In this document: positions 1 through 23,790 of the stretch, one piece after another
Numbering within the stretch: position 1 is the first letter of the stretch
Layout: each line of letters begins with the position of its first letter
Assembly (NCBI GenBank): GCA_028713935.1
Contig: JAQTNI010000018.1
Coordinates: 1-23,790, forward strand
Direction of reading: 5' to 3'
Length of the DNA stretch: 23,790 bases
From: Candidatus Iainarchaeum sp.
GTDB taxonomy: Archaea > Iainarchaeota > Iainarchaeia > Iainarchaeales > GCA-2688035
Program-made: the position numbers and the translations under genes
The notes under the pieces: model-generated
What the model was told of the DNA's origin: nothing
Databases searched by the model: none
What the model saw: only the letters and a program-made list of their open reading frames with translations

Positions 1-44
1 CATCACAACATCAAAGTAGTGCAAGACGCCCCCGCAATCTGATA

Positions 45-101
45 CTCCGTGGCGCGAAGCGCCCGGAGAGATTCACAGGGCCATAGGGGCGGAGCCCCTA
101 T
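45..101. other. Two adjacent GC-rich stem-loops, an unassigned structured element
   Basis: Hairpin 1: ctccg(45-49), bulge t50, ggcgc(51-55), loop gaa, gcgcc(59-63), cggag(64-68), giving 10 bp. Hairpin 2: ataggggc(83-90), loop gga, gcccctat(94-101), giving 8 bp perfect. Both lie in a locally GC-rich island next to AT-rich DNA. No convincing coding frame crosses them. Confidence 0.4.
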
Positions 102-180
102 TGTCATACAATTATCTTGCAAAAATATTGATTTTGTTTCTGTCAAATTAAGCAGGGAGGGAATAATTGCAGTAAGGAAT

Positions 181-549
181 TTGGCAATCAAAAGGTTTGG
201 TTCGATTAATGAAACTGCAAGCTTTGCGTGTATTTCTAAAACTACTCTCTGGAACTGGCTGTCAGAAAAATCAAATATCCCTCTTTGTGATTTGAAAAGA
301 ATAGTGAGAATTTTAGGCTTGAAAAGAGTAAAAAATAGTTGGATTGAACATTTTTCAACAATGAGAAAAATTTATTTTTTCAATGATTCTTCCAAATTGA
401 TTTCCTCGATTTTTCCGTTAGGTTGCTTTTCCGTAAATATTTGTGAACAAAATTTGAAGACATGTACTTCTGCAGAACGCCAAGTCGCTTTAGGTAACCC
501 TGCTTTAATGCAAGTTTGTTCTAACAATGTTTCAGAATTCCACGCATAA
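181..549 (+). pseudogene. Possible remnant of a helix-turn-helix gene; N-terminal HTH-like segment only
   Basis: Part of ORF 49..549. AIKRFGSINETASFACISKTTLWNWLSEKSNIPLCDLKRIVRILGL reads like an XRE-type HTH. The only in-frame candidate start near it is TTG at 181, after aaggaat. The 3' half is low quality and overlaps the convergent AMMECR1 gene by about 180 nt. The GTG at 49 sits inside a hairpin. Confidence 0.2.
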
Positions 550-995
550 TTTACCGGCACAATTGGTAGCAATAATCCGCTCCTGTATCCGCGCTGCACT
601 ATCAATCCGTCCTGGCCAATTTTGATTTTTTTTAGGCAATCCTTTTTTTCTCCAAAAATTTCTTCAGGCGCTGTAAGGACAGAAACTTCAATCAGAATTT
701 TTTCCAGTTCTTCTGCTTTTAATGGCAGGAATCTTGGATCGTGAAAACCGGCTTCAATAGCCACTTCAATTGTCGCTTCCCAGAGAGGCTTCACACCATA
801 AGGAAAGCCAATGCAGCCCCTTAATTCCTTGCTTGGAAACTCGTTAATTGTAACAAAAACCCCTCTTTCCTTCAAAAATTTGTCATTGCCTGCTTTTTCT
901 CGCCAAAAAGCCCCTGTTGCACTGTAATATTCAATGCTTTTTCTTGCAAGCTTGACTAATTCTTTTCCATCTTCAAGAGACAAAAGTTCAGGCAT
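372..995 (-). CDS. AMMECR1 domain protein
   Basis: Motifs GVFVTINEF...LRGCIGFPYG...AIEAGFHDPRF are characteristic of AMMECR1. I trimmed the TTG-initiated ORF (1085) to the ATG at 995 (MPELLSLEDGKELV), which removes a junk-like N-terminus and leaves an intergenic gap to the upstream gene. Confidence 0.88.
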   Translation of the reverse strand: MPELLSLEDGKELVKLARKSIEYYSATGAFWREKAGNDKFLKERGVFVTINEFPSKELRGCIGFPYGVKPLWEATIEVAIEAGFHDPRFLPLKAEELEKILIEVSVLTAPEEIFGEKKDCLKKIKIGQDGLIVQRGYRSGLLLPIVPVNYAWNSETLLEQTCIKAGLPKATWRSAEVHVFKFCSQIFTEKQPNGKIEEINLEESLKK

Positions 996-1087
996 TAAAA
1001 CACTTGAAGATAATGGGTGCCAAACTGTTTTTAATTTGCTTCTGAAAAAAAGAGCATTTATAAAAGCGGTTTTTGCAGCAATCAATT

Positions 1088-4000
1088 TCAGGGATTTCTA
1101 TGCGCTGCCCACATGGCATCAACAAAAACGCTGTTGTGATATCTGCTGTCTGCTCCGGTGCCGTGCAATTGCGGCAGCCTTCCAATTCCATCCGAAGCAT
1201 CAGTATCCAGAATGCAGGTTCCTGGATTTGCCGGATTATCCCCGAATTTTACGCCATAATCCTGTGCCCACAAGGCAGAATAATCGCACGTGCCGCCAGT
1301 GCAAACTGTTGCGGCATTAGCCGAAGTGCAGGCTGCATTCGGATTGTTTCCACCGGAACACAACCCTGTCATTGGAGCGCATGTGTCTGGTTGTGTCCAG
1401 GTTCCAAAAGAAACCCACCGGTCGGCATAAGTCAATTGTGCAGTGTCATTCCAAACGCTTGCCATTCCGGGAATAAGGTATTCGACAAGCGCGCTTCCCT
1501 TGAGCGCCTTGGAAGTGCAACAACCCTGATATAATCCGCCCGGAACAGAACCACCATCAATAAACAAATAAGGGTCTTTGCAGTCTTTTGAACTTTCATG
1601 GCCTTGCATGCGCAAGTCATTCCAATAACTCAGTGCTTCATTGCCATAATTGCATCGGTCTTGTCCCCAGATAACAGTTCCTATTGGGCTTGTCCAGGTG
1701 TTCCCGGTTTCCGCAAAAGCGTTTTTTGGCGCAGTGCTTACTGCATCTTTCATTGCCTGATTGTTCAATAGAACCGCGGCAAAAGCCAGTGGAAGTTTCA
1801 TTCCCAAATCATGCCCGCCATCAGCAGTCCAGCTTTGTCCCGCCGCACGCATTGCAAAAACATCGATTCCGTACTGCACCAATGCAATTACCGCCGCGCT
1901 TCTTTCCGCTTCAGAATCGCCTGTTTTTGCAAGCATTATGCGCAATGCAGCATCCGTGTTATTATTGGAAACATCCGGCCCATAGGGGTCGGTAAGCTGG
2001 AAATTATCCACCGGATGAATCTGGTCACCACTGTATCCAAGTTTGTGAACCAGTTGCACCCTGTCAATTTTTCTTTTTGCTGCAGCCAGTGTCGGCGCAA
2101 CAGCATCAATTGCCGGGCTCGTGGAAAGCCTTGGAAGAATATTCATCTGCAGACCAGTAGTGGAATACAGTGTTTTTTGGTTTCCGAAGTAGGCTGGCCT
2201 GAAAACGCTTGCTCCGTCATCTGAAGGAACAGTTCCCAAAACAGTTAGCACTGCTGCGGTTTGGAGGTAGGTCTTGAGGCCTGTTTGAGCATAAGGAATA
2301 ACAGAAATTGATTTTACAATAGAGGAATTTGAATTGACAGTACGTGGAAGTGCAGGAACAAGCGCTGCGTTAAAAGTTTCAGCCCGGGTATCGAATCCCT
2401 GCTGATTTAACGCTCCGGAAGGATTTATTTCCCAGCCATTATGCTGTCCGTCAAAAACGGGAGTCATGCTGGTAATTGTAACCGGCCCCAATACCCAGTA
2501 GTCTCCGTTGGCAAATTGTCCTGTTCTGTATCCTTTGTCAAAAGTCCAGGTAATTCCATATTGTGAAAGCGAATTCTGGCAAACAGGGCAGGAACCCCCG
2601 CAATCAACACCTGTTTCCCCATTATTTTGAACTCCGTCCGAACAAGTACCGCCACTGCTACCAACATACTCATAGGCGCCGATATCGTAACCGCTTCCTT
2701 GCGGGCGAGTAATACCGTCAATGTCAACGAACGGACTTGGCAAACTTACAGTCGAAGCCAGATTTGGGTCGCCTGTGTCTTTGACCGAGCTGGTGGGTTG
2801 TAGATGAAAGTCCCAGGCTGAACCAGGAACATAATTAACGAATTGCGGGTCTGCAACAATGTGATTGGAGCCTTCGTTGCTCCAGACACATCGCCCAATC
2901 CCGGTTCCCCAATAACAGGTTGAACCGCAAGCAGGCGATGTTAGCAATGGGTTGTAATAATAATCGTTGTAGTTTGAGTTTACGTTTGTTCCTTTCAGGT
3001 CAATGTTGGTAGAATACAAAATGTTATCTCTGGCAATTATGTTTGAAACATACGCTGCCGGTCCAGCAGTAATGCCAAATACCGGGCAAGTGCTGGCAAT
3101 TGTGTTGGAATGAATGTTCACATTCGAAATGGTTGGGATTGGGTCAAGCCCCATAATGCCGCCTAAACTCATGTCAATAAAGATTCCTTTGGCATTTCCA
3201 TACAGCAAGTCACTGTAAATCACATTCCCATAAATATCAATTTGGTCCTGGTTTCCGGGTGCTTCGTTTGAAAAATAAATATCCTCAGATGAATCTGAAA
3301 GAGTATTATAACGAATAATCAACCCATGCACAAAAGCAGATACACTAATGTTATCCTGATGGCCTGCGCCACCATCATGATAATGAATCCAGTTATTTTC
3401 AACGACAAGATTAGTGCCGTCTATAAGAAGCCCATCATTCCAGTTCTCGTGAACATTATTCCCACGAATGGTTAAATTGGTGTCGCGAACAGCAGAAATT
3501 CCATCCGCGCCAGTAGCATAAACCTCATTGTTTTCTAAGAGAGAATCCGACGACCACCAGGCAATATCAAGCCCGGTTCCCTGAACGTGGTGAACATAAT
3601 TTCCAATAATTTTCAGTCCGATTCCGCCTTGTCCTATTACGCCATCGCTTGTGTAATTTTTTATTTCAAACCCATCAACAGCAGTGTAATCGCTATTACC
3701 CAAATTGATTCCATAGTTGAGGCTGTTTTGCCCATCCAAAATTACCAAACAACCCGTTTTGCCCTGCTTTCCCCTGGCACTCGAATCCCCCTGACAACCT
3801 TCCCCCGAATACGCTTTGAATGTAATCAAATTCCCTGCAGTACCGGAGTGTTGCGGTTCCAGTGTTTCGTTGTATATTCCCGCTCGTACACAAACCACGT
3901 TTCCTGCAACTGCGCTTTGTCCTGCTTTTGTTAGTGTGCACCATGGTTGGGTTATTGTTCCGGGGTTGTTGTCGTTGCAGTTTCCTCCTAGGTTTGCTTT

Positions 4001-5437
4001 GTCGACGTAATGAGTGCAATCAAGACTTGCAGAATTAACTGTTAGTGAAATGTTTCTGGTTGTGTTTCCCTGTCCGTTGGTTGTGTTGGTGAAAGTTACG
4101 GTGTCAGAATAATTTCCTGTTGTCAAACTGTTTGCGTTCGAATTAATCGAAACAGTTACGGTATCAGTTGCTCCGCCAGTTAATGTTCCACTTGTTTTGT
4201 TCAAATCTAACCAGTTTTGGTCTTTAGTTGCTGTCCAGTTGATGCTGGTTGTTCCTGAATTAGTTAAAGTGTATTCTTGTGAATTTGGTGTGAATGGTCC
4301 TCCTGGTGAACCTGAACTGTTTAATCCAGTTGTTGGGTTAACTGTTAGTGCGTTGTTTGTTGGTGTTTCTAAATTGCAGATTGTAATGGTTTGTACTGAT
4401 GTTTGTCCGTTGTCTGCAATGTAACCTAAGTTGTTTATTTGCGTTATTGTGTTTTGGTCTGTTCTGAAGTTGTAATCAGTTGCCAGGTTTTGTTCTGCTT
4501 GCCCTTCAGGAGTTATTGTTACGCTGTACAAGTGGTTCGGAATGTTAATAGTGAGCTTGAAATGGTAAATTGTGCCTGCAGTGTATGCAATTGTGTTTTC
4601 TGCTGAATAGGTGTTTCCGTTTCTAACATCAATTGTTCCATTCGTGTTGAATCTTACAATGGTTGCTAAACTAGAGTATGCTGTTGCGTTTCCATTTGAA
4701 AAGCCTATTACTCCGTCAGAACTGTTTCCATCGGAACTTGCATCAAACTCTGCAACAAATGTGCTTGTTTGATTTTCAATTGAATGGTTCTGCCAGCTTG
4801 TTGTGCTTGTTTCACAGTATGTTCCTGTAAAGTTTTGGTTTGTTTGGCTTGTTGTTAGGTTTGTATAAGAATGGTTTTCTGGTTCAAAAGCCCAGTTTGT
4901 TAGGGTTGGTGTTGTTGTTCCTGTCCAGTGACAAGTTTCTGATAAAGAGTAATAACCGCTGCTGTTTGTTGTTGTGTTGTTTATTGTTACGTTTGGTATG
5001 GGTGTGTTGTTGTTTGTTTTTATGTAGCCTGAAATTGAAAGGTTTTGGTTGTTGCAGTTGCAATCCATGTTGTTTCCGCATTGGCTTGTTCCTGGAGCAT
5101 AAATGATTGTGCATTTTTGGTTTTTGCATTCGTTGTGGCAATTGTTTTCTGTACAAGTGCGTGGTATGCAGTTGATTGTGGTTTCTGGTGTGCATTGGCT
5201 TGGATTTGAACCTGGAACTTGGATGCACTGATTGTTTTTACACTCATAATGAAATTGTTGTGGGTTTGTTCCTATTGTTCCCCGGTTTATTGGGTTTCCG
5301 AAAATATCAGTGATTTGTTCTGGTAAAAAGCTTGGGTTTGTGTTTACAATGCCCAAGATGCTTGTGATTACTATTGCAGAAACTATAATTGCACCGCCAA
5401 TAATCAGCAAGTATTCCAAAGAACCCTGTGCGTTCAT
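1088..5437 (-). CDS. Giant secreted or pilin-anchored multidomain protein: class III signal peptide, Cys-rich modules, Ig/LamG-like units, parallel beta-helix, unassigned C-terminal domain
   Basis: Uninterrupted 1453-codon ORF. The track start is TTG at 5449 and the first ATG is at 5437, giving MNAQGSLEYLLIIGGAIIVSAIV (class III signal pattern). Beta-helix repeats (NNVHENWNDGLLIDGTNLVVENNWIHYHDGG, DIGAYEY end). CSDGVQNNGETGVDCGGSCPVC module at 2579-2644. Confidence 0.9.
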   Translation of the reverse strand: MNAQGSLEYLLIIGGAIIVSAIVITSILGIVNTNPSFLPEQITDIFGNPINRGTIGTNPQQFHYECKNNQCIQVPGSNPSQCTPETTINCIPRTCTENNCHNECKNQKCTIIYAPGTSQCGNNMDCNCNNQNLSISGYIKTNNNTPIPNVTINNTTTNSSGYYSLSETCHWTGTTTPTLTNWAFEPENHSYTNLTTSQTNQNFTGTYCETSTTSWQNHSIENQTSTFVAEFDASSDGNSSDGVIGFSNGNATAYSSLATIVRFNTNGTIDVRNGNTYSAENTIAYTAGTIYHFKLTINIPNHLYSVTITPEGQAEQNLATDYNFRTDQNTITQINNLGYIADNGQTSVQTITICNLETPTNNALTVNPTTGLNSSGSPGGPFTPNSQEYTLTNSGTTSINWTATKDQNWLDLNKTSGTLTGGATDTVTVSINSNANSLTTGNYSDTVTFTNTTNGQGNTTRNISLTVNSASLDCTHYVDKANLGGNCNDNNPGTITQPWCTLTKAGQSAVAGNVVCVRAGIYNETLEPQHSGTAGNLITFKAYSGEGCQGDSSARGKQGKTGCLVILDGQNSLNYGINLGNSDYTAVDGFEIKNYTSDGVIGQGGIGLKIIGNYVHHVQGTGLDIAWWSSDSLLENNEVYATGADGISAVRDTNLTIRGNNVHENWNDGLLIDGTNLVVENNWIHYHDGGAGHQDNISVSAFVHGLIIRYNTLSDSSEDIYFSNEAPGNQDQIDIYGNVIYSDLLYGNAKGIFIDMSLGGIMGLDPIPTISNVNIHSNTIASTCPVFGITAGPAAYVSNIIARDNILYSTNIDLKGTNVNSNYNDYYYNPLLTSPACGSTCYWGTGIGRCVWSNEGSNHIVADPQFVNYVPGSAWDFHLQPTSSVKDTGDPNLASTVSLPSPFVDIDGITRPQGSGYDIGAYEYVGSSGGTCSDGVQNNGETGVDCGGSCPVCQNSLSQYGITWTFDKGYRTGQFANGDYWVLGPVTITSMTPVFDGQHNGWEINPSGALNQQGFDTRAETFNAALVPALPRTVNSNSSIVKSISVIPYAQTGLKTYLQTAAVLTVLGTVPSDDGASVFRPAYFGNQKTLYSTTGLQMNILPRLSTSPAIDAVAPTLAAAKRKIDRVQLVHKLGYSGDQIHPVDNFQLTDPYGPDVSNNNTDAALRIMLAKTGDSEAERSAAVIALVQYGIDVFAMRAAGQSWTADGGHDLGMKLPLAFAAVLLNNQAMKDAVSTAPKNAFAETGNTWTSPIGTVIWGQDRCNYGNEALSYWNDLRMQGHESSKDCKDPYLFIDGGSVPGGLYQGCCTSKALKGSALVEYLIPGMASVWNDTAQLTYADRWVSFGTWTQPDTCAPMTGLCSGGNNPNAACTSANAATVCTGGTCDYSALWAQDYGVKFGDNPANPGTCILDTDASDGIGRLPQLHGTGADSRYHNSVFVDAMWAAHRNP

Positions 5438-5593
5438 CCACAAAAACAATGGCTTTTCAGAATAAATACTTTTCTATTGGGCCGGCTTTAGTTTAGGGCG
5501 TTATTGGAAGGATGCTCAAAAATTGCCTTTCTGTTTTTTGTCGAACTGCAGGCTGTTTTCTTAGGCCTTCTTTTTTGCCTTTTTGTTATAATT

Positions 5594-5796
5594 TTGTTTT
5601 CTTTTCATGCGCGCCAGAGAATATTGTTAAGAGGCATTGAAGAATCAACAGTAATTTATATTCTTAAAAATCCTGATTTTGTTGAAGAATCTTTTGATGG
5701 AGAAAAATTGCAGTTAAAAAATTGGAAAAAACCTGGCACGTTGTTTTCGCAGAGGAAGCAGGCAGGATTATTGTAATCAGCGTTTTTTTCTTTTAA
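5594..5796 (+). pseudogene. DUF4258-family (toxin-like) gene with a 1-nt frameshift in an A5 run
   Basis: Frame 1 from TTG 5594 reads MFSFHARQRILLRGIEESTVIYILKNPDFVEESFDGEK. From 5701 the other frame reads (R)KIAVKKLEKTWHVVFAEEAGRIIVISVFFF*, with the stop at 5794-5796. Together they form a canonical about 67-aa DUF4258 protein. One extra A in aaaaa (5703-5707) would restore the frame. Confidence 0.55.
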
Positions 5797-6008
5797 GCGA
5801 TTGCTTCCAGAACTTTTAAGCGGCTTTCCGGCAAATTTTTTGATGCATTGAGAATTTCAATGCCAATTATTTTTTTATCTGCGTCAAAATCAATAAGAAT
5901 ATCTTCTTTCAACGGCAAAGTTTGTTTCACAATGCCTGGCTGCATTTTTCCTATTGCAATGCAGATTGCGTCTGCTTGTTTGTCAAAAGGCAATTTTGCA
6001 TTTTTCAT
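5793..6008 (-). CDS. DUF2283-family protein (antitoxin-like partner of DUF4258)
   Basis: MKNAKLPFDKQADAICIAIGK...ILIDFDADKKIIGIEILNASKNL matches the YDxEADALYI...D..G.I.GIEIL.AS pattern. I chose the ATG at 6008, which gives 71 aa. An A/T-rich TATA-like box (atttttttaaag on the minus strand) lies about 25-30 nt upstream, suggesting a leaderless mRNA. Confidence 0.7.
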   Translation of the reverse strand: MKNAKLPFDKQADAICIAIGKMQPGIVKQTLPLKEDILIDFDADKKIIGIEILNASKNLPESRLKVLEAIA

Positions 6009-6087
6009 AAAATAAGCTTTCTTCAAGCCCTTTAAAAAAATATGCAAAAAACAAGCCTGTTCGTTTTTTGCCGAACCCGTCGCATGA

Positions 6088-6095
6088 TTTTTAAA
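6088..6095 (+). promoter_or_regulatory. TATA-box candidate for the 1388-aa gene (leaderless or short-leader mRNA)
   Basis: tttttaaa is centred about 26 nt upstream of the ATG at 6118, which is the usual archaeal TATA-to-TSS spacing. No Shine-Dalgarno site lies between them. Confidence 0.35.
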
Positions 6096-6117
6096 CCTGT
6101 CCAGAGCGGTTTTTTTC

Positions 6118-9100
6118 ATGAAAAAAATTCCAAAGTACTTTTTCATGGCATTGCTTCTTGCCGTAATTTTTTTTCTCTCCGGGTGTGTTTCCAATGAGCT
6201 TTCCGATTCTGAAAGATTTTTGTGCAGTGATTTGAGCAGCAAGTCTTTTGCTTTTGTGCCTGAATGTGATTCCCAGGAAAAATGTTTTGAAAAGGCCGAA
6301 TCAGAGCTTTTTAATTTTGATTCCAGTGCCCTGCCTCAAAATTCAAAATCAATGCTTTTTTCTCTTGAAAACAACCTTGCTTCAAGCTGGCTTTTTTTTG
6401 GCAAGGCAGGGAAAAACATAAAGGCAATCAATTCAATATGCTCTTCAGGAGAAAATCTGCAGGGCCTTGCTTCAGAGATAAATGAATTGAACCACAATCT
6501 CGCAAATTCTTTCAAATTTTCAGACAAGGCAAGCAAATTTGCTTTTGCAATTCTGTCTGAAGAAGGGCAAAACCTTGATTCCGAAAAAATTTTTCTTGCA
6601 AAAGAAGAGCCATTGTTCAGCGATTTTATTCTTTTGAACAACAACCTTAATGATTTGCAGGCGCAAAGCCTCAATTCAGAATCTTTTTCAGGATATTACC
6701 TTGTCCAGATGAAAAGCCTTGAAGGCCTGATGCAGAAAACAGGCTTTGAAAGGGATTTTGTTGAAGAAGAAACCCCGATTGATTTTTTCAGGCAGCATGA
6801 ATCGGAAATAATGGGCTCGGAACAGTCAAAAAGAATCCTGAAAATTCCCTTTATTTCCAAAACAATTGATTATTTTGTTTCTTTTCTGGATGGCTTTTTG
6901 AGAATCAATTCCGCTTCTGAAGCGCTTGCAAAAATGCCTGCTTTTGAATATTTGCAGGCATACAATAACCTTGCAGGCACGGAAAATTCCGCAATTAAAA
7001 AATTTTCCGAACTCCTCAAATTTGATTCTTTGCACAGGCTTGAATTGCTTGAAAGGAATTCAATGCTTGAAATGCAAATCCTTGAAAAAATCAATTCGGC
7101 TTCACAAAAAATTGATTCGCTTTCAGCAAGGGAATTTGTTTCTTTTGACACAAATTTTTTTGCGGAGCTTTACTCTCTTTTAGAAGGGGATTCGCAGCTT
7201 GAAACACAGAAGTTTGCACTTCAGGATTTTTCAGGCTTTCGGGAAAAGGCGCTTGCAGAGCTTCTCCCAATGCAGGTTAGCATAAACGAACTGAAGCAAA
7301 AAAGCGTTTTGGGAACAATCACAATCGGCGAAAGAACAGAAGCCCTGAAAAACCTGGATCTTGATGTTTCCTCTTTGATTGAAAACCTTTCTTTTTTGGA
7401 ATCAGAGGCAATTTCAGGCCTTGAAGTGCTCTGTGAAGAAAGAACAGGCAAAATTTCTGATTTTCTTGATGAACAGGAAAAGGGGCTGTTTCTGCAAAGC
7501 GAATCAGACCTTGCAGCAAGGCTAAGGTTCAGGATTTCAGAATTCAAGGAAGCAGAGGATTTTGACAAAAAGCTTTTTTTGTGCAAAAGCGCAATAGAGG
7601 AATTCAATGATTTGAAGCTTTCAGTCCAGGATTCAAAAGAATATTTGCTTAAGCAGGCCCTATCGCTGGACAATTGCTTTGAAAGCCTGGAAAAAATTTT
7701 TTCTTCAAGGCAGCCCCTTATAGACCTTTCAGATTTCCAGTTAAGGCTTGAAAAAATAAAGCGGATTGAAAAGCCCTATTCCGACCTTGAAAGCGTGAAA
7801 AGGTTCTGCGATTTGCTCCAAAAAGACACAATTAATTTCCTGAATTACAATTCCGAAATAATTGCACTGAAAAAAAGCTTTTCCCATTCAAAAGAATTGC
7901 TTGAAAAACTTGTTCTTGTAAATGAGCGCTCAGGCAATTTTTCTTCAGGCATTTCCCTTAGTGCTTTCCAGTCAAGGCTTTCAGGGAACGCAAAATATTT
8001 TTCAGAAAACTCAGTTATCTTTGAAAAAGCGCTTCCTGTCCTGCCCGACCTTAAAGAAAGCCTTTTTTCTCTGGAAGAAAGCCTTGAAAAAGAGCTTGAC
8101 AAGGCAATAGCGGATTTTGCATCAAAAAATTCTTCAATTGAATATTTCTTTGATTCAGTGCCTGAACTGAACAATGATTTCAATGCGCGCATAAGAATAA
8201 CTGCAACCAACCCTTTCCAGGCAACAAAAAAAGTTTCCCTGAAAATCCCTTTCTCCGGCTTTGCTTCCCGGCCTGCACTGCCGGAAAACATGGTTTTCAG
8301 TGATGGCTTCCTTTTCATTGGCCTTGATTCTCTCCCTTTAGGAATTTCTTTTTTTGAATTCCAGGCAATGCAAAGCATTCCCTTTGAAGAGGAAACAATT
8401 GTGCTGAGCGCAACAGAAGCAACAGTTGCGCTTGAAAAAAAGCTTGTGCTCAAAACAACTGCTTCTTTGCCACGCATCAAAATAGAAACAAAGCTCATTG
8501 ATTCAAAAGCCTCTCCCCTGGACATTTTCATTGCTTGCAAAAACCCGGTTTCGGCTTTTTCCCTGCAGGAAAACAAAATTTCTTTTTTCATTGACAAGCC
8601 AATCCCAAACCAGCAAATTGAAATATATTTTTCAATTCCCAAAGGAATTGATTCTTCAATTGCACTGGATTCCTCAAAACAGGCAGACATGAACAATTTT
8701 GAAAGCACTTTCTCAATTTTAATAAAAAACACTCTGCCAATTGCAATTGAAAACGCATCCTTTTCACTTTCCATTCCACTTTCCCAAGAAAAAATAACAA
8801 ATTTTTTTGTCCTTGATTCAGCAGGAGAAAAAGCCCCATCAAAAATAAATTCTGGCAAATTGCTGTTTGAGCTGAAAAAAATCTTCCCATTTGAAACAAA
8901 AAAATTTTTGCTGGCACTTTCCTACAAAGACAGCACTGGCTTCTGGCTTGGATTCCTTGAAAAAACAAGGCAAACAGCAGAACTTCTTTCTTCCCCTGAA
9001 GGAAAAGGACTGCTTGCAGAACTCTCTTCTTTTTCCGAAACAGACCTGAAAAACGATTCAAAAATTTCAAGGCTTGTTTCAATTGCAGGCGAAATTTCAA

Positions 9101-10284
9101 AATTAGCCTCTTATGAAAGCAGCAGGCAAAGCACAATGGAACAATTTTTTCCCCTTAAAAGCAAAATAGAGGAACAAATTTCTTTGCTTGAATCAAACTC
9201 CCTGTTAATGCAAAAAGCAGGGGTTTCAGAAAAACAGCTCGCAGGAGCAATTGCAAGCGCAAAAAGCCTTGCACTGCAGGCAGAGTCGCTTTTTAATTCC
9301 GGCTCTTTTGAAGAAGCCCTGAAAACTCTTTTCAAGGCAAACTCATCCTTGCAGGAAGCTGATTTGCAGGCTTTTTCAAAAAAACTTCTCTCTCAGAAAG
9401 CAAAGCTTCTTGAAAAGCCAAACAATTTCTGGGCACAGCTTGTTTCATTAAAAGAAACGGAAAAATTTGCCAGTGACCACGATTCATTGCTTTCAAGCGA
9501 TTCAGAAATTGAAAACAGCATTGCAACAGGAGATTTCAACAAGGCTGTTTTTTTGCTTGACTCACTTGAAAAAAAATCAGGCGCATTTGCCTCAAAAACA
9601 GAGTCTTTTCTTTCTGAAAAAGCCAAGGCAGTTTCAGAAAGGCTGGATTTTTTTACAAAAGCCATTTCAAAAACAATTCCCGAAAAAATCTCTTCTTTGC
9701 GTTCTCTCCTTGAAAGCGTTCCGGAAGAAACAGCCTCAAAGCTTGGTTATGTTGCCCCAATTTCAAAAGAAAGGCTCCAGAAGCTTGAACTCCAATTGAA
9801 TTCATTGCAGGGAACAAAGCTTTCAGAACAAGCCCTTTCTTTCAAAGAACTTGTTTCAGCCAAGCAATTTTCAGAAGCATTAAAAAAATTCTCGGAATTT
9901 GAAGCGGAATTTGAAAAAAAAGAAACAGAATTAAAATCCATGGAATCAGAGCTTGATTCCGCAATTTCCTCAATGAAAGAAGATGCTGCTTCTGCAATAA
10001 ACAAGGCTTCCGCATACTTAAGCTCTGGCCAATTCAATGCGGAAGCAATGGACTTGATTTCAAAATCAAAAACAAATTTTGAAAAAAAAGATTTTTTGAA
10101 GTCAATTGCATTTGCAAATGCGGCAACAGCAATGCTCGCAATGCCAAAAGCACAATTTGACATTCCGGTTTTTCTTTATCCAATCATAATCGGAATCTGC
10201 CTTGTTTTTATAGCAAGATACAAAAAGCGCCTTGCAAAAGAAAAAAAAGTTGAATTCAGGAAAATCCTGAGAAAACAGGAATAA
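6118..10284 (+). CDS. Giant envelope protein: lipobox signal peptide, long helical or coiled-coil regions, central beta-rich region, C-terminal TM anchor
   Basis: 1388-codon ORF with an ATG start. N-terminus MKKIPKYFFMALLLAVIFFLSGC, with the lipobox LSGC Cys at 6184-6186. C-terminus IPVFLYPIIIGICLVFIARYKKRLAKEKK (TM helix plus basic tail). The composition is dominated by S, L, E, K, F and A, with heptad-like stretches. aa about 700-950 look beta-rich. Confidence 0.85.
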   Translation: MKKIPKYFFMALLLAVIFFLSGCVSNELSDSERFLCSDLSSKSFAFVPECDSQEKCFEKAESELFNFDSSALPQNSKSMLFSLENNLASSWLFFGKAGKNIKAINSICSSGENLQGLASEINELNHNLANSFKFSDKASKFAFAILSEEGQNLDSEKIFLAKEEPLFSDFILLNNNLNDLQAQSLNSESFSGYYLVQMKSLEGLMQKTGFERDFVEEETPIDFFRQHESEIMGSEQSKRILKIPFISKTIDYFVSFLDGFLRINSASEALAKMPAFEYLQAYNNLAGTENSAIKKFSELLKFDSLHRLELLERNSMLEMQILEKINSASQKIDSLSAREFVSFDTNFFAELYSLLEGDSQLETQKFALQDFSGFREKALAELLPMQVSINELKQKSVLGTITIGERTEALKNLDLDVSSLIENLSFLESEAISGLEVLCEERTGKISDFLDEQEKGLFLQSESDLAARLRFRISEFKEAEDFDKKLFLCKSAIEEFNDLKLSVQDSKEYLLKQALSLDNCFESLEKIFSSRQPLIDLSDFQLRLEKIKRIEKPYSDLESVKRFCDLLQKDTINFLNYNSEIIALKKSFSHSKELLEKLVLVNERSGNFSSGISLSAFQSRLSGNAKYFSENSVIFEKALPVLPDLKESLFSLEESLEKELDKAIADFASKNSSIEYFFDSVPELNNDFNARIRITATNPFQATKKVSLKIPFSGFASRPALPENMVFSDGFLFIGLDSLPLGISFFEFQAMQSIPFEEETIVLSATEATVALEKKLVLKTTASLPRIKIETKLIDSKASPLDIFIACKNPVSAFSLQENKISFFIDKPIPNQQIEIYFSIPKGIDSSIALDSSKQADMNNFESTFSILIKNTLPIAIENASFSLSIPLSQEKITNFFVLDSAGEKAPSKINSGKLLFELKKIFPFETKKFLLALSYKDSTGFWLGFLEKTRQTAELLSSPEGKGLLAELSSFSETDLKNDSKISRLVSIAGEISKLASYESSRQSTMEQFFPLKSKIEEQISLLESNSLLMQKAGVSEKQLAGAIASAKSLALQAESLFNSGSFEEALKTLFKANSSLQEADLQAFSKKLLSQKAKLLEKPNNFWAQLVSLKETEKFASDHDSLLSSDSEIENSIATGDFNKAVFLLDSLEKKSGAFASKTESFLSEKAKAVSERLDFFTKAISKTIPEKISSLRSLLESVPEETASKLGYVAPISKERLQKLELQLNSLQGTKLSEQALSFKELVSAKQFSEALKKFSEFEAEFEKKETELKSMESELDSAISSMKEDAASAINKASAYLSSGQFNAEAMDLISKSKTNFEKKDFLKSIAFANAATAMLAMPKAQFDIPVFLYPIIIGICLVFIARYKKRLAKEKKVEFRKILRKQE

Positions 10285-10363
10285 AAAAATAAAATGGCAA
10301 CCCAAAATCAGAATTCGCAAAACAACAGAAATTATTATAATCTGATTCAAAGTCTTATTATTT

Positions 10364-10969
10364 ATGCAGCCAGGTCGAAAATTTTTTAGAAGAAAGACGC
10401 CTGAACAAAAACATGCTGAAGCCAGGTTAAAAGCCTGGCAAACCCCGGCAGATAAAAGTGTTCAAAAAATAGCCAAAGTGCTCAACAAACCTGCCTTTTT
10501 GCGCTCAAAAAGAGCTGAACTTGAAGCAAAACTAATCGGAAAAGCGGCAGTGGGTGAAAAAGTTGCAGAACAGGTAAAAAATCCAGCGATTCAAAAGGAA
10601 ATATTGTTTTTGGCCCAACAATTGTTTTTGCCAAGAGAAGAACTTAAAAAAATTCGGAGTGCAATTGCATCGGGAAAAATAAGAGGGCCTATGTGCTTGG
10701 CATTAGTGCAGGGGCACAGATTGTTTCAATTGGCCCAGCAAGAGCCTGAAATGGTAAGGCCTTTGGCACAGGCATTTTTCCGAAGAAAAGGGAACTCCAG
10801 TCAAACCCGTTCTATGCTGATTCACTTTATTGAGTATATCCTGAGAAACCCGGGAAATCCCCATGTTTTTGAAATAGAAGACCCTTTATATCCCGAACAA
10901 TGGGTTGTTGCACTAACTGCTCAAGGCCATTGGACAGCCAAGAGAAGAAGAAAAATAGGGGAAAATTAA
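10364..10969 (+). CDS. Hypothetical basic protein (201 aa), no recognisable domain
   Basis: Clean ATG-initiated ORF with no competing frame. Basic N- and C-termini (RKFFRRKTPEQKH..., AKRRRKIGEN). I recognise no motif. Confidence 0.55.
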   Translation: MQPGRKFFRRKTPEQKHAEARLKAWQTPADKSVQKIAKVLNKPAFLRSKRAELEAKLIGKAAVGEKVAEQVKNPAIQKEILFLAQQLFLPREELKKIRSAIASGKIRGPMCLALVQGHRLFQLAQQEPEMVRPLAQAFFRRKGNSSQTRSMLIHFIEYILRNPGNPHVFEIEDPLYPEQWVVALTAQGHWTAKRRRKIGEN

Positions 10970-10974
10970 CAAAA

Positions 10975-12219
10975 TCACTTGCTCTTCATTATGTAGACAT
11001 AGACTGCTATTCCGATTATTACGAGAATAATCACTGCAATTATTTCCAGGCCTATTCCGGGCTGTTCAAAAACAAGTTTTGAATTTTCGCATTTTGATTC
11101 TGCAAAATTAAAATCGGAATAAACAAGCTTGCAGCCAATGTCAAATGTCCCTGCCTGGCTAGCAGTTGCATCAAAACTCAATTGGATTGTTTCTCCAGGC
11201 GCAATTGTTTCAATTGTTTTTGTCTGGGTTCCCGTGATGCTTATTCCGGGAGGCGCAATTATTGATGCCTCAATGTTGTAAAGCCTGTCTTTTCCCCTGC
11301 TTGTCACATTAAGCACCAAAGGCACTGTCTGTCCAAGCTGGTTAATTTCTTTTTCTTTTTCAATAAAGGCATCAACTTTTTTTTCAGGCTCCCTTATTTT
11401 TATTGTTGCCTGGCCTGAAAAAATAACTTCTTGTTCTCCAAATTCGTTTGTATAATAAACAGCCGCAGGCGGCAGAGTAATGCTGCCAATCACTCTTGGC
11501 TTTATTACATAATCAATTTTTATGTCACTGCCTGGCTCAATTGTTCCCTGTGCATAGGCTTTTCCTTCAATAAAAACAAAGGCTTTTTTTTCCTCTGCAA
11601 TTGGCCTTGCATACTTTAATTCTATTTCTGCAGGGCCAGACCCTGCATTATGTAGATTTACTGTTACTTTTGTTGTGTCCCCTATTACCATTTCGCTTTT
11701 GTCTGCAGTTGTTGTAAAATAATCTGCTGTTTTAAACGGGTATTGCTTGCCAAATTGCGCTGTTTTATAGAGGCCGATTTTTGATGAATTTTTCAGGTTT
11801 ATTGAAGCAGTGCTGTTTGAGGCGTGCAGGCAAATATCAAGCCTGTTTGTCCCTTCCAAGAGATTTTCTTTTGGCAGCCATATCCTGCTCCAGCATTCAG
11901 TGCCATTGCACTTGAATTCAGTGGTTTTTTTTTCTGCAAGAGGCGCATTGTTTATGTTAACATCGATTTTTGCTGCTTCTGACGCAACAGGGGAAAAATC
12001 GGAATTCAGGGATAAAATCGGGTAATTCCCATTTGAAAATGCATTTTGGTCAGAAGGAAAACCGAAATCGACAAAAGTGCAGGCAGTGCTGCCAGGGCTG
12101 TCAACTGAAAAATTTTGATAGCCGAGTTCCTGAAAATTTTTTTCAAAAACAGTTTCTGCGCTGGCAAAGCCAGCAAAGAGCAATATCAGTAAGCATGCCA
12201 ATAGCAATTTAACCTTCAT
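10975..12219 (-). CDS. Secreted surface protein with CARDB/DUF11-like beta-sandwich repeats and a C-terminal TM anchor (S-layer-like)
   Basis: Trimmed from GTG 12225 to ATG 12219, giving MKVKLLLACLLILLFAGFASA/ETV (Sec signal). aggggtg Shine-Dalgarno site 3-9 nt upstream. Repeats of the TKVTVNLHNAGSGPAEIELKY and IAPGETIQLSFDATASQAGTF type. C-terminus QPGIGLEIIAVIILVIIGIAVYVYIMKSK. Confidence 0.82.
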   Translation of the reverse strand: MKVKLLLACLLILLFAGFASAETVFEKNFQELGYQNFSVDSPGSTACTFVDFGFPSDQNAFSNGNYPILSLNSDFSPVASEAAKIDVNINNAPLAEKKTTEFKCNGTECWSRIWLPKENLLEGTNRLDICLHASNSTASINLKNSSKIGLYKTAQFGKQYPFKTADYFTTTADKSEMVIGDTTKVTVNLHNAGSGPAEIELKYARPIAEEKKAFVFIEGKAYAQGTIEPGSDIKIDYVIKPRVIGSITLPPAAVYYTNEFGEQEVIFSGQATIKIREPEKKVDAFIEKEKEINQLGQTVPLVLNVTSRGKDRLYNIEASIIAPPGISITGTQTKTIETIAPGETIQLSFDATASQAGTFDIGCKLVYSDFNFAESKCENSKLVFEQPGIGLEIIAVIILVIIGIAVYVYIMKSK

Positions 12220-12256
12220 TTGCACCCCTTTCCTTGTACTTTATTAATTGCATAAA

Positions 12257-12757
12257 TTATTTAAGGATTCTGTTTAAGGCGGGGTTAATGATTTTCATTA
12301 TTCCTGAAATTGTTTCTTTTAATTGCCCGCTATTTTGTATTTCAAAAATTTTTTGTTTTGGATAATTACGCTGGGCATGCTTTTTGCAGTAATCGATTCC
12401 TTCGCACAAAACATTGTCCTGAATCTTGAATTCCGGATAGTGCCTTGCCCTCAGCCGTTCTTCCAGGATGGCAGGAGAAACCCGCAGTAAAATCACAATG
12501 TCTGAATTCAGTTTTGCTTCGCAAAGCAGGTGGCCTTCCAGAATAATGTTTTTTTCTTTTTTAAGGAATTTGTTCATTTCTTTTGCCATTTTTCCAAGCG
12601 GCACAATGAGCTCCTTAAGCCTTTTGTCAAATTTTCCTATTTTCCTTTTTTCGCAAAAAGCCCTTTCATTGATTGCCTTGCATTTCAATTCTTTTGCAAG
12701 CAACTGCGCAACAAGGCTTTTTCCTGTTCCAGGAGTTCCTGTAATTATTATCCTCAT
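12257..12757 (-). CDS. fap7: Fap7/adenylate kinase isoenzyme-6-like P-loop kinase
   Basis: MRIIITGTPGTGKS Walker A motif at the N-terminus. About 166 aa. GH...D.VI(L)LR..P..L..RL..R.Y lid/NMP pattern typical of archaeal Fap7/AK6. ATG start. Confidence 0.82.
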   Translation of the reverse strand: MRIIITGTPGTGKSLVAQLLAKELKCKAINERAFCEKRKIGKFDKRLKELIVPLGKMAKEMNKFLKKEKNIILEGHLLCEAKLNSDIVILLRVSPAILEERLRARHYPEFKIQDNVLCEGIDYCKKHAQRNYPKQKIFEIQNSGQLKETISGIMKIINPALNRILK

Positions 12758-12855
12758 TAAAAAAAATTAATTAGAACGAATTTTAAAGTGCATTGGCTTG
12801 TTTCAAAAGTTAGGGGCTTTTCCTATTTTGGAACTTGGCGTGAAGGGAATAGTGT

Positions 12856-12880
12856 AGGCTTGCATAGCAAGCCTTTTTTT
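12856..12880 (+). terminator. Perfect 8-bp hairpin followed by a T-run; orphan, with no upstream plus-strand gene
   Basis: aggcttgc(12856-63), loop ata, gcaagcct(12867-74), then tttttt(12875-80). Confidence 0.35.
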
Positions 12881-12923
12881 GATTAAACTTTTTTTCTAAA
12901 AAAGGTTAAAGGGGTGAAGGGGC

Positions 12924-13055
12924 CTTACTTCCCAAATTTCTTGCTAAAAGCAGGTGCGTTGTCGGAAAGTACAGTGCCCCCTTTGCTCAAAGTCTTGCCT
13001 AGCTCAGATGCCTTCTCCAAATTAAATCTGGAGCAGTCGTTGAAAACTGTAGGCA
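12924..13055 (-). CDS. 43-codon ORF: either a small protein or a remnant of a thioredoxin-fold (AhpC/TSA/Bcp-like) gene
   Basis: My own translation gives MPTVFNDCSRFNLEKASELGKTLSKGGTVLSDNAPAFSKKFGK*. It is the only plausible coding frame in the 575-bp gap. A TATA-like atttaaag lies about 30-38 nt upstream on the minus strand, and a T6 run (cctttaacctttttt) follows the stop. No properly spaced Shine-Dalgarno site. Confidence 0.3.
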
Positions 13056-13333
13056 TATCTGATCTCAGGCAATAGTATGATTAAACTCCTTTAAATACTT
13101 TTCGCTGAAAATAAGGCTTATTTTAACTCCTTTTAGTTATAATGGAAAAAATAATCCTTGATTTCAAAAAAAAAGCCAAAATTAGCCTTTTTTCTTATGT
13201 ATATGTGTGTTTTTTTTTGAAAATTTTTTTTTTAAAAAAAATCAAAAAAAACCCGTTATGTATTAAATGGTTTTTAGAAAACAATTTGTTAGAAAAAGAG
13301 AGAATTTGTTTCCTAAACTTGCAACCTTTTCTT

Positions 13334-14401
13334 TTATGGAATTGCCTCTGTAAATTCTGCAAGCGAATTATCCAGTTCTTGTTTTGAAATAATGCCCTCT
13401 TTGATTAATTCTTTTATCTCGGGAATTTTTTCTTTTAGCTTATTTGCGAGCATTTTGGTTGTGGAACAGTAGAATTGCATTTTTTTAGGGAACTCTTGCC
13501 ATGCCCTAAGGCATCGGCCTCCGCATATTTTCCTTATTTTGCATCCATTGCAAAAAATATTTTTGCCGCAGGCGCGCAGTTTTTCATGGTTTATTCCCTG
13601 CTGGACACTTCCAATGTGAAATTTTTCCCTGCCAATCAGGTCATCGCAGATAAAGCATTCTCCGCCTGTATCTATAGCAACTGTTTTTGAGCCGGCACCG
13701 CAACGGAAAGAGTGGTTTTCTTTTTCAAATAGCAGGGAGGAAACAATTGCCTGAAAAGGAATGATTTTTTTTACGATTCCCTCGTGCAGGTGATTAGTCC
13801 AGTAGCCAATCAGCAAATCAAGGTCATCTGAATAACTGGACAAGCAATCCTTTGGATTTGTTATTGTGCTTGGGCTGTTTTCAATTTGCCAGTGAACATT
13901 ATCAAACCAATTAACAACTCCGAGAACTGAAGAATAAATAGAATTGCCAGGGATATGGCAGAGCCTTGCAATTGTTTTTCCTTCAAACCTATTTTTAACC
14001 GCAAACATATTCTGGATTATTTTTTCAAAAGTTCCCGGTCCTCTAAATTTGTCATGTACCCTGTGCTCGCCATCAATGGAAATAAAAAGCGCGTCCAATT
14101 TTTTCAGCAAAAACGGATCGATATTATCCAGCATTGTGCCGTTTGTAAACGACAGGTATTCCAATTTGCCAAATTTTGTTTTTCTGATAACATCTTTTAT
14201 AAATTCTTGGTTTAGCAGGGGTTCTCCTCCGTAAAAAACAACGCCATTCTTTGGATGTTTTTCTTTTTTCATATCCTGCAAAACAAAGCCTGCAATTTCC
14301 TCTGCGCTGCATTGTTGCGTTTTGCCTGTCCTTATGGTTGAGTTTGAGCAAAAAGAGCAGTTTAGGTTGCAGGCATCTGTTGTGTATATCCAGTATTCCA
14401 C
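13334..14401 (-). CDS. Radical SAM / SPASM-domain maturase (anSME-like peptide or protein-modifying enzyme)
   Basis: CNLNCSFC (CX3CX2C) at residues 11-18. GGEPLL motif. C-terminal CGAGSKTVAIDTGGEC followed by CNGCKIRKICGGRC, an exact CX2CX5CX3C SPASM signature. The start codon is GTG (14399-14401), and this is forced because the next Met lies after the cluster motif. Confidence 0.9.
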   Translation of the reverse strand: MEYWIYTTDACNLNCSFCSNSTIRTGKTQQCSAEEIAGFVLQDMKKEKHPKNGVVFYGGEPLLNQEFIKDVIRKTKFGKLEYLSFTNGTMLDNIDPFLLKKLDALFISIDGEHRVHDKFRGPGTFEKIIQNMFAVKNRFEGKTIARLCHIPGNSIYSSVLGVVNWFDNVHWQIENSPSTITNPKDCLSSYSDDLDLLIGYWTNHLHEGIVKKIIPFQAIVSSLLFEKENHSFRCGAGSKTVAIDTGGECFICDDLIGREKFHIGSVQQGINHEKLRACGKNIFCNGCKIRKICGGRCLRAWQEFPKKMQFYCSTTKMLANKLKEKIPEIKELIKEGIISKQELDNSLAEFTEAIP

Positions 14402-14444
14402 TTGCTTTCACATATAAATTGCTGCATCTGCACTATATGAGTCC

Positions 14445-14506
14445 TTTTAATAAATTTTTAGCATAAAACGCATTCTTTTTTATTATTTTGCGCATTTTAA
14501 TAAATT
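14445..14506. promoter_or_regulatory. Divergent promoter region with a duplicated TATA-like 12-mer
   Basis: ttttaataaatt occurs at 14445-14456 and again at 14495-14506, the second copy abutting the Lrp ATG at 14507. It lies between the divergent radical SAM (minus) and Lrp/AsnC (plus) genes. Confidence 0.4.
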
Positions 14507-15046
14507 ATGAGTAAAAAAAGTTCTTTGCCTGAAAATGCAGGGGTTCCCAGAAACCTGGAGCTCAAATATGGCGAGAAAACCAAGCTGGATGATAAAGACA
14601 AGCAAATTTTGACAATTCTTGCGCAAAATGGAAGGGCTTCAACAGTGGAAATTGCCAAAGAGGTCGGATTATCAAGGGATGCTGTAAAATACAGAATTGA
14701 TAAAATGTTAAGAGAGGAAGTAATTCAGGGCTTTGTTGCTGTGATGAACCCCCCAAAAATGGGCTTGCCGTTTTATTCTTTCGTGCAAATTTCTTTGCTG
14801 AATCTTGGTCCTGAACGTGAAAAAAAACTAATTGGCTATATCAAGGCAGCCCCTTACATTGTTTATTCCACAAAAATCATTGGCAGGTTTGACATTTATC
14901 TGGAAGTTTTTGCAAAAGACCCTGGCCATTTGGATGAAATTGTGCGTGACATAAGAGAAAAATTTTCGGATATAATCAAAGACATTGAAGTTACCCTGAT
15001 TATAAAAGAATACAAGTGGACAGAATTTCCGGGAAAATTCGGCTAA
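14507..15046 (+). CDS. Lrp/AsnC family transcriptional regulator
   Basis: N-terminal wHTH: DKDKQILTILAQNGRASTVEIAKEVGLSRDAVKYRIDKMLREEVI. C-terminal RAM/AsnC_trans_reg-like domain: FVQISL...IGRFDIYLEVFAKD. An extra about 20-aa N-terminal tail is present. Confidence 0.9.
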   Translation: MSKKSSLPENAGVPRNLELKYGEKTKLDDKDKQILTILAQNGRASTVEIAKEVGLSRDAVKYRIDKMLREEVIQGFVAVMNPPKMGLPFYSFVQISLLNLGPEREKKLIGYIKAAPYIVYSTKIIGRFDIYLEVFAKDPGHLDEIVRDIREKFSDIIKDIEVTLIIKEYKWTEFPGKFG

Positions 15047-15098
15047 CTGCAGAATTAGTATTTTTTATAATCACCCCAAAGTATTCGACTGTTTTCCC

Positions 15099-15146
15099 AA
15101 GGCTTTTGAAAGCGAGCATCAGCGAGCACTTCAAAAGGCTTTTTTA
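15099..15146 (+). terminator. Hairpin plus T-run between the convergent Lrp/AsnC and aCPSF1 genes
   Basis: aaggcttttgaa(15099-15110) pairs with ttcaaaaggctt(15130-15141) at 11 of 12 positions. The loop carries a tandem octamer, agcgagca-tc-agcgagca. It is followed by tttt(t), which overlaps the aCPSF1 stop codon (15144-15146). Confidence 0.4.
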
Positions 15147-17042
15147 TTTCAGCCTTACTGCATCAAGGTTTCTCAGTGCGCTTGCATTGATTCTGAATTT
15201 GTTTACTATATATTTTGCGAATTCGCTTGCAGTGTTTTTTTCGCCGTGGTTAACAAGTATTCTTTTTGGCTTTGGTTTCAGGCTTCTTAAATAGCCCACT
15301 AACTGGTTCCTGTCTGAATGCCCTGAAAAGGCTTCTATTGTTTCAATGCGCATGTTTATGTTTAATGCCCTTGTTTTTCCAGTGCTTTCTGTTATTGGCA
15401 GGGATTTTATTCCGCTTTGTATTTTTCTTCCAAGGCTGCCTTCTCCCTGGTATCCCACAAAAATCATTGTGTTGTTTGAATTTTCAGCCATTCTGTAAAA
15501 ATAATCAAGGCTCGCACCGCCAGTGAGCATTCCGCTTGAAGCAATTATTATTGCGCCTTTTTCCTCAAGTATTTCCGCCCTGTTTTTTCCTTCCACTGGG
15601 ACAAAAATTTCAGATGTGAACGGGCTGTCATTTTGCAATATTCTCCTTTGCACTCCTTCGCGCAGGTATTCAGGATAGGCAGTGTGGATTGCGCTTGCTT
15701 CCCTTGTCATTCCGTCAACATAGCATTTTGCATCCAGCAACCCTTTCCTGTAAAAATTTTCAATTACAAGCATTATTTCCTGTGCCCTTCCAACTGCAAA
15801 AACAGGGATTAAGACATTTCCGTCTTTTTGCATTGTTTCTTTTATTACTTTCAAAAGAATGTCTTCCGATTCCTGCCTGTCAGGCTGGATATCGTCTCTC
15901 CCTCCATACGTGCTTTCAATTATCAGTGTTTCAAGCCTTGGATATTTTATGTCAACATTGTTGAAGAGCCTTGTGAAACCGTTTTTTATGTCGCCGCTGT
16001 AAACAAGGTTATGGCCCCCTTCTCCCATGTGCAGATGCACTGAGGCGCTTCCAAGGATGTGTGCCGCATTGTGCAGTGTAAGCCTCATGTCAGGCGCTAT
16101 GTCTGTTACTTCCCTGTATTCCCTTGTTATGCAGTATTTCACCATTTCCTTGACATCTTTTTCAGAATAAGGCGCTTCTTTCCTTTCTTTTGCAAGCACA
16201 TCAAGATAGTCAAATTGCAGCAATGCCATCAAATCCCTTGTTGGGGGGGTGCAATAAACAGGCCCCCTGTATCCAAGCTTGAATAAGTATGGCACAAATC
16301 CAGAATGGTCCATATGGGCATGGCTTATTATCAAAGCGTCCAATTGTTCCATTGGAAAGTGTAAAATGTTAAGGTAAGGATATGCTTCTTCCGGAGAATC
16401 GTTTGCAATGTTTATGCCACAGTCAAGCATCACTTTTGTGTGCGGAGTTTCAAGAAGCATGCAGCTTCTTCCCACTTGCCTGAATCCGCCCAATGCAATT
16501 AACCTTACCCAATCGTTTGGGCTTGAATTTATTTTTGAATAAATTTTTTCCGCTGTTTCTTTCAGGATTTTTTTTCTTTCATCGCTGTATTTGTGCATGT
16601 GATGCCTTATTCCCCTTAATATTTCAGATTCCTGTGTCGGGGCGCGGATAATGTTTGGAACCCAGCCTGTTTCAGTTATTATTTTTTTGCTTGTCTCCCC
16701 GCCTTTTCCTATCACAAGACCCGGCTTTATTGATTCTATCACAACTTCTGAAAAAGCAGAGTCAAAAGAAATGTCCTTTATTTGAGCGTCTTCAGGAACT
16801 ATCTGCATTATTTTGTTTTTTGCCTCTTCCGGAGCCATTAACTGGCTTTTATCATTCCTGATGTTTACTCTTTTTTTTAATTCAAAAGCTATTTTTGGAA
16901 CAAGGTTTTCGTCCTGCAAAAAAGCGGAATAATTTTTTGTATAAATGGCTATTTCCGGGCCTTCCATTTCTATTTTTGTTATCTGGCATTTTTCAGGAAG
17001 CGTGTTGTGCACTATTTCCTTGATTTGTTCCATTATTTCCAT
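15144..17042 (-). CDS. fttA: aCPSF1/FttA: KH-domain, metallo-beta-lactamase, beta-CASP ribonuclease (archaeal transcription termination factor)
   Basis: Two N-terminal KH-like units (VIGKGGETSKKI). GGFRQVGRSCMLLET. HxHxDH motif ISHAHMDHSG. Beta-CASP region, about 630 aa. The track start is TTG 17051, which I trimmed to ATG 17042 (MEIMEQIKEI). Confidence 0.93.
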   Translation of the reverse strand: MEIMEQIKEIVHNTLPEKCQITKIEMEGPEIAIYTKNYSAFLQDENLVPKIAFELKKRVNIRNDKSQLMAPEEAKNKIMQIVPEDAQIKDISFDSAFSEVVIESIKPGLVIGKGGETSKKIITETGWVPNIIRAPTQESEILRGIRHHMHKYSDERKKILKETAEKIYSKINSSPNDWVRLIALGGFRQVGRSCMLLETPHTKVMLDCGINIANDSPEEAYPYLNILHFPMEQLDALIISHAHMDHSGFVPYLFKLGYRGPVYCTPPTRDLMALLQFDYLDVLAKERKEAPYSEKDVKEMVKYCITREYREVTDIAPDMRLTLHNAAHILGSASVHLHMGEGGHNLVYSGDIKNGFTRLFNNVDIKYPRLETLIIESTYGGRDDIQPDRQESEDILLKVIKETMQKDGNVLIPVFAVGRAQEIMLVIENFYRKGLLDAKCYVDGMTREASAIHTAYPEYLREGVQRRILQNDSPFTSEIFVPVEGKNRAEILEEKGAIIIASSGMLTGGASLDYFYRMAENSNNTMIFVGYQGEGSLGRKIQSGIKSLPITESTGKTRALNINMRIETIEAFSGHSDRNQLVGYLRSLKPKPKRILVNHGEKNTASEFAKYIVNKFRINASALRNLDAVRLK

Positions 17043-17229
17043 TTGAACCAATTTCCTTTGAGCCTGCCGAGTTGCTTGGTGGGCTCAAATCAACTCTCTT
17101 TTGTGCGCACAACATCAAGCTTGAATTAATGTTTCTTTGCCTGAAATTGTGCTTTAACTGCGCATTAAAATTTGTAAAAAATTTGCAATAAAATAAACCA
17201 AAGGCAATTAAAAAATTAAAGCCGAAAAC

Positions 17230-17859
17230 TTATTTTTCAAGTATTTTTTTTATTTCTTTTTCAGTTACTTCCCTTACGCCTTTTCTTGAGGCAACCATTG
17301 CGGTTATGCTTTTTCCGCCGCTGTAAATGTCCCTTTTTTTTGCAGCTACAACTGCCTTTACTGCAAGTTCTATTGCTTCCTGTTCCTCTATTCCTTCCTT
17401 GTAATACTGGTCAAGCACTGCCATTGCAAATTCTGTTCCTGAGCCGCTGACTGCAAAATTGTCCCTTTTCAGTATTCCACCATCAGGAGTCAGTTCATAC
17501 AATTCTGCCTGCTTGTTTATTCCGCCTATGAGAAACTGCACTCCATAAGGATAGAACCTGTTTGCATTGAGAATGTTTGAAAGAAAGGTCACCAGCGCAT
17601 TTGGGGTCATTTTTGTTTCCCTTTCAATTTCGTATAATTTTGCCTGGCTTTTTGCAAACCTTACCAAGGTAAGCAAATCCCCGACCATGCCAGCCGTTGT
17701 AAGAATAATATTGTCAGTAATCTTGTATACTTTCTGGCTTTCCTCGTCATATGCAATGTGCCCGAGGCTTGCCCTCATGTCTGCTGCAAGAACCACTGCG
17801 TCTTTTGCAATCAAGCCTACAGTTGTTGTGCCTGTTTTTAATCTGTTTTGAGTTTCCAT
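17230..17859 (-). CDS. psmB: Proteasome subunit beta
   Basis: Propeptide METQNRLKTG followed by the catalytic TTTVGL. AADMRAS and GSG motifs. 209 aa. ATG preceded by a GGTGA Shine-Dalgarno site. Confidence 0.95.
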   Translation of the reverse strand: METQNRLKTGTTTVGLIAKDAVVLAADMRASLGHIAYDEESQKVYKITDNIILTTAGMVGDLLTLVRFAKSQAKLYEIERETKMTPNALVTFLSNILNANRFYPYGVQFLIGGINKQAELYELTPDGGILKRDNFAVSGSGTEFAMAVLDQYYKEGIEEQEAIELAVKAVVAAKKRDIYSGGKSITAMVASRKGVREVTEKEIKKILEK

Positions 17860-17982
17860 TATTTCACCGATTGAAAACCAAAATTAGTTTCTGAGCCTAT
17901 TCATATTGCCAAGGCAAATGTTTAAAAAGTTAAGTCTGGCTCAAAACCAACAACTATTTTTTGGCTTTTCTTTTCCATTCAA

Positions 17983-18261
17983 TTATTTTTTGTATATCTT
18001 GTCGTGATGGTCGTAGTCTTCTATTGTTACTTTTTTTTCTTTTTCGTTGATTGAATAGGTAAGCACAAAAGGCCCGTAAGTATGGACTCTTCTTTTTCCC
18101 TGCATTGGCTTTTTTAGCGGCTTGAATCTGTATGGGTCTTCAAGAATTTCCTTTATTTTTCTTTTTACTGCTTCTTCCTGTGCAGGGTCTTTCTTCGCTA
18201 TTTTTTCAAATACCCTGTCTACGTGTTTTCTGGTTTCCAGAAAAAAGGCCAAGAAAATCAT
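17983..18261 (-). CDS. relE: RelE/ParE-family toxin (type II toxin-antitoxin system)
   Basis: 92 aa. ...KRKIKEILEDPYRFKPLKKPMQGKRRVHTYGPFVLTYSINEKEKKVTIEDYDHHDKIY fits the RelE/ParE fold pattern. Its ATG overlaps the upstream gene's stop as ATGA (18258-18261). Confidence 0.78.
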   Translation of the reverse strand: MIFLAFFLETRKHVDRVFEKIAKKDPAQEEAVKRKIKEILEDPYRFKPLKKPMQGKRRVHTYGPFVLTYSINEKEKKVTIEDYDHHDKIYKK

Positions 18262-18500
18262 CTCTTGCGCAGCTGTTCAAAGTAACTGTCAATGTCCCTG
18301 ATTTTAATGGTTTTTTCTTTCTCAATCTTCCTGAGCTTTTCAATGTATTCGGGCCTAAGTTCCGGCTCAAGCAGTTCTTCTTCATAGTCTGAGGCCATTT
18401 TGTTTATGGCTTCGCTCTTGTCGTTCAAGCCGTATTTGGCTTTAATTATGTTAATTACCCTGTTGGCATTTTCATCAAGCTTTACAATCGCAGTAGGCAT
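18258..18500 (-). CDS. Antitoxin-like protein (archaeal DUF2683-like)
   Basis: 80 aa. MPTAIVKLDENANRVINIIKAKYGLNDKSEAINKMASDYEEELLEPELRPEY matches, from memory, the conserved N-terminus of archaeal DUF2683 proteins that precede RelE-like genes. 4-nt overlap with the toxin gene. Confidence 0.75.
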   Translation of the reverse strand: MPTAIVKLDENANRVINIIKAKYGLNDKSEAINKMASDYEEELLEPELRPEYIEKLRKIEKEKTIKIRDIDSYFEQLRKR

Positions 18501-18506
18501 ATTATC

Positions 18507-18522
18507 ACCATATTAATATGGT
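18507..18522. promoter_or_regulatory. Perfect 16-bp palindrome, candidate operator of the toxin-antitoxin operon
   Basis: accatattaatatggt lies 7 nt upstream of the antitoxin ATG (18500) on the minus strand, overlapping the A/T-rich promoter region. Confidence 0.4.
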
Positions 18523-18567
18523 ATTAATAAGGAATTAAAAAGCCGTGCTTTAAGCCGGTTGTTTCAA

Positions 18568-19374
18568 TTATTTCTTTGCCTTTCTTTTTGCGGTTTTTTC
18601 TTCCGCTTTTTCCTTTTGTTGCTTTTTTTCCGCGGGCTTTTGCGCTTCTGTTTCCTTGTCCTTGTTTTCCCCTGCTTTTGTGAATTCTTCAGTGAATTTC
18701 ACGCTTTCAATTCCCTTTACATTTTTTGTTATTGTGTCTGAAAAAATTTTTTTAATCTGCCCTATTGCGGCCGAATATTTTTGGTCTGTTGCTATTTCAA
18801 TCTTGTTTTCCTTTATAGAGAGCCTTTTTTCGTTGTCAGGTATGGCCCCGAAAAATTTTTCAAAAAAAGCATCTATCTGTTCTTTCTGGTTTTTCAATTC
18901 TTTTTCAATTTTTATGTCGTATTCTATTTCTTTTCCCGCAAGGGGATGGTTAAAATCAACTCTTACTCTTCCGCCTGAAACAGACTGTATCCTGCAAACC
19001 CTGTCATTAAGGTCAAGCATCATTCCTGGCACTGGATTTACTTTTCTGTTCTGGAACTCTTTCAATGGCACAACGCCTATTAATTTCGGGTTTCTTTCAC
19101 CGAAAGCCTGTTCCGGCTTTAGCAAAATTTTTTTTTCTTCGCCTTCCTTCATTTCAAGCAATGCCTGGTCTATGCCTTTCAGCATTTCCCCGTCTCCAAC
19201 AACAATCGGCAATGCCGAATATTTTTTTTTCTCTTCAAACAAGCCTGCTTCAATTGCCTTTTTTTCCTCTGTTGTTTCAAAAACAGTGTTGCTTGCAGTT
19301 ATTTTTCCAGTGTAATTCACTAATACGATTTTTCCATTTTCCACAAAAAACCCCTTTTCAAAGTTCACAATCAA
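18568..19374 (-). CDS. Long-type archaeal FKBP peptidyl-prolyl cis-trans isomerase (SlyD-like, with IF insert) and a K/E-rich tail
   Basis: VLVNYTGKI...VFETT...PIVVGDGEMLKGIDQALLEMKEGEEKKILLKPEQAFGERNPKLI...NHPLAGKEIEYDIKI. There is no ATG before the conserved YTGK motif. The track start is TTG 19374. A GTG at 19344, preceded by aagggg, would give MENGKIVLVNYTGK and is at least as likely. Confidence 0.85.
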   Translation of the reverse strand: MIVNFEKGFFVENGKIVLVNYTGKITASNTVFETTEEKKAIEAGLFEEKKKYSALPIVVGDGEMLKGIDQALLEMKEGEEKKILLKPEQAFGERNPKLIGVVPLKEFQNRKVNPVPGMMLDLNDRVCRIQSVSGGRVRVDFNHPLAGKEIEYDIKIEKELKNQKEQIDAFFEKFFGAIPDNEKRLSIKENKIEIATDQKYSAAIGQIKKIFSDTITKNVKGIESVKFTEEFTKAGENKDKETEAQKPAEKKQQKEKAEEKTAKRKAKK

Positions 19375-19507
19375 TTGGATTTGGCAAACAAGCCAAGAGC
19401 AATAGCATGATAATTAGTTTTTAACCTTTGCTTTGCTAAATAATTAAAATTAAGAATGTTTTTAAAGGTTTTTTATTGCAGTTAAAGAACCGCTTTGGTG
19501 TTTTTTT

Positions 19508-20848
19508 ATGAACAGGAACCAGATTATTGCGCTTGCAATTGGAATTCTAATGATTTCCTCGACAATTGGCTTTGCTTTTCTCAGCGTTACAAACCAGCAG
19601 CCAGGCAATCCTGACACTTCAGGCAATACTGACAACACTCCTGTTCCGCCTGCCAGTGAAATAAAATTCAAGGCAGATTCGCAGAAAGCAAAAGTTGTTG
19701 ACATTTTGCCTTTAATAAAAATTTTTGGCGCCACTTCGGAATATGACATCCAAAAAATTGACGCCTCAATTTATGGAATAACCGGAGTAAAAAAAATTTC
19801 CTCTGTTTTTGACACCACTTCTGCTTCTTCCCTTACTTATGTTGCGGAAATTTCACTTGAACCAGGCCTCTCTCCGCAAATGCTTGTAAAAGAAATAACT
19901 GGCAGAAAAATCCTTTCTTCCCCTGATGGAGTTTCGTATGCCGTTGTTGAACTTCCAAAAAAAATTGTTTTCCAGAGCGAAAACTCTGATTTGAACCTTT
20001 CAAAAGAATACGAGTTTGCAGATTCCCAGGGCCAGGCATTGATTGGCTTTGGAAGCATCAAGGGCGATGAGATCTTGGTAAGCGTTTCAGCCACTTTTGC
20101 AGGTTCAAAGCTTGTTAATTTGATTTCTGTTGAAGAAGAAAATCTCACTGCAAAACAATTGTCTGGCACTGCAAGCCTTGAATTGCCAATCAAGTCCCTT
20201 GAACCAAACCTTGTTTTTTCAGCAAAAGCATTTTTTTCAAACAATCCTGCTTCGGAAGAATTGAAATCAAAAATAAGCCAGATACAGGATTTTAATTCAG
20301 TTGAAATTGAAGCCGCAAGCATTGCGCCAAAAATAACCCTTTCAGGCGAAACTGCCTTGCCGGAAGAGCAAGTGCATGACCTCAATGTTTTTGTCCAATC
20401 GCTTAATCCGCAGAGCGCCTCTTTTTTCAATCAAGGCGGATTTTCCGCTTCAATTCCTTTTGATTCTGACGCAAACCTTGCAGATGCAAAAGCAAGGCTT
20501 GAAGCCCAATTAAAAACAATGGGCCTGGAAAACGTGCTTGCAGAGGAAAATTCAGGCACTCTTTATGGAAATGTTTCCCTGCAGCAAACAGGCACAGGAA
20601 CTCCTGCGCTTCAATTAAGGCAGGTTCTTGATTCCTATTCCCTCCTGGAAATCCAAATCCTTCAGCCGGCAGGGCTTGAATTAAGCGGCATTTTTGATGC
20701 CAATGCAAACGCAACTTATGCAATTGACTCTAATTCAATTCCTGCACAAATAAAGCCAGGCCATTCAATTGGCGAAAAATTAAAGGCAAGCATTCTTTAT
20801 TACACAAGCAGGGGCAAAATCATTTACATTGCGGCAGAAGAAGAATAA
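19508..20848 (+). CDS. Hypothetical N-terminally membrane-anchored extracytoplasmic protein (446 aa)
   Basis: ATG start. MNRNQIIALAIGILMISSTIGFAFLSV signal-anchor, then a Pro/Thr/Asn linker and a Ser/Leu/Glu-rich body. I recognise no motif. Confidence 0.7.
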   Translation: MNRNQIIALAIGILMISSTIGFAFLSVTNQQPGNPDTSGNTDNTPVPPASEIKFKADSQKAKVVDILPLIKIFGATSEYDIQKIDASIYGITGVKKISSVFDTTSASSLTYVAEISLEPGLSPQMLVKEITGRKILSSPDGVSYAVVELPKKIVFQSENSDLNLSKEYEFADSQGQALIGFGSIKGDEILVSVSATFAGSKLVNLISVEEENLTAKQLSGTASLELPIKSLEPNLVFSAKAFFSNNPASEELKSKISQIQDFNSVEIEAASIAPKITLSGETALPEEQVHDLNVFVQSLNPQSASFFNQGGFSASIPFDSDANLADAKARLEAQLKTMGLENVLAEENSGTLYGNVSLQQTGTGTPALQLRQVLDSYSLLEIQILQPAGLELSGIFDANANATYAIDSNSIPAQIKPGHSIGEKLKASILYYTSRGKIIYIAAEEE

Positions 20849-20945
20849 AGCCTTTTCTTAGAAAGAAAAGCCTTGGGAAAAGAACAATTTTTTTCTTACG
20901 AAAAAAATTGGGAAAAAACAATTTGCTAATGCCAAGTGTTTTTTT

Positions 20946-21278
20946 ATGAAATTCAAACTGAAAAATGCCGAGAAGTTTGGCTGGAAAGGCATTAAGGGCA
21001 AGGCTTATAATTCAAAAGAAATCTTTGCAAATGCGAGCGCTGCTTATATTGAAGTGGCTGGAGCGCATGGAAAAATAAAAATAACTGGAATGGATGGAAT
21101 TTACCTGGTTTTGGAAGGTAGGGGAGAATTTGTTATTGGCAATGAAACAATTCAAGCCGAAAAAATGGATGTTGTGATTGTTCCAAAAAACACGCCTTAC
21201 AATTATAAGGGAAAAATGAAACTGTTCCTTGTTCACTGCCCTGCTTTTGACCCAAATTCTGAAATAAAATTAGAGTAA
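20946..21278 (+). CDS. Cupin-domain protein
   Basis: 110 aa. G(x)5...YLVLEGRGEFVIGNETIQAEKMDVVIVPKNTPYNY has the typical two-motif cupin beta-barrel layout. Confidence 0.75.
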   Translation: MKFKLKNAEKFGWKGIKGKAYNSKEIFANASAAYIEVAGAHGKIKITGMDGIYLVLEGRGEFVIGNETIQAEKMDVVIVPKNTPYNYKGKMKLFLVHCPAFDPNSEIKLE

Positions 21279-21300
21279 TCCAAGCGGTTAAAATTAATTT

Positions 21301-21630
21301 TTATTTTTTCAGTTCTGTTATTGCTTCCGCAATATCCCCATTATGCTTTTTCAGGGCTTCTTCTGCCTGTTTTTTTGTTGCTTTTGCCTGTTCCATGACA
21401 AGTTTTACATCGTCTTCGCTTGCAGAATTTGCCTCTTCTTCGGGTTCGCCCATTATTGTGAAGACTTTCTGGCCCTGCACATGCATTACAGTGATTTTTG
21501 GGTTTTTAATGACAATTTTTTTGCCCTTGCTTTCAATTGTCACTTTTTCAGCTTCAAGCTCTTCTGTTTTAATGCCGAATTGCTTTAGCATTCCCGCCAT
21601 TTGCTTTGGATTTCCCATTCCCGGAAACAT
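21301..21630 (-). CDS. nac: Nascent polypeptide-associated complex protein (archaeal NAC, NAC domain plus UBA)
   Basis: MFPGMGNPKQMAGMLKQFGIKTEELEAEKVTIE...ITVMHVQGQKVFTIMG is the NAC domain. The C-terminal DDVKLVMEQAKATKKQAEEALKKHNGDIAEAI is the UBA domain. GGTGA Shine-Dalgarno site before the ATG. Confidence 0.92.
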   Translation of the reverse strand: MFPGMGNPKQMAGMLKQFGIKTEELEAEKVTIESKGKKIVIKNPKITVMHVQGQKVFTIMGEPEEEANSASEDDVKLVMEQAKATKKQAEEALKKHNGDIAEAITELKK

Positions 21631-21685
21631 ATTTTCACCACTCTAAAAATTAGTTTAATTATAATTTTTGCTTAAATTGGTTTTT

Positions 21686-22708
21686 TTAATTGCTCGGATT
21701 AGGGCTTTTCCTTTGCACAACAAAAACAATTGTGAAAACACAGGCCGCAACAATTATTGCGCCAAGCCAGTTTGTTTCTGGCACGCTTGCAGTGCTTGGC
21801 GGGTTTGCAAGTGCAAAATTGACTATCTGGCTTGCCACTGCTGTACCGTCACTGTCAAACACTTCAATCAAAAGAGTATAAATGCCCGGGTTTAAGCTGT
21901 CAAGGTCTGCTGCATCATATGTTGCGCGCGTAGGCGGGTCTGTTCTTCCTACTGCATCATCAATCATAATATCCGCTGTCTTTGTTGGCATAGGAGCGGG
22001 AGGATTTACAAATTGCACGCTTATTGTGCCTTCTTTGTTTATTGCAAGATACGCTGTTTTGCCTTCAATATCGCTAAGCTCAGCAGTTTTTGATTTTGCC
22101 AAAGCCTCTGTGCCCGCAGCTGCTTTTGCAATTGTTACATCAACATTCATTGGCTGACCTTTATAAGCTGGGTTTGGAACAACAATTTTTTCAATTATCA
22201 GGCTGCCTGTTGCCTGGCTTGCACAAATTGTTTGTGGATAAAGCGGGTCAAGCGGAACAGAACATTGTGCAAGATGCGCATTTGTAACATCGCTTAATGC
22301 AACAATGCAGGTTTCCCCTGTATTGCAGCCCCAGTTTCTTAATGTAATGCCTGTTAACTGTTGCGCTGAACCATCTGAATCAATGCAAACGTCAGTATAT
22401 CCCGCAGTTGCTTCCGCAGGACCTTCTGCATGCGCATTTGTGTTTCCGCTTAATCTCAGCATTATTTTTGCAGAACCAGCGCCGCATGCTGCGCTTTTTA
22501 TTCCACTGCAGCAAATTTTTCCATAACCTGCAGGGATAGCGCTTGGAACTGCTGCATGTGAATTTGTAAAAGTAGTGCCGTCTGAAATTCCCAATACTGC
22601 TGTTTCTGCCCCCGAACAATCCGCTTTTGCTGTGCAGGTTATTGCTGCTTGCGCAGTCAGTGGCAAAGCAAGCAGAATCAAAATTAAAATAAAGATTTTT
22701 TTTTCCAT
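21686..22708 (-). CDS. Secreted Cys-rich surface protein with three TN[AS]H modules, an Ig-like region and a C-terminal TM anchor
   Basis: Trimmed from TTG 22714 to ATG 22708, giving MEKKIFILILILLALPLTAQA/AIT (Sec signal). Three related Cys-framed modules. C-terminus VPETNWLGAIIVAACVFTIVFVVQRKSPNPSN. Confidence 0.8.
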   Translation of the reverse strand: MEKKIFILILILLALPLTAQAAITCTAKADCSGAETAVLGISDGTTFTNSHAAVPSAIPAGYGKICCSGIKSAACGAGSAKIMLRLSGNTNAHAEGPAEATAGYTDVCIDSDGSAQQLTGITLRNWGCNTGETCIVALSDVTNAHLAQCSVPLDPLYPQTICASQATGSLIIEKIVVPNPAYKGQPMNVDVTIAKAAAGTEALAKSKTAELSDIEGKTAYLAINKEGTISVQFVNPPAPMPTKTADIMIDDAVGRTDPPTRATYDAADLDSLNPGIYTLLIEVFDSDGTAVASQIVNFALANPPSTASVPETNWLGAIIVAACVFTIVFVVQRKSPNPSN

Positions 22709-22775
22709 AGCCAAGCCTTTTTGTGTTTATTATATATCGGTTTCCTTGTTTTTAAATATTGCTTTGGTTTTTTTG

Positions 22776-22804
22776 TGTGTTGTCCTGAATTAACTTCCTC
22801 TCTA
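22776..22804. repeat. Left terminal inverted repeat of the IS
   Basis: See the mobile_element entry; 24 of 29 matches to the reverse complement of 23762-23790. Confidence 0.7.
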
Positions 22805-22847
22805 TATTTTTGTTTGTGATATTCCCTTATTAGCTTTTCTTCCCAGC

Positions 22848-23723
22848 TCATGCGTTTCCCCTCATTTTCTCAACAAACGCTTGAGCTGGAGTTCTCAAGT
22901 GTCCATTAGTCAAGCTCATGTGATGGATGTCGTTGTTGTAAGCTGATACTGCTTTTTGAACTGAACCGTAGTGTTTTTTGAGTTTTTTTAGTGTGCCGAA
23001 CCAGCGTTCCATTTTGCCGTTTGTTTGTGGGTGTTTTACTCTTGCTTTGATGTGTTGGATGCCATATTTTTTGAGTGTTTGTTGAAACAAGTTGTCTTGT
23101 GGTTCTGGACAGGCTTCTTTTCCTATTGAAGTGAACTGCACTCCATGGTCTGAAACCAGTTGCCTGGGAGCGCCATATGAATAGATTGCTTTTGTTAGAA
23201 TGTCTGCTGCGTTCTCTGCAGTTGCATTATCATACTCGTTGCAAGCGGGAACAAAGCGGGAAGCATCATCAAGAACACCAACAACTTGTTTCTCATCTAT
23301 CTCGCAATAATCAATATGCCACAGACTGTTGCTGTGTTTTCTCTCATAGCGAATCCATTTGCGCTTATTGCTCTTTGTGGGTTGTTCTTGAGCCAGCTTC
23401 TTTTCTCGCAGAACACAGTGAATAGTATTGTGTGGAATGTGCACTCCCTGATAGTCCAAAAACTGTTCCATTTTCACAGCCCCAATAGGCGTTTTCTTGA
23501 ATGTTTGTTCAATCAACTGTTGCGTTTCAAACGGTATTGGCACAGGTTTCTTGCCAGGCCTTTTGGGAAAAGGAAACTGGTCTGTTTCCAGATAGCGCTC
23601 AAACAGTTTTCTCACCCAACGAGCTGTTACTCCCTGTTGTTTGGCAATCTGCCAAACACTCAGTTCGCCCAACCGCATTTGTTTTATAATCCACCGAACC
23701 TTGTTTTTGTTCAGCTTCCTCAT
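22848..23723 (-). CDS. DDE transposase / integrase core (rve) with N-terminal HTH
   Basis: HTH: LSVWQIAKQQGVTARWVRKLFERY. Catalytic triad context: WHIDYC (D), SDHGVQFTS (D), HPQTNGKMERWFGTLK (E). ATG preceded by a GGAGGT Shine-Dalgarno site. Confidence 0.9.
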   Translation of the reverse strand: MRKLNKNKVRWIIKQMRLGELSVWQIAKQQGVTARWVRKLFERYLETDQFPFPKRPGKKPVPIPFETQQLIEQTFKKTPIGAVKMEQFLDYQGVHIPHNTIHCVLREKKLAQEQPTKSNKRKWIRYERKHSNSLWHIDYCEIDEKQVVGVLDDASRFVPACNEYDNATAENAADILTKAIYSYGAPRQLVSDHGVQFTSIGKEACPEPQDNLFQQTLKKYGIQHIKARVKHPQTNGKMERWFGTLKKLKKHYGSVQKAVSAYNNDIHHMSLTNGHLRTPAQAFVEKMRGNA

Positions 23724-23761
23724 AAAGACCTCCCAGTCTAATGAGGAAGCTACTTCACTTT

Positions 23762-23790
23762 TAGAGAGGAACTTAAATCGGGATAAGACA
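23762..23790. repeat. Right terminal inverted repeat of the IS (truncated by the window end)
   Basis: See the mobile_element entry. Confidence 0.7.

Follow-up and report, generated by a model that had tools for sequence, protein, structure and literature searches.

A predicted pilin-type signal heads a large, plausibly carbohydrate-directed archaeal protein

In a 23,790-nucleotide stretch of archaeal DNA (here called the window), we observed a gene for a 1449-aa protein that carries a pilin-type motif at its N-terminus, followed by an ordered series of modules with relatives in other genomes. With reasonable rather than high confidence, we infer that this is a glycosylated surface protein that uses its pilin-like helix as a hold and that binds, and probably cleaves, glycans. 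A preliminary description of this DNA had suggested a carbohydrate-binding or carbohydrate-cleaving head displayed on, or anchored like, a pilus subunit. This interpretation is partly supported, in that the signal, its fusion to a large chain, and a carbohydrate-directed body (the last of these as a plausible reading) have held. The assignment to a small-genome archaeon agrees with a 100% identical partial protein (P0121) labelled Candidatus ainarchaeum sp. (DPANN).

The gene is one intact open reading frame on the minus strand, with its start codon, an ATG, at 5437 and its stop codon at 1088-1090. Its product begins MNAQGSLEYLLIIGGAIIVSAIVITSILGIV. The mechanically called reading frame contains four more codons upstream of the ATG, to a TTG at 5449. 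There is a TATA-like box upstream of the ATG and, when the spacing rule for archaeal promoters is applied to the distance between the two, the ATG is preferred over the TTG. The position of this box favors a leaderless mRNA that starts at or near the ATG. The features of the gene are as follows (a slash marks the predicted cleavage site).

1088-5437, minus strand: complete open reading frame, 1449 aa plus stop (read from the sequence)
5461-5468, minus strand: TATA-like box TATTTATT, ~27 nt upstream of the ATG (box read from the sequence)
5339-5437, minus strand: leader MNA, predicted site A3/Q4 and sole hydrophobic helix, aa 1-33 (PF04021, hydrophobicity, N-terminal motif statistics)
5246-5338, minus strand: conserved linker NPSFLPEQITDIFGNP...PQQFHY, aa 34-64 (nearly identical in P0080)
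5045-5245, minus strand: Cys-rich module with 11 Cys, aa 65-131 (every Cys conserved in P0080)
4814-5044, minus strand: CarboxypepD_reg/Cna-B-like beta-sandwich with 9 sequons, aa 132-208 (sub-threshold Pfam match; identity to P0080)
4364-4813, minus strand: LamG/concanavalin-like module of the Sialidase-like CBM type, aa 209-358 (PF22585; identity to P0024)
4022-4363, minus strand: BACON Ig-like domain, aa 359-472 (Pfam BACON_2; identity to L006)
2663-4021, minus strand: right-handed parallel beta-helix; cap DUF1565-like, end of choice-of-anchor-Q type (DIGAYEY), aa 473-925 (homology and fold matches)
2576-2662, minus strand: small 4-Cys knot/linker CSDGVQNNGETGVDCGGSCPVC, aa 926-954 (also in the independent partial record P0121)
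1091-2575, minus strand: uncharacterised domain comprising an N-terminal beta-sandwich plus a helical part, aa 955-1449 (family, model and context evidence)

The N-terminus, MNA/QGSLEYLLIIGGAI, is supported as a predicted pilin-type class III signal, as the preliminary description had proposed, and is of the EppA/DUF361, Flp-like A/QxxxEY kind. The predicted prepilin-peptidase site has Ala at -1, Gln at +1, Glu at +5, and Tyr at +6, in agreement with EppA-type sites, which include RAQI and KGQV and require Gln at +1 (PMC4371748). Pfam Class_IIIsignal (PF04021) matched aa 3-24 with 23.8 bits (cut-off 23.7). The margin above the cut-off is just 0.1 bit. When the whole protein was scanned, hydrophobic 19-residue windows began at aa 4-17 only (spanning aa 4-35). 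Translated in all six frames, the window contains two copies of the motif [GAS]Q.[STA].E[YFL], and the copy in the signal is the only one that heads an open reading frame. Across 28 unique related N-termini, Q at +1, G at +2, E at +5, and Y at +6 are invariant, an invariance partly built in by the scan patterns. In two metagenomic operons (L003 and L028), near-identical N-termini are found on small pilin-sized proteins encoded between genes for a T2SSE ATPase and two T2SSF platform proteins on one side and a Peptidase_A24/Arc_PepC prepilin peptidase gene on the other. The small L028 protein has the same leader type of 3 residues (MKA/QGSLEY). Pilin-sized proteins are the majority of carriers of the QGSLEY-type N-terminus, which bears out the earlier remark that such signals usually head small pilins.

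The leader has just 3 residues, with Asn at -2, where Lys or Arg is described in reviews as characteristic (PMC3387779, PMC4371748), and a strict FlaFind-type rule (PMC3387779) would probably reject the site owing to this Asn. If the prepilin peptidase does not process the site because there is no basic residue at -2, the N-terminus would be an uncleaved signal-anchor and the protein an ordinary type II surface protein, anchored at its N-terminus and unconnected to pilus machinery. The threshold Pfam score is in keeping with this, as is the finding that the 23.8-kb window contains no ATPase, platform, or A24 peptidase genes. We consider it unlikely, however. The Q-G-S-L-E-Y stretch matches, residue for residue, that of pilin-sized proteins encoded beside A24 peptidases and would not be needed by a plain anchor. 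The residue at -2 in the 28 N-termini is Lys in 24, Asn in three, and Ser in one; Asn recurs in L006 and L008/L010, with the L008 N-terminus scoring 29.4 bits, and Lys occupies -2 in the otherwise identical head of the sister protein P0080.

Judging from sequence comparisons, this signal is genuinely fused to a large body, and the fusion recurs. P0080 (Candidatus ainarchaeum sp.) is 55% identical to aa 1-203, and this shared cassette of ~205 aa ends at the CarboxypepD_reg/Cna-B-like unit, after which P0080 has a different LamG/beta-helix body. The 1216-aa L006 protein has the signal, a Cys-rich region, a BACON domain, and a beta-helix, and the L008 protein carries MNAQGSLEY and a Peptidase_M64 domain. 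Signal, Cys-rich module, and Cna-B-like module make up the head (aa 1-205), an archaeal cassette specific to the lineage, while the body modules (LamG-like CBM, BACON, beta-helix, and 495-aa domain) have relatives of bacterial type. The protein extends a known archaeal practice of placing pilin-type signals on working proteins.

A chimera, in which the assembly joined parts of different genes in frame at a shared module, is very improbable. Its modules are common to paralogous proteins, G+C climbs from ~0.38 to 0.45-0.50 in the 3' half of the gene, and the 2,658-nt contig encoding P0121 breaks inside the gene near the junction of the beta-helix and C-terminal domain. By contrast, the frame is open throughout 4.3 kb, and the shift in GC3 is small (0.37-0.46 versus 0.31-0.42 in neighboring genes). 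P0080 runs from the signal through the Cna-B module into a LamG/beta-helix body, and P0024, a bacterial secreted beta-helix 'choice-of-anchor Q' protein, covers LamG through the end of the beta-helix. P0121 keeps DIGAYEY and the Cys knot before the C-terminal domain, and the junction of beta-helix and C-terminal domain is also found in P0251, P0335, and P0313.

The closest signals in known systems are those of the Epd pilins of Methanococcus maripaludis (EppA-dependent, Class_IIIsignal/DUF361) and of bacterial Flp/Tad pilins (G/XXXXEY). These also have a short leader, Gly or Ala at -1, Gln at +1, Glu at +5, Tyr at +6, and a long hydrophobic helix. The likeness extends to the operons of our protein's relatives, which encode a single ATPase, a platform split into two genes, and an A24 peptidase; a 2026 TFF census assigns this layout, its 'system 1', to methanogens and DPANN (bioRxiv 10.64898/2026.04.22.720090; PMC4371748). 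However, Epd and Flp pilins are small, whereas the 1449-aa protein has Asn at -2, no detected pilin-like globular domain after the helix, and no adjoining TFF genes in the window. GlcS, AraS, and TreS of the Sulfolobus/Saccharolobus bindosome are also working non-pilin proteins with class III signals, encoded outside the TFF locus, with dedicated TFF machinery proposed to retain them at the surface by way of the pilin-like helix (PMC4371748; bioRxiv 10.64898/2026.04.22.720090). They differ in being solute-binding, ABC transporter-linked, and PibD-processed, whereas our protein has an EppA/Gln+1-type signal, a body of CBM, beta-helix, and unknown domain, and no transporter gene nearby in the 23.8-kb window. 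The bacterial minor/tip pilin ComZ from Thermus thermophilus binds DNA, is smaller in scale by about 0.5 kb of protein, and retains around its insert a pilin fold, which is not detectable here, but it likewise joins a pilin N-terminus to a large beta-solenoid-type domain, for which a position at the pilus tip has been proposed (PMC6561018).

We propose that Sec would insert the protein and that an A24 prepilin peptidase would remove the 3-residue leader. The mature protein would then stay attached solely through its pilin-like N-terminal helix, which is hydrophobic and ~25 residues long. It could be held in the membrane beside type-IV-filament machinery in a bindosome-like manner, or act at the tip, or as the initiating subunit, of an Epd-like pilus; incorporation into the shaft is unlikely because of its size. 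The N/S/T-rich, sequon-dense stalk (aa 125-480) would be N-glycosylated and would project the beta-helix and C-terminal domain outward, where a polysaccharide, extracellular or of the cell envelope, would be bound and probably cleaved by them.

The order of domains in the preliminary description was essentially right. BACON_2 was significant (aa 385-454, E=1.9e-8), with the domain 59% identical to that of L006. The matches to CarboxypepD_reg (aa 134-202, E=0.016) and Sialidase-like_CBM (E=0.0027) were sub-threshold, and the LamG-like module is 40-41% identical to each of three copies in P0024. We counted 21 N-x-S/T sequons in aa 125-480, where about 20 had been claimed, and 28 in the whole protein. 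The enrichment in aa 125-480 is modest (15.3 +/- 3.0 expected from shuffling this segment) and arises mostly because the composition of this region is N/S/T-rich.

The beta-helix had no direct Pfam call. P0024, with its PF13229 and PF07602 matches, shares 33% identity with aa 210-923, a span that includes the LamG-like CBM and the whole beta-helix to the D-x-G-A-Y-E end; it has a bacterial-type Sec-like signal and ends at the beta-helix, whereas the archaeal protein adds the class III cassette and the 495-aa domain. The start of the beta-helix matches a GH120 xylosidase (3vst) and a rhamnogalacturonan lyase (5olq), and its end (aa 871-924) is the NCBIfam choice_anch_Q. The AF2 model is of low confidence, and among the listed PDB matches (E<=3e-3) nearly all are beta-helix CAZymes, tailspikes, or the adhesin PfbA, including GH91, GH110, GH28, PL9, the lyase RbmB, and phage tailspikes. 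The beta-helix is of the polysaccharide-lyase/tailspike kind.

The C-terminal ~500 aa, which the preliminary description listed without naming a domain, are the most unusual part of the protein. This domain has no Pfam or PDB match, and its confident AlphaFold model (pLDDT 94) had no significant structural neighbor in the PDB. It belongs to a large family (~2,700 clusters), and its relatives are secreted bacterial proteins and phage tail-region proteins. In this family, ~35 positions are invariant, among them Asp, Glu, Tyr, and Arg residues, and a His is nearly so. Fusion partners include Laminin_G_3 (18/45) and PG_binding_1 (6/45), as well as CBM9 and GH5. Some members occur in Wzx/Wzy/glycosyltransferase clusters or adjoin GH25 or YkuD genes. 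Of 224 complete members, 185 begin with a hydrophobic signal or a lipobox. Because of these fusions, contexts, invariant residues, and secretion signals, together with the LamG-like CBM, BACON, choice_anch_Q, and beta-helix matches, a glycan-directed body is plausible. The segment aa 955-1449 is a candidate new glycan-active catalytic domain.

Alternatively, the beta-helix and C-terminal domain might only bind a partner-surface or matrix glycan, making the protein a non-catalytic adhesin attached by its pilin-type head. LamG and BACON are binding modules, PfbA is a pure beta-helix adhesin, DPANN LamG proteins are expanded and sometimes linked to T4P loci (PMC5498576), and the searches recognized no catalytic family. 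This is a possibility we hold to be distinctly the less probable. Most of the beta-helix fold matches are enzymes, the pattern of invariant positions and a nearly invariant His in the C-terminal family is one seen more typically in active sites, and its stand-alone members lie in polysaccharide-synthesis clusters, where processing hydrolases and lyases are common.

The C-terminal domain is also shared by proteins from the tail region of cluster J mycobacteriophages (Redno2 gp43 and Zelink gp46; PHROG 34846), with 28% identity over 78% of the domain and BFVD hits at a TM of 0.61-0.65. In these phage proteins, which are of unknown function, a LamG-type module precedes the domain. The 'lysin A' label of the Redno2 protein is unsupported, because Zelink carries a separate LysA.

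The gene lies on the reverse strand as a single unbroken open reading frame with an ATG at 5437, and its product of 1449 aa has the N-terminus MNAQGSLEYLLIIGGAIIVSAIVITSILGIV. The mechanical open reading frame extends four codons 5' of this ATG to a TTG. Two features bear on the choice of start:

1088-5437 (-), open reading frame of the 1449-aa protein
5461-5468, TATA-like box TATTTATT, read from the sequence about 27 nt upstream of the ATG

In the usual archaeal promoter geometry, a box spaced about 27 nt away fits a transcript start at the ATG. This position of the box favours a leaderless mRNA that begins at ATG 5437. The G+C content is higher in the 3' half of the gene and GC3 is up slightly, with most of the rise in G+C being compositional. 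Recent horizontal transfer of the 3' half was weakly supported by these values and, because the shift in GC3 is small, we do not claim it.

The N-terminus had been described as a class III signal, and this was borne out. Pfam family PF04021 (Class_IIIsignal) matches aa 3-24 with 23.8 bits against a gathering cut-off of 23.7, a bare pass. The putative site, MNA↓QGSLEY, has Ala at -1 and, if cut after Ala3, Gln at +1, Glu at +5 and Tyr at +6, and is followed by an uninterrupted hydrophobic stretch of about 20 residues or more. The Flp/Tad pattern G↓XXXXEY also fits. By its residues the candidate site is of the EppA/DUF361 pattern; EppA sites in the Epd pilins of Methanococcus read RAQI, KGQV, KGQL or KGQI, and Gln at +1 is required (PMC4371748). 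A basic residue at -2 has been described as characteristic of archaeal class III sites (PMC3387779). Here -2 is Asn2, and no basic residue is gained even from the upstream TTG start. This Asn speaks for a rival explanation, in which the N-terminus is an uncleaved signal-anchor; the residues at -1, +1 and +5 match EppA sites. On the Kyte-Doolittle scale, 19-residue windows above 1.6 start at aa 4-17 only (peak 2.73). This is the sole hydrophobic stretch in the 1449 residues, and there is therefore no further membrane anchor. No globular pilin domain follows the helix; a linker and then a Cys-rich module come next in a protein that is not pilin-small. We found neither an A24 family prepilin peptidase nor type IV filament (TFF) genes in the 23.8-kb window. 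The lack of a TFF locus beside the gene is not decisive, since many archaeal pilins are encoded elsewhere (PMC4371748).

Scanning metagenomes with signal-only patterns yielded 30 loci with starts of the form [K/N/S][A/G]↓QG[A/S][L/I]EY followed by a hydrophobic run, mostly LLIIGGA. An earlier metagenome scan had found nothing, a scan of a genome collection recovered the single locus L001, and a word-index search with the N-terminal 205 aa returned no matches, missing even P0080, a relative considered below. Among the 28 unique related N-termini, 20 head pilin-sized proteins of less than 200 aa. The residue at -2 is Lys in 24, Asn in three and Ser in one; the motif appears invariant in part because the scan patterns imposed it, and only the first pattern constrained -2. 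In a 40-kb contig (L003), a T2SSE ATPase gene and two T2SSF platform genes are directly followed by a gene for a small QG[AS]LEY protein, with a Peptidase_A24/Arc_PepC prepilin peptidase gene further downstream. A 118-kb contig (L028) has the same layout, with the peptidase gene directly after the pilin gene, and its leader, MKA↓QGSLEY, has three residues as in our protein. An ATPase with a split platform constitutes "system 1", which a 2026 census assigned to methanogens and DPANN (bioRxiv 10.64898/2026.04.22.720090). The locus from the genome collection (L001 209-3069, Candidatus Iainarchaeum JAFGEM010000015.1) contains a tandem trio of genes for proteins of about 210 aa with class III-like starts (AQAGLEYLMTYGW, AQSLPEYMMTYG and AQSTLEYLLTYGW), then genes for a 267-aa MKAQGSLEY protein and a 542-aa secreted protein. 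This array looks like a minor-pilin cluster.

Such signals are found mostly on small proteins. The preliminary description had read the signal and the large body as one fusion, and similar fusions recur in other proteins. A homologue search with the full-length protein was dominated by BACON-repeat proteins, and P0024 and P0080 alone were informative. P0080 (1160 aa, Candidatus ainarchaeum sp.) is 55% identical to aa 1-203. The shared head comprises the signal, a FLPxQITDIFGNP linker, every Cys of the Cys-rich module and the Cna-B-like unit. After it the body of P0080 differs, consisting of Laminin_G_3, Cys repeats and another beta-helix with a DIGAFEY end. A 1216-aa protein from metagenome locus L006 has the signal, a Cys-rich region, BACON, PKD and a beta-helix with a DIGALE end, its BACON being 59% identical to that of our protein. 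Two further loci, L008 (3204-4469) and L010, encode 422-aa proteins that start with MNAQGSLEY, with Asn at -2, and score 29.4 bits for Class_IIIsignal. Their Cys-rich region is joined to a Peptidase_M64 domain (IgA-peptidase-like, HEFGH), placing another enzyme on a class III signal. P0024 has a bacterial-type Sec-like signal and is 33% identical to our protein from the start of the LamG-like module through the end of the beta-helix, so this stretch is one inherited unit. The junction between the beta-helix and the C-terminal domain is also present in P0121, a partial public protein that starts with DIGAYEY, is 100% identical to ours and is labelled Candidatus ainarchaeum sp., and in three unrelated members of the C-terminal family (P0251, P0335 and P0313). 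An assembly chimera would join a signal and a body from different genes; given these relatives and junctions, chimeric assembly is unlikely.

The domains previously listed between signal and C-terminus were essentially right, with the reservation that CarboxypepD_reg and the Sialidase-like CBM are sub-threshold in Pfam and are based partly on homologues. The estimate of about 20 N-glycosylation sequons between aa 125 and 480 was close to our count of 21, compared to 15.3 +/- 3.0 after shuffling. C-terminal to aa 480 there are seven sequons in 969 residues. This distribution fits a glycosylated stalk bearing less-glycosylated modules that have bacterial-type relatives.

The proposed long beta-helix was confirmed at the level of fold. 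NCBIfam model NF041518 (choice-of-anchor Q) matches it with 43.7 bits and P0024, 33% identical to our protein, carries PF13229/PF07602; Pfam Beta_helix has no match on our protein. This beta-helix is common to P0024 and one other database protein (P0022) only, and its N-terminal cap alone matches 3vst and 5olq. The AF2 model was built from a 3-sequence alignment and is poor (pLDDT 48.9), so that it is of use at the fold level only. Among the PDB matches listed at E<=3e-3, almost all are right-handed beta-helix proteins. They include GH91 inulin lyases, GH110, GH28, PL9, the lyase RbmB and a fucoidan lyase, as well as AlgE epimerases, phage tailspikes and the adhesin PfbA. For this model the matches settle the fold of aa ~473-925 as a right-handed parallel beta-helix, and not its activity. 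With an adhesin in the list, the fold accommodates a rival explanation in which the protein is purely adhesive and non-catalytic; most of the matches are enzymes. The most surprising part of the protein is the C-terminal domain:

1091-2575 (-), C-terminal domain (aa 955-1449), of a family that has no Pfam or NCBIfam model (database proteins P0122-P0372)

The domain itself has no Pfam or NCBIfam match and a PDB profile search was empty. A word-index search gave 338 homologues with 36-50% identity among the best 120 of the 338, and the listed homologues have no Pfam domain on the corresponding region. An exhaustive HMMER search brought the family to 2,690 representative clusters at E<=1e-3, and to 715 at the stricter E<=1e-30. 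Members are mostly stand-alone bacterial proteins of 480-620 aa, and the family extends over bacteria, phages, the source archaeon and one eukaryote (Acytostelium). Hydrophobic N-terminal signals, frequently with a lipobox, head 185 of 224 complete members; none has a class III motif. In an alignment of 40 sequences about 35 positions are invariant, N, R, Y, E and D residues among them, and one His is nearly so. Conserved residues in our protein include N1005, R1080, Y1152, H1209, E1243, D1288, D1294, Y1303, R1340, D1351 and R1420. The AF2 model (pLDDT 94, pTM 0.93) has a beta-sandwich followed by a helical domain. Foldseek against the PDB found nothing significant (best E=0.33, TM <=0.2), and the weak list leans to (alpha/alpha)-toroid GH/PL lyases and hydrolases, a hint only. 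A viral structure library gave two strong matches (E about 1e-26, TM 0.61-0.65).

With tblastn the domain was detected in 21 cluster J mycobacteriophages and two Microcystis phages. The mycobacteriophage relative (706 aa) combines a minor-tail-like N-terminus with Laminin_G_3 and the C-terminal-type domain, and its gene has the minor tail genes on one side and the lysis cassette on the other. PHROG 34846, the group of these phage proteins, is annotated as "unknown function". In Redno2 (L035 6287-10219, NC_022066.1), the homologue gp43 bears the label "lysin A" and gp45 the label "endolysin / Lysin B"; the equivalents in Zelink (L037) are hypothetical gp46, LysA gp48 and LysB gp50. We rejected the "lysin A" label of gp43, as LysA is annotated separately in Zelink, two genes downstream, and the gp43 N-terminus has a match to a minor-tail PHROG. 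The lysis labels in Redno2 thus appear to be shifted.

Partners in 45 multidomain members include Laminin_G_3 (18), PG_binding_1 (six), fn3, PKD, CBM9, one GH5 and one Beta_helix. Of five bacterial contexts, two lie inside Wzx/Wzy/glycosyltransferase polysaccharide clusters; others adjoin a GH25 or YkuD gene. Together, the invariant residues, signals, fusion partners, contexts and phage relatives point to an extracellular enzyme acting on polysaccharide or cell-wall glycan. With no model, no solved neighbour and a confident predicted structure, the family is a good target in the search for new polysaccharide-active enzyme families.

As the likeliest mechanism, we propose that Sec would insert the protein and that an EppA-like A24 peptidase would remove Met-Asn-Ala, so that the mature protein is held at the surface solely through its pilin-like helix. 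The stalk (Cys-rich, Cna-B-like, LamG-like and BACON modules) would be N-glycosylated and would hold the beta-helix and the C-terminal domain away from the cell, in a position to bind and probably cleave glycan. Attachment might be in the membrane beside TFF machinery, as proposed for bindosome proteins, or in an Epd-like pilus, of which the protein would form the tip or the initiating subunit; its mass of about 150 kDa makes incorporation into the shaft unlikely. A joint claim to which we give a rather low probability places the protein on an Epd-like filament, as its working tip or as a pseudopilus-mounted subunit, where it would serve as a polysaccharide depolymerase that binds and digests a partner's envelope or matrix with a beta-helix and a catalytic domain that has no solved structural neighbour and is shared with phage tail-region proteins. 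If true, the archaeon would have an "enzymatic pilus" comparable to a phage tailspike.

It is established that Sulfolobus sugar-binding proteins, which are not pilins, carry class III signals, and surveys, FlaFind among them, widely predict such signals on non-pilin proteins (PMC4371748, PMC3387779, bioRxiv 10.64898/2026.04.22.720090). Bindosome proteins have a solute-binding domain and an adjacent ABC transporter, whereas our protein matches no solute-binding family and has no transporter among the scanned neighbours. Some archaeal TFF loci are accompanied by large adhesin-like proteins (PMC4858521), DPANN have an expanded set of LamG proteins, sometimes tied to type IV pilus loci (PMC5498576), and ComZ is a bacterial pilin with a beta-solenoid (PMC6561018). 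The literature searched does not describe an EppA-type signal cassette that leads straight into a CBM/beta-helix/unknown-enzyme body in a DPANN archaeon. The class III head cassette of the protein is conserved and swappable, and the bodies that it heads are most closely related to glycan-active proteins secreted by bacteria. The protein is a concrete case for the questions of how DPANN archaea attach to partners and feed on them, and of whether archaeal TFF machinery can display large enzymes.

The window encodes an archaeal set of proteins (a proteasome beta subunit, a beta-CASP aCPSF1-type RNase, an Lrp-type regulator and AMMECR1) and no tRNA or Rfam features. With the label of the identical P0121, this makes the source an Iainarchaeum-type DPANN archaeon. 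The neighbours of the gene are AMMECR1, DUF2283 and a 1388-aa surface protein. Other features are:

6118-10284 (+), 1388-aa protein, divergent from the gene under study
10975-12225 (-), 416-aa predicted envelope protein with a signal, TRAP_beta/BatD/NPCBM_assoc/CARDB-like Ig domains and a C-terminal TM segment
13334-14401 (-), radical SAM / 4Fe-4S (Fer4_12) protein with a Cys-rich C-terminus
19508-20848 (+), 446-aa predicted envelope protein with an N-terminal TM segment and no Pfam match
21686-22714 (-), 342-aa predicted envelope protein, Cys-rich, with a signal, a C-terminal TM segment and no Pfam match
22848-23723 (-), rve-type integrase/transposase with an N-terminal HTH, at the window edge

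The 1388-aa protein has a lipobox-like N-terminus (FFLSGC), a long S/E/L/K-rich, helical-looking body and, at its C-terminus, a transmembrane segment that ends in a basic tail. No Pfam family matches it significantly, and it may be a second giant surface protein at this locus. The region is rich in surface proteins with C-terminal anchors, from which the 1449-aa protein differs, and the integrase/transposase places a mobile element near this surface-protein region.

Follow-up and report, generated by a model that had tools for sequence, protein, structure and literature searches.

The 23,790-nucleotide stretch of Candidatus Iainarchaeum DNA analysed here (the window) raises the question of what a protein of 1388 residues, encoded by a single gene of approximately 4.2 kb, does in an archaeon of the DPANN group, whose members have tiny genomes. 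The open reading frame (6118..10284, + strand) runs from ATG to stop, and a 1388-codon open frame in DNA of 38 % G+C could not have arisen by chance. As judged from its homologs, it is a real and intact single gene, since proteins of approximately 1260–1430 residues from independent assemblies, at 23–75 % identity, are collinear with it and alignable over its full length. In the sampled genomes the gene is single-copy, evenly conserved over its length and collinear. The cost of keeping such a gene in a tiny genome implies that the protein has an important function at the cell surface.

On the evidence of sequence searches, the giant protein is the founding member of an undescribed family whose members come mainly from Iainarchaeota (Diapherotrites, DPANN archaea). 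The family comprises 232 clusters at 50 % identity, including 185 at E <= 1e-30, and the named genomes with members are almost all Iainarchaeum/Diapherotrites; a genome scan yielded 27 loci of the giant gene, one per record, with labels that are nearly all Iainarchaeum, Diapherotrites or 'archaeon'. No member has been named or matches Pfam, NCBIfam or PDB sequences. Searches of Pfam, NCBIfam, PHROGs and PDB sequences with the single sequence and with profiles returned nothing above threshold, in agreement with an earlier, sequence-only reading of this DNA in which no family had been recognised. Profile searches of Pfam and NCBIfam gave no catalytic or other family signature, none of 11 family members matched any Pfam family at or above the gathering score, and homology to a known S-layer family, which would have spoken against that reading, was not found. 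The parts of the gene are as follows.

6118..6186, + strand: lipoprotein-type signal peptide (aa 1–22) and lipobox L-S-G-C, with the Cys23 codon at 6184–6186, predicted from sequence and conservation

6187..8133, + strand: all-helical N-terminal ectodomain (aa 24–672) in the AlphaFold model, the best conserved part, with eight near-invariant Cys

8134..8925, + strand: two or three tandem beta-sandwich domains (aa 673–936) in the AlphaFold model

8926..10155, + strand: C-terminal helical-bundle region (aa 937–1346) in the AlphaFold model, with Ser 16 %, Lys 12 % and Ala 11 %

10156..10215, + strand: C-terminal transmembrane helix (approximately aa 1347–1366), a hydropathy peak preceded by a conserved D-I-P...Y-P entry motif

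10216..10284, + strand: basic tail (aa 1367–1388, RYKKRLAKEKKVEFRKILRKQE), predicted to be cytoplasmic, and stop codon

Hydropathy reveals two hydrophobic segments only, aa 2–29 and aa 1345–1369. The N-terminus (MKKIPKYFFMALLLAVIFFLSG followed by Cys) is laid out as MKKIPK-YFFMALLLAVIFF-LSG before C23, that is, as a basic n-region, a hydrophobic core and a lipobox, and conforms to the pattern [LVI][ASTVI][GAS]C within approximately 15–35 residues of the start. Both G22 and C23 are invariant in 10 of 10 full-length homologs, and C23 is present in 92 % of the 102 full-length family representatives on which the conservation figures are based, the exceptions all being N-terminal gaps in shorter or truncated gene calls. 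The lipobox and the position of its Cys codon are as the sequence-only reading had described them, and the motif is kept family-wide. Predictions indicate that lipobox proteins are prevalent in DPANN archaea, in which the AliA family occurs with some gaps in its distribution (PMC12462473); the archaeal lipidation machinery is that of AliA/AliB (arCOG02177/02178). Unrelated lipobox open reading frames of 300–320 aa are also present in five related loci (L012, L016, L021, L022 and L025). These observations answer in part the objection, named in the sequence-only reading, that lipoprotein machinery might be lacking in this lineage.

At the other end, the hydrophobic helix is found in 132 of the 140 members with lengths of 900 aa or more, and P1355 is conserved in 93 % of the representatives. 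After the helix comes the basic tail ARYKKRLAKEKKVEFRKILRKQE; the tails of 98 representatives average 23 aa with 36 % K+R, and in many of them inspection by eye reveals a recurring motif, hydrophobic-[KRQ]-[KR]-[IVL]-x-[RK]. By the positive-inside rule the tail would be cytoplasmic. Hydropathy and family-wide conservation support the transmembrane helix and basic tail recognised earlier, and because both anchors are family-wide, the protein appears to be tethered to the membrane by both termini, which is the natural reading and had been anticipated. Such double anchoring is probably unusual for lipoproteins.

Between the anchors, the protein was modelled by AlphaFold as two separate halves. 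The N-terminal domain consists of helices only (pLDDT 79, pTM 0.59), with no fold match in PDB or BFVD, no sequence match in Pfam or PDB and no internal sequence repeat by HHalign. Nine Cys residues (C23, C36, C50, C56, C108, C439, C489, C520 and C564) are 92–99 % conserved in the representatives, a figure that rises to 97–99 % for the eight other than C23, all located in the N-terminal half. The rare losses are paired (439 with 489, 520 with 564), and conservation and paired loss together are as expected for disulfides outside the cell; the eight residues fit four extracellular disulfides. The composition of the whole protein (Ser 13.5 %, Leu 13.3 %, Glu 10.0 %, Lys 9.7 %, Phe 8.4 %; 3 Trp, 5 His and 11 Cys in 1388 aa) agrees with the richness in S/L/E/K/F and scarcity of Trp and His remarked on before, but the 'almost no Cys' of the same description overlooks that nine of the 11 are highly conserved.

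The C-terminal half is modelled with a pLDDT of 85, its strands lying at model residues 33–296, and the pLDDT values of both halves mark the models as confident. The beta-rich core at aa 673–936 is flanked by helical regions, much as the sequence-only reading had placed it (approximately 700–950), and contains an internal repeat picked up by HHalign (probability 68 %). Its supposed resemblance to the CARDB/DUF11-like repeats of a 416-aa protein encoded nearby was not supported (BLASTP E = 0.09; HHalign probability 16.6 % over 71 columns); no Pfam match to CARDB, DUF11, BatD or NPCBM_assoc was obtained in the core of 11 members, and hmmscan returned no Pfam family for the core at E <= 10. In the C-terminal region, helices of 15–60 residues are separated by short breaks, and Pfam gives only sub-threshold matches, to Prominin and ANAPC3. 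The models of both halves show bundles with helices of at most 60 residues and no single long coiled coil, the helical share of the ectodomain being approximately 75 %. The term 'heptad-like' is weakly true: by a home-made score, 5.7 % of the 28-residue windows lie above the 99th percentile for shuffled sequences, and the signal is also weak in the C-terminal region (8.9 %).

The gene lies within a fixed housekeeping block (AMMECR1, a Fap7-like kinase, aCPSF1, proteasome beta and FKBP), a placement expected of a core gene. One neighbour deserves separate consideration.

10975..12225, − strand: convergent neighbour of 416 aa, with a Sec signal peptide, an N-domain, two Ig-like domains and a C-terminal transmembrane helix

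The Ig-like domains of this protein are of the CARDB/BatD/TRAP_beta type (Pfam), and its signal peptide and transmembrane helix are conserved in its orthologs, which adjoin the giant gene in every locus that extends far enough downstream, among them one (L020) in which the giant gene is inverted. Of the proposed trio of 1388-, 201- and 416-aa proteins, only this adjacency is kept, the 201-aa open reading frame being missing from 30 of 30 other loci. The neighbour is a possible partner of the giant protein, although the adjacency may merely reflect strong conservation of gene order across the block. Two further elements lie upstream of the gene.

6060..6075, + strand: palindrome TTCGTTTTTTGCCGAA (TTCG-N8-CGAA), candidate transcription-factor site, 58 bp before the ATG

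6088..6095, + strand: TATA-like box TTTTTAAA, putative promoter, approximately 28 bp upstream of the ATG

The window and loci (427 kb) contain 13 exact copies of TTCG-N8-CGAA, compared with approximately 4.9 in shuffles, and 11 of the 13 lie 50–61 bp upstream of the ATG of a giant ortholog; the copy listed above is the only one in the window. By pattern match, 12 of 21 orthologous loci have a TATA-like box at −27 to −32, and a TTTTTATT-type variant was seen by eye at that position in six more. The spacing of the box fits an archaeal mRNA that is leaderless or nearly so, for which it would serve as promoter. The conserved, operator-like palindrome provides a handle on the regulation of the giant gene.

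These features suggest a lineage-specific surface protein that is held at both ends and forms a structural arch or spacer between the membrane and the S-layer, a reading that is favoured here, albeit with somewhat less than even confidence. The lipoprotein-type signal peptide would export the protein, and Cys23 would become its lipid-modified N-terminus, while the last hydrophobic helix would span the membrane, with the 22-residue basic tail on its cytoplasmic side. The ectodomain of approximately 1320 residues would thereby form a loop with both ends at the membrane, leading from the helical N-domain, probably stabilized by four disulfides, to the two or three distal beta-sandwiches and back through the bundles. 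On the outside of the membrane, such a loop could serve as an arch or spacer, a structural element below the S-layer, in which the beta-sandwich module may be an outward interaction platform for the 416-aa Ig-domain membrane protein or the S-layer, and the conserved tail may couple the protein to something cytoplasmic. Natural variants of approximately 1000 aa exist without the beta module, and in some lineages the proposed platform would be dispensable. The 'scaffold-scale envelope component' of the sequence-only reading fits the anatomy, and its role is what we infer from it.

An unlikely alternative is that the helical N-domain has a surface activity of its own (binding, sensing, handling of lipids or solutes, or an unrecognised enzyme activity) and that the remainder of the protein positions it. 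Conservation is highest in the N-terminal 300 residues, where polar and aromatic residues (N85, S90, W91, N122, E163, E164 and S291) are near-invariant, and this pattern points to a specific binding or catalytic site more than to a passive scaffold. The Phe and Leu content is also unusually high for an exported domain, and the conserved tail motif would suit transmembrane signalling. However, neither sequence nor fold matches a catalytic, sensor or transporter family, and conserved partner genes, such as those for kinases or ABC components, are not found nearby.

It appears rather improbable that the protein belongs to the S-layer system itself, either as a lattice protein or as a SlaB- or tetrabrachion-like stalk tying the lattice to the membrane. 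As a core, single-copy surface protein it would be suited to this role, and the order of its C-terminal half, from beta-sandwiches through long helices to a C-terminal transmembrane helix, parallels that of SlaB-type anchors (bioRxiv 10.1101/2024.05.28.596244 supplement). On the other hand, the same preprint assigns the S-layer of Iainarchaeota to A0A2G9N319 (1039 aa), apparently a different protein, and gives Ig-like, beta-helix and MSTP-like beta-sandwich domains as those of archaeal lattices, whereas the giant protein is largely helical. In the models of the two halves its helices form broken bundles and not a continuous stalk, N-glycosylation sequons are not enriched (6 observed vs 10.3 +/- 2.7 in shuffles), and the shorter variants lack the beta module. 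The giant protein does not fit the class of lattice proteins as defined in that preprint, as lattice-forming domains do not make up the bulk of a protein that is approximately 75 % helical and without a Pfam match.

A function as an adhesin or host-contact protein, by which a DPANN symbiont would attach to its host cell, is doubtful. A large exposed surface protein in this lineage, with beta-sandwich modules of a type present in integrin legs and many adhesins, would be compatible with it, but the gene is single-copy, collinear and evenly conserved within a housekeeping block, repeat expansion or a variable tip is not seen, and tethering at both ends would limit its reach.

It is very improbable that the giant protein and its 416-aa neighbour are accessories of the Sec translocon or the AglB oligosaccharyltransferase, as distant counterparts of ribophorin I (Ost1) and TRAP-beta. 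In Foldseek searches, the best matches of the beta module are OST subunit 1, integrin alpha/legs and mu-homology domains (E = 2e-6 to 1e-3). The best PDB fold match of the C-terminal half is OST subunit 1 (human and yeast; 8b6l_O, E = 2.3e-6, chain identity verified), with further chains matched (8pn9_E, 6s7t_E, 6s7o_E, 6ezn_A, 7oci_A and 8agb_E); E-values are 2.3e-6 to 1.4e-3 at probabilities of 0.89–1.0, but TM-scores are only 0.10–0.19 and the rmsd is 16–45 Å. Integrin legs and mu-homology domains reach similar scores, and with TM-scores this low the resemblance is probably one of tandem beta-sandwiches in general. The neighbour scores 33.4 bits against TRAP_beta (PF05753; cut-off 22.4), which 9 of 12 orthologs match, yet its family profile finds no TRAP-beta chain in PDB at E <= 1, and CARDB, BatD and DUF11 match the same domains about equally. 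Moreover, Pfam Ribophorin_I (PF04597) is unmatched in the core and in 11 members, and genes for SecY, AglB or ribosome-related membrane proteins are not found nearby. If this reading were true, relatives of eukaryotic ER translocon accessories would be present in a DPANN lineage. The possibility that the long open reading frame is an assembly or frameshift artefact joining several genes, against which the sequence-only reading had cautioned, is negligible: no supporting point was found, and it is refuted by more than 100 full-length homologs, drawn from independent metagenomes and MAGs, that are collinear and agree in length and domain order.

The function of the giant protein is most likely structural, and the arch or spacer reading offers a good lead. 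It makes an unnamed family, with a 650-residue N-domain that lacks a fold match, a candidate for filling and organising the space below the S-layer in uncultured Iainarchaeota cells. If both anchors are used, it would be an example of tethering through a lipid as well as a transmembrane helix in an archaeal protein, and a natural choice of substrate for testing the archaeal lipidation pathway that was recently found.

Among known systems, the luminal domain of OST subunit 1 (Ost1/ribophorin I) shares non-cytoplasmic tandem beta-sandwiches followed by helices, whereas the giant protein lacks a Ribophorin_I sequence match and any link to glycosylation genes. The top fold match of the N-terminal half is EzrA (4uxv), a spectrin-like arch anchored to the membrane in bacteria, although neither it (E = 0.52, probability 0.51, TM 0.14–0.18) nor the spectrin-repeat-like triple-helix match to Pfam Spectrin_Anc-1 (E = 1.1) is significant. 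Both EzrA and the giant protein have membrane-attached helical-bundle repeats, and either could conceivably form an arch; however, EzrA is cytoplasmic and binds FtsZ, while the N-domain of the giant protein is predicted to be extracellular and disulfide-bearing. SlaB of Sulfolobales and tetrabrachion of Staphylothermus are S-layer stalk proteins anchored in the membrane at the C-terminus. The giant protein resembles them in being exported, in its beta-sandwiches, long helices and C-terminal transmembrane helix, and in its probable location between the membrane and an outer layer. It differs in showing no sequence similarity to them, in its additional 650-residue helical N-domain and predicted N-terminal lipid anchor, and in having interrupted bundles (in models of monomer halves) in place of one long coiled coil. 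With the AliA/AliB substrates of Haloferax volcanii (PMC12462473) it shares a charged n-region, a hydrophobic core and L-S-G-C at the expected distance, and relative to these archaeal lipobox lipoproteins, its predicted lipidation would be complemented by a C-terminal transmembrane helix, giving the protein two anchors.

The giant open reading frame extends from ATG to stop over 1388 codons (6118..10284, forward strand) and is one intact gene. Full-length homologs of 1261–1402 aa, with 23–75 % identity, are collinear with it, and a frameshift fusion of several genes, which the sequence-only reading had named as a way in which it could fail, is therefore excluded; the chance that the ORF is an artefact is negligible. 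The window is archaeal, encoding aCPSF1/FttA, proteasome beta, AMMECR1, a Fap7-like kinase and a class III signal peptide protein. The giant consists largely of Ser (13.5 %), Leu (13.3 %), Glu (10.0 %), Lys (9.7 %) and Phe (8.4 %); Trp, His and Cys number 3, 5 and 11. Set against seven housekeeping proteins of the cytosol encoded in the window, it is enriched 2.6-fold in Ser and 1.9-fold in Phe.

The protein founds a large unnamed family of the Iainarchaeota. A first database search returned 19 proteins, all 'hypothetical' and originating from Diapherotrites/Iainarchaeum or unclassified archaeal MAGs, and a profile built on the first 690 residues, run against 1.84 billion representative proteins, matched 232 clusters at E <= 0.001 (185 at E <= 1e-30). 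Family lengths fall mostly between 1200 and 1450 aa, with a second group at 900–1100 aa. A search of GTDB with a single genome for each species found the family at 27 loci, each in a separate genome record; the records are labelled Iainarchaeum, Diapherotrites or 'archaeon' and in two cases Micrarchaeota. The number is a lower bound, since the scan required two specific peptide patterns. No family member has been named or comes with a precomputed Pfam domain. As the sequence-only reading anticipated in recognizing no family, Pfam, NCBIfam and PHROGs yielded nothing at threshold for the whole giant, three sub-regions and 11–18 family members, and the PDB sequence set yielded nothing at threshold for the single protein and two profiles; the family-level domain searches used single sequences, every member of two alignments, and profiles. 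Matches to Prominin, ANAPC3, RepB and ApoA-II lay below threshold and were treated as helical low-complexity noise. Among the publications searched, judged by title and abstract, none evidently describes the family.

The genomic position of the gene is fixed. Comparison of the window proteins with all fetched loci shows, in nearly all of those that are long enough, the order AMMECR1 (-), giant (+), 416-aa ortholog (-), Fap7-like kinase (-), aCPSF1, proteasome beta and FKBP (all -), followed by a ~450-aa protein (+). In one MAG labelled Micrarchaeota (L020, 4006-9999) the giant alone is inverted, with the 416-aa ortholog directly upstream on the same strand. The remaining features of the window are listed below.

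Features of the window surrounding the giant gene (coordinates, strand, description)
1088-5449, reverse: class III (pilin-like) signal peptide protein of 1453 aa, with BACON_2 and choice-of-anchor Q domains
5504-5776, forward, and 5793-6011, reverse: DUF4258 / DUF2283 convergent pair, just upstream of the giant's promoter
6060-6075, forward: palindrome TTCG-N8-CGAA, ~58 bp ahead of the start codon of the giant
6088-6095, forward: TATA-like box, at ~-28 from the giant's ATG
10364-10969, forward: basic ORF of 201 aa, in the gap that separates the giant from the 416-aa gene
10975-12225, reverse: 416-aa neighbour with a Sec signal peptide, two Ig-like domains and a C-terminal membrane helix
17983-18261, reverse: ParE-family toxin gene, an insertion that parts the proteasome beta gene from that of FKBP
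18258-18500, reverse: probable antitoxin ORF, upstream of the ParE-family gene and overlapping it
19508-20848, forward: 446-aa envelope protein with an N-terminal anchor, syntenic in two related loci (L001 and L003)
21686-22714, reverse: 342-aa envelope protein, secreted, Cys-rich, with a C-terminal TM helix
22848-23723, reverse: transposase/integrase (rve core plus HTH_23 domain) at the edge of the window, probably an insertion sequence

The trio of 1388-aa, 201-aa and 416-aa genes that had been proposed for a synteny survey does not exist as a unit, because the 201-aa ORF has no counterpart in 30 related loci, the genes flanking its site nearly touch in the closest relative (L006), and in L001 the site holds a DUF7557/ParE pair, i.e. 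a ParE-type toxin pair. The ORF, which lacks a signal peptide, a TM helix and any Pfam, NCBIfam or PHROG match, is a genome-specific insertion. The giant and the 416-aa gene are convergent, so they do not form one transcript, and their adjacency is weak evidence of partnership because the whole block is syntenic. The 1453-aa gene is an insertion relative to other loci, parting AMMECR1 from the giant; G+C reaches 0.43–0.49 over 1001-4000 compared with ~0.38 elsewhere in the window, which hints at a foreign origin of this region. The DUF2283 match scores 47.5 bits and the DUF4258 match 23 bits, below its threshold of 25; we take the pairing to be toxin-antitoxin-like. The 446-aa and 342-aa envelope proteins gave no family matches, and Rfam and tRNA scans of the window found nothing.

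The promoter architecture of the giant is also conserved. The exact palindrome lies 50–61 bp upstream of the ATG in the window and in ten orthologous loci (L001, L005, L009–L015 and L020), and four further loci carry it with one mismatch. The window and the related loci, 427 kb in all, contain 13 exact copies, compared with ~4.9 in shuffled sequence, and 11 of the 13 lie at this position; the window holds a single exact copy. By pattern match, 12 of 21 loci have a TATA-like box at -27 to -32, and six more show a TTTTTATT-type variant there, recognized by eye. A 5-kb insertion carrying the 1453-aa class III signal peptide protein and the DUF4258/DUF2283 pair parts the giant from AMMECR1 in the window, and the palindrome stayed with the giant. 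The element looks like a conserved operator with leaderless-type spacing.

Both anchor motifs described in the sequence-only reading are conserved in the family. A 19-residue hydropathy scan detects just two hydrophobic segments in the giant, aa 2-29 and aa 1345-1369. The first belongs to the lipobox signal (MKKIPKYFFMALLLAVIFFLSG followed by Cys23, codon 6184-6186, forward strand), in which G22 and C23 are invariant among ten of ten full-length homologs. C23 is present in 92 % of 102 full-length representatives sharing at most 50 % pairwise identity, and every exception is an N-terminal gap, i.e. a shorter or truncated gene call; in the variants LFGC, LAGC, TLGC and LNGC, the G-C pair still closes the hydrophobic core. 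Behind the second segment comes the basic tail ARYKKRLAKEKKVEFRKILRKQE. Of the 140 members of >= 900 aa, 132 have a C-terminal hydrophobic helix, P1355 at its entry is 93 % conserved, and the tail averages 23 residues with 36 % Lys+Arg. Many tails share, by eye, the motif hydrophobic-[KRQ]-[KR]-[IVL]-x-[RK] (e.g. FRKILR, LQKVLRN, IKIERV). By the positive-inside rule, the tail would be cytoplasmic and the bulk of the giant would lie outside. The protein may be exported and lipid-anchored at Cys23, with the C-terminal helix holding it in the membrane.

The sequence-only reading had also raised the presence of archaeal lipoprotein machinery in this lineage. According to a 2025 study (PMC12462473), lipobox proteins are predicted to be prevalent in DPANN, and AliA, a candidate lipidation enzyme, is found there, although its distribution has some gaps. 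The 427 kb of related DNA also encode an unrelated family of 300–320 aa that opens with a lipobox signal (e.g. MDKKLLILVLILVLLIFSGC; ORFs at offsets, counted on the strand given, of 14055 (+) in L012, 1908 (-) in L016, 1119 (-) in L021, 2035 (-) in L022 and 902 (-) in L025), which indicates that the lineage uses such signals beyond the giant.

The characterization of the protein as having almost no Cys missed its strongest signal. Eight cysteines (C36, C50, C56, C108, C439, C489, C520 and C564) are 97–99 % conserved among the 102 representatives; C807 and C1361 are not conserved. The rare losses are paired, with 439 and 489 gone in one sequence and 520 and 564 in another. The simplest reading would be four extracellular disulfides, by which the giant may be stapled; the candidate pairs are C439-C489, C520-C564 and two among C36, C50, C56 and C108. 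The tentative reading is a structural role between the membrane and the S-layer, in which the giant would form an arch or spacer with its beta module facing outward.

The ectodomain has three parts, the first of which is the N-domain. The N-half (aa 1-690), modelled from an 18-sequence alignment, is entirely helical, with helices of 10–51 residues, a mean pLDDT of 79 (> 90 over aa 50-200 and 280-330) and a pTM of 0.59. Conservation peaks in the first 300 residues, where near-invariant polar or aromatic positions include N85, S90, W91, N122, E163, E164 and S291. The conserved polar positions would suit a specific activity of the N-domain, but neither a family nor a fold match accompanies them, and such an activity is considered unlikely. 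Foldseek found no significant match for the N-half in the PDB, where EzrA (4uxv) was best at E = 0.52 with TM-scores of 0.14–0.18, or among the predicted viral structures of BFVD; EzrA, ClyA-type toxins and tape-measure proteins all came in at E > 0.05.

The C-half (aa 641-1388), modelled from 11 sequences (pLDDT 85, pTM 0.61), proceeds from one helix to strands at aa 673-936 that build two or three beta-sandwiches, and from there to helices of 15–60 residues and the membrane helix, in agreement with the beta-rich core expected between helical regions. The module shows an internal duplication (HHalign probability 68 %). Its supposed resemblance to the CARDB/DUF11-like repeats of the 416-aa protein did not hold, and homology to that neighbour was rejected (BLASTP E = 0.09, HHalign probability 16.6 %). 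The heptad-like character attributed to the flanking regions survives as a weak signal; a repeat relationship between the N- and C-terminal helical regions was rejected, HHalign having detected none, and these regions are therefore read as helical bundles rather than one long coiled coil. The short variants P0005, P0009 and P0011–P0014 (914–1004 aa) keep aa 1 to ~740 and ~1165-1388, retaining the lipobox, N-domain, last helices, TM helix and tail, and lack aa ~750-1165, i.e. the beta module and the first C-terminal helices.

The order of the C-half speaks for an S-layer component or a SlaB-like stalk. However, the helices of the giant are broken, its N-glycosylation sequons are few (6 vs 10.3 +/- 2.7 expected), some lineages do without the beta module, and a preprint (bioRxiv 10.1101/2024.05.28.596244) assigns the Iainarchaeota S-layer to another protein, A0A2G9N319, of the beta-sandwich type; this identity is therefore rather improbable. 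A role as an adhesin contacting a host is less probable still.

Among PDB structures, 26 match the C-half fold at E <= 0.001. The best are oligosaccharyltransferase (OST) subunit 1, as human RPN1 (8b6l_O at 2.3e-6, then 8pn9_E, 6s7t_E and 6s7o_E) and yeast Ost1 (6ezn_A, 7oci_A and 8agb_E), with chain identities confirmed by sequence search, as well as integrin alpha chain legs and mu-homology domains from clathrin adaptors. The TM-scores, at 0.1–0.35, are low and the three groups score alike, so the match indicates tandem beta-sandwiches and little more. The 416-aa neighbour, which has a Sec signal peptide and C-terminal membrane helix in 26 of 26 orthologs, two duplicated Ig-like domains and several invariant cysteines (C47, C130, C363 and C377), exceeds the Pfam gathering score for TRAP_beta, and nine of 12 orthologs match too; CARDB, BatD, DUF11 and NPCBM_assoc match the same domains. 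The idea of a true kinship to TRAP-beta is weakened because a PDB search with the family profile returned no chain of that protein. An accessory of the translocon or the oligosaccharyltransferase with kinship to Ost1 and TRAP-beta is a very remote prospect, and an arch or spacer between membrane and S-layer remains the preferred, tentative reading.

The giant is a solid lead for research on the archaeal envelope and DPANN biology, with a functional role that we infer. Its general kind is already known: archaeal surface proteins that are anchored in the membrane and carry a lipobox. The databases and literature searched contain no description of the family, the N-domain fold, the predicted double anchoring or the domain order.
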